Of a stretch of DNA of 64,000 bases, positions 1-64,000 are shown piece by piece (within the stretch, counting starts at the first letter, position 1; every line of letters begins with the position of its first letter). The position numbers and the translations under genes were made by a program. The notes under the pieces were generated by a model. That model had not been told where the DNA came from, searched no databases, and saw only the letters and a list, made by a program, of their open reading frames with translations. The stretch comes from a virus. The stretch covers positions 14,650 through 78,649 of IMG/VR virus record IMGVR_UViG_3300032053_005312, one strand, 5' to 3'.

Positions 1-1
1 T

Positions 2-397
2 GGCGTTGTTAAATGGTCCTGTGGCAAGACCATATATACCAAAATCCTTGAAGGCATTGTGGGAAACGAAAGTAACCCAAATGTGCCTCGGCTTGGTGAT
101 ATAACCGATCCTAAAAAGGGATATGATCTGCATATCCGAAAGATTGTAAAGAATGGCGGTGGCTCTCACGGGTGGCCCGATTATTCTGCTTCTCAGTTCT
201 TGCCATCTACTCCGCTGGGCAAACCTAAACAAATCAAATTGTGGTTATCGCAATTGCATGATTTGTCTGCTTTGCGTATATTGTCTTCTAAGGAGAGCAT
301 GGAATCTGCTCTCGAAGACGTGTTTGGGTATCTCGGTGCTGTGAACCCAAAACAAAAATATCGCTCTCTGACTGACCCATTTGAACCAGCGTGGTAA
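2..397 (+). CDS. T4 gp32-like ssDNA-binding protein homolog, 5'-partial; usual acidic tail replaced by KYRSLTDPFEPAW
   Basis: Frame open from window start; GKTIYTKIL..LGDITDPKKGYDL..WPDYSASQF..LHDL follows the gp32-family C-terminal half. Confidence 0.65.
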   Translation, partial: GVVKWSCGKTIYTKILEGIVGNESNPNVPRLGDITDPKKGYDLHIRKIVKNGGGSHGWPDYSASQFLPSTPLGKPKQIKLWLSQLHDLSALRILSSKESMESALEDVFGYLGAVNPKQKYRSLTDPFEPAW

Positions 398-407
398 TAG
401 ATAACAT

Positions 408-821
408 ATGCTCCCTAGCAAGCTAAAACTCTTTTTTGATGGGTCATGCGAGCCAAAGAACCCCGGTGGAATAGCTGGGTATGGATGGCGTCTAGTTGAC
501 ATGGATGGCAACGAGGTCGGGACAGACCGTGGTGAGGTCTGCCGGGGTCCGGGAGCAACAAACAATATCGCAGAATGGGCAGGCGTAACGAATGGATTGC
601 GTTACCTAAAAGAAAAAGAATGGCAAGGCACGCTGGAAATATTCGGCGACTCTCAACTTGTCATTCGACAATTACTTGGTGAATACAAGGTTCGCAAAGA
701 TACCTTAATCCCTTATCACCAAGAGTGCATGGGTCTTTTGAAAGACCTTCAGTGGAAGGCAACCTGGATTCCACGGGAACAAAACGAAGAATGCGACAGA
801 CTTTCTAAACATGGAGATTGA
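408..821 (+). CDS. rnhA: Ribonuclease HI
   Basis: FFDGS..NPG, TNNIAEW, GDSQLV, WIPREQNEECDRL catalytic motifs. Confidence 0.92.
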   Translation: MLPSKLKLFFDGSCEPKNPGGIAGYGWRLVDMDGNEVGTDRGEVCRGPGATNNIAEWAGVTNGLRYLKEKEWQGTLEIFGDSQLVIRQLLGEYKVRKDTLIPYHQECMGLLKDLQWKATWIPREQNEECDRLSKHGD

Positions 822-880
822 TCGAGCTATATCCTTCCCATATAATTTGATATTCCAGCTTCAAATATGGGGAGATCAAT

Positions 881-2128
881 ATGCAGGTCAATTATCGTGT
901 TTCAGCATCGGGCTATCCTGTTTACCATGTTCAAATGAAAGATGCCTCGGTCTGCGAGGCACATATCGTGTCTAACTGTGGGTCTTCCCACGAAGATGCT
1001 GATTCTTGGGGCGTGGCACACTTCCTTGAGCATATGTGCTTCCAAGGAACTCCCACCAAGAATAAACACCAAGTAAGCCGTGAACAGTCCTTGATTGGTT
1101 CGTACAACGCATACACCAATCACTTCAATACTGTTTATCACTTTGATGCACTTAACGAAGACTTTGAGAAGGGATTTGGTCTTCTCAAAGAGTCCGTTTT
1201 TGATGCTTGTTTTCCTGAAAAGGAATTCGAGAAGGAAAAGAGCGTTATTGTCGAAGAGTGGAGGATGTATGACAATTATCCATCTGAACACTTTTCTAAT
1301 TATGTGATTTCAAAATGCTTTGGTGCCGATGAAGGCCACCCAATCATTGGCACAGTAGAATCTATTCGGGGAATGAATCCCGAAAAGCTGCATAGATTCA
1401 GAAATAAGTGGTACGGCAAAAACAATATCTTTGTTGTTATTGTCGGTAACTTGGATTTTGAAAAGGTGATGGAAGTCGTTGACAAAACACTCCCGCCAGC
1501 ACCAGAAGTAGAAACCAGCCCTGTATGTTTGAACGGCTTCTTTGCAGATCAACCGAAGTACAACTTTGAAACTGATCGTTTTGAACAAGCTGTGTTTGGC
1601 ATGGTTCGTAAGTGGTCATCCCCAAAAGAGGTTTACAAGAACCGCTATATTGCGAGCTTTTTTTCCTCTGCTTTGTCCAATTATATGCACGAGTATATTC
1701 GAGACGACCTTGGCTTGTGCTATGGTGTCTGGAGCAGTCGCTTCCGTCACTTTGACAATTCCAATTTGATGATCTCGATGCTCACCAATAATGGATATTT
1801 GGAGAAGGCCGAAACTGAACTTGCGAATTTGTTTGCCAAGATTAAATCAGAAGGCTTTCCGAATGAAGTCTTTGAGATCGCCAAAAAGAGTTTGACTTAT
1901 AATCAAGTCAAAACGCTTGATAACGTCGGCGGCATCGCTGGTTCGGTGGTCAATGGCGTACTCAGTTCAGTTGATAAGGATTGGTTCCTGACCGAAGGAC
2001 AAAAGGGCATGGACCCTGTTTGGCTCAAGTCTGTGGCCGCACAACTGACCCAGGAAGACCTGAAGGAATTTGCTAACACTTGGCTCGGCGACTTCACCAA
2101 GTTCGCTATGGTTTCGACCAAGAAGTAA
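881..2128 (+). CDS. M16 family zinc peptidase
   Basis: GVAHFLEHM (HxxEH), NAYT, EKSVIVEE, IRDDLGLCY. Confidence 0.9.
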   Translation: MQVNYRVSASGYPVYHVQMKDASVCEAHIVSNCGSSHEDADSWGVAHFLEHMCFQGTPTKNKHQVSREQSLIGSYNAYTNHFNTVYHFDALNEDFEKGFGLLKESVFDACFPEKEFEKEKSVIVEEWRMYDNYPSEHFSNYVISKCFGADEGHPIIGTVESIRGMNPEKLHRFRNKWYGKNNIFVVIVGNLDFEKVMEVVDKTLPPAPEVETSPVCLNGFFADQPKYNFETDRFEQAVFGMVRKWSSPKEVYKNRYIASFFSSALSNYMHEYIRDDLGLCYGVWSSRFRHFDNSNLMISMLTNNGYLEKAETELANLFAKIKSEGFPNEVFEIAKKSLTYNQVKTLDNVGGIAGSVVNGVLSSVDKDWFLTEGQKGMDPVWLKSVAAQLTQEDLKEFANTWLGDFTKFAMVSTKK

Positions 2129-2132
2129 ATGC

Positions 2133-2161
2133 TTTACAGGCTAGTTGATTTGTGGTACTAT
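2133..2161 (+). promoter_or_regulatory. sigma70-type promoter
   Basis: TTTACA-N17-TACTAT with TGG before the -10; same pattern recurs through the window. Confidence 0.6.
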
Positions 2162-2184
2162 CAGATGTAAGGAACGGAGATACC

Positions 2185-2733
2185 ATGAAGTACGTCGAAG
2201 CATTCTCACTGGAACACCCGGCTCAATATCGAGGCGGGCCTCTAGGCAATATTGTCCCAGGAGAAAACAGTTTGTTCCTGGGCGGTGGCATCACGGGCTG
2301 CTTTGATTGGCAGGCCGAAATGTGTCGCCTATTGAAAGATGTGGACGACCTCGTGGTACTCAATCCTCGGCGTAAGAACTGGCCGATGAATGATCCTAAT
2401 GATCCTAACGACCCTAACGACCCTAACGACCCTAACGACCCTAACGCCACTGACAAGCAGATCAGGTGGGAATACGAACATCTTCAGACGGCGAACATGA
2501 TTATGTTCTGGTTCGCCCCTGAGACGCTGTGTCCCATCACTCTGTTTGAATATGGCAAGTGGTTGGTTCGCAACAAGCCACTGTTCGTCGGTTGTGATCC
2601 GCAATACAAGCGGCTTCTCGACGTGCAGGTTCAGACTGCTCTGGAGCGACCTTTCCAGAAAGTCTATACGAGTCTTGAAGAAGTGGCAGATAGCATTCTG
2701 CTGCATCTCGACAGATACACGGAGACTGAGTGA
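2185..2733 (+). CDS. Nucleoside 2-deoxyribosyltransferase-like protein
   Basis: LFLGGGITGCFDWQ, LNPRR, QIRWE, PITLFEYG motifs. Confidence 0.8.
   Translation: MKYVEAFSLEHPAQYRGGPLGNIVPGENSLFLGGGITGCFDWQAEMCRLLKDVDDLVVLNPRRKNWPMNDPNDPNDPNDPNDPNDPNATDKQIRWEYEHLQTANMIMFWFAPETLCPITLFEYGKWLVRNKPLFVGCDPQYKRLLDVQVQTALERPFQKVYTSLEEVADSILLHLDRYTETE
2389..2442 (+). repeat. In-frame 9-bp tandem repeat encoding (NDP)x6
   Basis: aatgatcct x2 followed by aacgaccct x4. Confidence 0.95.
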
Positions 2734-2735
2734 CC

Positions 2736-2954
2736 ATGCTAGTTACGACTATTGAAGCGGTCTTCAATCCACAACTATGGCAAGAGTTGTGGCGTGAAGT
2801 CATGAAGGACGAAGTGCCGGGTTCAAAAGCCTACCTCAAGGCTGAATACTATATGGGGCAAGCAATTGCTTTATATGGAGCCGAAACGCTCATTAAGGAA
2901 CACAATGAGCGAGAAAAGATTTTCGATAAGCCTTTTGAACTTCTTGGTAAATAG
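2736..2954 (+). CDS. Hypothetical protein
   Basis: ORF coupled to upstream gene. Confidence 0.6.
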   Translation: MLVTTIEAVFNPQLWQELWREVMKDEVPGSKAYLKAEYYMGQAIALYGAETLIKEHNEREKIFDKPFELLGK

Positions 2955-2963
2955 ATAAGATAT

Positions 2964-3034
2964 GTCTCGGCCTGCGGATCAGGCGTTGGGCCTCCGAAGC
3001 CCGAATGAAAAAGGTTCAACTCCTTTCCGGGATA
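2964..3034 (+). tRNA. Non-canonical tRNA-Arg(CCG)
   Basis: Acceptor gtctcgg/ccgggat+A, anticodon arm ttgggc-ctCCGaa-gcccga, T arm aaagg-ttcaact-ccttt, reduced D arm cctg-cggat-cagg. Confidence 0.75.
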
Positions 3035-3039
3035 CTTTT

Positions 3040-3107
3040 GCCCCAGCCGTCGAACGGTGCCAGCACTTCTAAGGCAGGCTTAGTAGGTTTAACTCCTACC
3101 TGGGGTA
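3040..3107 (+). tRNA. Non-canonical or degenerate tRNA-Arg(TCT)
   Basis: Acceptor gccccag/ctggggt+A, D arm ccgt-cga-acgg, loop ctTCTaa in an imperfect stem, T arm gtagg-tttaact-cctac. Confidence 0.6.
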
Positions 3108-3129
3108 CTTGGTTGACCCATTTTAAGAA

Positions 3130-3202
3130 GCGGAATGCGCATAATGGCTGTTGCCCCTGATTTCCAATCAGGTCTGAATGGGTTCGATTCCCATATTCCG
3201 CA
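3130..3202 (+). tRNA. tRNA-Gly(TCC) with atypical D arm
   Basis: gcggaat/attccgc+A; cctga-ttTCCaa-tcagg; atggg-ttcgatt-cccat. Confidence 0.8.
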
Positions 3203-3206
3203 CTAT

Positions 3207-3278
3207 GCGGGTGTAACTCAATGGTAGAGTACCTGCCTTCCAAGCAGGTTGTTGTGGGTTCGAGTCCCATCGCCCGCT
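3207..3278 (+). tRNA. tRNA-Gly(TCC)
   Basis: Canonical cloverleaf, cctgc-ctTCCaa-gcagg, U73. Confidence 0.95.
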
Positions 3279-3283
3279 CTTAG

Positions 3284-3967
3284 CTAGTTGTCCAAAAACT
3301 CCGGCACGTCAACCGTGTGCGGCACCGGACTGAAAGAATCTCTCCAATGGACAGAATCTTCTAGTCCTTTGTCACGCAAAGCGTTAGCCAATTCAATTTC
3401 TGTTTTGGTTCTGGATGTTTCTGTTCTCCAAATAACTGCTGAGTAGTCGCCACTCCCATTGGAATTACGAAGGATCATGTCTGGAATTTGGCTTGGGCTG
3501 ACTTTAATCTCGCCAAATTTTGTTTTCACAAAACAATCATGATCTCTTATGATGATTTTGGTTGGAGTTCCGAGTTCCGATGTCATATTGTTCTGGTTGG
3601 TGCCTATAATGGAATTCGCTCCACCAAGAACTGCGTTGACACCAAGTCCTGTTCCAATTGTTCTTGCCATATATGGGAACAAACTTCCCCAAGGGATTCC
3701 AGACCCTAACAATAAACCAATGGCCGCAGCACCGAGAGCGCCATACTTCAACATTGTTTTGTTTTTGTCCCACCATTTTCTGGCCCAAGATTTTTCTTTT
3801 GGAGGAACTGTTGGGACTTGGATGCTTTTAGGCATTGGAGGGACTTGTGTGGCGACTTGGCGATTCACAACTTTGTCATCTAAAGCGTTTTGCTCTGCTT
3901 CCACCAAGCATCTGATTCCAATTTCTATATTGCGTCTATTTGTAAACTCTTTGAATGATGTGTTCAT
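3284..3967 (-). CDS. Hypothetical membrane-associated protein
   Basis: 227 aa with a Gly/Ala hydrophobic segment; N-terminal SFKEF. Confidence 0.7.
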   Translation of the reverse strand: MNTSFKEFTNRRNIEIGIRCLVEAEQNALDDKVVNRQVATQVPPMPKSIQVPTVPPKEKSWARKWWDKNKTMLKYGALGAAAIGLLLGSGIPWGSLFPYMARTIGTGLGVNAVLGGANSIIGTNQNNMTSELGTPTKIIIRDHDCFVKTKFGEIKVSPSQIPDMILRNSNGSGDYSAVIWRTETSRTKTEIELANALRDKGLEDSVHWRDSFSPVPHTVDVPEFLDN

Positions 3968-4053
3968 TTACGCCTAATCTTTTATCCATTGGTGGAAATC
4001 TAACATTTTGTGCTGCTATTATATAGAATTAAAAAGAAATATTTGGGTGTTTC

Positions 4054-4437
4054 ATGAAACAAGAAACTGAAGACAAGATAGTTGCAGAGTTCCCGGAATA
4101 CTTTCCTGATTTCCGTGGCGATCCAACTAAGACCTGTCTTGCGTGGGGACTTGCTGTCGGCGAAGGATGGAGTAACTTGTTCCATCAGTTGTGTCGTGAT
4201 ATAAAAGCGACCAACCCGCCTGAAGGCTTCAAGTTCGAGCAGGTCAAGGAAAAATTCGGTGGCTTGCGAGTGTATGCTTCTGGCGGCACGAGCGAGATCG
4301 GCAAATTGATTGATGCCGCCGAAAATGATTCCTATACGATCTGCGAAAATTGTGGAACTAAGGAAGGCGTGAAGTCCGAGGGCGCTTGGATTACTACCTT
4401 GTGTGGCAATTGTCGTGGGACGATCAAAGCCGTATGA
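4054..4437 (+). CDS. Conserved phage hypothetical protein with two CxxC
   Basis: VGEGW..QVKEKFGGLRVY..ICENCG..TLC pattern seen in many large phages. Confidence 0.8.
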   Translation: MKQETEDKIVAEFPEYFPDFRGDPTKTCLAWGLAVGEGWSNLFHQLCRDIKATNPPEGFKFEQVKEKFGGLRVYASGGTSEIGKLIDAAENDSYTICENCGTKEGVKSEGAWITTLCGNCRGTIKAV

Positions 4438-4443
4438 GTAAAT

Positions 4444-4515
4444 GCCGGTGTAACTCAGTGGTAGAGTAGTTGTTTTGTAAACAACCTGTCGGGGGTTCGA
4501 TTCCCTTCACCGGCT
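4444..4515 (+). tRNA. tRNA-Thr(TGT)
   Basis: Canonical cloverleaf, gttgt-ttTGTaa-acaac. Confidence 0.95.
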
Positions 4516-4566
4516 CTTTTTGACAAGCCTGAATTTGTGACCTATGCTTCAAGCAGGAGGCCACAA

Positions 4567-4767
4567 ATGCAAGTGATCTGTGCTTGGTGTAAAAAAGACA
4601 TGGGGCAAAAGGAACCGTTGGAAGAGAATTTGATCTCTCACGGTATTTGCCCCATCTGTGTTGCTGCTATTGAGGCAGAAATACATACTCTTCAGGATAC
4701 TTGCCCTGTGGGTTATTGCGATCCACAATCGGCAGAAATGGTACACCCGACTTTCCAAATATCGTGA
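4567..4767 (+). CDS. Small Zn-ribbon protein
   Basis: CAWCKK..SHGICPIC; strong SD aggagg. Confidence 0.7.
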   Translation: MQVICAWCKKDMGQKEPLEENLISHGICPICVAAIEAEIHTLQDTCPVGYCDPQSAEMVHPTFQIS

Positions 4768-5593
4768 AGTCGCCGCTCTTAGCGTGTACTCGACTGCCAT
4801 AGGAACCGTTAATGGTATTCATGAACGCCCTCAGTTCCGTGGCAGCGATCTTTCCATCTCCGTTCGGGTCGATGGCACTACTTTTCTCCGCCATAGCATT
4901 GAATATCTTTGCCATGATGTTTCCTTGAACATATGCAGCGCTTGTCTCATTGGCCGATGAACTGGCAAACATGGTTATGAGTTCTTGTTGACGAGGCGAC
5001 AAACTTCCAATATCAGGAAGCCCAGCACTCGCATAACAACTCAGTTGCCACCAGAATATTTTCTGATTGTTCTTTTCGGCAATATCAGCGATGACCTTGA
5101 GGACTTCTGATCTGCGTCCCAAGTTGTCTACACTCCCACCAGGGAAGCCGTGGCCAATAGTGAACAATATCAATGTGTCGCCCGGCGTAGCATCAGTCTT
5201 GATATACTGGTTCAAATATTGCGACAATGTTTCAATGGAGTACATTCTTTCAACGGTTTCTGGATCGGCCATTTGGAAGCCCATATACCGACCGTCTACG
5301 AAGTGGTTGCCGACAACCTTGATGTTTAGACCCTTCTCAGAAGCCTTCTGAGCAGCTTTAATGGCTAGATCGGCATCACCGTCAGCCATGTGTTCTCTGG
5401 AGTGCTTGATGCACAGCAGGCGAATCTTGGGGGTTGGTGTTTCGGCACCGTAGTACCGAGTTGGCACCGTGGTCTGTTGAGTTGAAGAATTGACATTGCC
5501 ACAGCCGACAATGCCGACAATGCCGAATATAAATACAAGCGGAAGTATCCACCCGAATAGGCGTCGATCCATCGTATACCTCATTTTGAACAA
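4667..5593 (-). CDS. Predicted lipoprotein with caspase-like (clan CD) peptidase domain
   Basis: Signal peptide ending IVGC; LILFTIGHG and QLSCYA spaced like a His-Cys dyad; EF-hand-like DPNGDGKI. Confidence 0.6.
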   Translation of the reverse strand: MFKMRYTMDRRLFGWILPLVFIFGIVGIVGCGNVNSSTQQTTVPTRYYGAETPTPKIRLLCIKHSREHMADGDADLAIKAAQKASEKGLNIKVVGNHFVDGRYMGFQMADPETVERMYSIETLSQYLNQYIKTDATPGDTLILFTIGHGFPGGSVDNLGRRSEVLKVIADIAEKNNQKIFWWQLSCYASAGLPDIGSLSPRQQELITMFASSSANETSAAYVQGNIMAKIFNAMAEKSSAIDPNGDGKIAATELRAFMNTINGSYGSRVHAKSGDFTIFGKSGVPFLPIVDRNNPQGKYPEEYVFLPQ

Positions 5594-5633
5594 TCCTTGT
5601 TGCTATATCTAGTTATGAAAGTGGGGACGATAA

Positions 5634-6026
5634 ATGGTAATCGTTGGAAGAATATCCTTGGTCGATCACCCTACGGCTGTTCACCTACAAGTTGGCACGA
5701 TTCAGGGCAAAACCGTTGTCGTGGGTCGCCACTATGACGAAGGCACCTTTGGATTTTTCATTCCAAATGGGGCGATTGTGCCGGACAAGCTGGCTGACGA
5801 GATGTGGGTGAAGGGCAAATTGTCCGGCAAAAACAAGGATCGAGTCAAAGCCAGGGAGATGCACGGCGTTTTTTCCGAAGGACTGTTTTACGGCAGTCGG
5901 TACTTTGTGGTAGAATTTGGTGAAAAGGTCTACATCGACAGCCCACGCTGGAACCCTGCCTGGGTTGAGGGTCAAGATGTGGCGAACGAAGTGGGGGTTC
6001 TTGAAAGTGGCCCGCCATCAACTTAA
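5634..6026 (+). CDS. OB-fold tRNA-binding-like protein (resembles N-domain of DRB0094-type RNA ligases)
   Basis: HPTAVHL..VVVG..IPNGAIVP..RVKAREMHGVFSEGL..EGQDVA. Confidence 0.6.
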   Translation: MVIVGRISLVDHPTAVHLQVGTIQGKTVVVGRHYDEGTFGFFIPNGAIVPDKLADEMWVKGKLSGKNKDRVKAREMHGVFSEGLFYGSRYFVVEFGEKVYIDSPRWNPAWVEGQDVANEVGVLESGPPST

Positions 6027-6069
6027 AATACTGAGTCAGTAGTTCATACATAAGGAGTATCGCTTCAAT

Positions 6070-6408
6070 ATGAGTGAAACAATAACGCTCCCGGAGCCAA
6101 AAGAGAAAGTCGATAACAAGACTGATAACAAGACTAAGCGTCAACCACCATATAACGTCATTCTGATGAATGACGACGATCACACGGTCGAATATGTTGT
6201 GACGTTGTGCCAAAAAATCTTTGGCTTCCCAATAGAAAAGGGTCTGTTGAAAGCTAAAGAGGTCCACGAAAAGGGTCGGTCTATTTTGTGGACTGGCGCT
6301 CTCGAATTGGCCGAGTTGAAGCAAGAACAAATTCACGCTGTTGGTAAAGACCCGCAGATTAACCGCTGCAAGGGTAGTATGACTGCGGTATTGGAACCGG
6401 CAGCGTAA
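6070..6408 (+). CDS. clpS: Clp protease adaptor ClpS
   Basis: PPYNVILMNDDDHTVEYVV, EVHEKGRS. Confidence 0.93.
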   Translation: MSETITLPEPKEKVDNKTDNKTKRQPPYNVILMNDDDHTVEYVVTLCQKIFGFPIEKGLLKAKEVHEKGRSILWTGALELAELKQEQIHAVGKDPQINRCKGSMTAVLEPAA

Positions 6409-6418
6409 CAGGAGAACA

Positions 6419-6883
6419 ATGAGAGGAATATTGGTTTCGCTGGCCGTCGTATTCGGTTTTATAATCGTGGTCGCCCTCGTGCATCAAAAGCCAAGCGAGC
6501 CACAGCAGATTGCTGTTATATCAACAGAATCACCCCTTCCCGCTCCCACCCAGGTTGAGCCTCAAGCAAAAATAGATAATCCTCCGGCAAGCATGAAGAT
6601 GCCGGAACCAATGGTAATCACGTCATATAAAGATGTGAATCGCATTCCAGATGCAGGTCTTCGCACCTTCGTTCGCCGCAAGGCAGATTTTCGTCACGAT
6701 AATGTTCTCTTCTTTGAGTGGAAGGGTATTTCTGGCGACAAGATGATTGGTGAGGTTAAAGACAAAAAATACACGATCACTTTACATCCTGCATATACTG
6801 TCATGTTTGGACAAGAAGTTGTGCATCGGCAGATATTTGTGATTCCAGCTTCGTATCCTTACGTTTGCGAAGTCGCCAAGTGA
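6419..6883 (+). CDS. Hypothetical membrane-anchored protein
   Basis: N-terminal TM helix and Pro-rich linker. Confidence 0.7.
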   Translation: MRGILVSLAVVFGFIIVVALVHQKPSEPQQIAVISTESPLPAPTQVEPQAKIDNPPASMKMPEPMVITSYKDVNRIPDAGLRTFVRRKADFRHDNVLFFEWKGISGDKMIGEVKDKKYTITLHPAYTVMFGQEVVHRQIFVIPASYPYVCEVAK

Positions 6884-6905
6884 GTGCATGTCTATACTGT
6901 AGATC

Positions 6906-7139
6906 ATGAACCTTTGGCTTAAACTCGCCGTCGCAAGAAGGATTGCAGCGGAACTACAAATCAAGTATTGTGGCGTTCCTTACGGCGATGACTCCGAGCC
7001 TATCGAAGACGAGATGATTGAACATCTCTGGAGTCATCCAGAATTCGATGAAGATATGTGGCTCAACGTCCATTGGGACGATTTTGAGTGCGTCTGCTGG
7101 GTCCAGGTTGGAGTCGGCCTTGAACTCGTTCCGAGATAA
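6906..7139 (+). CDS. Hypothetical protein
   Basis: ORF in co-directional run. Confidence 0.55.
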   Translation: MNLWLKLAVARRIAAELQIKYCGVPYGDDSEPIEDEMIEHLWSHPEFDEDMWLNVHWDDFECVCWVQVGVGLELVPR

Positions 7140-7141
7140 AC

Positions 7142-7402
7142 ATGGCAAGAATCAGTAAAATCATTTGGATTAAAGATGATGACGGGACGATTTCTTTGGA
7201 CACAATTCCTGGCATGACTCGCCAGGATATATTCCAAGCATCCCTTATCATAACTGACAAAGGCCGCATTCTGAAAAATCGTCTCGGCCCGGACAATCAG
7301 ATAATTCCATCGTTCGATCTCGTGAAGCAAGCTGTCAAGCCGCCCAAGAAATCCAAATATCGTTCGATATACGATTCAATGGATATGAATGCCGATCTAT
7401 GA
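7142..7402 (+). CDS. Small protein with DnaB-like ILKNRLGP segment and KYRSIYD tail
   Basis: ASLII..ILKNRLGP resembles the last motif of DnaB-type helicases. Confidence 0.55.
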   Translation: MARISKIIWIKDDDGTISLDTIPGMTRQDIFQASLIITDKGRILKNRLGPDNQIIPSFDLVKQAVKPPKKSKYRSIYDSMDMNADL

Positions 7403-7650
7403 GCGATTCAATTTGGCTGGAAGCATCAGTTAAATTCCTCAAGACTTCATGGGAAGAAGTCCAAGACGGCGATGTGGTATATTACCAAATCATTCGGCGT
7501 CATCACGACAACAATGCCCACGGGCCATTTATCGTTGTCGATAAAACCCGTGGCAGATTGCGGAATGGAAATGGGGTTGAACTGAATTTCAATTCTGATA
7601 ATCTGCAACTGTTGAAGTTCGACCTTGTGTCCATATTGATGGGCGATTAG
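7399..7650 (+). CDS. Hypothetical protein; stop codon lies inside tRNA-Val
   Basis: ATGA overlap with upstream ORF. Confidence 0.6.
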   Translation: MSDSIWLEASVKFLKTSWEEVQDGDVVYYQIIRRHHDNNAHGPFIVVDKTRGRLRNGNGVELNFNSDNLQLLKFDLVSILMGD

Positions 7651-7713
7651 CTCAGTTGGTTAGATCGCCTGCTTTACACGCAGGAAGTCGGGGTTCGAGT
7701 CCCTCATCGCCTA
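7641..7713 (+). tRNA. tRNA-Val(TAC)
   Basis: gggcgat/atcgcct+A; cctgc-ttTACac-gcagg. Confidence 0.9.
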
Positions 7714-7719
7714 CTCGAA

Positions 7720-7748
7720 TTTACAAGTCATCAATTTCGTGGTATAGT
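7720..7748 (+). promoter_or_regulatory. sigma70-type promoter
   Basis: TTTACA-N17-TATAGT, ATG 9 nt downstream. Confidence 0.65.
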
Positions 7749-7757
7749 TCCATCACT

Positions 7758-8219
7758 ATGGCACAGAAACTTTTTATTCCGAATCTCGGAACGCTGATGA
7801 TTTTGGCTGAAGATTGGACTTTCAAGCTCTATTTTGAGCGAAGAAATGACACCATGATTCAGGCGTTCGGCGGCAAGAAAAGTCGTTGGTGGTGGGGCGA
7901 TAAGCTCAGTGCCGATGATTTCGAGGATGGAAAAATTCCTCCTATTGAATACGAGAAGGCCATGTCCGAAAAAGAGTTAGGCGAAGCCTACCAATCCTTC
8001 CGGGCCACCAATGCTGAAGACAAGCCGTTTATTCGAGTCACCCTGCTGAAAGGCACTCAACTCAAGGTTGACCGAATCTATATTCGCCGAGGCAGGGAAT
8101 CATTCAGTTCTGTGACATTTCGTACAACCAAAATTTGTCCTGAAAAGCGCTTTGCAAGCAAGCGATTTTGGGCTAAACTTCGTGAGGCAAATGAGATCGT
8201 TGCCGATGTTATTGGGTAG
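7758..8219 (+). CDS. Conserved phage hypothetical protein
   Basis: LFIPNLG..LAEDWTFKLYFERRN..GTQLKVDRIYIR..RFWAKL. Confidence 0.75.
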   Translation: MAQKLFIPNLGTLMILAEDWTFKLYFERRNDTMIQAFGGKKSRWWWGDKLSADDFEDGKIPPIEYEKAMSEKELGEAYQSFRATNAEDKPFIRVTLLKGTQLKVDRIYIRRGRESFSSVTFRTTKICPEKRFASKRFWAKLREANEIVADVIG

Positions 8220-8392
8220 TTCGCCCAAGCTATAAGCAACATTCCAAATTGGAGACGGGAGATTTGGTTATGCGACTAAAATCTCCAGAACGTGTCGATG
8301 AAATGGTGCGATTGCTCCTACAATATAAGCAGGAGGTTTGGCCGAAACCGACAACGGATGGTCAACATAGGCACTCAAGCCTCAACTGATAT

Positions 8393-8463
8393 TGCCCGAT
8401 GGTGTAATGGTAGCACAATTGACTTTGACTCAATTAGACCAAGTTCGAGTCTTGGTTGGGCAA
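8393..8463 (+). tRNA. tRNA-Gln(TTG)
   Basis: tgcccga/ttgggca; attga-ctTTGac-tcaat; ccaag-ttcgagt-cttgg. Confidence 0.92.
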
Positions 8464-8465
8464 CT

Positions 8466-8630
8466 ATGGCAAGATCACTACAAAAAGATCAAAGCATCAC
8501 TCAAAAAAATGATGCCAGCAGCATTGGGAACAAGCGTCGGAAGGCTCGGAAGGCCAAGACGAATTCCAATAAACGTGACCGTCAATTTCTAAACAAAGAC
8601 CTAAAGGAACAGATCATGAGCTTGTGCTAA
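8466..8630 (+). CDS. Small basic protein
   Basis: MARSLQK..KRRKARKAK; ATG 2 nt after the tRNA discriminator. Confidence 0.5.
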   Translation: MARSLQKDQSITQKNDASSIGNKRRKARKAKTNSNKRDRQFLNKDLKEQIMSLC

Positions 8631-8652
8631 CTTAAACGAAGCCCGGTCCTCG

Positions 8653-9123
8653 ATGGACAAGGCATTTGAATTTTTCCGTGACCAAATGCGAGGCATCAGG
8701 CATGGAGAAATCTCCACTGGCCTCATCGACACAATCCGGGTGGAAGCATACGAGCAGCGATTGCCGCTCAAGCAACTGGCCTGGACAGCACCAGATAAAA
8801 ATAACCGAATCCTAGTGTCACCGTATGACACAGCTTTATTGGGAGCGATTGATCGTGCCATTAGAGCAGAAGGGTTCAACTCCTATGTTTTCTCCAAAAC
8901 CCAGGTGGTAGTCAATTGTCCGGTTCGTAGTGGCGAAGATACAGAACGGGTGATCCAACAGATCAATAAGCTGGCCGAAGAAGCCAGAGTTGTGATTAGG
9001 AATATCCGAAAGAAGATTCGCCAAAAAGCCGAAGAGGATATAGACAAGCCGCTTCAAAAGTTGACGGATGAAAAGATCAAAGAAATCAATGATCTCGTTG
9101 ACTATAAGGTGAAGTGCTTATGA
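8653..9123 (+). CDS. frr: Ribosome recycling factor homolog (shortened)
   Basis: MDKA..IRHG..IRVEAY..PLKQLA..PYD..AIDRAI..AEEARVVIRNIR..LQKLTD. Confidence 0.88.
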   Translation: MDKAFEFFRDQMRGIRHGEISTGLIDTIRVEAYEQRLPLKQLAWTAPDKNNRILVSPYDTALLGAIDRAIRAEGFNSYVFSKTQVVVNCPVRSGEDTERVIQQINKLAEEARVVIRNIRKKIRQKAEEDIDKPLQKLTDEKIKEINDLVDYKVKCL

Positions 9124-9551
9124 CGCATCCGAATATGATCCCGGTCAGTTGTTCCAACATAGATGAGATGCGTCTGCTGGCACAACAGATGCGTGCTTTG
9201 TGTCTCGTGGACCCCGATAAAGTCGAAGGATATACGGCCTCGACTACTAAGGAAGAATGCGACAAGCGTTCTTTGGATGTTCAGGCAGACATAATCGCAA
9301 GTGGTCATTTGCGATTCATTCACTATCCACCAGATGGTCGTATTGTGAATGTTGTTTACACGCTATTGGAACCTGAGAGTGGCGAAAAGGAATGGAACCT
9401 TTCCATGAGCCATGCCACTCTTGCTGGGCCGAGGCGAGTTGAAGACGATCTTGCCAAGATGATTTGCGAAGCGTTCTTGGATGACTTCTACCAAGAAGTT
9501 GATCCCAAGGCGTATTGGAAAAACGTGAGGCATTTCGTCAAGGCTGCATGA
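9120..9551 (+). CDS. Hypothetical protein
   Basis: ORF overlapping the frr stop; similar in type to 57488 and 23393. Confidence 0.65.
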   Translation: MTHPNMIPVSCSNIDEMRLLAQQMRALCLVDPDKVEGYTASTTKEECDKRSLDVQADIIASGHLRFIHYPPDGRIVNVVYTLLEPESGEKEWNLSMSHATLAGPRRVEDDLAKMICEAFLDDFYQEVDPKAYWKNVRHFVKAA

Positions 9552-9627
9552 AAACATGATGGTTGGTTTTGGTTTGCGTCAATATTATTTATGTTGACTG
9601 CTAAACCAGGGATAGGAACCGATGATA

Positions 9628-9864
9628 AACTCTGTAGTGTAAGCAACACGCCATTCAATGGTCCTCGTGCCGTAATTGGATGGAAATGCTTGGTAAATCC
9701 AATAGGCCACCAGTTTGCTGGGTTCTATGGGCTAGTCCGAGAGAGAGCGAGTCAAAGGGTGGTATTCCCTGTACGCAAATTGACAACGCCTACGGGATTA
9801 ACGACCGGGGCCGATAGTCTAGCAGTCCTTCGGCAGTGGGTTTGACCCCCACAGGGACCAACCA
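9628..9864 (+). ncRNA. Structured RNA region ending in T arm, acceptor strand and ACCA (tRNA-like, long insert)
   Basis: gtggg-tttgacc-cccac-agggacca-acca; 5' partner tggtcct(9659) or tgggttct(9719); several internal stems; no credible ORF. Confidence 0.5.
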
Positions 9865-9887
9865 TCATGCCTTTTAGAAAGCAGAAC

Positions 9888-9995
9888 ATGAAGTTCGCCA
9901 TACTGATCCTTGTGGTGTCGATTTCAGGATGTGTCACACTCGATCCACACAAGATGCCTCCGCTGCATCTTGTGGCAAAACAGAAGGCTAAATGA
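9888..9995 (+). CDS. Small lipoprotein (35 aa)
   Basis: MKFAILILVVSISGC lipobox; translated by hand. Confidence 0.5.
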   Translation: MKFAILILVVSISGCVTLDPHKMPPLHLVAKQKAK

Positions 9996-10278
9996 ACATT
10001 TATAAACCTATTCGTGATGGTCCAGACAGAAAGAAATTTCTCGTTTGGAACTACTTGGAGAATCTAATGCCAACAATCTCATTGAGATTAGCTTGGATGC
10101 CCCCTGGCCACCGGAAAACCGAGATCAGGGTCAATGATTTGAGTGGTTCTTGGCACTGGCAGGCTGTCAGGAGTGGGGATTCTGTCATAGAATAGCCGAA
10201 CTAAGGTTCGCTCAAAGGGAGCGGACACGAATAAGGCGAATAAAGGCAGAGCGGGACCACAGATTATCTGCTAACTTT

Positions 10279-10348
10279 GTTCCGTCCGTTGGATTGCGGC
10301 GTCGAGTTTCCTAAACTTGATAAATTGGTTCGATTCCAATACGGAATA
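10279..10348 (+). tRNA. Non-canonical tRNA-Arg(CCT)
   Basis: gttccgt/acggaat+A; D arm ccgt-tggatt-gcgg; gtcgagt-ttCCTaa-acttgat; attgg-ttcgatt-ccaat. Confidence 0.78.
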
Positions 10349-10378
10349 CTTTGGTGTTTGTTGTCAGAAAGGATTGCC

Positions 10379-10618
10379 ATGAAATATTGCACTTACGTTA
10401 GATCCCAAGGCATCCTTGGTTGGTTGCATGGCTGGTTCTTAGTCGGTATTTCCGACGAACAACGAACATCTGGATATGTGACCGAGTTCGCTTATTTTGG
10501 CATCAAGGTGCTGTTGCTTGAAATGGAACCACCACTAACACCTAAATTTCACTTCGTTCCCAAGGGAGCGAAGATCATGGGATCAGGAACCGTATCGGTA
10601 TACAGGATTTGGAAATGA
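10379..10618 (+). CDS. Hypothetical protein
   Basis: SD-like aagga before ATG. Confidence 0.55.
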   Translation: MKYCTYVRSQGILGWLHGWFLVGISDEQRTSGYVTEFAYFGIKVLLLEMEPPLTPKFHFVPKGAKIMGSGTVSVYRIWK

Positions 10619-10818
10619 ATAAGTGGCTTATATTTGCTCTATTTTGTTTGTTGTTATTGGGATGCAGACACAAGCCGACCAAGGTGACGAATCCGACTCC
10701 GGGCGGCATTATTGTCGTAGACCAAGAAGGCAACGAATCAGAGTTCCTTCCTTTGACTGAAGATGAGTTTAAGAAACTCCAAGTCCGGGCGAAGGATTCA
10801 AAGCAAAACAGTAGATAA
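10615..10818 (+). CDS. Small lipoprotein
   Basis: MNKWLIFALFCLLLLGC lipobox. Confidence 0.65.
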   Translation: MNKWLIFALFCLLLLGCRHKPTKVTNPTPGGIIVVDQEGNESEFLPLTEDEFKKLQVRAKDSKQNSR

Positions 10819-10859
10819 TTACCTGCGGCTCTTTTTCGCAAGAGAAATAGCCTTTGCAC

Positions 10860-10962
10860 GGTCGGGTAACTCAGCGGCAGAGTCATCAGTGAATCCGGGT
10901 GGTTTTATAGTTGCCATTGCGGAAAGTTGATGAGGTCGCAGGTTCGAGTCCTGCCCCGGCCA
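10860..10962 (+). ncRNA. tRNA-like gene with a 37-nt structured insert replacing the anticodon loop
   Basis: ggtcggg/cccggcc+A, D arm actc/gagt, stem atcag/ttgat, T arm gcagg-ttcgagt-cctgc. Confidence 0.75.
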
Positions 10963-10964
10963 CT

Positions 10965-11591
10965 ATGAATGAGTTCGAGGGTTTAGTTTCAGTCAAAGAT
11001 GAAGTAGTCGATGGGGTGGGAGATTGGCTTTGGCCACAGTCCGATCTACACGGCTTCAAAGCATTGACTGCTAACTGGCGGGAAGAACACAGATGGACCT
11101 ACTTAGAACACATCAAGAAATTCGACGTTGTGGTTCAAGCAGGCGGGCATTGCGGATTATGGCCCCGATTATTGGCTGGACTTTTCAACAGAGTATACAC
11201 CTTCGAGCCAGACGCAATGAATTTTCATTGTCTTGTGCATAATTGCCAGCGAGACAATATATTCAAGATAAATGCGGCACTTGGCGCAGAGTGTAAATTC
11301 GTCGCTCTTTCAAAGTTCAAAGAGCCAGACAATACTGGAACCCATTTCATTGAAGGCGTTGGCAGCATTCCAATGCTGACAGTGGATTCCTTCAACTTTG
11401 ATGCTTGCGATTTCTTGCAGATTGACGTTGAGCGATACGAATTAAACGTCTTGAAGGGAGCCAAGAAGACCTTGGCGAAATTCAAGCCTGTGTTGTCGAT
11501 AGAAAGAACCAACGAAGAAATAGAGGCGTTCCTGAATCAGTTTGCCTACACCAGAGGTAGAACTGCTGAGATGGACACGATATACTACTAA
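10965..11591 (+). CDS. FkbM family methyltransferase
   Basis: VQAGGHCG, YTFEP, DFLQIDVERYELNVLKGA..KPVLSIE. Confidence 0.88.
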   Translation: MNEFEGLVSVKDEVVDGVGDWLWPQSDLHGFKALTANWREEHRWTYLEHIKKFDVVVQAGGHCGLWPRLLAGLFNRVYTFEPDAMNFHCLVHNCQRDNIFKINAALGAECKFVALSKFKEPDNTGTHFIEGVGSIPMLTVDSFNFDACDFLQIDVERYELNVLKGAKKTLAKFKPVLSIERTNEEIEAFLNQFAYTRGRTAEMDTIYY

Positions 11592-11592
11592 C

Positions 11593-11877
11593 ATGGAAAT
11601 TGGCGGCTACGATCTGATATTCAAAACAGAAGACCCGAAGGGTTTGGTTCAACGAATAATGGAATTCGTGAACTGGCCGGAAGGTATAATTGAACAAGAT
11701 GAAGGCGATGACTTCTTCTGGTACAAGGATTCTGATTCAAAACGTGGTTGGGACATGGAAGGAGCCGTGCCATCACTTGAAAATACGATGGTTTATTTTC
11801 TGCCACGAAAAGAAGAATTGACAGTAGTTGTTGATAAAGAAATGGCATTGGCCATTCGAGAAAATTTCGGATTATAA
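11593..11877 (+). CDS. Hypothetical protein
   Basis: ORF directly after the methyltransferase. Confidence 0.6.
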   Translation: MEIGGYDLIFKTEDPKGLVQRIMEFVNWPEGIIEQDEGDDFFWYKDSDSKRGWDMEGAVPSLENTMVYFLPRKEELTVVVDKEMALAIRENFGL

Positions 11878-11910
11878 CAACAAATTGTTGTTATAAGGCA
11901 TACATACCTT

Positions 11911-12300
11911 ATGCGAACGAGAAACAACGAGTTGAATCGCACTCATCAACAGCGATGGTATGCTCAAAATAAAGAGCTTCAAATACAAAGAAACAATGCC
12001 AATCGAGAAAAAAAGCTGACGTGGTTCATTGAATATAAAAGGAATTTGAAGTGCGAGTTGTGTCCTGAATCCCATATAGCGGCTTTGGATTTTCATCATT
12101 GTGATCCAAAGAAGAAAAGAGCGGGCATTAACAGACTGATAAATAACAACAATAGTTTAGAGGTCATACAAGAAGAAATACAAAAGTGCAGGGTGTTATG
12201 CAGTAATTGTCATCGCAAACTACACTACGAAGAAAAGACGGGAGCATGGTGTAACGGTAGCACACGGGATTTATACCCCCGGCCTAAAGGTGAAGCCTGA
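11911..12300 (+). mobile_element. Free-standing HNH homing endonuclease; ORF reads into the downstream tRNA
   Basis: CELC..ALDFHH..EEIQKCRVLCSNCHRKLH; AT-rich. Confidence 0.8.
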
Positions 12301-12337
12301 TTAGCTTCAAGAGAAGGTTCGATTCCTTCTGCTCCTA
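12240..12337 (+). tRNA. tRNA-Ile(TAT) with a 31-nt variable region
   Basis: gggagca/tgctcct+A; gtgt/gcac; cggga-ttTATac-ccccg; gaagg-ttcgatt-ccttc. Confidence 0.72.
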
Positions 12338-12350
12338 CTATGTGATTGCA

Positions 12351-12638
12351 ATGGGCAAGAACAACAAATACCACAAATTCCCTCCCCGCAAGCAGGTTCC
12401 TGTCGGCGGGGTTTGTCTTTTGTGTGAATGCAACAGACAAGTGCGAATGGCAGCACGACCCTTTGTTAAGGGCAAGGCAATTTCTAATGCCCTGGGCTTT
12501 CCTGCACCGATGCCATTGATTTGTCCAGGGATGATATTCAAAGGCGTCAATAACTTGACAGGCGAAGAGGAATCGTTCAAAGTACATTGTGTATTGATTC
12601 TGAATCCAGAACGTAGTTCAGTAGAAAGAATAAAATGA
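12351..12638 (+). CDS. Hypothetical Cys-containing protein
   Basis: ORF overlapping the GluRS start (ATGA). Confidence 0.5.
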   Translation: MGKNNKYHKFPPRKQVPVGGVCLLCECNRQVRMAARPFVKGKAISNALGFPAPMPLICPGMIFKGVNNLTGEEESFKVHCVLILNPERSSVERIK

Positions 12639-13543
12639 ACATCACACGCATTGCTCCGTCGCCGACCGGCGATATGCACATTGGCACTGCCAGAACTGCA
12701 TATTTCAACTGGCTCGCAGCACGGGCCAGCGGTGGCAAGTTCATTCTTCGGGTGGACGACACCGATCAGAAGCGAAACGATCCAGCCTATACAGAAGTCA
12801 TTCTGTCCACTATGAAGTGGCTGGGTCTGGACTACGATGAGATCGTATTCCAGAGTTCCAGATTCGACACATACAAGGCCGCAGCGGGCTTGTTGATCCA
12901 TGAAGGCTGGGCTGTTCCGAAAGATGGGGCCACGGTCTTCAATTTGAAGAAGGACCATGTGTTCCCTTCTCATTGGAAGGACGAAATCAAGGGCGACATC
13001 AAGATTAGTGCCGACGACATATCTCATATGGATGGGATGGTTCTCATTAAGTCTGATGGAAGTCCATCTTATAATTTTTGTTCAATTGTTGATGATTTGC
13101 ATATGGGGGTTAACCTAATCATCCGTGGAGTAGATCACATAACAAACACAGCAAAGCAGGTGATGCTTTGGGATGTTCTCAACAGCGGACAGACGCTACC
13201 AAGATTTGCCCACCTTGGTCTTATTTGCATTGATGGAAAGCCTATGTCCAAAAGAGACGGGGCATCGAGCATGTTGAATTACATGAACGCCGGATATGAT
13301 GCCGACGCCATGTTGAATTTTCTTGCACGGCTTGGCTGGGGACCAACAAAGGATGATAAGTCCACAACCCTCTTACCGAGAGATAAGATGCTTGAAATGT
13401 TTCTAACTTCGGGTAAGATGAGAAGCCAGCCAGCTAGTTTTGATTCTGGCAAATTAGAGTCGTTTGACCGCAAATACAAGGCCCGTAAGGGTACTTGGCG
13501 AACGGGCGACAAGTTGATTCCTGACACCAACAAAGAGGAATAG
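12635..13543 (+). CDS. Minimal glutamyl-tRNA synthetase-like protein (catalytic core only; GluQ-like size)
   Basis: TRIAPSPTGDMHIGTART, FILRVDDTD, IIRGVDH, KPMSKR, LARLGW; no anticodon-binding domain. Confidence 0.88.
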   Translation: MNITRIAPSPTGDMHIGTARTAYFNWLAARASGGKFILRVDDTDQKRNDPAYTEVILSTMKWLGLDYDEIVFQSSRFDTYKAAAGLLIHEGWAVPKDGATVFNLKKDHVFPSHWKDEIKGDIKISADDISHMDGMVLIKSDGSPSYNFCSIVDDLHMGVNLIIRGVDHITNTAKQVMLWDVLNSGQTLPRFAHLGLICIDGKPMSKRDGASSMLNYMNAGYDADAMLNFLARLGWGPTKDDKSTTLLPRDKMLEMFLTSGKMRSQPASFDSGKLESFDRKYKARKGTWRTGDKLIPDTNKEE

Positions 13544-13545
13544 GC

Positions 13546-13830
13546 ATGAACGAGGGAACTAAACTTGACATTGAACTGGCAAAAGACAAGGCGTGCGAGC
13601 AATTCGTGCGTCGTTGTCGATATGCCATTTGCATTGAGAAGATCGACAACGGTGGTCTACATGCTGGTGCGCCGATGTACTTCTACTGCAAGGACTGTGG
13701 CATTCCTACGGAAGTCTTGCCCGAAGACTATCTGTTCCCGCCACTGCGTCAGTGCAGCCAATGCCAAGGTCTTCATCAACAAGGCTGGATGGAACATGCC
13801 AAGTCTATGGCGAAGGACGATGATCTATAG
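13546..13830 (+). CDS. Hypothetical Zn-binding protein
   Basis: IDNGGLHAGAPMYFYCKDCG..CSQC. Confidence 0.65.
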   Translation: MNEGTKLDIELAKDKACEQFVRRCRYAICIEKIDNGGLHAGAPMYFYCKDCGIPTEVLPEDYLFPPLRQCSQCQGLHQQGWMEHAKSMAKDDDL

Positions 13831-13918
13831 GATCGAATGAATATCCCAGGGATACGTTATACCCCGGACATACTTTCGGTGCTTGACCGATAGTAAGTTC
13901 GGGGTATAATTATTTACT

Positions 13919-14152
13919 ATGGATAATGAACAAGTTGCAGAGACAGAAAAGAAACCTCTGACACTCAAAGATATATGCCTTGGAGTGTTTGGCGTATTCA
14001 TCATTCTGGCAATATTTGCCTTGCCTATTATGTTCCTGATGAATTTCCTTTTACCAGTTTTCGGTGTAGATCGGCAGATTGACTACCAGCATTCGTTGGC
14101 GTTTGCGGTTCTTCTGTTTTGCATGGGGCGATGCTTCAGCCCAGCCAAGTGA
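13919..14152 (+). CDS. Small membrane protein
   Basis: Two hydrophobic helices; TTGACC..TATAAT promoter just upstream. Confidence 0.65.
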   Translation: MDNEQVAETEKKPLTLKDICLGVFGVFIILAIFALPIMFLMNFLLPVFGVDRQIDYQHSLAFAVLLFCMGRCFSPAK

Positions 14153-14191
14153 TTTTACAACTGAAGCAAATCAGGGTATAATCCGGCTGTC

Positions 14192-14561
14192 ATGAAAAAA
14201 AACCGATGCCTACAAATTCTTGCATTTGTTGGTTGAAAAGTATCCGAGCGATGCGGCTCCGATGCTGATTGACATCATTGTGGACTATTTGCTGTTTCCG
14301 AAGGGCGACGGCACCAGCCCTCAACTTGTTGGCATTGACCAAAAAGTTGCCGAAATGATGGCCGATCCGGGTCGCAAGATTGAAGCCGTCAAATACGTTC
14401 GAGATGAACTTAAATGTGGTCTTAAAGAAGCCAAGGACTACGTTGAGCAACGAGTGTGGCCCGCTGGCGTCGGTCCTCAAAGTGAAAAGGCTTTAGAACT
14501 ACAATCCCGATATGTGCAATCGGTTTTGGACAAAATTCGTGTTGATTATAATGTAGGGTGA
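14192..14561 (+). CDS. Protein with ribosomal L7/L12 C-terminal-like domain; start out of frame across an A8 run
   Basis: KIEAVKYVR..GLKEAKDYVE; ATG at 14192 joins the frame only if A8 is read as A7. Confidence 0.65.
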
Positions 14562-14567
14562 TATTGC

Positions 14568-15131
14568 ATGGCTGGATCGTTAGAAAGATTCGACTTCCAA
14601 GGTCGAAGTCTTGTGCGTGATGTATTCATTGAAACTGGCACCTACCTGGGCCAGTCTTCGGAGAATGCGTCTCGTGCGGGGTTCAAACACGTCCATACCA
14701 TCGAAGTCTCCGACAGGATATTTGCACTGGCTCAAGAGCGATTTGCAGGCCGGTCAGACGTGACGGCACATCATGGCTCCAGTCCTAGTGTGCTGCCAAG
14801 CCTGTGTGATCCTAAGTTGTCAACTGTGTTTTATCTGGACGGCCATTACCAAGGTGGGCCGCTTGATGAAAATGATCCGTTGGTGGGTGAATGTCCTCTG
14901 ATATTGGAGTTGGATATTATTCGAGCGGTGGCCTGGGAAACTCCACCAATCATCATTATTGATGACTCGAAGATATTCACTATTGCGGCTGAAAGTCGTG
15001 ATGACTATTTGAAAAACTGTCACCTTGATCCGGTCTTTTGGCCAAGTTATCAACAGGTGATTGATGCGTTGGGACCGGCCTATACGGTCTACGAAGAAGA
15101 TGATAGGCTGTACTGCATACCTGGGGAGTGA
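14568..15131 (+). CDS. SAM-dependent methyltransferase-like protein
   Basis: FIETGTYLG, HTIE, GSS, FYLDGHY, IIIIDD. Confidence 0.78.
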   Translation: MAGSLERFDFQGRSLVRDVFIETGTYLGQSSENASRAGFKHVHTIEVSDRIFALAQERFAGRSDVTAHHGSSPSVLPSLCDPKLSTVFYLDGHYQGGPLDENDPLVGECPLILELDIIRAVAWETPPIIIIDDSKIFTIAAESRDDYLKNCHLDPVFWPSYQQVIDALGPAYTVYEEDDRLYCIPGE

Positions 15132-15478
15132 CATGGACCAGAACTGGAAGAAGTTTCTCAAGTGGCAATGGTCGGAAATCAAGAAGTATTTCGGACTACG
15201 AGTCCTGGGTGGATAGTCTCGGCTACCATGCTGGCAATGGCAACGGTACAGCACTGCTCCAAGAGTGGGTGAAGTACAAGAGCCATAACAAGAATGCCAA
15301 GCTGATTTGCATCGACCTGACCCCTCGTGCAAACCATCAGGTCAAGGAACGTGAAGATATTCTCCAGGTCGGTGGATTCTCGGACAACGTATTCAACGTG
15401 ATCGCAAGGTTCGTTGAAGGTGGCTGGTCGAAGGATTTTTGGGTCAAGGAGATTGAAAGCGTTCAACTGGATACTTAA
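15128..15478 (+). pseudogene. C-terminal vWA remnant of a TROVE/Ro60 protein
   Basis: ISDYESWVD..AKLICIDLTP..DILQVGGFSDNVF..WVKEIE; N-terminal TROVE domain absent; joined to an unrelated 5' piece. Confidence 0.7.
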
Positions 15479-15534
15479 AATATATCCAGCTAGGTTTGGC
15501 TGGGGACCGGGTTGCTGGTCCTCGGCCTGCTTTT

Positions 15535-15657
15535 TGGCGGGTAGCTCAATGGTAGAGCAAAAGTAAAAACAAATCTAAGCGATATTTGGGCTTCGGCCAT
15601 GCAGTTTGGATTACATTATCCAACTTTAGGTTGTGTGTTCGATTCACACCCCGCCAG
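15535..15657 (+). ncRNA. tRNA-like gene with a 58-nt multi-hairpin insert replacing the anticodon loop
   Basis: tggcggg/cccgcca+G, D arm gctc-aatggta-gagc, stem aaagt/acttt, T arm gtgtg-ttcgatt-cacac. Confidence 0.75.
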
Positions 15658-15689
15658 CTTTTCCAGCAAACTTTATTTTCAGGTGATAT

Positions 15690-15812
15690 ATGGCTAAAGG
15701 TAATAACGCACAGAAGAACGACAAGAAAGACAAAAAGCAATCCAAGAATGCCAAGAAGACAACAGCTACGGCAAGTCAGCCCGCTGTTATTGGCAAGTCC
15801 AAGGGTAAGTAA
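15690..15812 (+). CDS. Small Lys-rich peptide (40 aa)
   Basis: SD aggtga; MAKGNNAQKNDKKDKK...; translated by hand. Confidence 0.45.
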   Translation: MAKGNNAQKNDKKDKKQSKNAKKTTATASQPAVIGKSKGK

Positions 15813-16040
15813 TGCCGAAAAGGACAAAACATCCTGACGGCTCTGTGTGTCTTGACGGAATTCGTAGCACTCGTCGCAACAAGCAAGTTTGTTGCGACGA
15901 TTTTTACTTCCGCACTGCAACTTGTGTTTACGACATAAGGTATCAGTGGTATAATCGCCAGAAGACTTGGGGCATTCCTGTTTGTGATGGCGGGAGCAGC
16001 TTCATTGCCATAACCTTCTGTCCACACTGCGGAGTCAAAT

Positions 16041-16892
16041 GTGATCCACGTCAAAGAAGACAAACTCCGTTCAGTCCTGGCAACAATGACAGGGACCAGA
16101 GCCGAAGGCTTGCTTAGGTTCCACGACGATCACATCAGCGAAATTCTTTCAGCCAAAGGCTCATCAGGCGGCAATCATCAAGCCTGGAGCGGCGGTCTTC
16201 ACGACCATCTTGTGCATTGCTTTGTGTTAGCACAAGACCTCTATAAGCTCTTTCACGAGCGTATCGGCCCTGGTCCTCATGCCGGGCAAGACATCTATGG
16301 CGTACACGATTCACGCCCAATCCCGTTTTCTCTCGAAAGCGCCCTCGTGGTGCTTTATTTTCATGATATAGAGAAAATATTCAAATACGGAAACAAACCA
16401 CATCGGTATCCTGAGCGTCTCATCGAAGCGAAGGACGCATGGTATCTTGGTATTTTGCCAACCAAATACGGCATCGTATTTGACGATCAAGAATACAACG
16501 CATTGAAGTACGCCCACGGCGAAGGCGACGACCATCGTAAAGATCAAAGAGTCGCCAGCCCCTTGGCGGGTTTCATTCATGCCATAGATTATCTATCGGC
16601 ACGAGTCCTGTGGCAGATCAAAGACTTCGATTACGGTCTGGTCCCCAGGGAGCCAGTATTGCCATCAGCCATTCAGAGTCTCCATTCCACTTGCTGCAAG
16701 GCAGTGGGCAAGCGTGTTAAGTACACCGGCACCAATGGCGATGAATACGACAAAATCAATCACGGCCTGTATGTCGAGGGCGAAGGAATCTTCGTCATCT
16801 TCTCCGTCAGCCTGAATCGAGCGATGGTTCAGCACGATGATCGCACCACTATTTGCGTTGATCCCATTACCGTTGAAATTCTCGGTGACTAA
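16041..16892 (+). CDS. HD-domain phosphohydrolase
   Basis: HQAWSGGLHDH, YFHDIEK, YAHG, HAIDYLSAR. Confidence 0.78.
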   Translation: MIHVKEDKLRSVLATMTGTRAEGLLRFHDDHISEILSAKGSSGGNHQAWSGGLHDHLVHCFVLAQDLYKLFHERIGPGPHAGQDIYGVHDSRPIPFSLESALVVLYFHDIEKIFKYGNKPHRYPERLIEAKDAWYLGILPTKYGIVFDDQEYNALKYAHGEGDDHRKDQRVASPLAGFIHAIDYLSARVLWQIKDFDYGLVPREPVLPSAIQSLHSTCCKAVGKRVKYTGTNGDEYDKINHGLYVEGEGIFVIFSVSLNRAMVQHDDRTTICVDPITVEILGD

Positions 16893-17227
16893 TGTTTAAG
16901 ATCAAGCATGATTCCTTCGTGTACATTGATGACGCAAAACGTATTGGCGAATGTCGCTATGACGTTATTGCAACTATTGATTCACGATGGATTGTGGTGT
17001 TCACGGAATTGTTGAAGAATCCAGGGCCGAGTGTCACAAATGCCATCGAGTCTATTGTTCCACAATTTTGCCGATGCACTAGCCTCAAGCCAGAGGAAGT
17101 GATGTTTATTGAGCGATACCAAACGCATCCAGATGATCTTGATGTGATAAACTATCAGCCCGATGGCACAACGAGTTGGAGTAGGCTTCCAGAGGATCAA
17201 GCTCGTCCAATCTTGGAGTTACTATGA
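16892..17227 (+). CDS. Hypothetical protein
   Basis: TELLKNPGPSVTNAIE..FIERY pattern. Confidence 0.65.
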   Translation: MFKIKHDSFVYIDDAKRIGECRYDVIATIDSRWIVVFTELLKNPGPSVTNAIESIVPQFCRCTSLKPEEVMFIERYQTHPDDLDVINYQPDGTTSWSRLPEDQARPILELL

Positions 17228-17404
17228 TACCGCTGCCGGTAATAAAAGTGGACTATCCTTTGTCTGTGGTCCCGGCGTGGTGCCGGATGCCTATTGAATG
17301 CCACCAGGATGGCATTGGTGGTTGTTGGGGAATCTATCATGGGGAAGTGGCAAAATATGGCGAATCGCATTGCCAAACTTGCGAGTATAAAGCCGCAACT
17401 ACAA

Positions 17405-18136
17405 ATGGTCGAAAGTAATTTTTCCCCCATGTACAACGAAGGGGTGACGGTTATTGCACAGCCGCCCACTCGCCGTATTGTTCAAATCAATATGGAGTAT
17501 CGTGGTGAAGAAGGCGAAGAACCGGGATACAACGGAAACTTCTTCCTGAGTTTTCCCTTGATGTATTTTCGTATTCAATACAAAAGATACTTTGAGAAAA
17601 ATAAAGAGCAATTTTCTGCATCATCGCTGCACGTCATTTTTGCTGTTGCCGACAACAAAAGCAAAGCATTCATTCCACCACTGCCAAATGTTGATGACTT
17701 GATGCGAGTTTGTATCGAGTTGCCAAAGAAGCGATTTTCAAATGTCGATGATCTCTACAAGGCAGCAATTGATTGCTTCTGGTCAACAGACTTCAATGAC
17801 GGAATGACCATCGCTTTATATCAATATGATTGCGACTCCTTGTTGGGCAACCATCGTAAATGGCAAAATAAAACAAAGAAACAGCCCATCTGGATTCCAA
17901 ACGGTCGTAGCTTGAAGCCGATTGAAAATTTCGACAAAAAGTTCTTCTATGGATCGTCCTTCAAAAAGGACATTCAACCAGAAGACGAATACGATTCTGT
18001 TCAAGAACGATGGCAGCGAGCTGGAGCAGATGAAAGCCATCACCGCACGAAGGTTACTGCTGATTTACAACCAAGAGTTGTGCCATCTGTCCTCAGCGTG
18101 GTGAATCTGGTTTACAACCAGCAAAAATCGTGGTAG
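17405..18136 (+). CDS. Hypothetical protein, weak resemblance to prokaryotic E2-like family D
   Basis: LSFPLMYF..PPLPNV..VC..FWSTDFN; start uncertain. Confidence 0.5.
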   Translation: MVESNFSPMYNEGVTVIAQPPTRRIVQINMEYRGEEGEEPGYNGNFFLSFPLMYFRIQYKRYFEKNKEQFSASSLHVIFAVADNKSKAFIPPLPNVDDLMRVCIELPKKRFSNVDDLYKAAIDCFWSTDFNDGMTIALYQYDCDSLLGNHRKWQNKTKKQPIWIPNGRSLKPIENFDKKFFYGSSFKKDIQPEDEYDSVQERWQRAGADESHHRTKVTADLQPRVVPSVLSVVNLVYNQQKSW

Positions 18137-18139
18137 AAT
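18111..18139 (+). promoter_or_regulatory. sigma70-type promoter
   Basis: TTTACA-N17-TAGAAT with TGG extension. Confidence 0.65.
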
Positions 18140-18168
18140 CCCTGTAAGAAGGGAACAGAAAATGCAAA

Positions 18169-18696
18169 ATGCAAAAGCACAATGATCCAGAAGGTTGTAA
18201 GTGCGCCCGGTGTGCGGCTATTGCCAGAGGCATGACGCCGGATGAAGCTACCGTCGCTCAAACTGAGTGGGAAAACAAGGCATTGGTTGAACGTGGATTT
18301 TATGTTCACTATGTCAGTGCTGATTCCTCTTCTCCGACAAACTTCAATGCCCATACACATGGTATGCAGGCATTTGACAATCATCTGGATTTTCAGCTTA
18401 TTGTCCCTCTACCGCCAGAATCCGCTCACAATATAATTTGCACACTCGCCGAACGAGTGAAAGCTGGTGAGCGGTTTGTGTCAGGACAGAAGTTGGACAA
18501 GATCATTCGAGGGTTTGAAGTCAAGCTGGTCGAGGCTCCCGAAGACGACCGCAAGGTTCTTCGGATTGTATTGCCAGACCCGGATGGCAAATTGGAACCT
18601 GACGAAATCAACGAACAATACGCTGTCCAATACAAGGACGTTGAAGGGGTGAAGCTCCCGAAGCGTTCGTGGGTGGCTTACAAGCCAAAGCGATAA
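18169..18696 (+). CDS. DUF4262-like protein
   Basis: GFYVHYV..NAHTHG..HLDFQ..PDPDGK. Confidence 0.6.
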   Translation: MQKHNDPEGCKCARCAAIARGMTPDEATVAQTEWENKALVERGFYVHYVSADSSSPTNFNAHTHGMQAFDNHLDFQLIVPLPPESAHNIICTLAERVKAGERFVSGQKLDKIIRGFEVKLVEAPEDDRKVLRIVLPDPDGKLEPDEINEQYAVQYKDVEGVKLPKRSWVAYKPKR

Positions 18697-18700
18697 AGCC

Positions 18701-18991
18701 ATGACAGAAGACCCTCGCAATGTTGGATGGGTGTGTCCCGACCATACGCCTAAGCCTGACCCGCAGTATTTCAACAATCCCTTTGAATGGTTTGTCGGAA
18801 AACATTGTAAATTGGGTTTTCCAACGGGTCGCACCGAGGCTCCATTCACTGAGTTCATGTGGGTTTATGTCACTGGTCAAGAGGAAGACTTCCTGGTTGG
18901 CAGGCTAAACAACGATCCTTTATTTGTCGAAGAATACACGGATGGTGATGGCGTTGCTTTTGAGCGTCATGAAATCTGTGCTGTTGAATAG
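18701..18991 (+). CDS. DUF2314-like protein
   Basis: EFMWVYVT..GRLNNDP. Confidence 0.6.
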   Translation: MTEDPRNVGWVCPDHTPKPDPQYFNNPFEWFVGKHCKLGFPTGRTEAPFTEFMWVYVTGQEEDFLVGRLNNDPLFVEEYTDGDGVAFERHEICAVE

Positions 18992-18999
18992 GACTGTTT

Positions 19000-19590
19000 A
19001 TGACTGCAATACTTGACTTTTACCGTGATGAGGCCGCTTGGGATAAAACCAAGGTGCCTAACCCTAGCGGCTACACACATTTTGACATTGTGCGGAATTG
19101 GTCGGACGCACAATGGGAAGTCGCACACGATTTCATTCAGTGGGTCTTTCCACTCAAGGAAGAATCAGTATTTAATCCAGATGCTCCATTGTTGATTGAC
19201 GAAGACATAGCGATCTTTCGGGCCGATGACGAATTGAAGCAAGCCTTGTTTCTTTCGTTTCATCGGTTCCTTCGTTTTTTGGGCCTTCGTTGTCGATACG
19301 ATCAACCAACTAACAAATGGATCATAACTCCTGTAGCAGCCAATGAAAGTGGCATCGGTGACGAGTTCTTGACCAAAGCGGAAATTGAAAAGAAACAACA
19401 GGTATGGTCATATCCGAACCATAATTGGTTGAGGGTCACACGTTGCCTGCACAGCTTGCGTCTCCTGGGCCTGGAGTATGCTGCTGATTCCTTTTTTGAT
19501 TCACTGTGTAAGTTGTATGACGAGAACCGAGGCATCACGCCAGATACATTCAGGTATTGGCAAGATGCCGCACAAGGAGGATTAGAATGA
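19000..19590 (+). CDS. Opioid growth factor receptor (OGFr)-like domain protein
   Basis: WEVAHDFIQWVFPLKEESVFNPDAP, NHNWLRVTRCLHSLRLLGL. Confidence 0.85.
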   Translation: MTAILDFYRDEAAWDKTKVPNPSGYTHFDIVRNWSDAQWEVAHDFIQWVFPLKEESVFNPDAPLLIDEDIAIFRADDELKQALFLSFHRFLRFLGLRCRYDQPTNKWIITPVAANESGIGDEFLTKAEIEKKQQVWSYPNHNWLRVTRCLHSLRLLGLEYAADSFFDSLCKLYDENRGITPDTFRYWQDAAQGGLE

Positions 19591-19674
19591 CCTGCCAGAG
19601 CCACCGAGGTACTAAACGTGCGAAGGTTAAATGACAGTCTGAAGTTCAATGAGGGTGAAGAACCTGAAAACGAC

Positions 19675-20163
19675 ATGCCGCACATTCACTACGCCACTGA
19701 CGGCAAGGGCCGTTGGTGGAAGACTGAATACAAGCGGCAATGCCCTGAAGGCGTCTTCATGCGTGGTCGTTGTCAAGGCGTCGAAGGTCATTTGGGAGTT
19801 CACTGGAGCTTTAACGCTCAAGGTGGCTTCTGTTATGACGACAATGATAATGACCCCAGCGAAGGTGGATGTTCTGGCAGTATCCCGCCAGACCACAAGA
19901 GCTATCGAACGCCATTGGAAATGTCGAGCCATTATCACATGAGTCACAGCACTCATGCTGAAGTGGTTGATCCCGCTGAGATTGCTCGGTTGGAGGCCGA
20001 CGACGTTGACGAAGGCGAATCAGTAAGTCGTCCGCTCGATATGTCAAAACTTTCTCCTGAATATGCTGCCGAGTTGCGGCGACGTTCAGAAGAATACAAA
20101 GAAAACAAACCCAAGAAGCCTTGGTGGGCATTCTGGCGTTCTGAAAAAACAAAGATCGACTAA
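19675..20163 (+). CDS. Hypothetical protein with KPWWAFW tail
   Basis: Long ORF; start uncertain. Confidence 0.6.
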   Translation: MPHIHYATDGKGRWWKTEYKRQCPEGVFMRGRCQGVEGHLGVHWSFNAQGGFCYDDNDNDPSEGGCSGSIPPDHKSYRTPLEMSSHYHMSHSTHAEVVDPAEIARLEADDVDEGESVSRPLDMSKLSPEYAAELRRRSEEYKENKPKKPWWAFWRSEKTKID

Positions 20164-20186
20164 CCGCCCTCAGAGAAAAGAACACA

Positions 20187-20639
20187 ATGTTTGACTTCTT
20201 CAAGAATACGTTCTTGAACCGTGGCCGATACAAGACGCACTCCGAGGCAGTCGTTGTGTCGTGCTTTTACAATCCTCAGAACAGCCCATACCGACTTCTG
20301 GCTTTCCAGAAGTGGTATCACAGCATCAAGCACTTGAACTATCGCATTATTGAGTGTTTGATGGGGCCTGATGCTAAGTCTCAACTCCCGGATGATCCCA
20401 ATATCATCCAGGTGCAAACTGACTCTGTTCTATGGCACAAAGAGTCGCTATTGAACAAGGTTATTGCAGAGCTTCCCGAAAAGTTCAAGTATGTCTTTTG
20501 GGTGGACGCCGACGTGTTGTTCACCAACGACAACTGGCTGGTCGATTCGGTGAAGGAACTCGAACGTGGTGCCAACATCTGGCTTCTACGAAGACATGGG
20601 TTCCGACATCATTTATATGTTCGGTCAGCCTCAATATGA
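20187..20639 (+). pseudogene. Truncated glycosyltransferase-like gene
   Basis: LWHKESLLN..YVFWVDADVLF (DxD), then an abrupt switch to unrelated sequence near 20580. Confidence 0.55.
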
Positions 20640-20766
20640 ATTCCAAGTCGATATTGAGGGCCATGAAGAACTTGATTGTGAATCGTGTTAGTCGAACAAT
20701 GTCACTACGAACAACGACATTGAATGGTGTCGATCCATTCTTTCACCGTGGTTATGGAACCGAAAA

Positions 20767-21183
20767 ATGAAGACGGTAATTGAACAACTGGCCGATTTCA
20801 TTAAGAACTCCGAGGACAGCCACACGAACAACTTGTGGTTGCAGGACGATATAATGAAGGTATACGTCCGCAAAGGGCGGCACATGGTATATCCAGGTAA
20901 GCTCTCTACGACTCTGGATATTGCCGCCGTCGAAGTGGATGAAGACAAGCAAAGTCAGGGACATTGGACGGCTTTTCTCGATAAGGCCCACGAGATGAAT
21001 CCGTGGGAGGCAACATATGTCGAGAATACGTTGAATCCTATTCTTGCTACATCCCTCATTCGACATGGGTGGATGCCGGTTCCGGGTGCGTATCCAGAAT
21101 CCTTCTTCATGCCGAAAGATTCGGCAAAGTATTTCGAGCAGCAGTTTTTACAACAAAAGTTTTCCAGAAGAAATGCCTACTGA
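20767..21183 (+). CDS. GNAT-like protein
   Basis: LDIAAVEVDEDKQSQG motif A-like; YVEN. Confidence 0.55.
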   Translation: MKTVIEQLADFIKNSEDSHTNNLWLQDDIMKVYVRKGRHMVYPGKLSTTLDIAAVEVDEDKQSQGHWTAFLDKAHEMNPWEATYVENTLNPILATSLIRHGWMPVPGAYPESFFMPKDSAKYFEQQFLQQKFSRRNAY

Positions 21184-21472
21184 AACAGCAACGTGCATGG
21201 GTTGTTTTGTGAATAACCCAAGAATATGGGATAATCAACATTTGGAGTCCTTGCGGACCAATCCGACAACCTTCAGTGCGATTGGCTTGACCGCCGATGA
21301 GAAATTGTGTCTCAAGCATTTGGCCGATGCGTGGAATTTGTTCGTCAATATGGCCGCAAAGCATCCAGACGACGACAGTGAATTCCATACGGCAATACAT
21401 GACGCACAAAAAATGATCGCTCTGCGGGTTGCTCGTCGAGTGGACACAGACGTATGGAAGCAGCCAGAATGA
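21173..21472 (+). CDS. Hypothetical protein
   Basis: LADAWNLF..HPDD..FHTAIH..ALRVARR phage-type motif. Confidence 0.6.
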   Translation: MPTETATCMGCFVNNPRIWDNQHLESLRTNPTTFSAIGLTADEKLCLKHLADAWNLFVNMAAKHPDDDSEFHTAIHDAQKMIALRVARRVDTDVWKQPE

Positions 21473-21960
21473 AAGTAATATCCGGTGGGCAAACTGGAAG
21501 TGATGAAGCTGGTCTTCGAGCGGCGAAAGCGTGCGGTTTTGAAACTGGAGGATGGTTGCCCCAAGGCTGTAAAACTCTTGATGGGACACGACCAGACCTA
21601 TTGACAGAATACGGCATGAAAGAGCATAGTAGTTCTCTCTACCCGCCCAGGACTGAGGCAAATGTCAAGGACAGTTGTGGCACCATAAGATTTGCTAGGA
21701 CATTCTCTTCAGCCGGGGAAAAGTGTACTCTCCGTGCGATCAAGTGGTTTAATCGTCCGTATTTGAACGTGGATATAAATAAGCCGATAGATAAACAGGA
21801 AGTATTGTCTTGGCTTAAAGAGCATGATATAAAGATTCTCAACATTGCTGGGAATTCTGAGGAAACCGCTCCCGGCATTGGCGATTTCGTCTTTAAGTAT
21901 CTCATGGGTGTCTTTTCCGACGTAAAAAACGGGCTTGACAACATGACCCATGCGGAGTAA
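21469..21960 (+). CDS. Circularly permuted YpsA SLOG-family protein
   Basis: KVISGGQTGSDEAGL, TGGWLP, YPPRTEANVKDS, LNIAGN. Confidence 0.85.
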   Translation: MKVISGGQTGSDEAGLRAAKACGFETGGWLPQGCKTLDGTRPDLLTEYGMKEHSSSLYPPRTEANVKDSCGTIRFARTFSSAGEKCTLRAIKWFNRPYLNVDINKPIDKQEVLSWLKEHDIKILNIAGNSEETAPGIGDFVFKYLMGVFSDVKNGLDNMTHAE

Positions 21961-22008
21961 AAACTGATGTTGGACAAATTTACGACCCCTATCCAAAAGG
22001 AAGACCCG

Positions 22009-22269
22009 ATGGCTGCAACTGCAACGACCCAGACCCAAATCCAAACTCAGTCTCAAAATGCTTGTCCCGTTCAGGGTGCAGTTGAGCAACTGAGCGCCAC
22101 ATCCGAAACTTGTGAAGGCACGGGATGCTGCGAGAACACTCTTTGCCAGGAGTCCCTCCGAGAGCGGGCTTATTTGCTGTGGGAGAAGGCTGGTTCCCCA
22201 ATCGGCGATGGCGTGGATTTCTGGATCACCGCCGAGCAAGAACTGTTGGCCGATGCCACCGCTGAATAA
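22009..22269 (+). CDS. DUF2934 domain protein
   Basis: LRERAYLLWEKAGSP.G...FW..AE.EL. Confidence 0.8.
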   Translation: MAATATTQTQIQTQSQNACPVQGAVEQLSATSETCEGTGCCENTLCQESLRERAYLLWEKAGSPIGDGVDFWITAEQELLADATAE

Positions 22270-22298
22270 ACCGGCCTGCCTTGATGGTTTGCTTCATA

Positions 22299-22338
22299 AA
22301 CGCCACAACCACTGACAAAAATCAGTGGTTGTGGCGTT
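22299..22338. repeat. Perfect 17-bp inverted repeat
   Basis: aacgccacaaccactga-caaaaa-tcagtggttgtggcgtt. Confidence 0.85.
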
Positions 22339-22460
22339 AGTACGGTTGTGTCAGGTCACGATCCAGAACTGCTGGCTTATGTCCTCAGTGTCACAGCAAA
22401 AGGCGTGCTGGTTTTTCACGATCACGATGAGGAATTTTTTCCGTGGTCGCTACATAGGGC

Positions 22461-22808
22461 ATGGGCAAGAATGATACTTTGGTTGAAGGACTTCACTATT
22501 ACATTGACGGAAAAGGCAAGTGGGTATTTACCTCTTACTTTTTGCTCAATCGTGGGTATTGTTGTCACAACGGTTGTCTTAACTGTCCATATGGTGCTAA
22601 CATGAAAATCGAACCGGGCCAATATATCTGGAGATCGAAAGACACAGACTTTCCAGTAACGGTTATTGAGTCCATTGGCAAAGGCCCGGACGGGCGATTC
22701 TATGTAAAGATCGCTGATAGCAACACATCCGTTCCAGCCGATGAACTCATAAAGGTTCCGAATGTGGCGCAAGCATCACGACGACCCCAATCGAAAAGAC
22801 TATTTTGA
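22461..22808 (+). CDS. DUF5522-like Cys-rich domain fused to a small beta domain
   Basis: YYID..WVFT..LLNRGYCCHNGCLNCPY. Confidence 0.7.
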   Translation: MGKNDTLVEGLHYYIDGKGKWVFTSYFLLNRGYCCHNGCLNCPYGANMKIEPGQYIWRSKDTDFPVTVIESIGKGPDGRFYVKIADSNTSVPADELIKVPNVAQASRRPQSKRLF

Positions 22809-22873
22809 TGATTTGGTGATTGGTGGTTTACTTATTGTTGTCCTTATTCTGCTGGGGTTTATGTCCTTTCATG

Positions 22874-22925
<52 letters not shown>

Positions 22926-22962
22926 AATCCATCACATTCATCCGATGTAGGATATATAAAGC

Positions 22963-23379
22963 ATGAAAAGGATATGCACATTTAATGAATTCATGGTCTT
23001 GAAGGAAGATGATCGGCGAACTGGTAGCAAAACAGGGCTATATCCTCTAGGATATGGTGGAATTGGGTTATACCCCGATGCAGACATGATGACTCATTCT
23101 GCTGATGCGATCCTTTATGTCACAATAGACAACCGATTGTTCAAGAACGGAGATTCAGCCCCATTCAGCATTGCTCACTTGCCCGGCCACAAGCAATATG
23201 GCGACATGGCGAATTCAGGCGAGAATGAACCATATGACATTCGCCATCTTCCTGGCGATGTTGTTCCCCACAAGGACAGCCCATTGGGTGGCAAGTCCAT
23301 ACCGTTCAAGAGTTTTGTAAAGTTGGTAGAAAAGCCAAAAGAAATTTCCCCGCCCGATTCCCCGAACCTTCCCAGGTAG
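22963..23379 (+). CDS. Hypothetical protein, possibly virion-associated
   Basis: N-terminal TFNEF..E; LYPLGYGGIGLYP. Confidence 0.65.
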   Translation: MKRICTFNEFMVLKEDDRRTGSKTGLYPLGYGGIGLYPDADMMTHSADAILYVTIDNRLFKNGDSAPFSIAHLPGHKQYGDMANSGENEPYDIRHLPGDVVPHKDSPLGGKSIPFKSFVKLVEKPKEISPPDSPNLPR

Positions 23380-23392
23380 TTAGGGTCTTGTC

Positions 23393-23764
23393 ATGAAGCG
23401 TAATCCGATTGCCAACTATTGTAAACAACAAGTAGAGGGCTGGGACAAGCTGCCTGAGTTCATGAACTTCGCCCCTCTTGGGGAAGAGGACTTTTGTTGC
23501 AGTTTTCTTCGTCGTGCTGACGGGATTCAAATGTTGGCGTCAGTGAAAGACCTAAACTCCCTCAATACCATCCACATCTCTTTGGCTCCGATTCGAGATT
23601 GCCGCAAAGACTGGACTGATGAAGAACATAGTGGACACATATTCGATGTGGCGTTTGAAGTAGTCGAGTCGTTTTTCCCCGGTCGAAGGTTTGCACGACA
23701 GCCCGATGATCTCCGCAGACCCCAAGTGAAGCATTACTTCGCCATTCTGGAGGCCAATGAATGA
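23393..23764 (+). CDS. Hypothetical protein
   Basis: ORF coupled to metG. Confidence 0.65.
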   Translation: MKRNPIANYCKQQVEGWDKLPEFMNFAPLGEEDFCCSFLRRADGIQMLASVKDLNSLNTIHISLAPIRDCRKDWTDEEHSGHIFDVAFEVVESFFPGRRFARQPDDLRRPQVKHYFAILEANE

Positions 23765-25407
23765 ACGAGTTCCACATTTCAGAAAAAGACAACAACACCA
23801 CGTTCGTCACCACGGCGATTGATTATCCGAATGCTATGCCGCATATTGGTACAGCTTTCGAGAAGATCGGTGCAGACGTGTACGCCCGGTTCCGTCGATT
23901 CCAGGGTCGTGATGTATATTTCACGATGGGCAATGACGAGAACACGGTGAAAGTGCTTAAAGCGGCGAAGGCTGTGGACAAGCATCCTCAGCCATATGTC
24001 GATGAAATGGCCGAAGCGTTTAAGGCTGTGTGGAAAGAACTCAATATTTCCTTTGACGATTTCATTCAGACCAGCGAAGATCGGCATCTGTTGGGCGTTC
24101 AGAGATTTCTGCGTGCTGTTAATGCTGCTGGATATATCGAGAAGCGACCATACAAGGCTCTCTATTGTGAGGGCTGTGAAGAGTTCAAGAGTCCAAATAG
24201 CTTGGACCATGCAAAGCGATGCCCGAACCATACTGGCACACCGTTGGTGGAGCGGGAGGAAGAGAATTACTTCTTTCTTCTATCTGCATTCAAGCAGCGT
24301 GTGGCTGATTTGATTTATCCTACTCCATTCCTCACTGCTTTCCTGAGTATCGAGCCAGAGTCTCGTTACAACGAAGTCACCAAGTTCATCAACACGGAAC
24401 TGACGGATATTTCCATCAGTCGCCGCAATGAAGGCTGGGGCATTCCAATTCCTTGGGATGATACACAGGCCACCTATGTCTGGTTCGACGCTTTGTTGAA
24501 CTATTTGACCGTGATTGGTTTCGGGAACGATTGGGAGAAATTCCAAAAGTATTGGCCTGCTGAAGTTCACTTCATCGGCAAGGACATTACTCGGTTCCAC
24601 TGTGCATTGTTCCCGGCAATGTGCATGGCATACAACGAAGGCTGTGATAAGTTGGGTGAACCTCAATACAAGTTGAAGGCTTTCCCTCAGCGTGTATTCG
24701 CCCACGGATTCGTGAATCAAAAGAAGGGAAGTCAGGTTGTCAAGATTTCCAAGAGCGGAGATTCAATCCAACCTGGAGAACTGATTGAGCAGTTCGGGTC
24801 GGATGCGTATAGATATTACTTCTTGTCGAAGTTCAACTACGATACGGACGGCGAATATAGCCTGGACCACTTCAGAGAAGTGTATAACGCTGACCTCGCC
24901 AACTCTTTGGGCAACCTCGTGAGTCGTACTGTAGGAATGTCGATGCAGTATTTCGACGGGAAGATTCCACCGATGGCCGCAGAAGGCCAGACTTGGCTTG
25001 ATGAGAAGACGGCGTTGGAATACGAGCAATTTATTGTGGATTGTTGTTCGTATCGGCACGCTCTTGAATTGACGTGGAAGATCATCTTCAACGCCAACAA
25101 GCTGATCGAGGATTCCAAGCCGTGGGAGTTGGTTAAGTTGCCCGGCAACACCTGCGGTCAGGTGTTGGGCCAACTTGTGGGCAGTCTGAGAATCATCAGT
25201 CTGTTGATCCGACCGTTCACTCCAGCGGTGGCCGAGAAGATTTACACGACGTTCCAGTGGGCTGAAGGTTGGAATGAACTCGATTGGGAGTTCGTCAAGA
25301 AGTTGTCTGAAAACAACTTCCTGGGACTCGAAAACGGTATTGCCATCAATAGGAATGTTTTAGATAATGCCGGAAAGTTTCCAGTGTTGTTTCCGAGGGC
25401 CAAATGA
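23761..25407 (+). CDS. metG: Methionyl-tRNA synthetase
   Basis: TTAIDYPNAMPHIG, DDFIQTS, YCEGCEEF, YVWFDALLNY, IGKDITRFH, KISKS, LANSLGNLVSR, KPWEL. Confidence 0.93.
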   Translation: MNEFHISEKDNNTTFVTTAIDYPNAMPHIGTAFEKIGADVYARFRRFQGRDVYFTMGNDENTVKVLKAAKAVDKHPQPYVDEMAEAFKAVWKELNISFDDFIQTSEDRHLLGVQRFLRAVNAAGYIEKRPYKALYCEGCEEFKSPNSLDHAKRCPNHTGTPLVEREEENYFFLLSAFKQRVADLIYPTPFLTAFLSIEPESRYNEVTKFINTELTDISISRRNEGWGIPIPWDDTQATYVWFDALLNYLTVIGFGNDWEKFQKYWPAEVHFIGKDITRFHCALFPAMCMAYNEGCDKLGEPQYKLKAFPQRVFAHGFVNQKKGSQVVKISKSGDSIQPGELIEQFGSDAYRYYFLSKFNYDTDGEYSLDHFREVYNADLANSLGNLVSRTVGMSMQYFDGKIPPMAAEGQTWLDEKTALEYEQFIVDCCSYRHALELTWKIIFNANKLIEDSKPWELVKLPGNTCGQVLGQLVGSLRIISLLIRPFTPAVAEKIYTTFQWAEGWNELDWEFVKKLSENNFLGLENGIAINRNVLDNAGKFPVLFPRAK

Positions 25408-25592
25408 GCAGATTGATGTTGGTTCTAGGATTAGTCATTGGGTTTTGGGCGGGCCATTGGTTCGCCCGAACTTCATGGCATCAACGATGGTATGCTCAGT
25501 GGTATGAGGGGTTTCTCAACGGCGCTGTTGTTGCAGCAATACTGGTGGGCATCTACTTCATTGTCATAAGAAATTGGAAACAATCTTCTTAG
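25404..25592 (+). CDS. Small membrane protein
   Basis: Two TM segments; ATGA overlap. Confidence 0.6.
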   Translation: MSRLMLVLGLVIGFWAGHWFARTSWHQRWYAQWYEGFLNGAVVAAILVGIYFIVIRNWKQSS

Positions 25593-25667
25593 GGGTTGCA
25601 CGGTGAGTCCAATCGGTAAGGCGCAAGTCGCTCCGATTAACTGAGGGTTCGATTCCCTCCAACTCCA
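25592..25667 (+). ncRNA. Anticodon-less Ala-acceptor tRNA-like RNA resembling the tmRNA tRNA-like domain
   Basis: ggggttg/caactcc+A (G3.U70, A73), stem aatcgg/ccgatt capped by ggc-GCAA-gtc, T arm gaggg-ttcgatt-ccctc. Confidence 0.68.
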
Positions 25668-25669
25668 CT

Positions 25670-25954
25670 ATGAATGAAAAACCAGCCGATGGCGTCCGAG
25701 GCTTCTTTCTCTACAGTCCGTTTTCGCATCGACACTTCTTCCGTGTTTACGGAGAAGTCGATCCGACGACGGGCCATAAGACGTTCACCGATTACAAGGT
25801 GTGCGCCGAAGATATAGAAGTCACGATTGAAGCGAATGGGTTGTCCCTGTATGAAGGGGACGAAGATAAAAACCGCCTTGATTGGTCCAGCCGTGTCTTA
25901 GGAAGAGATGGCAAAGACCACTTGGATGTGCGAACACCAAAAAAGGAACAGTAA
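25670..25954 (+). CDS. Hypothetical protein
   Basis: ATG 2 nt after the RNA discriminator. Confidence 0.65.
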   Translation: MNEKPADGVRGFFLYSPFSHRHFFRVYGEVDPTTGHKTFTDYKVCAEDIEVTIEANGLSLYEGDEDKNRLDWSSRVLGRDGKDHLDVRTPKKEQ

Positions 25955-26034
25955 TGGGACGGCCCGTAGAATTTTCTTGATACGATCACTCCTTTATTGT
26001 GTCTGAAAAGATATAATGAACCAAGGAGTAAATC

Positions 26035-26247
26035 ATGGATAAAGAATACGCAAAAGCTATTTCCAACTTCGAGCAAGCGGGAGCGCACCTGGGAAACTTC
26101 GCCAACCTATTGTTCACATATCACAAATCGCTATGTGAATCCGGCTTCCAGAGAGACGAAGCATTGGAATTGGTGAGGGAACTCCAAACGACCTTATTTG
26201 CACAGGCTTTCAACTTCGGACCACAGAAGCAAGATGATGACGACTAA
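26035..26247 (+). CDS. Hypothetical protein
   Basis: SD aaggag; GFQRDEALEL motif. Confidence 0.65.
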   Translation: MDKEYAKAISNFEQAGAHLGNFANLLFTYHKSLCESGFQRDEALELVRELQTTLFAQAFNFGPQKQDDDD

Positions 26248-26353
26248 AGTAATCATTGTTAAGCCAGAAAGACTTGCAGGATCGGTCGCAGAGAAATCTG
26301 GCGACCGATTTCGTTATCCATGCAGATGACTTCCTTGCGGAACTGGAGCGAAC

Positions 26354-26611
26354 ATGAGTGATTGCGAAGTGGCCCAATTCAGCAGAATGGCCATCCCTTT
26401 GATGAGGAGGATATATCCTCAGCTTATTGCCAACCAGATATACAGTGTTCAGCCATTGGCTTGCCCAACTGGTTTAGTGCATTATTTGCGATATAAATAT
26501 TCTGAGAACAAAGGCAGCACCATCAATACCGATGGTTGGATCATCAAGTCCAAGAAGAAAAAGATTTGGCGTGACATCAACGATCCGTGGGAGCCTTCTA
26601 GCAATGGCTGA
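26354..26611 (+). CDS. Mini-protein carrying a T4 gp23-like major capsid fragment and WRDINDPWE tail
   Basis: IPLMRRIYPQLIANQIYSVQPLACPTGLVHYLRYKY follows the conserved gp23 segment RR.P.LIA...VQP..GPTG. Confidence 0.75.
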   Translation: MSDCEVAQFSRMAIPLMRRIYPQLIANQIYSVQPLACPTGLVHYLRYKYSENKGSTINTDGWIIKSKKKKIWRDINDPWEPSSNG

Positions 26612-26834
26612 GAATATATGGTATCGTATTCGCAAGCATCTTGGGATGTTGTCCTATGAGGAAAGTCGCATTGAATCGAGTGAGCAGGTAAAGAACTCGA
26701 TCAGGGCGCAAATGATACATCCCGATGACGTTAATTGGTCTGATGGAATCAAGACCGAGAATATTCCCAAAAAAGATAAACTGCGGCCCAGGTCGATTCT
26801 CGAAGATTGGGGAGTAACCCAAGATTCGGGCTGA
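26604..26834 (+). CDS. Hypothetical protein with RSILEDW tail
   Basis: Coupled ORF. Confidence 0.55.
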   Translation: MAENIWYRIRKHLGMLSYEESRIESSEQVKNSIRAQMIHPDDVNWSDGIKTENIPKKDKLRPRSILEDWGVTQDSG

Positions 26835-26878
26835 ACCTTTTGGCAGCGGCGATCTCTAGTAGTGTAAGGAGAAACATC

Positions 26879-27283
26879 ATGGCAGTAAAGCAAGTTATCG
26901 TTTGGCGACACGATTTAGGTTGTCGAGTTGGCAAGAAGATGTCGCAAGCGGGTCATGCTGCTTTGGCCGACTTGTCGAACACGATTCGTGACAATGTTGA
27001 TGCCGAAGGTAATGTATCGTTCAAGCTGTCGCCTGCACAGTTTGAGTGGTATTTGACGAACTTCCGTAAGATCGTTCTCCGTGTTGACAGTGAGGCCGAC
27101 CTGTTGCTTCTGTACCATCTGGCGCAGGAAGTGGGGTTGCCGACTGAACTCATCATCGACAGTGGTTTGACGGAATGGGATCAGCCCACAAAGACTTGCA
27201 TCGCTATCGGGCCAGCAGAAGATGCCGAGATTGACGAGATCACTGGTGAGCGTGGCCCTTTGGGAAGATTGAAGTTGATGTGA
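26879..27283 (+). CDS. pth2: Peptidyl-tRNA hydrolase, Pth2 type
   Basis: KQVIVWRHDL..GKKMSQAGHA..KIVL..IIDSGLTE..TCIAIGP. Confidence 0.9.
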   Translation: MAVKQVIVWRHDLGCRVGKKMSQAGHAALADLSNTIRDNVDAEGNVSFKLSPAQFEWYLTNFRKIVLRVDSEADLLLLYHLAQEVGLPTELIIDSGLTEWDQPTKTCIAIGPAEDAEIDEITGERGPLGRLKLM

Positions 27284-27325
27284 CCTTTACTGATTGGTGG
27301 TTTTTGTGGTGTATAATACAATACC

Positions 27326-27835
27326 ATGATTGCAACCATCATAATTGCCGCAGCAACTTTTTTCACCCTGATGGCCTTGACGTATTGCTGTCTACGTTTA
27401 TGGTCGGCACGGAATGCTTTACAACATAAACTTTCCGTGGTAGAATCAACCGTAGCAGAGCAGCATCTTGCCCTTAGTGCATACGAGGATCGGCTGAGTA
27501 AAGTCGAGGCTGTTCAAGAAGAAGAATTGACGCAAGATCAGGCTGAATACAGAGATCAGCTACAGGCACAATACGCTGCCCTGTTCAAGCAGATCGAAGA
27601 CAAAATGAAAAACGATCTGAAGACGGCGAGAACCGAAACTTCAGATTTGGTGAAGAAGAGTCGTGCGGAATTCGACAAAAAGTTGAAGGACGAGTTCAAG
27701 AAAGCCTGTGAACAGATCAAGTTTAGCGAAATCGAATACAAACGAACCATCACCAAAAAGCGGAAAGAATTCAGTCGCAAAAATGCAAAGAACGCCAAAC
27801 CTCAGAGGATATGGCGATACATAGATGAAGAGTAG
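27326..27835 (+). CDS. Membrane-anchored coiled-coil protein
   Basis: N-terminal TM, long helical region, ends RIWRYIDEE. Confidence 0.7.
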   Translation: MIATIIIAAATFFTLMALTYCCLRLWSARNALQHKLSVVESTVAEQHLALSAYEDRLSKVEAVQEEELTQDQAEYRDQLQAQYAALFKQIEDKMKNDLKTARTETSDLVKKSRAEFDKKLKDEFKKACEQIKFSEIEYKRTITKKRKEFSRKNAKNAKPQRIWRYIDEE

Positions 27836-27902
27836 CCCTTTGAACGCAGAGGAAAAAATGGGTCCGTAGATACACGAAAGGAACCATCAACCGGAGGTCA
27901 GT

Positions 27903-28511
27903 ATGTCATTAGCACAGAGAAAAGTCTTAGTTTTGAACAAGTCGTGGACTGCCATTGGCGTCGTCACGTTGGAAAAGGCACTAAAGAAAGTCGCCGGAAC
28001 CTACAAAGACGGTACGCCGAAGGCACGCATCATCGACGCACTTCATGACTTTGCTATGCTGACCTGGGATGATTGGGCAAAACTCCGTCCAGGGGAAGAC
28101 GAGCCAGCAATGCGTTCTGTGAACGCAGTGTTTCGTATTCCTGAAGTTATCCAGTACACTCGATACGACAAGCTGCCTACACAGAAGGTCCACTACAACC
28201 GTAGGACCATCTACCGGCGTGACGGTAACGTCTGCCAGTATTGTGGAAAGCAGAAGCCGGGTAGCGAGTTGTCATTGGACCACGTTATCCCACGTTGCCA
28301 GGGTGGTTTGACCACCTGGGAAAACATTGTCGTGGCTTGTACCGACTGCAACGCAAAGAAGGCTGGCCGGACTCCGAAAGAAGCCAATATGAGGTTGCTC
28401 TCTGTGCCTAAGAAGCCGAAGCACAACTTCTTCCCTGGTGATGTTCGGGTGAAGTCTTGGGAGCAATTCCTTGGCGAAGCGTACTGGCTCACAGAGCTAG
28501 AACATGACTAG
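27903..28511 (+). CDS. HNH endonuclease (McrA-like)
   Basis: VLVLN, RRTIYRRD..CQYCG, DHVIP, TWENIVVAC..CN..K..RTP.EA. Confidence 0.9.
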   Translation: MSLAQRKVLVLNKSWTAIGVVTLEKALKKVAGTYKDGTPKARIIDALHDFAMLTWDDWAKLRPGEDEPAMRSVNAVFRIPEVIQYTRYDKLPTQKVHYNRRTIYRRDGNVCQYCGKQKPGSELSLDHVIPRCQGGLTTWENIVVACTDCNAKKAGRTPKEANMRLLSVPKKPKHNFFPGDVRVKSWEQFLGEAYWLTELEHD

Positions 28512-28534
28512 CTGTCTACGGATTGCTAAACGAT

Positions 28535-28573
28535 AGCCTCTGGCGTGTGGCGACATGCGCCAGAGGCTTTTTT
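28535..28573 (+). terminator. Rho-independent terminator
   Basis: agcctctggcg..cgccagaggct followed by T-run. Confidence 0.85.
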
Positions 28574-28590
28574 ATTCTTCATGGTGCGAC

Positions 28591-28992
28591 ATGGAATTAT
28601 CACCCTCTGTTCAAAAACTTATAGCTATCCGCACCAAGCTGGAAGAGGAACGGCATCAATTTGCCATCAAGCACGGCTTCGCCTTCAAGCGGGCGCAAAA
28701 CTTCAAAGATTGCGTCGTGATCCGTTGGAAAACATCAACTAAGAAGCACAAGATCAACCATCCTCGCATTGAGGAATATGTCAAAATAAGTCATGAACTT
28801 TCCGACAAGCACAATTTGTGGGTTGAAGATTACCCATTCCTCGAAACCGGACTCCTATTGTTGAAGATTGGCATTTACGTCTTCTATTCATGGGACTACC
28901 AATCTTGGGCCATCCCAAATGAAAACAAGGAAATTCAGGACTACGTTCTGAGCAATTTACCCAAATGGGCCAAAGTGAGTGTGAAGAAATGA
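28591..28992 (+). CDS. Hypothetical protein
   Basis: ORF coupled to argS. Confidence 0.6.
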   Translation: MELSPSVQKLIAIRTKLEEERHQFAIKHGFAFKRAQNFKDCVVIRWKTSTKKHKINHPRIEEYVKISHELSDKHNLWVEDYPFLETGLLLLKIGIYVFYSWDYQSWAIPNENKEIQDYVLSNLPKWAKVSVKK

Positions 28993-30281
28993 TTCGCCCT
29001 ATCCCGCTATCTCATGGCGTTGGGTTTTTCTCAATGCAGCAATTGCCTCAATTTGCAGGCAAGTACCGTGAGGAAAATGTCGGTCGCTACTGGAACTACT
29101 ACGTCACTCCAGAGTGCCAGGAATGGCCCGAAGCTGTGACGTATAAGGGTCCGTATGTAATCGACGGGTTCTCCCCAAACCTCAACAAGAGTCTGCACGT
29201 CGGGCATCTACGTCAATTGGCTTTGGCCAAGTCTTTGGAGAGCATTATGAACTATGCTCAACAAAAGCCTAATGCCAAGTTCGTGTCCCTATTGGGAGCG
29301 TCACAAGGCGTCTTTCAATACGCCACCGAGCAACTGAATGGATGGTTCGATTTTCTGAACTTCCATCCAGAGTTGCACTACGACGTATTGATGCCACGAG
29401 ATCAGGAGATCGTTCCTCGTTACAAAACCAAGGTGCCGGTCAAAGACTCTATTTCGACCGACATTAACGGCAACCCTTTCGAGCATGAGGAAGAATGTGA
29501 AGTATGGGATGGCCCCAATGGGCCTGTAATCGTCGTTCGTTGGGATGGGCGTCCTTTGTATGCCTTCCAAGACATTGCCTTCTCGAAGGTTGTGGGGCCG
29601 ACGCATTACATCACTGGCACTGAGCAACAGGAGCATTTCGCAAACCTGGGGCTGGGCGACAAGCACTTGCCTATGGGCCTTGTATTGGGCGCTGACGGCA
29701 AGAAGATGAAGTCTCGTACTGGCGATAGTGTCACGGCGAAAGAAGTGCTGGATCAGATTGTGTCACAGCTTGATCCGACACCTGAACCGAACAAGCTGGC
29801 GTGGAATGTATTGGCATGGAACTTCCTTCATGTCGCTCGTTCCAAGAGTGTGAAATATACACCGCAAGAATGGACGAAGCCGGATGCTCCGGGCATGTAT
29901 ATTTCCTACACTTATGCTCGTTTGCAATCGGCCATGAGTCAGGTGCCATATCGTGATCGCACGGCTCGGCATGTTGTTCGCATTACCGCAGCGGGTGTCA
30001 ACGCAGTGTTTGATCCAGAGTACGATTTGACGCAAGGTGATGCCGAACTCATTGGCTTTGCAAATCAACATGCTTATTTTTTGGCACGAAGCATTGAGTC
30101 GTTTGACCCAGCGATTTTGGCAAACTTCACTTACGATCTTGCAGCGAAATTAGGACAAGCGTATCATCTGGACAAAATCGTTGATGGTCGTTGGGGATTC
30201 AAGTATTCTGTATCGCAGGCGTTGACACACCTTCGTTTGTGCATGTGTCAACTTGGCATGTTTCCTTTGGAGAAGATTTGA
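28989..30281 (+). CDS. argS: Reduced arginyl-tRNA synthetase lacking most of the N-terminal domain
   Basis: SPNLNKSLHVGHLR, DGRPLY..DIA, YITG.EQ.EHF, KKMKSRTG, YISYTYARLQS, DALR-type C-terminus GMFPLEKI. Confidence 0.87.
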   Translation: MIRPIPLSHGVGFFSMQQLPQFAGKYREENVGRYWNYYVTPECQEWPEAVTYKGPYVIDGFSPNLNKSLHVGHLRQLALAKSLESIMNYAQQKPNAKFVSLLGASQGVFQYATEQLNGWFDFLNFHPELHYDVLMPRDQEIVPRYKTKVPVKDSISTDINGNPFEHEEECEVWDGPNGPVIVVRWDGRPLYAFQDIAFSKVVGPTHYITGTEQQEHFANLGLGDKHLPMGLVLGADGKKMKSRTGDSVTAKEVLDQIVSQLDPTPEPNKLAWNVLAWNFLHVARSKSVKYTPQEWTKPDAPGMYISYTYARLQSAMSQVPYRDRTARHVVRITAAGVNAVFDPEYDLTQGDAELIGFANQHAYFLARSIESFDPAILANFTYDLAAKLGQAYHLDKIVDGRWGFKYSVSQALTHLRLCMCQLGMFPLEKI

Positions 30282-30613
30282 TGGATGCTCAACAACGAGA
30301 GGCCGATCAGCGAGTCATCGCTTCTGAAAGGAAGATGACGGATGCCGAGTTTCTTGAAACCATGTCAAGAACGGACTCGTTGATTGACCATGAGCCTGAT
30401 ACCACCTGTGGCATGTGCCATCACCAATTCGTGATGGCACAGGTCGCTCGTGATATGATCGTTGCAGGCGAGACGGAAGACGTAATCAAGAAGTGGTCTG
30501 AGGAAGCCGAACGTCGTTGGCGTTCATCGAAATTTGTCCAGCTTTGGGACGAAGCTGTTGCTGCCGATAAAGACCCTAATGCGGTCTTCGAGGAACGTGG
30601 TTGGGAGCCTTAA
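30281..30613 (+). CDS. Hypothetical protein
   Basis: TGATG coupling. Confidence 0.65.
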   Translation: MDAQQREADQRVIASERKMTDAEFLETMSRTDSLIDHEPDTTCGMCHHQFVMAQVARDMIVAGETEDVIKKWSEEAERRWRSSKFVQLWDEAVAADKDPNAVFEERGWEP

Positions 30614-30614
30614 A

Positions 30615-31166
30615 ATGTCAGAACATGGAATCGTCAAAGATGGTTGTTGGGTGCCTTTGCCCCCAATCATGACTGTTGAATCCTTGTTGGCTTATGGATT
30701 TAGAGAATGGCCTGTCGGCCAACATGACAAGCATGATCGGCATTGGCAATTTTGCAAGCGTGATGAAAAGGGCAAGAAGCTCTATGTGCAGGTGCGACTG
30801 TGGGCGTTCAGTAAATACAGCAATACTGAACGAACAGTTGAAGACTCATTCGATGCCGATGTTCAGTTTGACATGAATGGTCCCAAGACATTCAACGTCA
30901 ATATGAGCGTCAATAATATGACGCCAGCACAGGTCGTTGAATGGTTCGAGAAAATGCACGACACAATGGGATGTACTCATTACGAGTTGTATTCCGACGA
31001 CCGATACAACGAAGAAGGCGAACAGACTTCTTTCGACTGTGATAAATGTGGAAGATATTTGCCACCAGAAGAAGCTGTCGCACCGTTTCTTTGTCCTGGG
31101 TGCAAGTACGAAACAGAGAGTGGTTTTAAGCAAGTTGCCAGAAAGGTCAAAGTAAAGCGTAGATAG
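30615..31166 (+). CDS. Hypothetical protein with C-terminal Zn ribbon
   Basis: CDKC..CPGC. Confidence 0.65.
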   Translation: MSEHGIVKDGCWVPLPPIMTVESLLAYGFREWPVGQHDKHDRHWQFCKRDEKGKKLYVQVRLWAFSKYSNTERTVEDSFDADVQFDMNGPKTFNVNMSVNNMTPAQVVEWFEKMHDTMGCTHYELYSDDRYNEEGEQTSFDCDKCGRYLPPEEAVAPFLCPGCKYETESGFKQVARKVKVKRR

Positions 31167-31167
31167 C

Positions 31168-31196
31168 TTTACAATTTGGGCCTCTCGTGGTAGAAT
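31168..31196 (+). promoter_or_regulatory. sigma70-type promoter of the release-factor gene
   Basis: TTTACA-N17-TAGAAT. Confidence 0.7.
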
Positions 31197-31232
31197 GTAG
31201 AGGTCCAGCAAAATTTTTTGGAGTAGAGAGAG

Positions 31233-32037
31233 ATGAGAAATGTCAAAATCATGAATCAAGGACACGGCGGCAAATCTTCGGCAACATCCTGTCTTTAGCG
31301 ACTCTAAAGTTCTAATCTTAGAACTGCATGGCGGGGAAGGTGGCGAAGACTCGAAGTTGTTCGTCGCCGATTTACTTGAAACCTATCTCAAATACGCTTC
31401 CAACTGTGGATTAGGCTATGAAGTCCTGACAAAAGAACACGGTCACGCAATTGCCAAGATCACAGGCAAAGGCGTCTGGAAAGCGTTTCAAAACGAACCC
31501 GGCAAACACGTTGTACAGCGTGTCCCACCCACAGAGCGTGGTGGGCGACGGCAAACCTCTATTGTGACGGTTTCTGTCATGCCGCTGCCTCCTGAGAACA
31601 CTCAGGAGCCGCTTCGTGAAAAAGACCTGGACATTATCTTTCAGACGGGCAAGCAGAAGGCAGGCGGTCAAAACGTCAATAAGGTGGCGTCAGCCGTCCG
31701 CATGAAGCATAAGCCGACTGGAATGATGGTGTTCATCAACGGTAGAGATCAGAAGCAAAATCTCGATGAGGCGTTGCGCATTTTGACCTTCAAGGTCAAT
31801 GAGCAAAAGCGGCTCAAGATCGAGGGCGAATACGATCAATCCCGTAAGACGCAGATGATGAGCGGCGGTGATCGAATTGGTGGTAGAGGCGATAAAATTC
31901 GCACCTACAACTTCATTCAGTCTCGTGTCGTGGATCACAGGCTTGGTCGCAAAACGGCAAACATCAAAGAGGTCATGAAGGGTAATTTCTCCATCCTGTT
32001 CAATGATGGAGAAATGTCTGGCAGTGACGACGAATAA
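31233..32037 (+). CDS. Class I peptide chain release factor homolog (RF1-type PxT, no domain 1), predicted +1 frameshift at 31293-31299
   Basis: LELHGGEGGEDSKLF, EPGKHVVQRVPPTE, AGGQNVNKVASAVR, KIRTYNF..RVVDHR; CTT-TAG-C joins ATG31233 to the conserved frame. Confidence 0.85.
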
Positions 32038-32057
32038 CTCGATTTTGCTTAATCGAG

Positions 32058-32093
32058 GGCCAGCATCTTCTTTTGGGGGTGCTGGCCTTTTTT
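32058..32093 (+). terminator. Rho-independent terminator
   Basis: ggccagcatc..ggtgctggcc followed by T6. Confidence 0.85.
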
Positions 32094-32139
32094 GTTCGCC
32101 CGTACTCCTTTGTTATATCCAGCTTCAAAGGAGCATATT

Positions 32140-32427
32140 ATGTGGCTTGAATTAGGCAAAGAACGACCGGGTGGTGTCCCACAGAACAATCCACGAATTT
32201 GGGTCAATACAGACCATATCGTGCGTGTAGAATTCATTCAGGAAGGTGCGGTATTGACCGCTACAGTCATCTCTACGAAGCCGGGCGGTTCAGATCGCAC
32301 GATATTCAAAGGTGATGACGCAGAACGATTAAGACTGGCTTTGAATATGGAGCGTTCGTGGCAACCACTGCTCGACTATGAAAAGCCAGCAGAGCCAGAA
32401 AAGGCTGTCAAAAAACCAAAGAAATAA
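32140..32427 (+). CDS. Hypothetical protein
   Basis: SD aaggag. Confidence 0.65.
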   Translation: MWLELGKERPGGVPQNNPRIWVNTDHIVRVEFIQEGAVLTATVISTKPGGSDRTIFKGDDAERLRLALNMERSWQPLLDYEKPAEPEKAVKKPKK

Positions 32428-32472
32428 GCGAACCCGGTTTGCTTATTTCCTGTCAAGTAAACGGAGGGAAAA

Positions 32473-33399
32473 ATGGCAAACGTAATTAAAGAACTGTACG
32501 ACAAGAGATTGACAAATCTCGGCGGTCATCGCTGGATTCCAGACAACATGCACTACATCACAATGATGGGTAGTGTGGCCTATGGTGTTTCAAACGATAC
32601 GTCCGACACGGACATTTATTCCTTTTGCATTCCACCAAAGGAAGAATTGTTTCCGCATCTTCGTGGCGAAATCGTAGGCTTTGGCGATGCCGTACACGCC
32701 AATAATAGATTCACCAATTACCAAGAACACCACATCAAAGATGTCGGTGCCGAGAAAGAATATGACCTCAACATTTACAATATTGTTGACTTCTTTCAGT
32801 TGGTGATGGAAAACAACCCTAACATGATTGACTCTTTGTTTACGCCTCAATGGTGCGTATTGCATAGCACCAGAGTCGGCCAGATGGTGCGAGAGCAGAG
32901 GAAGATATTCCTTCATTTAGGAAGCTGGAATACTTTCAAAGGCTACGCCTATTCACAGCTAAAGAAGTGTGGGTCAAAGAAGCGAACCGGGAAGCGAAAG
33001 CAAGTGGTAGACGAAATGGGCTTCGACCCTAAATTCGCTTACCATATTGTGAGAAATCTGAATGAAATCGAACAGATTCTCACAGAGGGCGATCTGGACC
33101 TACAGCGAAATAGAGAACAATTGAAGGCTATTCGCCGTGGGGAATGGTCGCTCGAACAGATAGAAGAATATTTCGAGCGGAAAGAACTTGAGCTAGAAAC
33201 TCTGTATAATGAGAATAAAGCCGGTTTACCTTGGGGGCCTAAACACGATGGTTTGCAAGAGAAAGTTAAACAACTTCTCTTTCAGTGCCTCGAAGAACAC
33301 TATGGATCGCTTGACAAATGTATTGTCAATCCAGATGCCGCAGTGATGGCTCTCCGGGAGGTTGGCGACGTTCTCGCAAAATACAGAAACCTTCTATGA
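32473..33399 (+). CDS. Pol-beta superfamily nucleotidyltransferase (RlaP/YcgL-like)
   Basis: GSVAYG..SDTD, NNPNMIDSLF, KGYAYSQL, FDPKFAYH, LKAIRRGEW. Confidence 0.85.
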   Translation: MANVIKELYDKRLTNLGGHRWIPDNMHYITMMGSVAYGVSNDTSDTDIYSFCIPPKEELFPHLRGEIVGFGDAVHANNRFTNYQEHHIKDVGAEKEYDLNIYNIVDFFQLVMENNPNMIDSLFTPQWCVLHSTRVGQMVREQRKIFLHLGSWNTFKGYAYSQLKKCGSKKRTGKRKQVVDEMGFDPKFAYHIVRNLNEIEQILTEGDLDLQRNREQLKAIRRGEWSLEQIEEYFERKELELETLYNENKAGLPWGPKHDGLQEKVKQLLFQCLEEHYGSLDKCIVNPDAAVMALREVGDVLAKYRNLL

Positions 33400-34034
33400 A
33401 ATTCATTCCGACAGATGTTGAAAACTGCACGGTCGTCATGATGGATCGCTATCATGACGACCGTGGTTTTTTTCAGGAACTCTACGAACAAGACAAATAT
33501 ACGCATGGCATTGAGTTATTGAATTGGCAACAAACCAATTGGTCCGTAAGCAACAAGAACGCATTGCGAGGAATCCATGTTGCTAATTATGCCAAGCTAG
33601 TCACATGCGTCTCAGGAAAAATATGGGACTTGGTAGTTGATCTTAGGACAAACTCGCCAACTTTCTTAAAGTACGTCGGAGTCGAACTGACTCCTGATGA
33701 ACCCAAACAAGTCTATGTGCCGCCAGGATGCGGACATGGGTTTGTATCTCTTGAAGACAACTCTTCTGTTGTCTATATGCAGACTGGTCGATATGCCCAA
33801 GATGGCGAATTGACGGTTATGTATAACGAACCCAATCTTGCCATTCAATGGCCCGGCGAAAACCACACTATATCAGAACGTGACAAAGGTGGTCAGCCGC
33901 TCTGGTCTTTTCAGATGTGTTTATCTGAAAAAATAGACTATAAAATGAATGATGAGCTTCAATCTGTATGGGTCGCCTCTCTCCCTCCAGAAAACCAGGA
34001 AGAGTGGAACAAAAAATATCCTAAGTTAGAATAA
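33396..34034 (+). CDS. rmlC: dTDP-4-dehydrorhamnose 3,5-epimerase
   Basis: DDRGFFQE, LRGIH, KLVTCVSG.IWDLVVDLR..SPTF, VPPGCGHGF. Confidence 0.9.
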   Translation: MKFIPTDVENCTVVMMDRYHDDRGFFQELYEQDKYTHGIELLNWQQTNWSVSNKNALRGIHVANYAKLVTCVSGKIWDLVVDLRTNSPTFLKYVGVELTPDEPKQVYVPPGCGHGFVSLEDNSSVVYMQTGRYAQDGELTVMYNEPNLAIQWPGENHTISERDKGGQPLWSFQMCLSEKIDYKMNDELQSVWVASLPPENQEEWNKKYPKLE

Positions 34035-34929
34035 AGTCAACAAATTGAATTTCCAATACATCTCTTGGAAACTGTGTTCCTGCCGCTAGAGCTTTATTTT
34101 CACTTACTTTCCATTGTTCTTTGATTCGTCTTAGGACGGCAGGCTCGTGAGTGAAAAATAGCTCTACAGGATGTGTGACTAATTCTTCTTCAGATATGGT
34201 TAGTCCTGCCTCTTCGATTATCTTTCTATATTCCGTCATAGGATCGAGGAAGTTTCTAGTGCGGGTTTCTTTTAGTCCCATACTAAACAATTCATCTGTG
34301 TCGAACACAAGATGCAGATAAGCTCTATTTAGTTGCTTATAAAGGTGCGTGCCGTGGCGACTGGTCCAGGGATGGCATCGTAAATAAATGCGACCATTTG
34401 GAGCTTTGACCTCGTTTGCTTTGATGAGTATATTTTCATCTGCGTGGTCAATGACATCATTGACCAGTATGACATCGTATGGGCCATTCTTTTTGATTTC
34501 GTCAAAATCAGTGCTGAATTGCAGGTTGACGGTATCTTCAAAGTGGCTCCAGTTTTGCTCGCTGGGATCATAGCCCATAGCCAATTTGACGCCGACGAGA
34601 TTGGCAGCAACATAGGGAACATGCCCTTCACCGCAGCCGAAGTCTAGTAGCTTTTTATCGCTTAGATCGGTGCGAATAAAGTCATGTACGATTCCTGCTG
34701 CACGAGACAGCTTGTGATCCTCGTCTTCGCCGCAAATTAGGTCTTCAGGCACCGCCAGAGGCCATTTCTCGGATTTAGCGAGCAATCGGAGGGTTGTGAT
34801 CTCCGATAGCCTCTCACGCTCACCAACGGGCATTGGGGGCGATTTGAGTTCTTCTTCGAGTAACGAACGCATGAAGCCTGTCATGTGTTCAAGCGCCCGG
34901 AGGTATTCTTTGATTGTTTTTTGGTCCAT
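34021..34929 (-). CDS. Class I SAM methyltransferase
   Basis: LLDFGCGEG, YDVILVNDVIDH, HPWTSRHGTHL. Confidence 0.82.
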   Translation of the reverse strand: MDQKTIKEYLRALEHMTGFMRSLLEEELKSPPMPVGERERLSEITTLRLLAKSEKWPLAVPEDLICGEDEDHKLSRAAGIVHDFIRTDLSDKKLLDFGCGEGHVPYVAANLVGVKLAMGYDPSEQNWSHFEDTVNLQFSTDFDEIKKNGPYDVILVNDVIDHADENILIKANEVKAPNGRIYLRCHPWTSRHGTHLYKQLNRAYLHLVFDTDELFSMGLKETRTRNFLDPMTEYRKIIEEAGLTISEEELVTHPVELFFTHEPAVLRRIKEQWKVSENKALAAGTQFPRDVLEIQFVDFILT

Positions 34930-34987
34930 GTTTCTTTCCACCTAAGACTCTATTAGATGAGTGAACTTTGCGAAAATTGGAGCGTGC

Positions 34988-35521
34988 ATGAAAGATTTTG
35001 AACGGACATTGTTAATTGGGGTCGTATTTGATCTATCGACGTTGCACACCAACGGTACTCGGAACTTGGATATTGTAAAGGATGTTCTTCTGAAGAATGT
35101 CTTGGATGTGAAGCCGTCATCGAAAATATATGTTTCTCATCCAAATTGGCATACAATCCCACGGGATCAGGGGGAAAGCACATATTATGTGATCTCCTAT
35201 CAAGAGCCGCCAAATTTCTATGTTGATTCTACTTTGAAAAACGCCGTCACAGTTGTTGGCGAGTATGTCGAAGATTGTGATAAGTATATGTTTTTGATTA
35301 CAGATCGTTTTCAAGCACCACGCAACTATCAATATCGCAAGGGATTTTTGGCAAATAATATCAGAGGCTATAGTACGAAGATGTGTGTCTTTGGCATAGG
35401 AGATGGTTATGACAACATGAATCTCAAATCATTGGCCGAAGAATACGAGGCACATTTTTCACACTTGTCAGACGCCGCCTCGCTGTCTGATGAACTTACC
35501 AAATTGTTGACGGGATACTAA
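34988..35521 (+). CDS. Degenerate vWA-like protein
   Basis: VVFDLS, FLITD, VFGIGDGYD..LKSLA. Confidence 0.55.
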   Translation: MKDFERTLLIGVVFDLSTLHTNGTRNLDIVKDVLLKNVLDVKPSSKIYVSHPNWHTIPRDQGESTYYVISYQEPPNFYVDSTLKNAVTVVGEYVEDCDKYMFLITDRFQAPRNYQYRKGFLANNIRGYSTKMCVFGIGDGYDNMNLKSLAEEYEAHFSHLSDAASLSDELTKLLTGY

Positions 35522-36306
35522 TGGAAAATCCAAAGATATTCGTAAAGCGAACTGTAGAAAATAATCCTTTTTACATGGCCCCGGTGGAAATCATCATTCC
35601 ATTTCATGGCGAACAGGCTCGTGTTGCCAAGTTGATGGAGAGTATATTTACCACAGTGCATACCAACAGGTATTTGATTTCTCTAGTTGACGATGGTTCT
35701 CCGAACCAGACATTCATCAAAGATATAGACAAGAAGAAAATGCCTGGTGTGCGATGTTTTCGTACCGATGAAAACAAGGGATTCGGAGCAGCGGTAAATT
35801 TGGCACTCAAAACTCCGTGGAGCCAAAATATCACCTGGATCGCCATTATGCAGTCTGATGTTTTTGCAGAAGAAAACAATTGGCTCTCCAATATGGGAGA
35901 GACGATGAATCTACTCAAGAATAAAGGCGTAAAAATGGTGTCTCCAATGACCAACAATCCAATGGTCGAGTCAAATATTTTGACTGGACGAAAAAGTGAT
36001 CGTCGGCCTGATGCGATTTTGACAGAAGGCTATTTGCCGATGTATTGCGTATTGGCTCATAGAGAATTGTTCAATAAAGTTGGGTCATTGAAAGAATGCC
36101 CGTATGCCGGAACCGAAGCTGAAGAATTCGCCGTGCGTATGCGATTGATGGGTTACAAACAGGCTGTGTGTGGCACCAGTTGGGTGAATCACTCTGGCGG
36201 CGCTACCCTTGCCAATTTCACTGAAAACATAAAGGTTCAGGAAATGTTGCGAAAGGTAAAAGAAGAGTTCGATCCAGGCCCTAAGAAAGAGGCCCAGGTT
36301 GGATAG
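35521..36306 (+). CDS. Glycosyltransferase family 2
   Basis: IIIPF, LVDDGS, NKGFGAAVN. Confidence 0.82.
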   Translation: MENPKIFVKRTVENNPFYMAPVEIIIPFHGEQARVAKLMESIFTTVHTNRYLISLVDDGSPNQTFIKDIDKKKMPGVRCFRTDENKGFGAAVNLALKTPWSQNITWIAIMQSDVFAEENNWLSNMGETMNLLKNKGVKMVSPMTNNPMVESNILTGRKSDRRPDAILTEGYLPMYCVLAHRELFNKVGSLKECPYAGTEAEEFAVRMRLMGYKQAVCGTSWVNHSGGATLANFTENIKVQEMLRKVKEEFDPGPKKEAQVG

Positions 36307-36354
36307 ATAATGGTGAAGTGATTAACTCTTCAACCTATTATGGAGGATATTCTC

Positions 36355-36510
36355 ATGAGATGCAAAAAGCCAGACGGCACATACACGACAACCAGTTGGT
36401 TGTACTTCTACCCTCAGTGCGGTAGAATTCTGCAAGCCCTTGGCATCTGCTCTGCTAAGGCAGGCGCATATGTTCCAGCTATTACGGTATGCACTCAGCG
36501 TTTGTACTAA
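36355..36510 (+). CDS. Small 4-Cys peptide (51 aa)
   Basis: SD ggagg; MRCKKPDG...VCTQRLY; followed by a terminator; translated by hand. Confidence 0.6.
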   Translation: MRCKKPDGTYTTTSWLYFYPQCGRILQALGICSAKAGAYVPAITVCTQRLY

Positions 36511-36536
36511 CGCTTGATTGTTGACCATATTTAGAG

Positions 36537-36571
36537 AGGTTGCCCGATTGAAAAGTCGGGCAACCTTTTTT
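36537..36571 (+). terminator. Rho-independent terminator
   Basis: aggttgcccga-ttgaaaag-tcgggcaacct followed by T-run. Confidence 0.85.
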
Positions 36572-37007
36572 ATTTGCCTTGCCAATTTTCACTGTGGTCG
36601 ATCAGTTCTTTTGCGATTGCTTCATAGCAAGGACGATCAATGGTTCCTGCTGAGGGGCTATCGAATTCCATCACAAAGATTTGATGGACGACTTCGGTGA
36701 TTTCCTTCAATCCTGGCGTGCCACGGATAGCCAGTTCACGCAAGATCATTCTGGCTTCAATATCATATTCGTCTTTTGGCACTACGCAGGGAACCAGATC
36801 AATCGGGTCATGTTCATACAGAATCCGTGTGAGCCAATCCAATGCGTTACCGAAGCGACACAGATCGTCTCTGTGTTCGAGATCATGGAGATGAAGCATC
36901 TCCATCCGTTGGTCTTGTGTGACTCCATTGCCTTTGCTGGTCTGAAAGATCAATCGCAGTCCCGCCATACGTTCTTTGGCAGCATTGTTCCATTCGGTGT
37001 ATTTCAT
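36570..37007 (-). CDS. Hypothetical protein
   Basis: ILYEHDPI..DEYDIEA motif; coupled to upstream gene. Confidence 0.65.
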   Translation of the reverse strand: MKYTEWNNAAKERMAGLRLIFQTSKGNGVTQDQRMEMLHLHDLEHRDDLCRFGNALDWLTRILYEHDPIDLVPCVVPKDEYDIEARMILRELAIRGTPGLKEITEVVHQIFVMEFDSPSAGTIDRPCYEAIAKELIDHSENWQGK

Positions 37008-37645
37008 ATTGCTCTGGTTATATGGGTGGCATAGCCAAAAATGTTGCTGATGTAAGAGTGATGCCCAGGAGGGGATAAGTATACCATCTTGCCGCCGTGC
37101 TTTTCAACCAACTGAAGCAGTCTTCCTGGTGAGCGAAACACAGCGCCCCACGTTTGGGCTTTGAGGTCATCTTGTTCGTATAGGGCTATTGCCCACTTGC
37201 CGTCCTGATGAGTAGGAATAAGCCTATCATCTAAATGGGAAAATTGGAGTGCATAAATGCCACCAACTTTTAGACTCTTGATGATCTTCTGAAGTTGAAT
37301 CTCAAAGGCTTCATGACTCATGTGTATGCACACATTGTTTGAGAATACATAGTCGAACTTATTCTCAGGCAAGTCATCTTCAGGCAGAAATTGGCCGAGC
37401 GTATATGGCTTGACATTTTCAAGAGCGATTGGCGAAATATCAAGGGCATATACATTGCCGCCTTTTTGTTGGTAAAACTTGCTTGGGTTGCAAACGCCAA
37501 CGCCGATAGCAAGAATAGTTTTACCAGCCAGAGAATCCGGGTCGATTCTCAAAACGCCTAGTTCAGTAGGCCCGTCACTACCCGTCAGACTGATGCAGTC
37601 TTGACGGGTGTGAACGTCGTTCCAAAAGTCTTGTATTTCGCTCAT
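37004..37645 (-). CDS. Class I SAM methyltransferase
   Basis: ILAIGVG, ALDIS, FDYVFSNNVCIH, LKVGG. Confidence 0.82.
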   Translation of the reverse strand: MSEIQDFWNDVHTRQDCISLTGSDGPTELGVLRIDPDSLAGKTILAIGVGVCNPSKFYQQKGGNVYALDISPIALENVKPYTLGQFLPEDDLPENKFDYVFSNNVCIHMSHEAFEIQLQKIIKSLKVGGIYALQFSHLDDRLIPTHQDGKWAIALYEQDDLKAQTWGAVFRSPGRLLQLVEKHGGKMVYLSPPGHHSYISNIFGYATHITRAI

Positions 37646-37651
37646 GCTTTA

Positions 37652-38800
37652 TTAAGTCCGACTGAGACGAATTTTACTGCTCGACATATCAACCGGAGGC
37701 AAAATATCCGGTGGAATGATTTGGCCCATCTTCAAGAAGCGAGGGTCGATGCCGTCGAGTCCTTCTTCATGCGAAGCCCTTCCATCCATTATACGGTGGA
37801 AGACGATAAATTTGGCATCCTGGCGAATCAGGGTTGCCACTACTTCGTCAATCTTGCCGTATTTCGGGTCGCTGATCCGCTTAAATGTATCCCAGCCTAC
37901 CACGAAGGTTGCGCCGTAGAAATATTCGGCCTTCTGCATGAAGGTCGCCAGCGACGTAAAGTGAATGTCTCCACACCACGGATTGACTTTTTGCGATTCC
38001 AGATGAGCGATCCGCTCTCTGAGATTGGTGTAATTGAAGGCAGGCTTATCGACATTGTGGACACACACTTCGAGATCGACTGGTTTTCCAGTAATCTCGA
38101 ACACCTTGGCTGCAATGCCAGCATGTCCGGGGTGAAGTGGATGGAATGATCCAGCGAAAATAACTCGGTTCTCTGGACGGTCCATTCCAGCGGCGATACC
38201 AAGCGTGAGGGACTTCAACTGTCCGGTCAACAGCTTGAACATTTCCGGCGTGCCGGGGGTCATGACTTCTGTGACGTAATTATTCTCAAAAATGTCGATG
38301 GCTTCATCACGAAAGCCAGATGCAAACGCCAGCACACCGATTATAACACGGGCAACCAGAGTTTCTTCTTCGACTCGGTTGTGTCCACGACCAGTCAGGT
38401 CGATTTCGTAGGTTCGTGTGAATTCGCTGGTTTGAACAGCGATATAGGCGTGGTGTTCTCGTCCTTCACGCTCATGATCTTTGGCAAGCGAACAGGATGC
38501 GCCGATTCCGACAAGACTTTCGGCATTGTCCAGTCCAGAGTATTTGATGGCTTTCTGATATGCTGCCATTGCCAGATCACGAGCAGCGCCAGTGGAACAA
38601 TATTTGTCGGGAGTTCCCTTCACAAAGTTGTCGAACGACTTCTGATCGTATGGTACAATGGCTTCCAACACGGTGTTGGAACCTTGGCCATATCGGAGAA
38701 GTTCTCCGATGACTTCGGCCCCGCCCCCGGTGAGAGCAAGCACTGCTTTTTGCGGAGTTTGATGGATTCTCAAGACCAGATCACGTTCTGACAGCGACAT
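37652..38800 (-). CDS. CinA-like plus nucleotidyltransferase (NMN adenylyltransferase-like) fusion
   Basis: TGGG..GSNTVLEAIVPY N-domain; FAGSFHPLHPGH, NVDKP, FVVGWDT, DMSSSKIR. Confidence 0.8.
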   Translation of the reverse strand: MSLSERDLVLRIHQTPQKAVLALTGGGAEVIGELLRYGQGSNTVLEAIVPYDQKSFDNFVKGTPDKYCSTGAARDLAMAAYQKAIKYSGLDNAESLVGIGASCSLAKDHEREGREHHAYIAVQTSEFTRTYEIDLTGRGHNRVEEETLVARVIIGVLAFASGFRDEAIDIFENNYVTEVMTPGTPEMFKLLTGQLKSLTLGIAAGMDRPENRVIFAGSFHPLHPGHAGIAAKVFEITGKPVDLEVCVHNVDKPAFNYTNLRERIAHLESQKVNPWCGDIHFTSLATFMQKAEYFYGATFVVGWDTFKRISDPKYGKIDEVVATLIRQDAKFIVFHRIMDGRASHEEGLDGIDPRFLKMGQIIPPDILPPVDMSSSKIRLSRT

Positions 38801-38965
38801 TTTATGCTCCCGTAAAAAATTGGTTCATCAGATTGTACCACGGCATTTGTGGGGTGTAAAATGTGTGGTGTAAAACTTCAAACTGGTCTTGTGGCCTTTC
38901 GCAGCTTTCGGTAGAATCGGGCGAGTTTCATCCATCACGGCATCGTGACCAAAAGGAGTTAGCCG

Positions 38966-39166
38966 ATGTTAGTTCTGAGCAGAAAAAAAGACGAGTCGAT
39001 TGTTATCGGGGAAAACATCCGAATCGTCGTCGTTGAAGTTCGTGGCGACAAAGTACGTTTGGGGATTGAAGCCCCAAGCGATATTCCTGTTCACCGACAG
39101 GAAGTCTATGACGCCATCCAAAACGAAAAGGGAAAAGGGGATATTGAGCTAGATGGCAAATCCTAG
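38966..39166 (+). CDS. csrA: Carbon storage regulator CsrA
   Basis: MLVLSRKKDESIVIG..DKVRLGIEAP..VHRQEVY. Confidence 0.95.
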   Translation: MLVLSRKKDESIVIGENIRIVVVEVRGDKVRLGIEAPSDIPVHRQEVYDAIQNEKGKGDIELDGKS

Positions 39167-39398
39167 AATATGCCCTCATTGCCATGAAAATATTCCCACA
39201 GATCGAGATTTTACCTTTGATGAAAAGTTAAATCTCATCTGTGGGAAGTGTTGCAAAGTAGCCTTTCCGACAACTTCGGAAGCGGAACTTGCGTTTTCCC
39301 AGCCCGGCCTGAAACAGCCGTTAGCGTCTCAACCACACCAGACTTATATGCCGAGGCATAGGACTGGACCTCATCACGACGATATTCCAGAAGGATAA
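39153..39398 (+). CDS. Small Zn-finger protein
   Basis: CPHC..CGKC. Confidence 0.6.
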   Translation: MANPRICPHCHENIPTDRDFTFDEKLNLICGKCCKVAFPTTSEAELAFSQPGLKQPLASQPHQTYMPRHRTGPHHDDIPEG

Positions 39399-39400
39399 TC

Positions 39401-40069
39401 ATGGAGAAGACCTCGCTTATTGCCGAATTGGAGCGTATTTTCGGCGTTCTAAACCAAGCCTTATTTGGTGGTGAACTGGAGTCGGTAAGTTTCACTCTTC
39501 AACCCAAGAAGAAGGTTTCGTTGCGATGGATGCCTGATGTTGAGGGCATGATTATCGGAGTGGATTTTTCCAAACTGGAATATGGAGAAATCCCTGGTGC
39601 CATGCTGCACGAGATGATTCACGTCTCAAATCAACAGAAGGGTTTGCCAGACGTTACAACGAATCAATATCACAATAAGAACTTCCTTGAAGCTGCTCTG
39701 GAAGTTGGACTTGTGGTAATCAAGCACAAGACCCAAGGTTGGGCGATCACTTCGACCGTATATCCGAGAAACGTAGTTGAGCGAGTATACATCAAGCGGC
39801 CCAATAAAGATGCCATTCGGCGGCGAGACGATGCCTTTGATTCCGTTGATATGGACAAGGCTATATTCAAAGCCGGACGTGCCGATATGCGGGATCGAGT
39901 CAGAAGTGAGAAGCCGACCAAGACGTATTTCCTCAAATATCAATGCAACTGCCTGCCACCGCACAACAGCATTCGATCAGGAAGAAGGCCAGATGGACCC
40001 AATGCTTTGAATATCCAGTGTCTAAACTGTCGCTCTCTGTTTGAGTGCGTCACTGAACTAGACGAATAA
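39401..40069 (+). CDS. SprT-like metalloprotease domain protein
   Basis: LNQALFGGEL, LHEMIH, YHNKNF, C-terminal Cys cluster. Confidence 0.75.
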   Translation: MEKTSLIAELERIFGVLNQALFGGELESVSFTLQPKKKVSLRWMPDVEGMIIGVDFSKLEYGEIPGAMLHEMIHVSNQQKGLPDVTTNQYHNKNFLEAALEVGLVVIKHKTQGWAITSTVYPRNVVERVYIKRPNKDAIRRRDDAFDSVDMDKAIFKAGRADMRDRVRSEKPTKTYFLKYQCNCLPPHNSIRSGRRPDGPNALNIQCLNCRSLFECVTELDE

Positions 40070-40078
40070 AGGATTTGT

Positions 40079-40336
40079 ATGGACAAAGAGACGCTGGCTG
40101 ACCAGATTCAGAGCGTATTGAAGGAATGTCCGCATGTTCGGGGATATAAACTTTCCGTGATGGAGCTTTCTAACTCGGTCGTAATCGGAGGAGCCGTCAG
40201 TTGTTTCTACCACAAGCAGATGGCACAAGAAGCCATTCGTATATTTCTCAAACCTCTTGTGGAGAAAGGACTTATGTTGACGCTGATAAACGAGATCACC
40301 GTGAATTTGCCTCGTCCACGGGTCAACGACGAATAA
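40079..40336 (+). CDS. BON-domain-like protein
   Basis: VVIGGAVSCFYHKQMAQEA..INEITV. Confidence 0.65.
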   Translation: MDKETLADQIQSVLKECPHVRGYKLSVMELSNSVVIGGAVSCFYHKQMAQEAIRIFLKPLVEKGLMLTLINEITVNLPRPRVNDE

Positions 40337-40354
40337 TCTTTTGCCTCCGATTTT

Positions 40355-40403
40355 ACAACAATCGGATTGCGTGGTAGAATCTTCCACGCAATCCGATTGT
40401 TGT
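40355..40403. repeat. 20-bp perfect inverted repeat spanning a promoter
   Basis: acaacaatcggattgcgtgg-tagaatctt-ccacgcaatccgattgttgt; TTTACA(40352)-N17-TAGAAT. Confidence 0.85.
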
Positions 40404-40424
40404 TTCGAGAAGGGGAAGAAGCTC

Positions 40425-41087
40425 ATGGCCGTCAAGATCATATATCCTCCCCGGCCAAAGAGCAAGATGCTTCCCAAGGACTTGGGATACTACGAAAGCA
40501 CTGGAAAATGGCTCGCTCAACGAAAGTTTCGTGGAAGTCGGGCCGTCATCAATATCTCACCGGCATGTGAGATCACACTCGGCAATCGCCACGGCACTTC
40601 TTTTGCCCGTTTTTCTCTTGACCGCAAACACAAGGAAGAAATTCTGTCCGGCCTTCACCTTCAGAAAGGTGTCGAATATTGGCTGGATGGCGAACTGATG
40701 AATAAGGACGAAAATGCTACGAACGAGATCATCTTGTTCGATGTTCTTCAGGTCGGCAAATATTTATTCGGTTCCCCCAATCAAGTTGAGCGGCTGAAAA
40801 TGCTCGACGATATTTGTGGGAGTCCGAAGGAATATTGTCCGAGTGGCATTGCTCTAAAGGTCACGCCTCGCATTTGGATGGCCGAGACGTTCGCTTCGGA
40901 TTTCACAAAACGCTTTGAAGAGGCGTTGCCCATTGTTCAACTTGAAGGTTTGGTTCTTCGCAAGAAGACTTCAGCTTTGGATCATTTCGGTCATGCCGAA
41001 TATGAAACAAACAATATCATCCGGTGTCGGAAGCCATTTGCATCTGAGACGCCGAAGTCGCAGCGTTCGGGTGGATATGAATTCTAG
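40425..41087 (+). CDS. ATP-dependent ligase/capping-type nucleotidyltransferase domain
   Basis: QRKFRGSR (motif I), NRHG, LDGEL, LFDVL, EGLVLRK. Confidence 0.75.
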   Translation: MAVKIIYPPRPKSKMLPKDLGYYESTGKWLAQRKFRGSRAVINISPACEITLGNRHGTSFARFSLDRKHKEEILSGLHLQKGVEYWLDGELMNKDENATNEIILFDVLQVGKYLFGSPNQVERLKMLDDICGSPKEYCPSGIALKVTPRIWMAETFASDFTKRFEEALPIVQLEGLVLRKKTSALDHFGHAEYETNNIIRCRKPFASETPKSQRSGGYEF

Positions 41088-41226
41088 TCTTGACACCCAT
41101 GCCGATAAATCATACTCTGCCTCTGCCATTTTAAGGAGCGACGATTAAAGAAACATTGGCACGCACTAGAACCTACGATGGATCGTTTTTTTGACAGACC
41201 GACCGAACCCGAAGCAGGAGTGACTG

Positions 41227-42561
41227 ATGAATAAAAGTGAATCTTTCCCGATGGATCGCATCCCGGAAGGCAGCAAGCATCTTTATGGTGCGTTGTTCGC
41301 CGTTCCGTTCGCTGCGGTGCGTACCCCGGACATTGACGAAGAAGAAACGTCAAAGTCGGAATACAAGTTCAGGAACCCCAGGCTCTTGACTGAGAAAGGG
41401 CAGAGTGAGTTGCTGGACAAGCGACTCTCGGCTGAACTTCGTGAGAGCATTAAGAACCGCACGTTGCTCAACCCGCTAGTGTGCAGATGGGTTCAAGAAG
41501 GGGATAACTACTATCCCCAACTGGTTGGTGGTGATCGCCGATACCGTGCATTGGACTTCCTCATTCGCAAGAAAGAGATCGTCACCGATCCCAGCAGTCT
41601 GCAACTGAACGACAAGGGCGAATGGGTTTATACCCAATGCTCGGCTGACAAAGCCTATGCAATGATTCCTTGTCAAGTCTTCGCCGTCAACGACGACTTG
41701 CAAGCCTTGGCGCTGGCCTGGGCTGAGAACAAGGGCCGCATCAACCTGACTGAAGGCCACGAGATTGCCGAAGTCATGAAGTTGCGTAAGGTCGGGGCTT
41801 CAGACGAGAAGATTCTTGAAATCTTGCAGCAAGACGAGAAGTGGTTGGCCGAGTCCGATTCGTTGATCGCCAATCTCGATACTGATACACTCGCAGACTT
41901 GCTGGAAAACCGGATCGACCGGGAATCGGCTTGTGAGCTTTCCAGCATCGAAGACGAGCATGTTCGCACCAAGGTTCGTCTTGCGGCGAACGAAGCGTCC
42001 AAGGAAGCCTGTAATCGCAAGATTAAGCGCATCCAGAAGCAGATCGAGTCGGCGCTTGAACGCAAGGAAATCGCCGAAGGCTCTGTCGCCGATGCTGAAT
42101 TCCAGCACGATGACGAAGCGGCAGAAGAAGCCAAGGGCGAATTGGTTAACGCCGAGAAGAAGGTCACTCGTTCTGTGAAGGAACGGGATGAAACCACTCC
42201 GGTCACGTCCTTGAGGGACGTGAAGAAGGCCGAAACCGATGCCGGGGCCAAGCCGCCAAAGGAACATCGAAACGACGAGGATCGACCTCTCCGCATTCTG
42301 TCCTCGAAGAAGATTCAGGATGCAGTCGATTATCTTGATGCTGTTATTGCCAATGGCGGAAAGTGTCTCGAAGGCACGTTCATCGGTGGGCCGGGTCTGG
42401 TGACGGCGTTGGGATTGGCGAGGAAATTCCTCAATAATAACGTCTTGGCGAATGAGCCGGACTTCGGTTCGACCATCAAGCGGTACTTGGATGCTGCTCG
42501 TAAGATGAAGGCCGACCAGTCCCAGCCTGTCGAACGGGTTGAGACTGAAGAAGGCCAATAA
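41227..42561 (+). CDS. ParB N-terminal domain protein with coiled coil
   Basis: ELRESIK..LLNPLV..LVGGDRRYRAL..AWAEN..R.NL. Confidence 0.78.
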   Translation: MNKSESFPMDRIPEGSKHLYGALFAVPFAAVRTPDIDEEETSKSEYKFRNPRLLTEKGQSELLDKRLSAELRESIKNRTLLNPLVCRWVQEGDNYYPQLVGGDRRYRALDFLIRKKEIVTDPSSLQLNDKGEWVYTQCSADKAYAMIPCQVFAVNDDLQALALAWAENKGRINLTEGHEIAEVMKLRKVGASDEKILEILQQDEKWLAESDSLIANLDTDTLADLLENRIDRESACELSSIEDEHVRTKVRLAANEASKEACNRKIKRIQKQIESALERKEIAEGSVADAEFQHDDEAAEEAKGELVNAEKKVTRSVKERDETTPVTSLRDVKKAETDAGAKPPKEHRNDEDRPLRILSSKKIQDAVDYLDAVIANGGKCLEGTFIGGPGLVTALGLARKFLNNNVLANEPDFGSTIKRYLDAARKMKADQSQPVERVETEEGQ

Positions 42562-42611
42562 TCTTCCCTGGCAACGGGGAAGTGGTGGAGGGCGGCATCA
42601 GTCGCTCCTAA

Positions 42612-42645
42612 GCCCCGCCAAGAGAAATCTTGGCGGGGTTTTTTA
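42612..42645 (+). terminator. Rho-independent terminator
   Basis: ccccgccaaga-gaaa-tcttggcgggg followed by T-run. Confidence 0.88.
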
Positions 42646-42661
42646 TTTGGCGGGCATAAAT

Positions 42662-42976
42662 ATGATAATGATACAAGCCTGCCCAAACTGCGGTCATGCC
42701 CTTCAGCGTGAATTGAAGGATGGCCTTACACATTGTTCCCATTGCAATCAAGTTTTTGATTCAAGCGATTTTAATCGTCTTTTATCAGCCGCTTGGCAAA
42801 TACGCAGGGAGCATTTGTCGTTGGAACAACTTAAATGGCAATGTAAATTGGGAGACGATTATTCCATATTGATATACACATTTGTCAGTGACTATGGCTA
42901 TGCCCACGATGAGTTAATCAAATTATTGCGAAAACTCGGCGTGGCAAATAAAGCGTATATCGACTTTTCGGCCTAG
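42662..42976 (+). CDS. Zn-ribbon protein
   Basis: CPNCG..CSHC. Confidence 0.65.
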   Translation: MIMIQACPNCGHALQRELKDGLTHCSHCNQVFDSSDFNRLLSAAWQIRREHLSLEQLKWQCKLGDDYSILIYTFVSDYGYAHDELIKLLRKLGVANKAYIDFSA

Positions 42977-43022
42977 ATCGAGCATTGCGGCTTTGGTATC
43001 CTCTTATTTATGGAGGATAAAT

Positions 43023-44114
43023 ATGAAGCCTTTTTCAGATTTGCGCAAACAACAATTTGGTTTGCATGTCGTTCTTGAATATGTTGATCGAACACCTAGC
43101 GGACATGCTCGTTGGTTGACTGAATGTTTGAATTGCAAGTGTCGTTCTATTCGTCACGGAGTAAATATCAAAAGATGCTCTAAAGTTTCAGGAGGTTGTC
43201 GCAATTGTTCTGGTAAGCCAAAGGGGTACATGGGTCTACATCAATTATTTACTCAATATAAATTACGTGCAAATAAAATAGGTCGTATTTTTAATTTGTC
43301 TATTGAACAATTTCAAACAGTTACATCAAGCAATTGTCATTATTGTGGTCGTGAGCCATATCAAATTAAAAACAGTGGTAACAAGAATCAAATTTCAACG
43401 TGGGGCATTTATCAATATAATGGAATTGATCGCAAGGACAATTCTAAGGGTTACATTATAGAAAACTGTCTTCCTTGTTGTGGAATTTGCAATCAGATGA
43501 AAGGCAGTATGTTGTATAAAGATTTTGTTGATTGGCTCGATGTTGCGTCCACTTTTCGCAAAAATAGAAATGGTGATAAGGTGATGGCGGACATCGGCGT
43601 CGGATACAGGGTCAAAATTCAAATTTTATGCGGAATGATCGCAGCAGGAAAGTCATCTTATTGTAAATTAGCCGCCAAAAAAGGAATGTTGATTTTGAAC
43701 GATGACGCAATCGTCAATATGCTCCATGCTGATGACTATACGCTTTATAGTACCGATCTCAAGGTGTTGTATAAGTCTGTTGAAAATCACGTTATTGGAA
43801 CCAGCCTTGCTATGGGCCGTTCAGTAATTGTTGATCGTGGACTCAATATGAGTCTTGCCGGTCGGCGTCGTTGGTTGGCCTTGGCTCAAAGTTTTGATGT
43901 GCCATGTGAAGCCATTCATTTCAAAAACGACGGACCAGAAGAACACGCTCGTCGTCGTACTCAATCTGATGGTCGAGGCCACACCTGGGAATATTGGCTT
44001 AGGGTTGCAGAGCTTCATAATTCCTTGTATATTCCACCTACTAAAGAAGAGGGCTTTGATGCCATCTACGATATTGGGTTTGATGAAATACAGCAAGGTA
44101 AAGTCATTCTTTAA
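43023..44114 (+). CDS. HNH-type endonuclease fused in frame to a P-loop (AAA_33/PNK-like) kinase
   Basis: CHYCG..NGIDRKDNSKGYIIENCLPCCGICNQMK, then LCGMIAAGKSS, VIVD, EEGFD. Confidence 0.8.
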   Translation: MKPFSDLRKQQFGLHVVLEYVDRTPSGHARWLTECLNCKCRSIRHGVNIKRCSKVSGGCRNCSGKPKGYMGLHQLFTQYKLRANKIGRIFNLSIEQFQTVTSSNCHYCGREPYQIKNSGNKNQISTWGIYQYNGIDRKDNSKGYIIENCLPCCGICNQMKGSMLYKDFVDWLDVASTFRKNRNGDKVMADIGVGYRVKIQILCGMIAAGKSSYCKLAAKKGMLILNDDAIVNMLHADDYTLYSTDLKVLYKSVENHVIGTSLAMGRSVIVDRGLNMSLAGRRRWLALAQSFDVPCEAIHFKNDGPEEHARRRTQSDGRGHTWEYWLRVAELHNSLYIPPTKEEGFDAIYDIGFDEIQQGKVIL

Positions 44115-44126
44115 GGGGACTTGTAA

Positions 44127-44999
44127 ATGGAGTGTAGGCTCATTGATGGCAATGCCATTGCCGCCGATATTCGTAAAGAATTACGACAACGTGTGGCAGA
44201 ATATAAAGCAACTACAGGTATCACCCCGACTTTAGTTGCTTTGATGGTGGGCAACAATCCAGCCAGTCAAATTTATGTCCAAAAGAAAATTGCTGCCTGT
44301 GATGAAGTTGGCATATTGGCATATCGAGTTGAATCAAATGAAGATGAGGACGATCTCCGAACTCATATTCGGAGATTGAACAATGATGATTCGGTGCATG
44401 GATACATTCTTCAACTGCCATTGCCTCCAGGATGGAAACCCGATAGATATTTTTCTGACTTCAATCCGTATAAAGATGTGGATGTATTCCACCCGGAGAA
44501 TGTAGGCTTGCTGGTTCAAGGGCGACCCAGGTTTAGACCTTGTACGCCACACGGTATTCAGGTGATGCTCCATAGGAGCGGCATTAAAGTTGCGGGAAAG
44601 AAAGTGGTTGTCATCAATCGCAGCAATGTGGTTGGCAAACCTCTATCCTCAATGCTTATTCAAGAGTGCGATGATTACGCCAATGCCACGGTCACAGTAT
44701 GCCACGACCGCACGCCTCCTGATCTTCTCAAAAGCGTTACTCAAACAGCCGATATTGTAATTGTCGCCGTGGGCAAACCGGGATTCCTGACTCCAGATAT
44801 GATTCGACCGGGAGCGGTAGTGATTGATGTGGGCATTACACGAATTGGAAACAAGGTAGTTGGAGATGTTGATTTTGAAAATGTCAGTAAAGTTGCTGGT
44901 GCTATATCTCCGGTCCCAGGTGGTTGTGGACCAATGACAGTTGCTATGTTATTGGAAAATACTTTACAAGCTGCTAAATATCAAACAAAAAGCCATTGA
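44127..44999 (+). CDS. folD: Methylenetetrahydrofolate dehydrogenase/cyclohydrolase
   Basis: IDG, LQLPLP, KDVD, PCTP, RSNVVGKP, VIDVGI, PVPGGCGPMTVAML. Confidence 0.95.
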   Translation: MECRLIDGNAIAADIRKELRQRVAEYKATTGITPTLVALMVGNNPASQIYVQKKIAACDEVGILAYRVESNEDEDDLRTHIRRLNNDDSVHGYILQLPLPPGWKPDRYFSDFNPYKDVDVFHPENVGLLVQGRPRFRPCTPHGIQVMLHRSGIKVAGKKVVVINRSNVVGKPLSSMLIQECDDYANATVTVCHDRTPPDLLKSVTQTADIVIVAVGKPGFLTPDMIRPGAVVIDVGITRIGNKVVGDVDFENVSKVAGAISPVPGGCGPMTVAMLLENTLQAAKYQTKSH

Positions 45000-45015
45000 T
45001 CCGAATAGATACTGT

Positions 45016-45648
45016 ATGGGAACATACAAAAAAGATATTCGTCAAGAACGTAGAGATTTAGGTCTGTGCATTTACTGTGGAAATGATGCAAAAGGATTTC
45101 GTCGTTGTGAGTCTTGCAGAGAAAAATCAAACAAGGCAACCGCTCGTTGGCGAGATAAAAACAAAGAAGCTGGTTTGTGTATAAAGTGCGGCAAACCTAC
45201 CTCAGAAGGTCATACTCGTTGTGAAGATTGCCTAGTTTCGCACAATGCTGTTTATTCACAGAGGAAACAGCGTGGAGTTTGTCTTTATTGTGGAAAGTCG
45301 TCTGATTATGGACATTGTGAAATTTGCTATCTGAAAAAACGAGCGACAAGACATTTAGGAGATGCTTCTATGTGGATTTTGCTAAAAAAGATATTTGACG
45401 ATCAACAAGGGATTTGTCCATATACGGGAATCGAATTACAGATTCGAGCGAACACCGAATTAGATCATCGCATCCCCAGAAGCAAAGGTGGCACGGACGA
45501 GTTGTCGAATCTACAGTGGGTTTACGCTCCGGTGAACACAATGAAGTGGAATATGACTGAAGGCGAATTTTTGGCGACTGTTGGAAAGGTTGCCGCCCAC
45601 ATGCTTTTGGAAAATACTTTGGCCGCAGCCCAGCTTCAAGGGCAGTAG
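45016..45648 (+). mobile_element. HNH homing endonuclease with Zn-finger repeats; ends in a copy of the FolD C-terminus
   Basis: Repeated CxxC, CPYTG, LDHRIPRSKGG..NLQWV..VN.MK; tail MLLENTLAAA. Confidence 0.82.
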
Positions 45649-45707
45649 GCTTTACAACCACAACTATTCGGTGGTATAATTCTCTCACAGAAAAGGAGAC
45701 TTTAACC

Positions 45708-46715
45708 GTGAACGATTTGCGTATTTTTGGCCTGGGATCGAGCGTTGAATACACAGATCAAGTATGCAAGGCGTTATCGCTCAAGCGATCTGACCACAAA
45801 GAGACGTGGCAAGACGATGACGAGCCTTACGTCCTTTCCCAAGAGAATGTTCGGGGCTGTGACGTATTCATCGTGCAGAGTTTGTACTCCTGTCACAAAG
45901 AGCGGCTGGCAGATAAGTTCCTGAAGCTCCTGTTGTTCGCTCGTTCTCTTCGTGACGCATCGGCCCGGCGTATTACGCTTGTGTTGCCGTATTTCGCATT
46001 TCAACGTCAGGATCGAAAAACCGAGTCCAGAGCGCCGGTATACACCAAATACATCCCTGAAATTGTCGAGGGCTTGCTTCGTCCCGACGACCGCATTTTG
46101 ACTATTGATGCTCACAACCTGAGCGCATATCAGTCGGGCTTCCGGTTGATGCTCGATCACCTTGAGGCGAAACCAGTTGTCTGTGACTGGTTCAGCAATG
46201 CCGCTGCCCGACTTTGGCCCGAAGTCGATTTCGACAATCTCTGTTTTGCATCACCCGATGAAGGTGGCGTCAAGCGTGTTGGTTTCTATCGAAAACGTGT
46301 TCAGTCTCAGATGAAAATCGAGATCAGCACGGCGTCAGTCTACAAAACCCACGAGGGTAAGCAGATTGAGGCACATGGCGTGATGGGTAACGTCCAAGGC
46401 AAAGACGTGTTCCTGATTGACGACATGATCTCGTCTGGAACCACGTTGGTAAAAGCAACCGATGCCATTGAGAAGGAAGGCGGCAAAGTTCGGGGTGCTA
46501 TCGCAACGCACGGTTTATTCGTCGGTAACGCCAATGAGCGTATAGGGTTACTGCAAGAGCGTGGCATCAGGGTTATCGTCACCGATACTGTCCACACCAA
46601 TAAGTTGGACCCAAAGTTGCAGAAGTCGTTGGTGGTTATTCCGACCGCTCCGCTAATCGGTGAAGCGATTCGGTGTATTCACAACGAAGAGTCTGTCAGC
46701 AAATTACTTTCCTAA
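45708..46715 (+). CDS. prs: Ribose-phosphate pyrophosphokinase family protein
   Basis: ENVRGCDVF, PYFAFQRQDRK, SPDEGGVKR, IDDMISSGTTL, ATHGLF, VTDT. Confidence 0.9.
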   Translation: MNDLRIFGLGSSVEYTDQVCKALSLKRSDHKETWQDDDEPYVLSQENVRGCDVFIVQSLYSCHKERLADKFLKLLLFARSLRDASARRITLVLPYFAFQRQDRKTESRAPVYTKYIPEIVEGLLRPDDRILTIDAHNLSAYQSGFRLMLDHLEAKPVVCDWFSNAAARLWPEVDFDNLCFASPDEGGVKRVGFYRKRVQSQMKIEISTASVYKTHEGKQIEAHGVMGNVQGKDVFLIDDMISSGTTLVKATDAIEKEGGKVRGAIATHGLFVGNANERIGLLQERGIRVIVTDTVHTNKLDPKLQKSLVVIPTAPLIGEAIRCIHNEESVSKLLS

Positions 46716-46764
46716 AAATCTGGTTGTCAAGACCAATACCCCCAAGTATAATCGGAGGCGCACA

Positions 46765-47358
46765 GTGGCTCTCAAGATTTGTCCTGCCTGTCAGAAGCAG
46801 GTTGGACCCAGGACAAAAAAATGTGATTGTGGACACCAGTTCGCAACAACCACGGCGGCGGTTCCAGCTAGTGGACAGTCTATGTCACTTGACCCTTTGG
46901 ACAAGCGCATCGCTGAGTCTGTTGGCAATGTCCGTGACATTATTTCCAGAGTCGAAAATCGCCCTGCCTCAGCAGTTCCAACCACAGTTCTCAACAATGA
47001 GGATGTAGATCAATCGCCTCGGCGCACAACGGTAGTACAGCAGCCAGTTCGACCACAACGATTTTATGGTGGTGGCGGCGGCAAGATTGTTGCACCAGCG
47101 GGTGAGTGTCCATTTAAGCCCCAAGGATATAAAGACAAATGGCCTGATGGCCCAGCCTCAGATGAGGTTGTCCAGAATTGGGCTATAGACGTGTACAACT
47201 ACGGCGAGGGTAGATACGCAATTGATGCGGTCATCTACTTCGCTCGTCACTTTTGGGACATTAACGGGCAAGAATATCGCAGGATTCGTGAACTGATTGT
47301 GAAGACGTTACAACCTTCACGTCCATCCGATCACGAATCCGGTGATGAAGTTGCTTAG
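46765..47358 (+). CDS. Hypothetical protein with N-terminal Zn ribbon
   Basis: KICPAC..GPRTKKCDCGHQF; PAGECP. Confidence 0.7.
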   Translation: MALKICPACQKQVGPRTKKCDCGHQFATTTAAVPASGQSMSLDPLDKRIAESVGNVRDIISRVENRPASAVPTTVLNNEDVDQSPRRTTVVQQPVRPQRFYGGGGGKIVAPAGECPFKPQGYKDKWPDGPASDEVVQNWAIDVYNYGEGRYAIDAVIYFARHFWDINGQEYRRIRELIVKTLQPSRPSDHESGDEVA

Positions 47359-47579
47359 GCACTCTCAGCGGACAACTGTTCAACCGGAGAGCGAAGTGTT
47401 TCTACTTCAATGCCTTCGGTTGTCAGTTCAGACCGCAATACAGTGATTTCCTTGTCGGCTTCGATGCCAATGCGGACCTTATTGCGGTTATCAATACGGA
47501 CGACAGTAATCCTAATGTCTTCCATATTTGGACCCTTGAGAATGATAGTTTCGTCTTTCTTACGACTTAGTACGAGCAT
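47355..47579 (-). CDS. csrA: Second, divergent CsrA
   Basis: MLVLSRKKDETII..KVRIGIEA..VLRSEL; SD aaagga. Confidence 0.85.
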   Translation of the reverse strand: MLVLSRKKDETIILKGPNMEDIRITVVRIDNRNKVRIGIEADKEITVLRSELTTEGIEVETLRSPVEQLSAESA

Positions 47580-47819
47580 GGTTATTCCTTTCTTAGCTTG
47601 TTTGCTTGCGTGCTGTACGCTGTATCCGTTATTAAGTGAGTGCGGATACAGATTTTCTGTGAAAGGGTGAGAAATTTTGTCTGCGGCATCTTTACACTCA
47701 GGATATTTGACGTAATATCTGTGTAGAGGGACGAGTTTTCGGTATACGATAGTCAGCGTGATGCACAGTCCCAGCACACGCCACCGACAAGAACCTGGGA
47801 CTGTTTTGGGAGAAATCCG

Positions 47820-48317
47820 ATGGCGCAAGTTACGAAGTACGACGATCAACTGGAAAGCAAGCTGAAAGAAGCCGAATTGCTCCAAGAGCAAATTGGCCTG
47901 TTGCAGCGTGTTCGAGAAATCGAACTGGAAATCACTGGTGGTGTGGTCGCAGTTGCCGCAGTTCCCACTGTGAGGACCACCGCTCCGGTGCAGGCTGCTG
48001 TTGCCGCTCCTACGGGCGAAGTCAAGCGTCGTGGTCGCCCGAAGGGAACGACTAACGCAGCCAAGGCCGCAGGCGTTGCAACCGATGACGGCAAGTCGGT
48101 CGATCTTCCGACACTGTTGGAAACGATTGCCCAACAGGTCAATCGTCCTTTGCTGCTGGCAGATTTCGTCACGCTGGCTCGTGAAGCTGGCTACACGACC
48201 AAGGCCAAGGACTTCAGCAACATGGTCTATCAGTCCGTGCTGAAGCTGGTCAAGAAGGGGCTGTTCAAGAAGAACGAAGAGACTCGTGCATACGAGTACG
48301 TCGGCAAAGCAGCCTAA
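47820..48317 (+). CDS. Nucleoid-associated-like protein (coiled coil, AT-hook, winged-helix-like C-terminus)
   Basis: KRRGRPK; GYTTKAKDFSNMVYQ; strongly biased codons. Confidence 0.65.
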   Translation: MAQVTKYDDQLESKLKEAELLQEQIGLLQRVREIELEITGGVVAVAAVPTVRTTAPVQAAVAAPTGEVKRRGRPKGTTNAAKAAGVATDDGKSVDLPTLLETIAQQVNRPLLLADFVTLAREAGYTTKAKDFSNMVYQSVLKLVKKGLFKKNEETRAYEYVGKAA

Positions 48318-48329
48318 CCGACAACGATG

Positions 48330-48358
48330 AAGGTCCGTGTGTGCGGACCTTTGATTTT
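48330..48358 (+). terminator. Probable terminator
   Basis: aaggtccg-tgtgtg-cggacctt followed by T-rich tail. Confidence 0.6.
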
Positions 48359-48414
48359 GGAGTTTTACTTTACAACCCTACTGAAACAGGGTAACATCCT
48401 CAAGGAGAAGTTTG

Positions 48415-48879
48415 ATGGCTACGACTGAACAACCGAAGGTCAACAAGACCGCTTTCGTTCGCAACGTCCTGAAGGAGATTGGCGCAATCACTGCCACTCC
48501 ACCTGAAGGCTGGCGGCAGAAGGTCGAGGAGGCGCTGGCAAAGCAAAATTTGAACATGCACCAAGTCACCATCTACCAGATTCGTCAGAAGGCAATCAAG
48601 GAAGCGGCTGGCGCTCCTGCCGCCATAGACGATAAGAAAAAACAATTACTTGAAATGGCTCGTCGAGGCGATCCTAAACCTAGTCACATAAAGGGAAAGT
48701 CCAAGGGTCGCCCAAAGGCCCAGGCTACCGCCCCGATTGCTCCGGCTCCGGCTCCTGTCAATGGCAATGCCAATCTGACTGTCGCCGATCTGCAAGCGGT
48801 GCTGGAATTCGCCAAGAAGTTCGGTGGACTGGACGGGCTTACCGAAGCCGTCAGCACCATCAAGTCCTTCAAGAGCTAA
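48415..48879 (+). CDS. Basic DNA-binding-like protein
   Basis: VNKTAFVR..KGRPK..LTVADL..FAKKFGG. Confidence 0.65.
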   Translation: MATTEQPKVNKTAFVRNVLKEIGAITATPPEGWRQKVEEALAKQNLNMHQVTIYQIRQKAIKEAAGAPAAIDDKKKQLLEMARRGDPKPSHIKGKSKGRPKAQATAPIAPAPAPVNGNANLTVADLQAVLEFAKKFGGLDGLTEAVSTIKSFKS

Positions 48880-48966
48880 TTGCAAGCTGGCATGGCATGG
48901 GAAAACACTAAGCGGGTATCCGAGATTCTTTATCGGATGCCCGTTTAGCTTTTATGGAGAAACAAT

Positions 48967-49434
48967 ATGGAAAGTCCATTTTTGTTGCGTATTGTGGGCA
49001 ACAAGATTGCTCCGGTCGCCATGAACCCTAATGTTCCCACACTTAGTTTTTGGTGTGAGCTTCATCGTTCGGCAGGTCAAGATCGCAGCCTTGCCGTAAT
49101 CATGATTCCAGATAACTGGCATGATATGCTGGTTCAAGATGCCCATATGCAAATGGGAGCAATGGTCTTTGCTGCCTCTCAAGCCAAAGACTATTGGAAC
49201 CACAAGTTTGGGCCATTATCCAAAAAAGAAATACATGATCGGGCGTGGTCGTCTGAGGCAGAATTACTTCATTATTTTGCTCGCACCGCTCCTGACTTCA
49301 AAGCCAACGACTACCAGAAGAAGATCATGGAAAAATACCAAAAGGGTATTGAATCCGTAGATGCTCATTATGTTGGTCGTGAATACGATGGTGTTTTCCC
49401 GCCGTTTCCAGTTAATGTCAACTCATTCCGATAG
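48967..49434 (+). CDS. Hypothetical protein
   Basis: SD ggaga. Confidence 0.65.
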   Translation: MESPFLLRIVGNKIAPVAMNPNVPTLSFWCELHRSAGQDRSLAVIMIPDNWHDMLVQDAHMQMGAMVFAASQAKDYWNHKFGPLSKKEIHDRAWSSEAELLHYFARTAPDFKANDYQKKIMEKYQKGIESVDAHYVGREYDGVFPPFPVNVNSFR

Positions 49435-49520
49435 GTAAAAAAATGGCTGTTCGCCGTCCCGAATTCATGGATTGACGAAATCGTGGCGTATTACGTTTTG
49501 GACAAACCAGGCGTTTTCGT

Positions 49521-50111
49521 TTATAGTCCCTTGGTGGACTCCATTAAAGCTCGTACATTATCTTTGCAGAAGCCAAACTCTTGTCGTTCGATAAACTCGT
49601 AAATCACACCTGTCAATTCAGATGGCTTTGTGAACACCTGGGTTAAGCCGGGACACTTCATGGGTTCCTTCGACGTGAACTCAGCGTATCCTGCCGCTTG
49701 CCATTGTTTCATTATGTTCTCGACACTTTCAACTTGGTAGGCGATATGGTGAATGCCGCCTACTCCATTGCGGGCCGCAACCCAATTTGCGACAATGGAC
49801 CCAGCCGTGCCATCACTCACGAAGATTTCTGGCGGCAGATGATATTCCTGTAGCACTTCTCCAGCAGGCAAGTAGTTTACTTCCTGAACGGTCCAGTGTA
49901 CGCCACTGTTTTTCTTTTCTGGTGGCTCCAGTGCAATGCACTGCGCTGTTTGACCATCACCGAAGTCGATGGTAAATTCTTGTTGGACATGATAACCCAG
50001 GGAATTCATAAAGAAATTCGCTGATTGATGTCTATCTTTCACTCTATAAGCAATATGGTCGAGTCTAATGGGAGTCTCCTTTGTGTGAAACAATTGCTTT
50101 ACACATTTCAA
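49521..50111 (-). CDS. VOC/glyoxalase family protein (HPPD-like)
   Basis: LDHIAYRV, GGIHHIAYQV, LTQVFTK, YEFIER..GFC..NVRALMES. Confidence 0.8.
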   Translation of the reverse strand: MKCVKQLFHTKETPIRLDHIAYRVKDRHQSANFFMNSLGYHVQQEFTIDFGDGQTAQCIALEPPEKKNSGVHWTVQEVNYLPAGEVLQEYHLPPEIFVSDGTAGSIVANWVAARNGVGGIHHIAYQVESVENIMKQWQAAGYAEFTSKEPMKCPGLTQVFTKPSELTGVIYEFIERQEFGFCKDNVRALMESTKGL

Positions 50112-50184
50112 GTAAGTATTGTTCTGAAAAAAATTGCGGTATTATTGAAGAGGACTTGATCTACTTAACAATGGGGTATAAATC

Positions 50185-50952
50185 ATGGTTAGTGGTCCCA
50201 CATTTATAGAAAGGGTCTTTTCTTTTCCCAAAGAAATACAACAAGAATTGTGTGTGGCTCATACATATAAACCCGTGCCTAAAGACATTCTAATTGTTAC
50301 TCATAATCAGTTTGAGCATCTTCAACAGTGCGTGCAGTCGATTCGAGATAACACCGAAGATTATCAGATTTATGTGTGGGACAATGGCTCGCAAGAAGAC
50401 ATGCGGTCTTGGTTGGCTTCCCAGCCTGATATTATTGTGACTCGAAGTGAAACAAACCTTGGCTTTATCATTCCGAACAATCGCTTGATTGCCCAAGGTG
50501 AAAATCCGTTCGTCATCCTTTTGAATGACGACACGTTGGTATATCCAGGTTGGGATAAAGCCATGATAGCACATTTGCAAAACGGCATAGCGTCCCAAGT
50601 TGGATATGTTGGCGGTTGGCTTGATGGTGATGCAAAAGGCTCGAAGTTTGGGTGGGGCGGCTCGATGGACTATATCCCAGGTTGGTGTTTTGCTATAAGC
50701 CGTGAAACATATCAAGAATTTGGCCTGTTTGATGAAACACTGGTTTTTGCGTACTGCGAAGACGCCGATTTCTCTATGAGGCTGACCAAGGCGGGAAAGC
50801 AAATCGCTGCTTTACATCTTGGCCTTGTGCATCATTTTGAGAACCAAACTATCAAGAATTCGATTGGTTTCCATGACTGTTGTACCAGTTTTGCAGGCAA
50901 TCACGCAGTTCTGAAAACACGTTGGGGAGATCGCATTTCCACAAGTCGTTGA
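50185..50952 (+). CDS. Glycosyltransferase family 2
   Basis: WDNGS, NLGF, LLNDD, GLFDE..YCEDADF. Confidence 0.88.
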   Translation: MVSGPTFIERVFSFPKEIQQELCVAHTYKPVPKDILIVTHNQFEHLQQCVQSIRDNTEDYQIYVWDNGSQEDMRSWLASQPDIIVTRSETNLGFIIPNNRLIAQGENPFVILLNDDTLVYPGWDKAMIAHLQNGIASQVGYVGGWLDGDAKGSKFGWGGSMDYIPGWCFAISRETYQEFGLFDETLVFAYCEDADFSMRLTKAGKQIAALHLGLVHHFENQTIKNSIGFHDCCTSFAGNHAVLKTRWGDRISTSR

Positions 50953-51073
50953 TGTAAAACGACTTGTGGCAAAAACGCTGGGAACAAGTTCGATTTACAC
51001 GCCGCAATAACTGCGGTAGAATGAACTTAGGAAATTACAACAGCCGCTTTAGATCATTGAAGGGGAAGAATTT

Positions 51074-52381
51074 ATGGCAAAGAGGACGACGACAAACACT
51101 CCGTTGTGTGACTACTGTGGAAAAACCAGTAAGGAAGCGGGACTTTTGGTGGAAAGCCCTGTCGCCGACCGTGAGCAAAACGGTCGCCCGGCTGGGTCAC
51201 GGGTATTTATCTGTGCCGCTTGTGTTGAGCTATGCCAGACGATGGTGAAGCAGAAGAATCAAAAGAAGAGTGCTGGGGTGTCCTTGCCGAAGGAAGTTCC
51301 TACCCCACGAGAGATCGTTGGGTATTTGGACCAATATATCATTGGGCAAGAGCGAGCCAAGCGAACATTGGCGGTGGCTGTATCGAATCACTATAAGCGT
51401 TTACGAGATGATGCTGCTCGACTGGAAGAAATTGATATCACCGATGATCTGGCTGAAACCACCATCGAAAAGAGCAATATTCTTCTGATCGGTCCCACGG
51501 GATCAGGCAAAACATTGCTTGCCAAGACGCTGGCAAAGATTCTTCAGGTTCCGTTTGCCATCGGTGACGCCACGACGTTGACGGAAGCTGGCTACGTTGG
51601 AGAAGACGTGGAGAACTTGGTGTTGAAACTGCTTCGAGAAGCAGATTTCGATGTCGAAGTGGCTCAAACTGGCATCATTTACCTCGATGAAGTGGACAAG
51701 ATCGGAAAGACGAGCCAGAATGTAAGCATCACTCGTGATGTATCTGGCGAGGGTGTGCAGCAAGCGTTGCTGAAGATGCTTGAAGGAACGACCTGTAACG
51801 TCCCACCGACTGGTGGTCGCAAGCACCCGGAGCAGCAGTACATTCAGGTCGATACGACCAATATCTTGTTTATTGTTGGAGGCACGTTTGTTGGCCTCGA
51901 AGACATTATCAACAAGCGTATTGGGCGAAAGTCCATTGGCTTCGGCGCTGGGCGTGAGGCACAGGAAGCTGAAACAGAATGGATTCTGGAGCATGTGACT
52001 GAAGACGACTTGGTTCATTTCGGGTTGATTCCCGAACTGATTGGTCGATTGCCGGTTATCACCCCTCTGAAGGCCCTTGATGAAGATGCTCTGGTTCAAG
52101 TATTGACTGAGCCGAAGGATGCTTTGGTGAAGCAATACAAGAAGCTGTTCCGATACGACAAGGTGGGTTTGGAGTTCACACCTGAAGCACTGAAGGAGAT
52201 CGCCAAGACCGCTGCAAAGAAGGGTACTGGCGCTCGTGGGCTTCGCAGTGTCATCGAGAGCTTCATTACTGAAGTGATGTTTGATCTGCCAGAACATGGT
52301 GGCAAAGTTGTAACGATCACCGACAAGATCGTTCGTGGAGAAGAAACAGTCGCATTCCCCACGAGCAATAAGGCGGCATGA
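51074..52381 (+). CDS. clpX: ATP-dependent Clp protease ATPase ClpX
   Basis: Zn finger, [40 protein letters not shown] loop, GARGLR. Confidence 0.97.
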
Positions 52382-52443
52382 CACTCATTTAAGTTAGGGG
52401 ATGGATTGTCCGTCCCCTAATATTGCAGACAGAGAAGGCAACA

Positions 52444-53094
52444 ATGACAAAACCATATCTCCGACTGATCGGGGACGTTCACGGCAAGATGGAAGAGTAT
52501 ATTTTTCTGGCAGAACAGGCAGAAAATACTATCCAGCTTGGCGACTTGGGGTTTTCGTATAACGCTCTGGCGAAGTTCTTGGACCCGATTAAGCATCGGG
52601 TTCTAGGTGGAAATCATGACAACTATGAAGTGTTGGATAGTCGCTTTCATAAGCAGCCACCGCACTTCTTGGGCGATTATGGGGTGCATAACATCCCTGG
52701 TATCGGTGATTTCTTTTTCGTCCGAGGCGGTCACAGCATTGACAAAGCACAGCGAACCGAAGGCTACGATTGGTGGCCCGGTGAGCAGCTTTCTTATGTT
52801 GATGCTGCAAAAGCACTAGAAGAATACACCAAGGTCCGACCAGCGTTGATGTTGTCCCATGAATGCCCAACCAGCATCATTGATATGATTGCCGGTTTTA
52901 AGACATGGGACGGCGAGCCAATTCGCCCTAGCATGACAGCTAATGTCCTTGAACAAATGTTTGAGGAACACAAGCCGTTATTGTGGGTGTTTGGGCATCA
53001 TCACAAGGTCTTTGATATGGTTGTCGAAGGCACACGGTTCGTTTGTTTGCCTGAACTGGCTTGTCTCGATTTTGATCGTAAAGAGGCCAAATGA
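52444..53094 (+). CDS. Calcineurin-like metallophosphoesterase
   Basis: GDVHG, GDLG, GNHD, SHECP, FGHHH. Confidence 0.88.
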   Translation: MTKPYLRLIGDVHGKMEEYIFLAEQAENTIQLGDLGFSYNALAKFLDPIKHRVLGGNHDNYEVLDSRFHKQPPHFLGDYGVHNIPGIGDFFFVRGGHSIDKAQRTEGYDWWPGEQLSYVDAAKALEEYTKVRPALMLSHECPTSIIDMIAGFKTWDGEPIRPSMTANVLEQMFEEHKPLLWVFGHHHKVFDMVVEGTRFVCLPELACLDFDRKEAK

Positions 53095-53687
53095 GTTACG
53101 TTGTAGCAACATACATGAATCTTGATGCCTGGAATAAAACAGGTGTCAATTGGCTACGAAAAGCCAAATCAGCAGGACTGACTGGCTTTATCGTAGGTGA
53201 TAATCTACCGACCGATGCTGAGTTAAAGGCAAAAGAATTGGGATTCAAAGTGGTCCCTGTGATTGTCAAGTTCGGCGACGAACGTGACCAATATCGAACG
53301 GTAGCAGAAACGATACAGAAAGGTCAGCGGTGCCTTTTTGTAAATTCCAATATTAACCCGAAGGGAGGCATATCAGAAGCAAGAGAAATTACATGCAACC
53401 AAGACGAGTCTCTTGAATTGCTCGAAATGGTATCTCTGATTAGGAATTTACATGACCGGGCTAAAGCGGTCGTTCAAATTCGAGAGAAGATCATTGACGT
53501 GCATAAAGGCTTACTCTCAACAAATAGCGTTTTAGGAACGTGGGATTTTTGGAATAGCCTTAGCGCATTCCACGATTACCTGCAAGAAAAAAACTACCTT
53601 GATCGACGGGCTTCATATAACGAGTTGGTATTCAACCTGTATGTCGCCTTAGCAGAGTCGATTTCCCTGGAGGTCTGTCATGATTAG
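53091..53687 (+). CDS. Hypothetical protein
   Basis: Coupled ORF. Confidence 0.65.
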   Translation: MSYVVATYMNLDAWNKTGVNWLRKAKSAGLTGFIVGDNLPTDAELKAKELGFKVVPVIVKFGDERDQYRTVAETIQKGQRCLFVNSNINPKGGISEAREITCNQDESLELLEMVSLIRNLHDRAKAVVQIREKIIDVHKGLLSTNSVLGTWDFWNSLSAFHDYLQEKNYLDRRASYNELVFNLYVALAESISLEVCHD

Positions 53688-53916
53688 CGCACCACGGAAT
53701 ATTCCGTATTTTTATAACCGTGCATCAGTAGTTCAGTTGAGCCGACTACGAAAGACTTTTCGGCACTTTGGCGTCAATAGCCATCATACCCTTGTGGGTG
53801 AAAGTCTGCTCAGGCTTGGCAAATACGTCACAGAAAGCGCCGTCTGTCAACTGCCAATTGATGCCCCTGGCAAGGCCCTGTTCCGCATGTACAAGTATTA
53901 CGATTCTCTCGAATAG
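53680..53916 (+). CDS. Hypothetical protein
   Basis: SD ggagg; followed by terminator. Confidence 0.55.
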   Translation: MISAPRNIPYFYNRASVVQLSRLRKTFRHFGVNSHHTLVGESLLRLGKYVTESAVCQLPIDAPGKALFRMYKYYDSLE

Positions 53917-53942
53917 ACGTTTTTTCAATTCGATATTCTTCT

Positions 53943-53983
53943 GACCGCCCGGCGAAATACTTTCGTCAGGGCGGTTTTCTTTT
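53943..53983 (+). terminator. Rho-independent terminator
   Basis: gaccgccc..gggcggtt followed by T-run. Confidence 0.7.
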
Positions 53984-54037
53984 GTCATTTCTGGACTTTC
54001 CTCGCTACTTTTTCGTATATGGTAGCTAGATATAAGA

Positions 54038-54601
54038 ATGGAAAAGAAAACATGCTGTCAATGTGAATGTGAGAAACCTGTTTCTGAGTTTACTAAGCGA
54101 GGCGATAAGCCTGGGAGTTGGTGTAAAGTTTGTTACAACTCTTACAAAAGGGCTAACGGGTATAATTCTTACTCAGAGCGGAAGGAATATCTTGCCGCTG
54201 CACAAAGAAAAAATAGAAAAACACAAAATCATAAGCGTTGGGAAAGTGACTATCGAAAAAAGTATGGTTCAACTTTTTCTGGCATGGTTACTAGCTTATT
54301 GTGTAATGCCAAAGATAGGGCAAAGAAAAATGAGTTGGAAATAGATTTAGACAGAACTTGGATTGAACAACATTTGCATCCTCTTATATGCGAGGCTACC
54401 GGCGTAGAATTTACTATGGAGAGGCAATCTGGTGTGTCTCATTCGCCTTTTCGTCCGTCGATAGATAGAATCGACAACAAGAAAGGTTACATTAAAGATA
54501 ATTGCAGAATTGTTTGTGTTATTTACAACAAAGCCAAATCAGACTATAGCGAACTCGACGTAGTTAAAATGGCAAAAGGATTAGTCAAAAAATGCACTTA
54601 A
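54038..54601 (+). mobile_element. HNH-type homing endonuclease
   Basis: CxxC..EKP..CKVC; CEATG; PSIDRIDNKKGYIKDNCRIVC..YN..K; AT-rich. Confidence 0.8.
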
Positions 54602-55017
54602 TATTTGTTTACGGAACTTTGAAAAAAGGTTTTGTCCGTCATAATGCCATTCGCAATCAGCGTTATATTGGCATTGCACGAACAGAGCCTAAGTATGGCA
54701 TGTTTGGCTATGGTGGGTATCCGGCCCTGGTGGATGAAACATTGGCAGAGGTGTCTGGCATAACCGCCAAAACTCGCATATTTGGCGAACTATATGAAGT
54801 CGATGATGCGTGTATGCAGGAACTCGATAAGATTGAAGGAACGGATCGAGGTTTATTCGAGCGACGTGATATTGCCTTGGGTGAAATCACGATGACGACT
54901 CTTCCAAGTGACGAGGCTGTTTGGGGTGGTTTGACTCGTAAAGTTGCCCAAGCATACTTCTTCAAAAAGAAGCTGGCTGGTGCCGGAGATTGCGGTCCTC
55001 TTTGGGTCCAGAAGTAA
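54592..55017 (+). CDS. Gamma-glutamylcyclotransferase (AIG2-like)
   Basis: IFVYGTLKKG, YPALV, GELYEVD..LDKIEG. Confidence 0.88.
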   Translation: MHLIFVYGTLKKGFVRHNAIRNQRYIGIARTEPKYGMFGYGGYPALVDETLAEVSGITAKTRIFGELYEVDDACMQELDKIEGTDRGLFERRDIALGEITMTTLPSDEAVWGGLTRKVAQAYFFKKKLAGAGDCGPLWVQK

Positions 55018-55029
55018 ATTAGACTCTGA

Positions 55030-55058
55030 TTTACAGCCCACAATTTTTGTGGTAGAAT
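55030..55058 (+). promoter_or_regulatory. sigma70-type promoter giving a likely leaderless mRNA
   Basis: TTTACA-N17-TAGAAT, ATG 5 nt downstream. Confidence 0.7.
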
Positions 55059-55063
55059 CCGTC

Positions 55064-55648
55064 ATGAAGACTACAGAGGCGGTTCTACAAGGGCTGTTGA
55101 AATATGCCCGCCCTGAAATCCTAAAGGAATTCAGGGCGGATTCATGTATCGCATCCACTGCCGTAGGGCTTGATATTCTCATGCACTACGGCATTCTTGC
55201 TGAACCTTTTCCCGTTCGCACGTTAATCTTCAACGAACCTTTTACAAGCCGTCTTGAAAATGGCCAAGGTTGGCCTACCGGACAACAAGTTCGAGTCTGG
55301 ACAGAAGAGGATGGTTCTTACAGCGTTGGCATTGGCGTTGGAACTCAACAGCCCAATAAGTGGGCGGGGTATTTGGCTATATTGGTTGAGAAGCGATTAC
55401 TTCTGGACCTTTCAATTGACCAAGCGACTCGTCCTCAGTATAACATGATGTTAGAGCCATTGTGTGTTGAAATAGATGAACAATTTATTTCTGGTTCTCC
55501 GAAAGTATTCAAAGCTGGACAATGCGTAGTCCGAGTTGATGCTTTGCTTGGCAATGAAGGATATACTTCCTCACCAGATTGGTTATTTGCTGGACGTAGA
55601 CGGAAGATAGTCGCTAACACCTTACGACTCATTCAGGGAGAATTGTAA
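55064..55648 (+). CDS. Hypothetical protein
   Basis: SCIAS..WAGYL..LLDLSIDQA.RP. Confidence 0.7.
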   Translation: MKTTEAVLQGLLKYARPEILKEFRADSCIASTAVGLDILMHYGILAEPFPVRTLIFNEPFTSRLENGQGWPTGQQVRVWTEEDGSYSVGIGVGTQQPNKWAGYLAILVEKRLLLDLSIDQATRPQYNMMLEPLCVEIDEQFISGSPKVFKAGQCVVRVDALLGNEGYTSSPDWLFAGRRRKIVANTLRLIQGEL

Positions 55649-56067
55649 TGGAGCCGATTTATGTTTGGTCTTTGATGGGAACGGCCATTACCGTACTCGC
55701 CGCAGCCTGCATCTATCTTGGTCGGTTGGTTCGGTCCCAACGACACAAACTCAAGACATTCACTACTGCTCGTAAGCAGTCGATGATGGATGATCTTGAA
55801 CTCGCCACCAGCGATCAATTGCTGGGTGAATTGCGAAAGCGTCCTGGTGCGCCTTACTTGATGTTGTCGCCCATTCAGGGCGAAGACCATCATGGCCTCA
55901 GTATTGAGATTCACAATATTCCTCCAGTCCCATGTCTTCAGATGTTGCACATGGCAACTAGCTTGACGTTCCATGAACTAAAGAAGCGTGGTGTTGAAAT
56001 ACCTGACTTTCCAGGTGGCCCGGACCAAGAATGCGAAGAAGGTGAAGAGTGGAAGCAGGATTTTTAA
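55648..56067 (+). CDS. Hypothetical membrane protein
   Basis: N-terminal TM helix. Confidence 0.7.
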   Translation: MEPIYVWSLMGTAITVLAAACIYLGRLVRSQRHKLKTFTTARKQSMMDDLELATSDQLLGELRKRPGAPYLMLSPIQGEDHHGLSIEIHNIPPVPCLQMLHMATSLTFHELKKRGVEIPDFPGGPDQECEEGEEWKQDF

Positions 56068-56081
56068 GGAAAGGAAAGGCA

Positions 56082-56753
56082 ATGGTGTCACGGAAAGACC
56101 TTCTTGATAGAGCTTCTGAAGTAACAGAACTTGCGAAATGGTGGGCCACACGCCGCAATTGGAGATACCATCAGATTCGTAAGTTAGGGTCAATGGAAGA
56201 CTTCACGAATGATGTTTGGGTTGGTCTTCTCAAAAATTTTTCGGACCCTGATAAGAATGTTGAAGTCAGTTTTTCAACAGTTGTCGTGAAGCACTGCGAG
56301 TGGCAACTATGTTCATCTGCTCGAATGGGAACAATTGCTTCACGAAGTTTCAGGGAAAAATTAAGGCAAGCTGAGTCTGTACAGGCCGACAATATCGTTA
56401 CTGATGACAGTGAAATAATCGCACAATGTGACGACAAAGCGTTGAAGCAATCAATTGCAAAATTGATGCTATCTTTGACGTGGAGAGAAGCCGCAGTTAT
56501 TCGTGCTAGATTTGGTCTTTTTGGTGATGATAGCTTAACGCTAGAAGCCATTGGCAAAATACTGAATGTTTCGAGAGAAAGAGTCCGATCTATTGAAAGT
56601 AAAGCCTTGGGAAAAATTCAAAATTGTTTTAATCGGTCAATAAAGCTATTGCCTTTTTTTGATGAAATTTGCAGAGAAGCAGAACAAGAAAAAAACCAGG
56701 AAAAGCGAAATCTACTTTACCGTAATATATTTTTACATGGAAGAAGCGAGTGA
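56082..56753 (+). CDS. Sigma70 region-4-containing factor (divergent sigma)
   Basis: LTWREAAVIRARFGL..TLEAIGKILNVSRERVRSIESKALGKI; degenerate region 2. Confidence 0.8.
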   Translation: MVSRKDLLDRASEVTELAKWWATRRNWRYHQIRKLGSMEDFTNDVWVGLLKNFSDPDKNVEVSFSTVVVKHCEWQLCSSARMGTIASRSFREKLRQAESVQADNIVTDDSEIIAQCDDKALKQSIAKLMLSLTWREAAVIRARFGLFGDDSLTLEAIGKILNVSRERVRSIESKALGKIQNCFNRSIKLLPFFDEICREAEQEKNQEKRNLLYRNIFLHGRSE

Positions 56754-56756
56754 GTA

Positions 56757-57002
56757 ATGGATGTAGAACAAAAAGTAAAACAAACGATTTGTGATTGTTT
56801 GTGCGTCGAGTTGGACGCCATAGAGGACAATTCAATTAGGTTAAGCGATTTAGAAGCAGACTCGCTTGACTTGCTTGACCTTGATTTTCAACTCGATAAG
56901 CAATTTGACGGCAAGTTGATTAACGAAATGACTGTCTCTTTGGAGACGACAATTCAAGACGTAATCAACTTTGTCAGGACGGAGATCGGGCCGGTAGCCT
57001 AG
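56757..57002 (+). CDS. acpP: Acyl carrier protein
   Basis: DLEADSLDLLDL phosphopantetheine site; TIQDVINFV. Confidence 0.82.
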   Translation: MDVEQKVKQTICDCLCVELDAIEDNSIRLSDLEADSLDLLDLDFQLDKQFDGKLINEMTVSLETTIQDVINFVRTEIGPVA

Positions 57003-57116
57003 TGACTAAAGCGACGGGACTGTAGCTCAGTGGTAGAGCAAGGAACTCATAATTCCGTGGTCGCTGGTTCGATCCCAGCCAGTCCCATATAATGGGTTTT
57101 AGTCCCACCCGGCCCA
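56988..57116 (+). ncRNA. Outer tRNA-like shell enclosing a complete tRNA
   Basis: gggccgg/ccggccc+A, ta-gcct-agtgacta-aagc D-like arm, tggg-ttttagt-ccca T-like arm. Confidence 0.6.
57016..57087 (+). tRNA. tRNA with CAT anticodon (Ile2-like body; elongator Met not excluded)
   Basis: gggactg/cagtccc+A; aggaa-ctCATaa-ttccg; gctgg-ttcgatc-ccagc. Confidence 0.9.
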
Positions 57117-57143
57117 GGATTTCTGAGTGGAGCAAGAAACCAG

Positions 57144-57500
57144 ATGGCGATTAAAGAAGATGTTCTTGGCTACTTGCAAGTTTTGAACTCACCAGAGGTC
57201 TTGGCACACCTCACTGCTGAAGAACATCGGATTTGTCGTGCCAACCTTCTCGGCTGCTTCTCCAGGCTCATGGAAGTCTTGGAGAAGGACGTGATGAATA
57301 CCGATCATCGTGTCATGTATATGCGAATTCAACATCGGGAATATTTGAACGCCTATAGGATGCTACCAGTTGGTCATCCTGAGCTTGTTGCCGCTACTGA
57401 AGAAACCGCCTCGATGCTCTTTGAGTATCTGAGAGGCAGCTATCTCAGCCCGGACGAGGCCCTCACCAAAATATTGGAAAATCAAAAATGCGAGCGCTGA
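57144..57500 (+). CDS. Hypothetical protein
   Basis: ORF in co-directional run. Confidence 0.65.
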   Translation: MAIKEDVLGYLQVLNSPEVLAHLTAEEHRICRANLLGCFSRLMEVLEKDVMNTDHRVMYMRIQHREYLNAYRMLPVGHPELVAATEETASMLFEYLRGSYLSPDEALTKILENQKCER

Positions 57501-57865
57501 TAATTGACGAAACGGCAAAAGCCGCCATTGCTGCCGTCTGTGAATACGCAGATGAAAATCGTATCGACTTCAAGGAAATTCAGGCTAGGGTCGCCATCCC
57601 TGATGGATATTCGCCAATTGGCGATGATCCAAATCATTGTTGTTATTTGGTTGATGGCTTCAAGTGCGTTTTCAGCGTTGAAGAACAGCCTTGCGGCTGG
57701 ACTCGACACCTTTCAATATCGGTAGCGGCTATTGATAAAATGCCGCATATCGAAGCAGTCAAACTACTTATGCCTGAATTTGGCATCGAGAAGCCTCTGG
57801 ATGAATGTCACATCTATATCGAGGAATCGGTTCCGAAGTCAATCAATATTATTTGTACGATATAG
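57488..57865 (+). CDS. Hypothetical protein
   Basis: VFSVEEQPCGWTRHLSISV..PH. Confidence 0.7.
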   Translation: MRALIIDETAKAAIAAVCEYADENRIDFKEIQARVAIPDGYSPIGDDPNHCCYLVDGFKCVFSVEEQPCGWTRHLSISVAAIDKMPHIEAVKLLMPEFGIEKPLDECHIYIEESVPKSINIICTI

Positions 57866-57928
57866 TCTGGATCGAGCTTTGCAGCCCGGATATAATCCAC
57901 CCTATCATCCCGATAGGAGGTATATCCA

Positions 57929-58876
57929 ATGGTCCAGGTCCAGATTACTGATGAGACACAACAGCGAGCGGAAAAGCTGTTGGAGGCAACACTGCGAGTA
58001 TTCTATCATCCGACGTTTGATGAACTTAAACAAAGGAAGAATATTCTTGCAGATATACCCGGTCACGAGAAGTTTCAAAAAGATGGTGAAAAGGTTCAGA
58101 AGCTACGAACTAGCAAGATCGCACCAGAAATGCGACCTTGTTACGAAGCCCCGTTGTTGAACTTCGAGCAGGAACAACATTTGTTCCGCAAGATGAATTA
58201 CTTCAAGTATCGGGCGAAGAAGTTAATGGAAGGGATGAACCCGAAGAGAGTCGGCGAAAAGCGAGTCAAAAACATTGAAGAACACTTGGCCATTGCCGAT
58301 TCGATCCGCAATCAAATTGCGGAATCGAACTTCCGGCTTGCCACTCAAATCCTCAAGGGGCAGATTACTTTTTACCGTGAACATAGTTTGACAGATGCGT
58401 TGCTCAGTGATGGGTATTTTGACGTGTTGAAGGCGGTTGACTACTTCGATTGGACGAAGGGCTATCGTTTCAGCACATATGCAACCTGGGTGGTAAAGAA
58501 GAATTTCTTCCGAGACTCCAAGCAGAAGATCACATATGCCGAGAGATTCACCTATCTGGATGACTCTCGTGCTGAAATGCTCAACTCAAGGGGCGAAGGA
58601 TACCAAGAAGAGAAAGATTACACAGGCCGACAAGAGTTGGTCAAGAAGTTGTTGAAACTATTGTCTGAAGGCGACAATAGCACGGATCGCAACCGACAGG
58701 TTCGTGTGCTAGAACATTACTTCGGGGTCAATGGCACCAACCGACAAACATTGGAACAGATCAGCGAAGAGATCGGCGTCACTAAAGAACGGGTGCGACA
58801 ACTCAAAGAAAAAGGTTTGCTTTGGATTAAGCAGAAGGTCGAAGAGTTGGGCATCCAATACGAAACGGAAGAATGA
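57929..58876 (+). CDS. RNA polymerase sigma70-family factor (Planctomycete-like type)
   Basis: YEAPLL..EQE.HLFRKMNY.KY, SNFRL, AVDYFD..KGYRFSTYATW, TLEQI..GVTKERVRQL. Confidence 0.9.
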   Translation: MVQVQITDETQQRAEKLLEATLRVFYHPTFDELKQRKNILADIPGHEKFQKDGEKVQKLRTSKIAPEMRPCYEAPLLNFEQEQHLFRKMNYFKYRAKKLMEGMNPKRVGEKRVKNIEEHLAIADSIRNQIAESNFRLATQILKGQITFYREHSLTDALLSDGYFDVLKAVDYFDWTKGYRFSTYATWVVKKNFFRDSKQKITYAERFTYLDDSRAEMLNSRGEGYQEEKDYTGRQELVKKLLKLLSEGDNSTDRNRQVRVLEHYFGVNGTNRQTLEQISEEIGVTKERVRQLKEKGLLWIKQKVEELGIQYETEE

Positions 58877-58877
58877 A

Positions 58878-59441
58878 ATGAATGATAAAAACGAAAATGC
58901 CAAGCGGTTGGCATACGAAGCCCACGAAGGGCAGTTCAGAAAATACACGGGTGAACCATATATCGTTCACCCGGAACAAGTCCACGACAAAGTAACTTTA
59001 TTTTGTCTTGATAAGGGTTTGCCTGAAGAACAAAAGAGGTTGATGCAACGAGCCTCATGGTTGCACGACGTAAAAGAAGATTGCCCACAAATCAGCGATG
59101 AGCGTATCGTCAGCGAAGCTGATGAAGAAACGCTTAAACTGGTTCTCGAACTAACAAATCCATCAAAAGGATCAAAAGAGCCACGGGCAGTACGGAAGAA
59201 GATGGATCGTGACCATTTGGCCGTTGTTTCTTGGGAAGCCAAAGTCATCAAACTTTGTGACCGCATCTTAAATCTTCTTGATCTGAAAATGAATGCCCGT
59301 TTGCCTAACGGTCCACCAAAAGATTTTCTTGCTCTTTATGCCAAGGAGAGTCGGGCGCTTTTGGAAGCTCTTGAAGGCACAGACGAAATGTTGGAGCTTG
59401 AGTTGGTGGTTAGGATTACAAGCATCGAAGAAATGAAATGA
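58878..59441 (+). CDS. RelA/SpoT-type HD hydrolase (small alarmone hydrolase-like)
   Basis: AHEGQFRKYTGEPYIVHP, WLHDVKED, ELTN, IKLCDRILNL. Confidence 0.85.
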   Translation: MNDKNENAKRLAYEAHEGQFRKYTGEPYIVHPEQVHDKVTLFCLDKGLPEEQKRLMQRASWLHDVKEDCPQISDERIVSEADEETLKLVLELTNPSKGSKEPRAVRKKMDRDHLAVVSWEAKVIKLCDRILNLLDLKMNARLPNGPPKDFLALYAKESRALLEALEGTDEMLELELVVRITSIEEMK

Positions 59442-59599
59442 GACTGTGGCTATGGCGAGTTCGTCGTCAGCAAGATCGGCGACATTCAAGAGTTTACCGA
59501 GCGATGGAGAAATCATTTTGTGTCAATAATGAATCCGCAATATCTACCAGATTTTTGGGACGTTAAGAAGCCTTTGGTTCGAGATCGGGTTAGATCAAA

Positions 59600-59848
59600 A
59601 TGAAAAAAGATACAACTGGATTGGTCGAAGGCATCATTTGCCATGACGCCAATCTGACCATTGCCGAAGTTAAGACTGAATGGGAAAGAATTGGATTGGG
59701 CAAATTCGTTCCTGACAGCAGGTTGTCAGGAGTTCTTCTGTTTTTTGCCTCAAACGAAGACATTATTCTTTGCCAGAGGAAAGTCCGGGATGGCGACACC
59801 AAATTATTCACGACTGTCGGCCTGAACCGCAAAGTTAAAATGTGCTGA
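59600..59848 (+). CDS. Hypothetical protein
   Basis: Short ORF. Confidence 0.45.
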   Translation: MKKDTTGLVEGIICHDANLTIAEVKTEWERIGLGKFVPDSRLSGVLLFFASNEDIILCQRKVRDGDTKLFTTVGLNRKVKMC

Positions 59849-59855
59849 GGTTAAA

Positions 59856-60284
59856 ATGAGGTTATGGTCTTTGAATCCTGCTCTTTTGGACCCCAAAGGG
59901 CTTGTCGCATTATGGCGAGAAGGACTGTTGGCTCAGAATGTTTTGATGAACAAAACAAAGGGCTACAAGTTCCATCCTCAATTGGAACGATTCAAAAGAA
60001 CAAATGATCCAGTGGCTTCGATTGATCTGTATTTAAGTTATGTTTTGGAAGAGTCCAGAAATAGAGGCTACTCATTCAACGCCTCCAAATTGAGTGCGAA
60101 TAACATTCAGCCGAAAATAGAAGTGACTATTGGGCAAATGCTTTACGAGATAGAGCATTTGAAAAACAAGTTAAGACTTCGTAATGAGAAGTTTCTTGAC
60201 AAGATGCCAAGCGAGTTGGCAGATTGCATTCATCCATTTTTTCAGTTGATTCCCGGTGACGTGGAATCCTGGGAAAAGACTTGA
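59856..60284 (+). CDS. Pyrimidine-dimer DNA glycosylase (DenV-like)
   Basis: MRLWSL.P..LD.KGLVALWREGLLAQ, GYKFHPQLERF, RGYSF. Confidence 0.85.
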   Translation: MRLWSLNPALLDPKGLVALWREGLLAQNVLMNKTKGYKFHPQLERFKRTNDPVASIDLYLSYVLEESRNRGYSFNASKLSANNIQPKIEVTIGQMLYEIEHLKNKLRLRNEKFLDKMPSELADCIHPFFQLIPGDVESWEKT

Positions 60285-60323
60285 GTTTTACGTTTGCCAG
60301 GATTTGTGGTATGATGATAAATC

Positions 60324-60992
60324 ATGAGCCATTTCCACAAATATCCTCGAACGTATCATCTTCCTTGGTCGCCAGGGGCAAGTAATGATGATCGCATTTT
60401 GCCCAATGTTAAGCACTTCGAGGGTTTGGAAATCGTCGTCACGGAGAAGTTGGATGGGGAAAACACATCCATGTACTCCGATCACATTCACGCTCGCTCT
60501 CTTGATTCCAAGCATCACCCTTCTCGAACTTGGGTCAAGGTGTTGCACGGCCAGTTAAGCCACGAACTGCCTCCAGGCTGGCGAGTTTGTGGTGAGAATG
60601 TGTATGCCTTGCATTCAATCCAATACACCAAGCTGCAAGGCTATTTCTACGTTTTCGGAATATACGACGACAAAAACAATTGTTTGTCGTGGGACGAAAC
60701 CGTGGAATATGCCACCATGCTCAATCTGCCGGTTGCCCCGGTCCTATATCGTGGGCCTTGGGACGAGGCAAAGGTCAAAGCCTGCTGGACAGGCATTTCT
60801 ACTGCATCCCCAGGAGATCAACAGGAAGGCTATGTTCTGCGAGTGGCGCAGACGTTCCCGTATGACGCTCAAGATGATGGGCTGTTTTCACAATGCACTG
60901 CCAAATATGTCCGGGCCGATCATGTTCAAACCAGTTCGCACTGGTTAGATAAACCCGTGGTGCCGAACTTGCTGAGGATAACATGGGAGTAG
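60324..60992 (+). CDS. RNA ligase (Rnl2-type adenylation domain)
   Basis: KYPRTYHLPWSPG, TEKLDGEN, GEN, EGYVLR, AKYVR..HVQT. Confidence 0.9.
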   Translation: MSHFHKYPRTYHLPWSPGASNDDRILPNVKHFEGLEIVVTEKLDGENTSMYSDHIHARSLDSKHHPSRTWVKVLHGQLSHELPPGWRVCGENVYALHSIQYTKLQGYFYVFGIYDDKNNCLSWDETVEYATMLNLPVAPVLYRGPWDEAKVKACWTGISTASPGDQQEGYVLRVAQTFPYDAQDDGLFSQCTAKYVRADHVQTSSHWLDKPVVPNLLRITWE

Positions 60993-61357
60993 CTGCAACT
61001 CATTACGTCGTATTGGGCGTTGCCATTACCGATGAAGCCCAGGTCAAGGAATTCTTTCGCATCAATGAAGATCACCTTGATTTCATGGATGGCTACGACG
61101 ACAACGACTATAAGGACGAGATTACTCCCAACGAAAGCGGCATCCATGTCATTGTGGACGGCATGAGCGGCAAATACGTTGTCGTTGGAAAGATATTGGC
61201 CAAGGGCATTGAAGGTGGGCTGGAGCTTACCAAAGTGTCTGATATTGCCCGACAATACAGGAATTTCTACCAAGAAGTTCTCAAGTTGGATCAGGTATTG
61301 GGGACGAAGTTTGGTGGGCTGGATGCCGAAGTGATTGTTTTTACACATTGGCACTGA
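60983..61357 (+). CDS. Hypothetical protein
   Basis: VDGMSGKYVVVG phage-type motif. Confidence 0.7.
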   Translation: MGVAATHYVVLGVAITDEAQVKEFFRINEDHLDFMDGYDDNDYKDEITPNESGIHVIVDGMSGKYVVVGKILAKGIEGGLELTKVSDIARQYRNFYQEVLKLDQVLGTKFGGLDAEVIVFTHWH

Positions 61358-61400
61358 ACCAAACGGCAAGTTTCTTCTCTAGGTTGTCAGGAGACAAATC

Positions 61401-61910
61401 ATGAGTGCCTTGATCGAGTATGTTCAGAACCACACAGATCGCAGCGTATGTTCATCAAGACCCTATTGGAGAAATTATCTATGTCTTTGCGGCAAGTGCA
61501 TCGACGCAGGTGAATGGGAAAAGTACGGCCTGCCGAAGCCTGTGGAAAAAAGCCAATGGGATTTGGTTGAACTTGTTGAGCCGCCACATACAGTCAATAT
61601 GTTCTTCTTCGACGTGTCCGCAGTAGGCAATCCTACCGCTGAAGAGTTTGTTCGACTGACGAATGAACACAAAGGCGCATTCGGTGACGCCGATCCTTTG
61701 GACGGCGGCGAACACGGATACATGGAGTTGGGCGGTTGGATCGGGGACCAAGGGCTTGCTATGCAATATATGGCCCTTGGGAAAATACTCGGCCTGTGGC
61801 AAGTCATGCACCCCGGAATGATTCTGGATGTCAACGATCTGGCTCAGAAGCAAATGGCCGATCAGATGGCCGGAGCCGGGATGGTGTCAATCCTGGGTAA
61901 GCAGTCTTGA
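61401..61910 (+). CDS. Hypothetical protein
   Basis: SD aggag; YMELGGWIGDQGLA. Confidence 0.7.
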   Translation: MSALIEYVQNHTDRSVCSSRPYWRNYLCLCGKCIDAGEWEKYGLPKPVEKSQWDLVELVEPPHTVNMFFFDVSAVGNPTAEEFVRLTNEHKGAFGDADPLDGGEHGYMELGGWIGDQGLAMQYMALGKILGLWQVMHPGMILDVNDLAQKQMADQMAGAGMVSILGKQS

Positions 61911-61911
61911 C

Positions 61912-61940
61912 TTTACAATCAGACTTTTTCGTGGTAAAAT
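61912..61940 (+). promoter_or_regulatory. sigma70-type promoter
   Basis: TTTACA-N17-TAAAAT. Confidence 0.65.
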
Positions 61941-62054
61941 ATCCACGTTAAAGCCGGATATTCGATATATTAGGCTAAAGTCTGATTGTGGTCTGCCGAT
62001 ATAACTTTCACCAGCAACTACAAACTACTTTCACCGAACTAGGAAACCACTTTT

Positions 62055-63677
62055 ATGTCGAAGAAACTTGGAAAATCTGCCTATCCTGCCGGTCATGGCC
62101 CGAATGACTTTCAATGCTTCGGCCCGCCTGCTCTTGAAGATGGCAACTTCGACACCTGCAAGATAGCCGATATGGGATCATTCTCGCAGGAAGAAAAGGA
62201 CTCCAACAAGTATTACCACGCCTCTGTGGTGAAGTCCAAAATCAGTGGCACTTTCTACACCTATTTTGAGTGGGGCCGAGTCGGTGCTTCTTCGCCTCAA
62301 TTCCAAATGATTGAGTGTGCCAACGAAGCTGAAGCGCAGCGTGAATTCGCCGCTCAGTGTCATGAGAAGAACGACAAGCGTGGCGTATGGTCCACGGTTG
62401 CTGGCCTTCGCACTCTCACCGCCAAGCCGGGCAAAGACGTGTATCTGGTTCGTCAGTTGACGACCCGCAGCACTGGTCTGCCTGATGCCAAAACCATCAA
62501 GTATGTCGATCCCAATACTCCGAAGAAGCCCGACCCTAAAGCGTCGTCTGGCGATGCCGGTGTGAAGTCGGCGGCTAAGAAAGCTGATACTCACACCAGT
62601 CGATTGCTGCAAGACTTGATTGGTGGAACGATCAAGTACACTCGTTCGGCGATGGCCGACAATAGCCTGCCTACGCTGACGGCTATTGACCAAGCACGCA
62701 CCATTCTCACCGAGGCGCAGAAGCGTGTTGGTGTTGTGGGCGAAGACTTGGACGATCAGATCGGCGACAAAGAACTTCGGGTATATTCATCCGAATTGTA
62801 TCGACGTATTCCGAAGGTCAAGGCAGTCGGTACGCCGGACAGTGTGTGGATTCTGAGCGGCAATAATATCCTTTCCTGGCAACAGGACTTGGATGCCTTC
62901 GAGTCTGCATTGAGTGGACAAGCCCAAGTCGAAACCGACAGTGAAACCGATCCGTTCCACGGTCTGCCGCTTCACATGGAGTGGATTGACCCCAAGACTG
63001 ATCTTGGCAAATTCCTCACCTTCTGGTGGCCGAAGGCGACGGCAAACCGTCACGGTCATATTGGGACGATGAAGATCAAGAATCTGTGGAAGGTGGATCG
63101 TCACGGCGATGACGATAAGTTCACCAAGACTCAGGATAAGATTTATTCCGAAATCGGCGGGGCTAAGATCAGCGAACGTCCGTTGGTCCAGCCAAGCGAA
63201 CGACATGACGTTGATCCTAAGCGTCGTGAAGTATTCAGTGGTTCCAATACGGCCTTGCTGTTCCACGGAACTCGTTCCGTCAACGTGAAGGGTATTTTGG
63301 AGAAGTCACTGTTGCTTCCGAAGGAACTGGTCGGTGTCGCCATCAACGGTGCTATGTTCGGGCCGGGCCTATATTGGGCTGATGACTGGAAGAAGTCGGC
63401 GGGATATACGTCTCTCCGTGGTTCGATCTGGTCTGGTGGTGGCGGTTCGGTTGCTGGTCGTGCAGCGTTTATGTTCGCTGCTGACGTGACTGTTGGCGAG
63501 CCTCACGTTGCTCCTGGGCCTCGTGGTTATACTGCCCCGCCGAAGGGTACTCATTGTATCTTCGGCATGGGTCGCAACCACGGCAAGAAGCAATACAGCG
63601 GCGTCGAGAACAACGAATGGATCGTATTCCAGAATACACAAAGCCGTCTCAAATACCTTTGTGAATTTGAGACGTAA
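62055..63677 (+). CDS. WGR-domain PARP-family ADP-ribosyltransferase
   Basis: SNKYY..EWGRVG (WGR); helical SSELYRRIP region; LLFHGTR, GAMFGPGLYWAD..KSAGY, NNEWIVF (H-Y-E). Confidence 0.88.
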   Translation: MSKKLGKSAYPAGHGPNDFQCFGPPALEDGNFDTCKIADMGSFSQEEKDSNKYYHASVVKSKISGTFYTYFEWGRVGASSPQFQMIECANEAEAQREFAAQCHEKNDKRGVWSTVAGLRTLTAKPGKDVYLVRQLTTRSTGLPDAKTIKYVDPNTPKKPDPKASSGDAGVKSAAKKADTHTSRLLQDLIGGTIKYTRSAMADNSLPTLTAIDQARTILTEAQKRVGVVGEDLDDQIGDKELRVYSSELYRRIPKVKAVGTPDSVWILSGNNILSWQQDLDAFESALSGQAQVETDSETDPFHGLPLHMEWIDPKTDLGKFLTFWWPKATANRHGHIGTMKIKNLWKVDRHGDDDKFTKTQDKIYSEIGGAKISERPLVQPSERHDVDPKRREVFSGSNTALLFHGTRSVNVKGILEKSLLLPKELVGVAINGAMFGPGLYWADDWKKSAGYTSLRGSIWSGGGGSVAGRAAFMFAADVTVGEPHVAPGPRGYTAPPKGTHCIFGMGRNHGKKQYSGVENNEWIVFQNTQSRLKYLCEFET

Positions 63678-63908
63678 GAACTTGCCCTTGTTGCTAGAGA
63701 TCGTAGCTGGACGCTTCCGTGAGAGCTTCACAATAGTCACGGCTGATCTCTTATAAAGATCAAGATGAAGAAATGCCGGACTACGGCCACCGAAACAACA
63801 AGGGTATTTTTTCAAAATCGACGTGAACTAAAGTCAGCCGCCGTTCTCTAGGTGATTGTGGCGGTTGACTGATGCGAAACTAAAACAACACTACAAAGGA
63901 ACTTTCCA

Positions 63909-64000
63909 ATGAGCAATGCAAGTCTAATCCAGGTCGTTGAGACGGTCGTGGACGAAAAGGTTCAAGCTGGTGAATTGTTCACCGCCCATGATGTTACCCT
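63909..64000 (+). CDS. Hypothetical protein, 3'-partial
   Basis: SD aagga; MSNASLIQ..FTAHDVT open to window end. Confidence 0.6.
   Translation, partial: MSNASLIQVVETVVDEKVQAGELFTAHDVT

Follow-up and report, generated by a model that had tools for sequence, protein, structure and literature searches.

A prfB-like +1 frameshift cassette predicted in front of an RF1-type release-factor gene of a huge phage

A +1 frameshift at a CUU codon followed by a stop is the textbook mechanism of RF2 autoregulation. The prfB cassette has the form SD-N3-CUU UGA C: a short leader of ~20–25 codons ends in a CUU placed directly before an in-frame stop, the stop is followed by C at the +4 position, and the +1 frame encodes a class-I release factor. 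A 2025 survey found this motif with UGA in 98.6% of 8,164 genomes and with UAG in none, and detected no programmed frameshift in prfA across >12,000 genomes (PMC12421855). Among viruses, the release-factor genes Mimivirus R726 and Megavirus mg280 combine UGA readthrough with a +1 frameshift at CUU UAG C or CUU UAA C, and the CUU UAG C of the Mimivirus gene shifts +1 in E. coli (PMC3521657). RF1 and RF2 genes are also carried by recoded phages (the Lak, Jade and Agate code-change modules), and the paper on these factors mentions frameshifting nowhere (bioRxiv 10.1101/2021.08.26.457843). Papers on huge or recoded phages include phage release factors and likewise leave frameshifting unmentioned. 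Finally, PrfH (RF-H) is an RtcB-coupled, accessory third class-I factor of some genomes that lacks domain 1 and keeps the GGQ motif; we know of no frameshift described for prfH.

The locus analyzed here lies in a 64,000-nt stretch of viral DNA (the window), which corresponds to positions 14,650 to 78,649 of the 78.6-kb IMG/VR record IMGVR_UViG_3300032053_005312. An initial reading of the letters alone (the sequence-only reading) had proposed that a phage RF1-type factor is produced there by a prfB-like frameshift at CTT-TAG, and had known of no such cassette for RF1. The latter agrees with the prfA result of the survey above and with our own literature search, which found no published description of a frameshift in a phage RF1 gene.

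The elements of the prfB cassette listed above recur in the window, namely the length of the leader, the CUU directly before an in-frame stop, the +4 C and the class-I release factor in the +1 frame. Unlike in prfB, the factor is a domain-1-less protein of RF1 type, UAG serves as the stop (in the family as a whole UGA, UAG or UAA), the leader lies outside the conserved protein, and the clade of the window has no internal SD. Many relatives, the window not being one of them, do share with prfB a GG[AG]GG 3 nt 5′ of the CUU, and about a quarter of relatives differ from it in having two tandem sites. The resemblance to the Mimivirus and Megavirus genes extends to the heptamers: the window has the same CUU UAG C, and its relative L003 the same CUU UAA C. 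As in those genes, a viral termination factor stands behind recoding and the stop varies between close relatives, and their two recoding events in series have a parallel in the double-site relatives. However, the giant-virus factors are of the archaeo-eukaryotic eRF1 type, come from amoebal viruses with another translation system and are unrelated in sequence to the factor of the window, which is a bacterial-type RF1 homologue of a phage. With PrfH, the window protein has in common the missing domain 1, the retained GGQ and the role of an accessory factor, whereas its score against the PrfH model is far below the cut-off (TIGR03072, 44.5 bits versus 166.65), its RF1-type Q...PxT...T loop is kept and no RtcB was seen among the scanned ORFs of ≥80 aa between 26.5 and 36.3 kb. 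Like the factors of the recoded phages, it is a phage-borne class-I factor among translation genes; unlike them, it belongs to a phage that uses the standard code.

A release-factor gene with a split reading frame

Completeness of the source record was estimated at ~16% (CheckV), which at 78.6 kb places the window in a huge phage. The 98 ORFs of the window are closed by TGA (43), TAA (31) and TAG (24), and coding density under table 11 is 87%, so that the phage can be assigned to the standard code. An alternative genetic code was ruled out by these three working stops, by the coding density and by the lack of a suppressor among the seven tRNAs of the window. Several translation-related genes surround the factor gene, including those for PTH2, an ArgRS-like protein, an RlaP nucleotidyltransferase and tRNAs (Table 1). 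Two further ORFs, one at 34961-35518 and one of 210 aa at 30534-31163 that looks by eye like a zinc ribbon, gave no Pfam match. As a functional clue the gene neighbourhood was uninformative, neighbours being in common with the closest relatives only, and a nucleotide search of the locus against a phage collection returned no match.

Table 1. Features of the release-factor locus, its neighbourhood and related loci
Feature	Position	Strand	Basis or remark
Sigma-70-like promoter, TTTACA-17 nt-TAGAAT, upstream TG (extended -10)	31168..31196	+	10/12 matches
Shine-Dalgarno GGAG	31220..31223	+	kept in L003
Leader ORF0, 21 codons MRNVKIMNQGHGGKSSATSCL, then TAG	31233..31298	+	ATG31233 start
Predicted shift site TGT CTT TAG C	31290..31299	+	+1 slip would skip T31296
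Release-factor body, +1 frame, 246 codons and TAA	31297..32037	+	Pfam, NCBIfam, structure alignment, dN/dS
Rival route ATG31240-MSKS-TGA31252, factor frame	31240..31254	+	
Intrinsic-terminator-like hairpin and T run	32055..32090	+	16 pairs, 8 G-C
PTH2 peptidyl-tRNA hydrolase	26807-27283		
Short ArgRS-like protein, 438 aa	28965-30281		
RlaP-type nucleotidyltransferase	32473-33399		
Cluster of six tRNA genes	3130-10349		
Tandem CTT-stop sites in relatives	1370-1452 of L001		also L011-13, L017, L030-32, L034, L037, L039
Tandem CTT-stop sites, further loci			L042-45, L051, L068, L071, L095, L104
Chromosomal copy with CAC CTT TAG C (L129)	8311-8925 of L129		Obscuribacter-type MAG, 759-kb contig

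The factor gene is bracketed by a promoter-like element, nearly identical in relative L003, and a terminator. The frame that encodes the factor is open from 31255 and is closed on its upstream side by TGA31252. Its first ATG, GTG or TTG is TTG31357, and the conserved LILELHGGEGGEDSKLF block (31312-31362) precedes this called start, as the sequence-only reading had maintained when it placed the beginning of the homology upstream of TTG31357 and noted that neither ATG nor GTG follows the TGA before the conserved block. The same holds for its description of a promoter, a GGAG, the 21-codon frame from ATG31233 to CTT TAG C and an exact +1 entry into the factor frame, all of which are present. The GGAG is spaced 9 nt from ATG31233 and 16 nt from ATG31240. 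At the shift site, TGT would occupy the E site, the slippery CTT (31293-31295) the P site and TAG (31296-31298) the A site, with C31299 at the +4 position. Skipping T31296 continues with AGC GAC TCT AAA..., which reads SDSKVLILELHGGEGG and joins the leader and factor frames into a predicted product of 267 aa (P0122).

The protein matches positions 97-194 of the Pfam PCRF domain, that is, its C-terminal half, together with the RF-1 domain. Among the NCBIfam models, RF1 scored highest with 208.8 and 196 bits, ahead of prfB (130) and PrfH (44.5), although both RF1 scores are below the respective equivalog cut-offs (TIGR00019, 208.8 versus 400; NF001859, 196 versus 423). Alignments to solved structures ranked the families in the same order (E values of 1e-40 for RF1, 1e-23 for RF2 and 4e-13 for PrfH) and span residues 103-334 of Thermus thermophilus RF1, corresponding to domains 2–4. 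Domain 1 is missing and the leader is unrelated to it. By scores and alignment, the predicted product is thus an RF1-type class-I release factor without domain 1, consistent with the assignment to RF1 that had initially been made from the PPT motif (31525-31533). Full-length RF1 has ~360 aa, and its domain 1 makes the contact with RF3 and the L11 stalk. RF1 without domain 1 has been reported to be active both in vitro and in vivo (PMC1586002).

Further motifs of the family are in place, with GGEGGED at 31330-31350 and the GGQ of the peptidyl-hydrolase motif at 31663-31671 (AGGQNVNKV). The decoding loop VQRVPPTERGGRRQTS aligns with Q181, P184-V-T186 and T194 of T. thermophilus RF1 and keeps the Q...PPT...T pattern. 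A universally conserved His, H193 in T. thermophilus RF1, stacks on the stop codon. This conserved decoding-loop residue is Gln in the window (RRQTS), and the family has mostly Q and sometimes H at this position. In addition, the Glu at the helix tip is replaced by Asp in the window protein. The release-factor body is under purifying selection, with dN/dS values of 0.07–0.17.

Conservation of the CTT-stop in the family

For the comparative analysis, 14 viral, 80 metagenomic and 14 MAG loci were fetched, and counts were made on 81 non-redundant viral or metagenome loci that include the N-terminal region and share 40–98% identity. We scanned the 40 codons 5′ of the GEGG motif for a CTT followed by a stop and derived the expectation from shuffles. 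Globally, such a CTT-stop was found in the frame that requires a +1 shift in 65 of the 81 loci, compared with 2.1 expected for these 81 (~30-fold enrichment), and all 13 of the 13 family members in MAGs carry one as well. Its position is narrowly confined, being 11–12 codons before GEGG in 50 of the 65. In 42 of the 65 site-bearing relatives the factor frame has no ATG, GTG or TTG before GEGG, and the base after the stop is C at 42 of the 65 proximal sites and at 79% of the distal ones. Short ATG-started leaders equivalent to ORF0 are present in relatives. Members that lack a site mostly have a direct ATG start 8–12 codons before GEGG, at the landing place of the slip in the others. In three loci (L021, L022 and L091), the site is only 4 codons from GEGG, and the residues of the conserved strand come from the end of ORF0 (AVCL), so that the transframe fusion is required there.

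The nearest relative, L003, is part of a 340-kb viral contig and encodes a factor that is 98% identical to that of the window; there is near identity in promoter and SD as well. Despite ~45% divergence, the L003 leader keeps the ATG, a length of 22 codons and TGT CTT TAA C. The factor frame of L003 has neither a start nor a readthrough route, as it is closed by a TGA that overlaps the leader ATG. Across the 11-member clade of the window, TGTCTTT plus stop is the sole invariant stretch, with variable sequences on both sides. The sequence-only reading had called for a check of the reads for an indel: contigs from four other runs, which represent other samples, cover 31203-31303 and contain none. 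No RNA run is listed among the public runs that contain the locus.

Together, these counts strongly support a programmed slip rather than an error, and with it the prediction that the RF1-type phage factor needs a prfB-like +1 frameshift, as had been proposed for CTT-TAG. The segment 31233-32037 very probably forms a self-contained transcription unit from which a 267-aa RF1-type factor lacking domain 1 would be produced via this programmed frameshift.

The leaders themselves vary strongly. Between the window (31233-31289) and L003 (2934-2996) they are ~45% different, whereas promoter, SD and body are 92–100% identical (dS of the body 0.084), so the leader alone is either hypervariable or was replaced in an allele swap. 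A 9-nt tandem repeat within the leader ORF of L023 (1098-1199) encodes GST ~7 times; evidently the length of the leader is free to vary by multiples of three.

A CTT-stop in a frame that does not lead directly into the factor was found in 22 of 81 loci against 2.3 expected, and these are the distal sites of double cassettes, which are present in 19 to 22 relatives. In this arrangement, an ORF0 without a start codon is entered through the distal CTT-stop from a short MSKK-type leader, the order being MSKK-type leader, GG[AG]GG-NNN-CTT-stop, a linker of 10–23 codons and the second CTT-stop. The tandem stop pairs include UAG+UGA, UAA+UGA, UGA+UGA, UAG+UAG and UAA+UAG. At all 19 of the 19 distal sites, and at 39 of the 65 proximal ones, an SD-like GG[AG]GG lies 3 nt 5′ of the CTT (background 15%), the arrangement that is canonical for prfB.

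The window, which has one site only, is a member of a clade that lacks the internal SD. Upstream of its CTT, GCAACATCC TGT CTT contains no purine-rich run, so the caveat of the sequence-only reading that the internal Shine-Dalgarno of prfB is not visible is correct for this clade. The site of the window lacks this SD-like element, but it has the slippery CTT, the C after the stop and a +1 frame that is open to 32037, as a prfB cassette does. A stimulatory RNA structure was considered for this SD-less site and rejected on the fold results, since the alignment fold of the window clade gave 6 pairs with no covariation and the single-sequence fold at the window site a z of -0.64. With neither an internal SD nor a conserved RNA structure in the clade, the efficiency of the shift may be low.

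Stop identity and the regulatory logic

If the mechanism of prfB applies, ribosomes would start at ATG31233, translate the 21 leader codons and pause when CUU occupies the P site and UAG the A site. At that point the leader peptide would be terminated by an RF1-type factor, or else the peptidyl-tRNA-Leu would re-pair from CUU to UUU and translation would resume at AGC31297 in the factor frame. On the model of prfB, termination should compete with slipping, and the yield of the phage factor would fall as the capacity for UAG termination rises, a capacity to which host RF1 and probably also the phage factor itself would contribute. We infer a feedback loop from this analogy: the cassette would gauge termination capacity and limit the factor to a low level as long as termination is efficient.

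UAG is read only by RF1-type factors, which makes an RF1 counterpart of the prfB circuit mechanistically plausible for the window. UGA, on the other hand, should not be read by an RF1-type factor, and UAA is the strongest terminator and is read by both release factors; a +4 C provides a weak-terminator context. Of 76 family members, 48 have TGA at the single or proximal site, 27 have TAG and 1 has TAA; at distal sites, by contrast, UAA accounts for about a third. In a check of CTT-TAG conservation, as suggested from the sequence, the CTT, a following stop and the leader frame were therefore found to be kept and the identity of the stop was not. On the tree, the stop changes at least 12 times, with at least 6 changes forced by well-supported branches, and the subclade of the window (TAG, TAG, TAG, TAA) is nested inside a TGA clade. 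Stop identity shows no covariation with the decoding loop, identical loops being found with TGA and with TAG cassettes. The mirror-image circuit of the sequence-only reading, in which the phage factor is made only when UAG termination is weak, is thus plausible at the UAG of the window, whereas these changes and the lack of any tracking by the loop speak against it as a property of the family. At best, a strict RF1 mirror circuit holds for some lineages, that of the window included. As the family uses UGA, UAG and rarely UAA, sometimes in tandem, the conserved principle would be a slow stop, read by a single release factor, after CUU.

The same data allow for a frameshift that is real but not part of an RF1-specific loop, which we regard as quite possible, if short of probable. 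The cassette would then be a fixed attenuator for low expression or a generic gauge of host termination, and the choice of stop would tune the efficiency of the shift without being matched to the specificity of the factor. The mixture of stops and its many changes on the tree, the combination of the same recognition loops with either TGA or TAG, the nesting of the window subclade among TGA sites, the near absence of UAA from single and proximal sites and the +4 C at 42 of 65 are all in line with such a function. Against it, a CUU-stop inherently pits termination against slipping, and with UAG the output must depend on RF1-type activity. Furthermore, TAG is kept throughout a Melainabacteria-type clade of ~10 members, and the stop labels are clustered phylogenetically: in 0 of 200 label shuffles, with the three site classes taken together, were as few changes needed.

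A wider reading of the feedback loop, which we offer tentatively and hold to be somewhat doubtful, is that the cassettes are modular sensors of termination capacity, by which a back-up factor is made only when host termination fails. A single CUU-UAG, as in the window, would report on RF1 and a single CUU-UGA on RF2, while UAG or UAA followed in tandem by UGA would amount to an AND gate for both release factors. The back-up factor, lacking domain 1, would be independent of RF3, and the trigger could be, for example, phage takeover or a ribosome-directed defence. If this were true, the window would hold the first RF1-specific autoregulatory frameshift loop. In a bolder variant, the factor with the His-to-Gln loop would read all three stops, in which case any stop could serve.

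In either reading, a CUU-stop frameshift, held to be absent from RF1, would here be associated with an RF1-type factor and with UAG, UGA or UAA, single or doubled. The relatives provide a natural allelic set of cassettes with which to ask what kind of selection acts on the stop of such sensors, and this set also bears on why phages carry a truncated termination factor of their own and on termination capacity as a contested resource in infection.

Other routes into the factor frame and further homologues

The factor could in principle be made without any frameshift by initiation at ATG31240 and readthrough of UGA31252, either by a near-cognate tRNA-Trp or because the UGA is recoded. This route, already pointed out by the sequence-only reading, does exist in the sequence of the window, and five relatives without a CTT-stop (L048, L065, L073, L078 and L079) have an SD-ATG leader in the factor frame that is followed by TGA AG[AG] G. 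This third architecture could represent UGA readthrough or a non-canonical restart, so other members of the family may be gated by readthrough; the window does not have this TGA-AGAGG context. In addition, the 16-nt spacing of ATG31240 from the SD, the status of TGA as the commonest genuine stop of the window (43 of 98 ORFs) and the failure to find a suppressor tRNA speak against it. The route is also not kept in the 98%-identical L003, which has no such ATG and whose factor frame is shut at the leader ATG, and 19 of the 65 frameshift-type relatives have an in-frame ATG ahead of the closing stop, in no regular pattern. For the window, we consider readthrough very unlikely.

Equally improbable in our view is a start that involves no recoding at all, at TTG31357 or an in-frame near-cognate codon, giving an N-terminally shorter protein. 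Gene callers do predict such a product, with 226 aa. A start at TTG31357 would, however, leave the protein without its first strand and without the helix tip GGEGGED, both of which are invariant in the family. The part lost corresponds to residues 103-122 of T. thermophilus RF1, including the U1-reading residues G116 and E119. There is no SD upstream of the TTG, homology begins exactly at the landing codon of the slip, and the invariance of CTT plus stop would be left unexplained. A broken gene, either a pseudogene or an assembly indel, would also show up as a 5′ frame break, and is excluded for practical purposes because the same break and heptamer recur in ~80 independent assemblies, the sequence 3′ of the break is under purifying selection and the contigs of the four other runs are free of indels.

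Gene callers systematically mis-annotate the genes of this family, with N-termini that are truncated or extended by junk.

Some relatives depart further from the common layout. In L004, L006 and L008, which are AT-rich phages of 630–735 kb, short release factors have a direct ATG start and an in-frame TGA in the body, which suggests UGA recoding or gating. L007 (LR745208.1, 1413-2070) encodes another release-factor homologue without domain 1 that has lost the PxT/SPF loop, and it carries GGAGGGGT CTT TGA C within domain 2, after 37 codons that already hold the AEGG motif.

The family is not purely viral, as it comprises huge phages and a few bacterial lineages, including Obscuribacter-type MAGs in which normal RF1 and RF2 are retained as well. 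In one of these, the chromosomal copy listed in Table 1 is located among cellular genes for ECF sigma and anti-sigma factors, MsrAB and a TPR protein. Besides the short factor, this genome encodes two full-length release factors and has an ArfB-like gene. Within the phylum of the cyanobacterial MAG G003, a short paralogue was found in 1 of 201 sampled genomes, that one being the genome on which the search was centred.

Follow-up and report, generated by a model that had tools for sequence, protein, structure and literature searches.

How does a complete tRNA gene come to stand inside what looks like another, and does the outer one still do anything? This question is raised by one locus in the DNA analysed here (the window, 64,000 nucleotides), which comprises bases 14650-78649 of a 78.6-kb IMG/VR virus record. 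The source is an uncultured huge phage, and with a CheckV completeness of 16% the record is a fragment of a very large phage genome. Its closest relative is IMGVR_UViG_3300020172_001601 (hereafter G001), a record of 340 kb that is 69% complete; tRNA-model matches number approximately 38 in the window's record and approximately 55 in G001. Around the nested locus the two phages are syntenic and 92-94% identical by blastn. A first-pass annotation, made from the letters of the window, had described the locus, and its coordinates all proved to be correct. The features at the locus are the following.

56757-57002, plus strand: acyl carrier protein (ACP) gene encoding 81 amino acids, from the ORF list, with Pfam matches to PP-binding and ACP_SdgA_C
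56988-57012, plus strand: 5' half of the outer tRNA (positions 1-25), consisting of the 5' strand of the acceptor and the D arm, identical to the G001 tRNA at 24 of 25 bases
57013-57015, plus strand: 5' junction, GAC, defined by direct comparison with G001; the same junction is found in metagenome run X13
57016-57087, plus strand: inner intact tRNA with anticodon CAT, called as tRNA-Met(cat) by ARAGORN and matching Rfam RF00005 at 69.9 bits
57088-57092, plus strand: 3' junction, T followed by ATAA, defined by comparison with X13 and G001
57093-57116, plus strand: 3' part of the outer tRNA, consisting of the T arm, the 3' strand of the acceptor (CCGGCCC) and the discriminator A, identical to the G001 tRNA at 23 of 24 bases; inverted repeat I3

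The inner element is an intact tRNA, as the first-pass annotation had read it. Its alignment to RF00005 (gathering score 29) runs over model positions 1-71 and covers the whole model. It has a 7-bp acceptor stem, a D arm, a 5-bp anticodon stem with a 7-nt loop, a T arm and a discriminator, in keeping with a canonical tRNA, with U33 and a purine at position 37 of the anticodon loop, a T loop of the GGTTCGAnC type and A27.G43 as the sole non-standard pair. Since G1 and C72 are paired, the inner tRNA is not an initiator. CCA is not encoded, and a CCA-adding-enzyme-like ORF is present in G001.

Several similarities suggest that the inner tRNA is probably of the Ile2 (lysidine) type. Among 5,426 E. 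coli genomes, it is matched best by an annotated tRNA-Ile (79.4% over 67 nt), and the E. coli tRNA-Ile genes that match it belong to an Ile-Arg-Arg cluster of the prophage type. The closest bacterial tRNAs found in GTDB, at 64 of 72 positions, are CAT tRNAs of Acidimicrobiia and Actinomycetes MAGs with a typical GGGCC acceptor. In addition, the inner tRNA matches the Rfam family Plastid-ycf2 in antisense at 36.6 bits, which is below the cut-off of that family; the Plastid-ycf2 leader adjoins plastid trnI-CAU, which fits the same assignment. A gene for TilS was not found in either phage record, both of which are incomplete. A donor of the inner tRNA was found neither in IMG/VR nor in the GTDB genomes, where 64 of 72 remained the best score: the 340 kb of G001 contain no copy, exact and degenerate patterns retrieved no other copy from IMG/VR, a looser pattern retrieved dissimilar phage tRNAs only (at most 63 of 72), and INPHARED phages gave only generic tRNA-Met matches of approximately 80%.

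What the outer element used to be is revealed by the sister phage. Just after its ACP orthologue, G001 carries an uninterrupted 73-nt tRNA-CAT (L002:3226-3298), which was identified by ARAGORN, scores 64.2 bits with Rfam and folds into a canonical cloverleaf. This gene overlaps the end of the ACP gene at the same position as the outer tRNA does in the window, where the blastn alignment with G001 stops at 57012. The two outer halves correspond to the first 25 and the last 24 bases of the G001 tRNA and differ from it by two changes in 49 nt. The perfect 7-bp acceptor to which the first-pass annotation had drawn attention is confirmed, with GGGCCGG (56988-56994) and CCGGCCC (57109-57115) forming 7/7 pairs followed by A, all identical to the G001 tRNA. 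As evidence by itself we rejected this stem, given that a perfect flanking stem of at least 7 bp occurs around 8.6% of random 72-nt segments drawn from the same genome and also around one other tRNA here. It is by homology to the intact G001 tRNA, and not by the flanking stem, that the outer element is evidently the remains of a genuine tRNA gene.

The overlap with the ACP gene, another early observation, is equally clear. The final four codons of ACP and its TAG stop also form the first 15 nt of the outer tRNA, so that the stop codon (57000-57002) lies within the outer 5' half, and an in-frame TGA follows directly. The ORF itself was confirmed as ACP by Pfam, and its orthologue in G001 is 95% identical and has the same overlap, indicating that the tRNA already overlapped the ACP stop codon before any insertion. 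We also searched for further relatives. Scans of IMG/VR with ACP, with the downstream protein and an alignment of its homologues, and with patterns for both outer halves returned only G001, and an ACP-based scan of metagenome contigs returned generic ACPs only (28-49% identity), while protein searches pointed to additional relatives, P0002-P0008 and P0010, the last on a 7.9-kb contig. The G001 tRNA, which represents the outer type, had no match in the E. coli genomes.

Compared with its intact counterpart, the outer element has lost its anticodon arm. The GAC of the 5' junction stands at the former outer positions 26-34, which read AGCTTGCTC in G001, and the ATAA of the 3' junction corresponds to anticodon-loop positions 35-38 and is all that is left of the arm; directly after 57092 lies the site of an 11-nt deletion. 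With no anticodon arm left, the outer gene cannot decode, and splicing could not restore it. The D-like and T-like arms that had been noted are indeed present, but both are imperfect. The D stem has 3/4 pairs, with C12.A23 in the window versus U12-A23 in G001, and the T stem has four pairs plus A.C, with G49 lost in the 11-nt deletion. The T arm reads TGGG / TTTTAGT / CCCA, versus a loop of TTTGAGT in G001, such that the substitution G57 to T places a pyrimidine at a normally purine position of the T loop. The other substitution, T12 to C, leaves the amino acid of the last ACP codon unchanged, yet breaks the D-stem pair 12-23.

Public metagenomes supplied an intermediate. Twenty runs, which have twenty different study codes and include no listed RNA run, contain half or more of the words sampled from the 901-base stretch that was searched, and four of these runs (X2, X8, X13 and X16) were aligned on the window. 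In X2, which may be the source sample, a 5476-nt Logan contig covers the entire stretch with 0 differences. Contigs from X8 (57021-57500) and from X16, a hydrothermal-vent study (57070-57341), both cover the 3' junction, likewise with 0 differences. The freshwater metagenome X13 provided a 637-nt contig that runs across both junctions and differs from the window by six substitutions and one indel. This indel consists of 11 extra bases, CGAGTTGATCG, located after 57092 and identical to positions 39-49 of the G001 tRNA, which are the 3' strand of the anticodon stem, the variable loop and G49. X13 thus has the same 5' junction as the window and an outer tRNA that is complete from A35 to A73. Because positions 39-49 are retained, the 3' junction can be placed inside the outer anticodon, at approximately 34|35. 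At the T-loop site where the window and G001 differ, X13 does not differ from the window, and hence it is not a chimera of the two.

The haplotypes establish an order of states that begins with the intact gene (G001), continues with an insertion in which the anticodon stem lost its 5' strand (X13), and ends with the 11-nt deletion (the window). This order bears on two earlier claims. The inner tRNA had been said to sit exactly where the anticodon and variable arms would be, which is true of the window, but the fit is due to a secondary 11-nt deletion that X13 does not have. The proposal that one tRNA recombined into an older one is borne out, with the older tRNA intact at the same locus in G001 and its positions 35-73 preserved in X13. 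Three haplotypes were read in total (the window, X13 and G001), of which two are nested. The acceptor stem is invariant in all three, and the outer halves of the nested pair are identical apart from the 11-nt indel, leaving no stem variation to compare.

We consider it probable that a replacement tRNA with the same anticodon was inserted into the resident gene and that the outer gene is a dying relic. The homology, the order of states and the intactness of the inner tRNA are shown by the comparisons above, and we infer the mechanism, the processing and the selective reason as follows. A resident phage tRNA-CAT gene, overlapping the 3' end of the ACP gene, would have been hit in its anticodon loop by approximately 76 nt of DNA that amounted to little more than a complete tRNA gene of foreign origin, likewise with anticodon CAT. 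The insertion event would have removed the 5' strand of the outer anticodon stem, and a later deletion of 11 nt in the lineage of the window would have removed the 3' strand and the variable loop, so that the outer acceptor, D and T arms came to surround the inner tRNA. The inner gene would then be the working one and would be transcribed together with its neighbours. RNase P would cut at the inner G1 (57016), ordinary 3' processing would follow, and a CCA-adding enzyme would complete the end, since CCA is not encoded. The outer halves would merely be a 28-nt leader, which includes the ACP stop, and a 29-nt trailer. The inner acceptor stem is not extended by anything, so standard processing should be unhindered.

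Illegitimate recombination, or recombination at the level of microhomology, is the most likely origin of the insertion, which lies in a region rich in indels and in genes of the homing-endonuclease type; the insertion would have survived because the insert replaced the function that had been destroyed. CAT is the anticodon of only about 1 in 20 tRNAs of these phages, which makes it unlikely that the inner and outer genes share it at random. The simplest reason would be a selective filter, whereby an insertion that destroys a useful tRNA persists only when a substitute is supplied. Against random illegitimate recombination stands the tidiness of the insert, which extends beyond the tRNA by only 3 nt on the upstream side and 1 nt on the downstream side and is thus cleaner than usual. 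A point against the outer gene being a relic is that the same phage contains several tRNA bodies with foreign cargo that are 99-100% identical to those of G001.

In order to gauge whether the outer halves are still under constraint, they were set against a baseline of 20 equal-length orthologous pairs of intact tRNAs from the window's phage and G001. Twelve of the 20 pairs are identical and the rest carry 37 substitutions, which gives approximately 2.5% divergence versus approximately 7% in the surrounding DNA. Of 14 stem pairs touched by a substitution, 13 stay paired in both phages, compared to a single touched stem pair in the outer relic, which is broken (1/1 versus 1/14; p ~0.13, not significant). 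At 2/49, the relic has not diverged beyond the genomic background (approximately 7%). The changes in the outer halves, which break a D-stem pair and put a pyrimidine at position 57, are of a kind rarely tolerated in this phage's working tRNAs, and overall the pattern leans towards relaxed constraint.

The most serious competing explanation is that the insertion was targeted, and that a small mobile cassette, or the stripped remnant of one, homed to the anticodon loop of a cognate tRNA while bringing a spare copy of it. The nested allele could then have been passed between co-infecting phages by nuclease-driven gene conversion. Two neighbouring genes are relevant here.

54038-54601, plus strand: free-standing endonuclease gene of the HNH / endonuclease VII type (PHROG 3322 and 1035), present in the window and absent from G001 (blastn indel)
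56049-56753, plus strand: sigma-factor-like ORF directly upstream of the ACP gene (Pfam Sigma70_r4, PHROG 351), absent from G001 (blastn indel)

Synteny with G001 is interrupted by several such presence/absence blocks in blastn, comprising the endonuclease gene, the sigma-like ORF, the tRNA region and further indels downstream, and the window-only endonuclease gene marks the neighbourhood as recombination-prone. The position of the insertion within the anticodon loop (approximately 34|35 in X13), the trimming of the insert nearly exactly to tRNA size, the polymorphism of nested and intact alleles among close relatives, and an endonuclease gene 2.4 kb upstream that is itself an indel would all be expected of homing. 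The inner and outer tRNAs, which are 69% identical overall, are moreover both of the CAT type and share an identical 7-nt loop, CTCATAA. However, no hairpins, terminal inverted repeats, palindrome or target-site duplication were found around the insert, in which the 3 nt and 1 nt at its ends are the only non-tRNA sequence, and no nuclease gene is adjacent. There are other inverted repeats that involve the outer halves, namely I2 (56994-57002 with 57165-57173 inside the downstream gene, 89%) and I4 (the outer D-loop region 57004-57010 with the outer T loop 57098-57104), but neither is a hairpin module or a terminal repeat flanking the inner tRNA. Furthermore, there is no second nested tRNA of this kind among the approximately 90 tRNA genes of both phages, IMG/VR yielded no other copy of the inner tRNA, and the insertion was not clean, as the outer anticodon stem lost its 5' strand. 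We regard targeted insertion as unlikely.

Could the outer body instead be functional? Its acceptor, D and T arms might be kept as a tRNA-like scaffold that protects the inner tRNA or guides its two-step maturation, or, once the inner tRNA has been released, as an anticodon-less tRNA mimic, for instance a decoy for host factors that bind tRNA. The intact 7-bp acceptor stem does form in the predicted fold (z = -2.65), and after the 11-nt deletion the linkers of 3 nt and 5 nt resemble those that join a real anticodon arm. In addition, the same phage has several cargo-bearing or anticodon-less tRNA bodies conserved at 99-100% relative to G001, two of them in the window (10860-10963 and 15535-15658) and others upstream of it. 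On the other hand, the sister phage has a plain tRNA at this locus, so a scaffold role would be very recent, and the intermediate haplotype X13 has a ragged 3' linker of 16 nt. The C12.A23 mismatch and T57 weaken the elbow that a scaffold would need, and no covariation is seen in the two nested haplotypes. AGTCCCA is present in two copies, and in the minimum-energy fold of the 129-mer the inner 5' strand consequently pairs with the strand of the outer T arm; this pairing is potentially a misfold and not a designed feature. The first-pass annotation had offered a protective scaffold matured first as its second option, which found no support here, its apparent fit stemming from the later deletion and its arms carrying the broken D-stem pair and the pyrimidine at 57. 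We see only a small chance that the outer body is functional in any of these ways.

The cargo-bearing bodies also invite a broader version of this idea, whereby the huge-phage lineage uses tRNA bodies as RNA carriers, with a tRNA as the cargo at this locus and a body that directs its maturation or stays behind as a mimic or decoy. A tRNA-body RNA with a function in this lineage is not far-fetched, but its use as a carrier here has, in our view, a smaller chance still. That the locus is an assembly chimera or a chance resemblance is scarcely credible: tRNA genes do share k-mers that can cause mis-joins, the Logan contigs of run X8 break at 57018-57021 and 8.6% of random segments have a 7-bp flanking stem, but the junctions recur with 0 differences in contigs of independent studies (X2 the whole, X16 and X8 the 3' junction), X13 spans both, half or more of the sampled words are present in 20 runs, the inner and outer tRNAs do not have the junction sequences in common, and homology to the intact G001 tRNA cannot be chance.

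Replacement by a tRNA of the same anticodon, the account that we favour, can be compared with several known ways in which tRNA genes are interrupted. Integrative elements such as prophages, ICEs and islands insert into the anticodon or T loop of a tRNA gene and make the gene whole again by means of a copy of its 3' part that they carry. The present locus resembles these in its tRNA gene target, its anticodon-loop junction and the preservation of function by the incoming sequence. In contrast to them, it lacks an integrase, a duplicated att core and a large element, and what replaces the gene is not a regenerated 3' half but an entire, unrelated tRNA with 69% identity to the outer one. Integrase-mediated integration was rejected on these grounds: the ORFs adjoining the nested locus encode ACP, the sigma-like protein and proteins of unknown function, with no integrase among them, and no direct repeat of the outer tRNA sequence is present.

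Free-standing homing endonucleases in phage tRNA clusters, such as SegB of T4/T6, drive gene conversion and rearrangement (PMC2988022, PMC13096335). The locus likewise lies in a phage tRNA region with an endonuclease gene, itself an indel, 2.4 kb away. Unlike in the SegB-type settings, no nuclease gene adjoins the nested tRNA or lies inside it, and the likeness is one of neighbourhood context.

Introns offer another comparison, as bacterial and phage group I introns occur in tRNA anticodon loops. In archaea, tRNA introns in the anticodon-loop region are of the bulge-helix-bulge type (PMC4090602). As in these genes, the intervening sequence lies in the anticodon-loop region; unlike in these genes, the 5' strand of the anticodon stem is gone, in the window together with the 3' strand and the variable loop, and the insert is a tRNA and not a ribozyme. 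We rejected an intron-containing tRNA gene because removal of the insert restores no tRNA, the strands of the anticodon stem being missing, and a group I or bulge-helix-bulge intron because the insert is a 72-nt tRNA and matched no intron family in Rfam at E-values up to 10. Consistently, ARAGORN with introns allowed found only the inner tRNA.

In tRNA scaffolds engineered for recombinant RNA, the anticodon stem is retained and the elbow is intact, and YrlA Y RNAs contain natural tRNA-like modules. The present arrangement is similar to both in that cargo takes the place of the anticodon arm of a tRNA body. It departs from the engineered scaffolds in lacking the stem, in having an elbow with two damaging changes and, judging from the sister phage, in having been an ordinary tRNA until recently. 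In full-text literature searches, no account of one phage tRNA gene lying within another came to light, and the locus is apparently an undescribed variant of the event in which a tRNA gene is disrupted and replaced at once.

The locus provides a datable snapshot of tRNA turnover in huge phages, with three stages (intact, inserted and trimmed) recovered from public data, and shows how one tRNA can be swapped for another in a phage while the anticodon that they share stays available throughout. Should the pattern turn out to be targeted, this would indicate a kind of selfish DNA whose habitat is tRNA genes. When tRNA halves on either side of a tRNA are annotated, they should be taken for relics unless covariation is found in relatives.

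Two signal-like sequences at the locus were considered and set aside. The terminator-like hairpin CCCAT/ATGGG with its T run was created by the 11-nt deletion, and such sites are no commoner than in shuffled sequence. A perfect TATAAT at 57088-57093 was also created by the deletion; it has no -35 box, and such motifs show no excess over shuffled sequence. We claim a function for neither. Beyond the outer tRNA lies one further feature.

57117-57143, plus strand: spacer of 27 nt between the outer tRNA and the next gene, from blastn synteny and the sequences

As a relic of a further tRNA copy this spacer was rejected, since its D-arm likeness is weak (p ~0.01) and tRNA-Pro scores equally. At the same site G001 has 235 nt instead of 27 nt, including a 64-aa ORF.

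At the nested locus (window 57084-57103), the 11-nt deletion in the window lineage produced two signal-like sequences 50 nt upstream of the ATG of the next gene: a CCCAT/ATGGG hairpin with TTTT after it, and a perfect TATAAT at 57088-57093. No match to a -35 box was found for this TATAAT, and such sites, whether TATAAT or a hairpin with a T run, are not commoner than in shuffled sequence. In addition, GACTAAA in the outer D-loop region (57004-57010) is perfectly complementary over 7 nt to TTTAGTC in the outer T loop (57098-57104), a match confined to the window lineage because it arises from the G57-to-T substitution that distinguishes the window from the sister phage G001.

Other tRNAs and tRNA-like RNAs of the window and of the same record upstream of it (G000:C1) were as follows.

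Window 10860-10963: tRNA body with an extended anticodon region of ~37 nt (Rfam, 41.1 bits)
Window 12240-12338: tRNA-TAT whose variable region spans ~31 nt (Rfam, 50.4 bits)
Window 15535-15658: tRNA-like gene of 124 nt (Rfam, 51.5 bits)
G000:C1:1375-1621, upstream: unusual tRNA-like RNA with a large D-loop insert (99.2% identical to G001)
G000:C1:2030-2104, upstream: unusual tRNA-like RNA with a 6-nt anticodon loop (98.7% identical to G001)
G000:C1:7040-7090, upstream: Gly-type tRNA body of 51 nt without the entire anticodon arm (Rfam, 30.5 bits)
G000:C1:7255-7394, upstream: unusual tRNA-like RNA with a 140-nt body (91.5% identical to G001)

The 51-nt Gly-type body is a second case of anticodon-arm loss in the window's record. 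It has no full match in G001, where the only counterparts are intact Gly tRNAs with similar halves. The body at 10860-10963, which ARAGORN reads as a tRNA with a 32-nt intron, has normal acceptor, D and T arms and is identical to G001 (L017:12020-12123) at 103 of 104 positions; since this exceeds the ~93% background, its conservation argues that it is probably functional. In the 124-nt gene, an insert of ~51 nt separates the D arm from an odd anticodon-like hairpin, and all 119 aligned positions are identical in G001 (L017:17139-17257). The TAT tRNA was not called by plain ARAGORN and gave no blastn match to the different, long-variable-arm TAT tRNA of G001 (L017:12142-12234).

The sister phages also differ in gene presence or absence within 3 kb of the nested locus.

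Window 54038-54601: endonuclease gene, window only
Window 56049-56753: sigma-like gene, window only
L002:3313-3504: 64-aa ORF directly 3' of the intact tRNA, no family match, G001 only

G001 carries two tRNAs with the amber-suppressor-type anticodon CTA (L018:512-585 and L018:1209-1279), which hint at TAG recoding in the phage lineage. The window's ACP gene ends in TAG followed by an in-frame TGA (57000-57005), so that read-through would add one residue only. Finally, most of the lineage's own tRNAs do not encode CCA, and a 549-aa ORF of G001 (L221, G001:C1:305605-308859) matches the PolyA_pol/CCA-adding enzyme family (40.9 and 36.2 bits); phages of this lineage may supply the CCA ends themselves.
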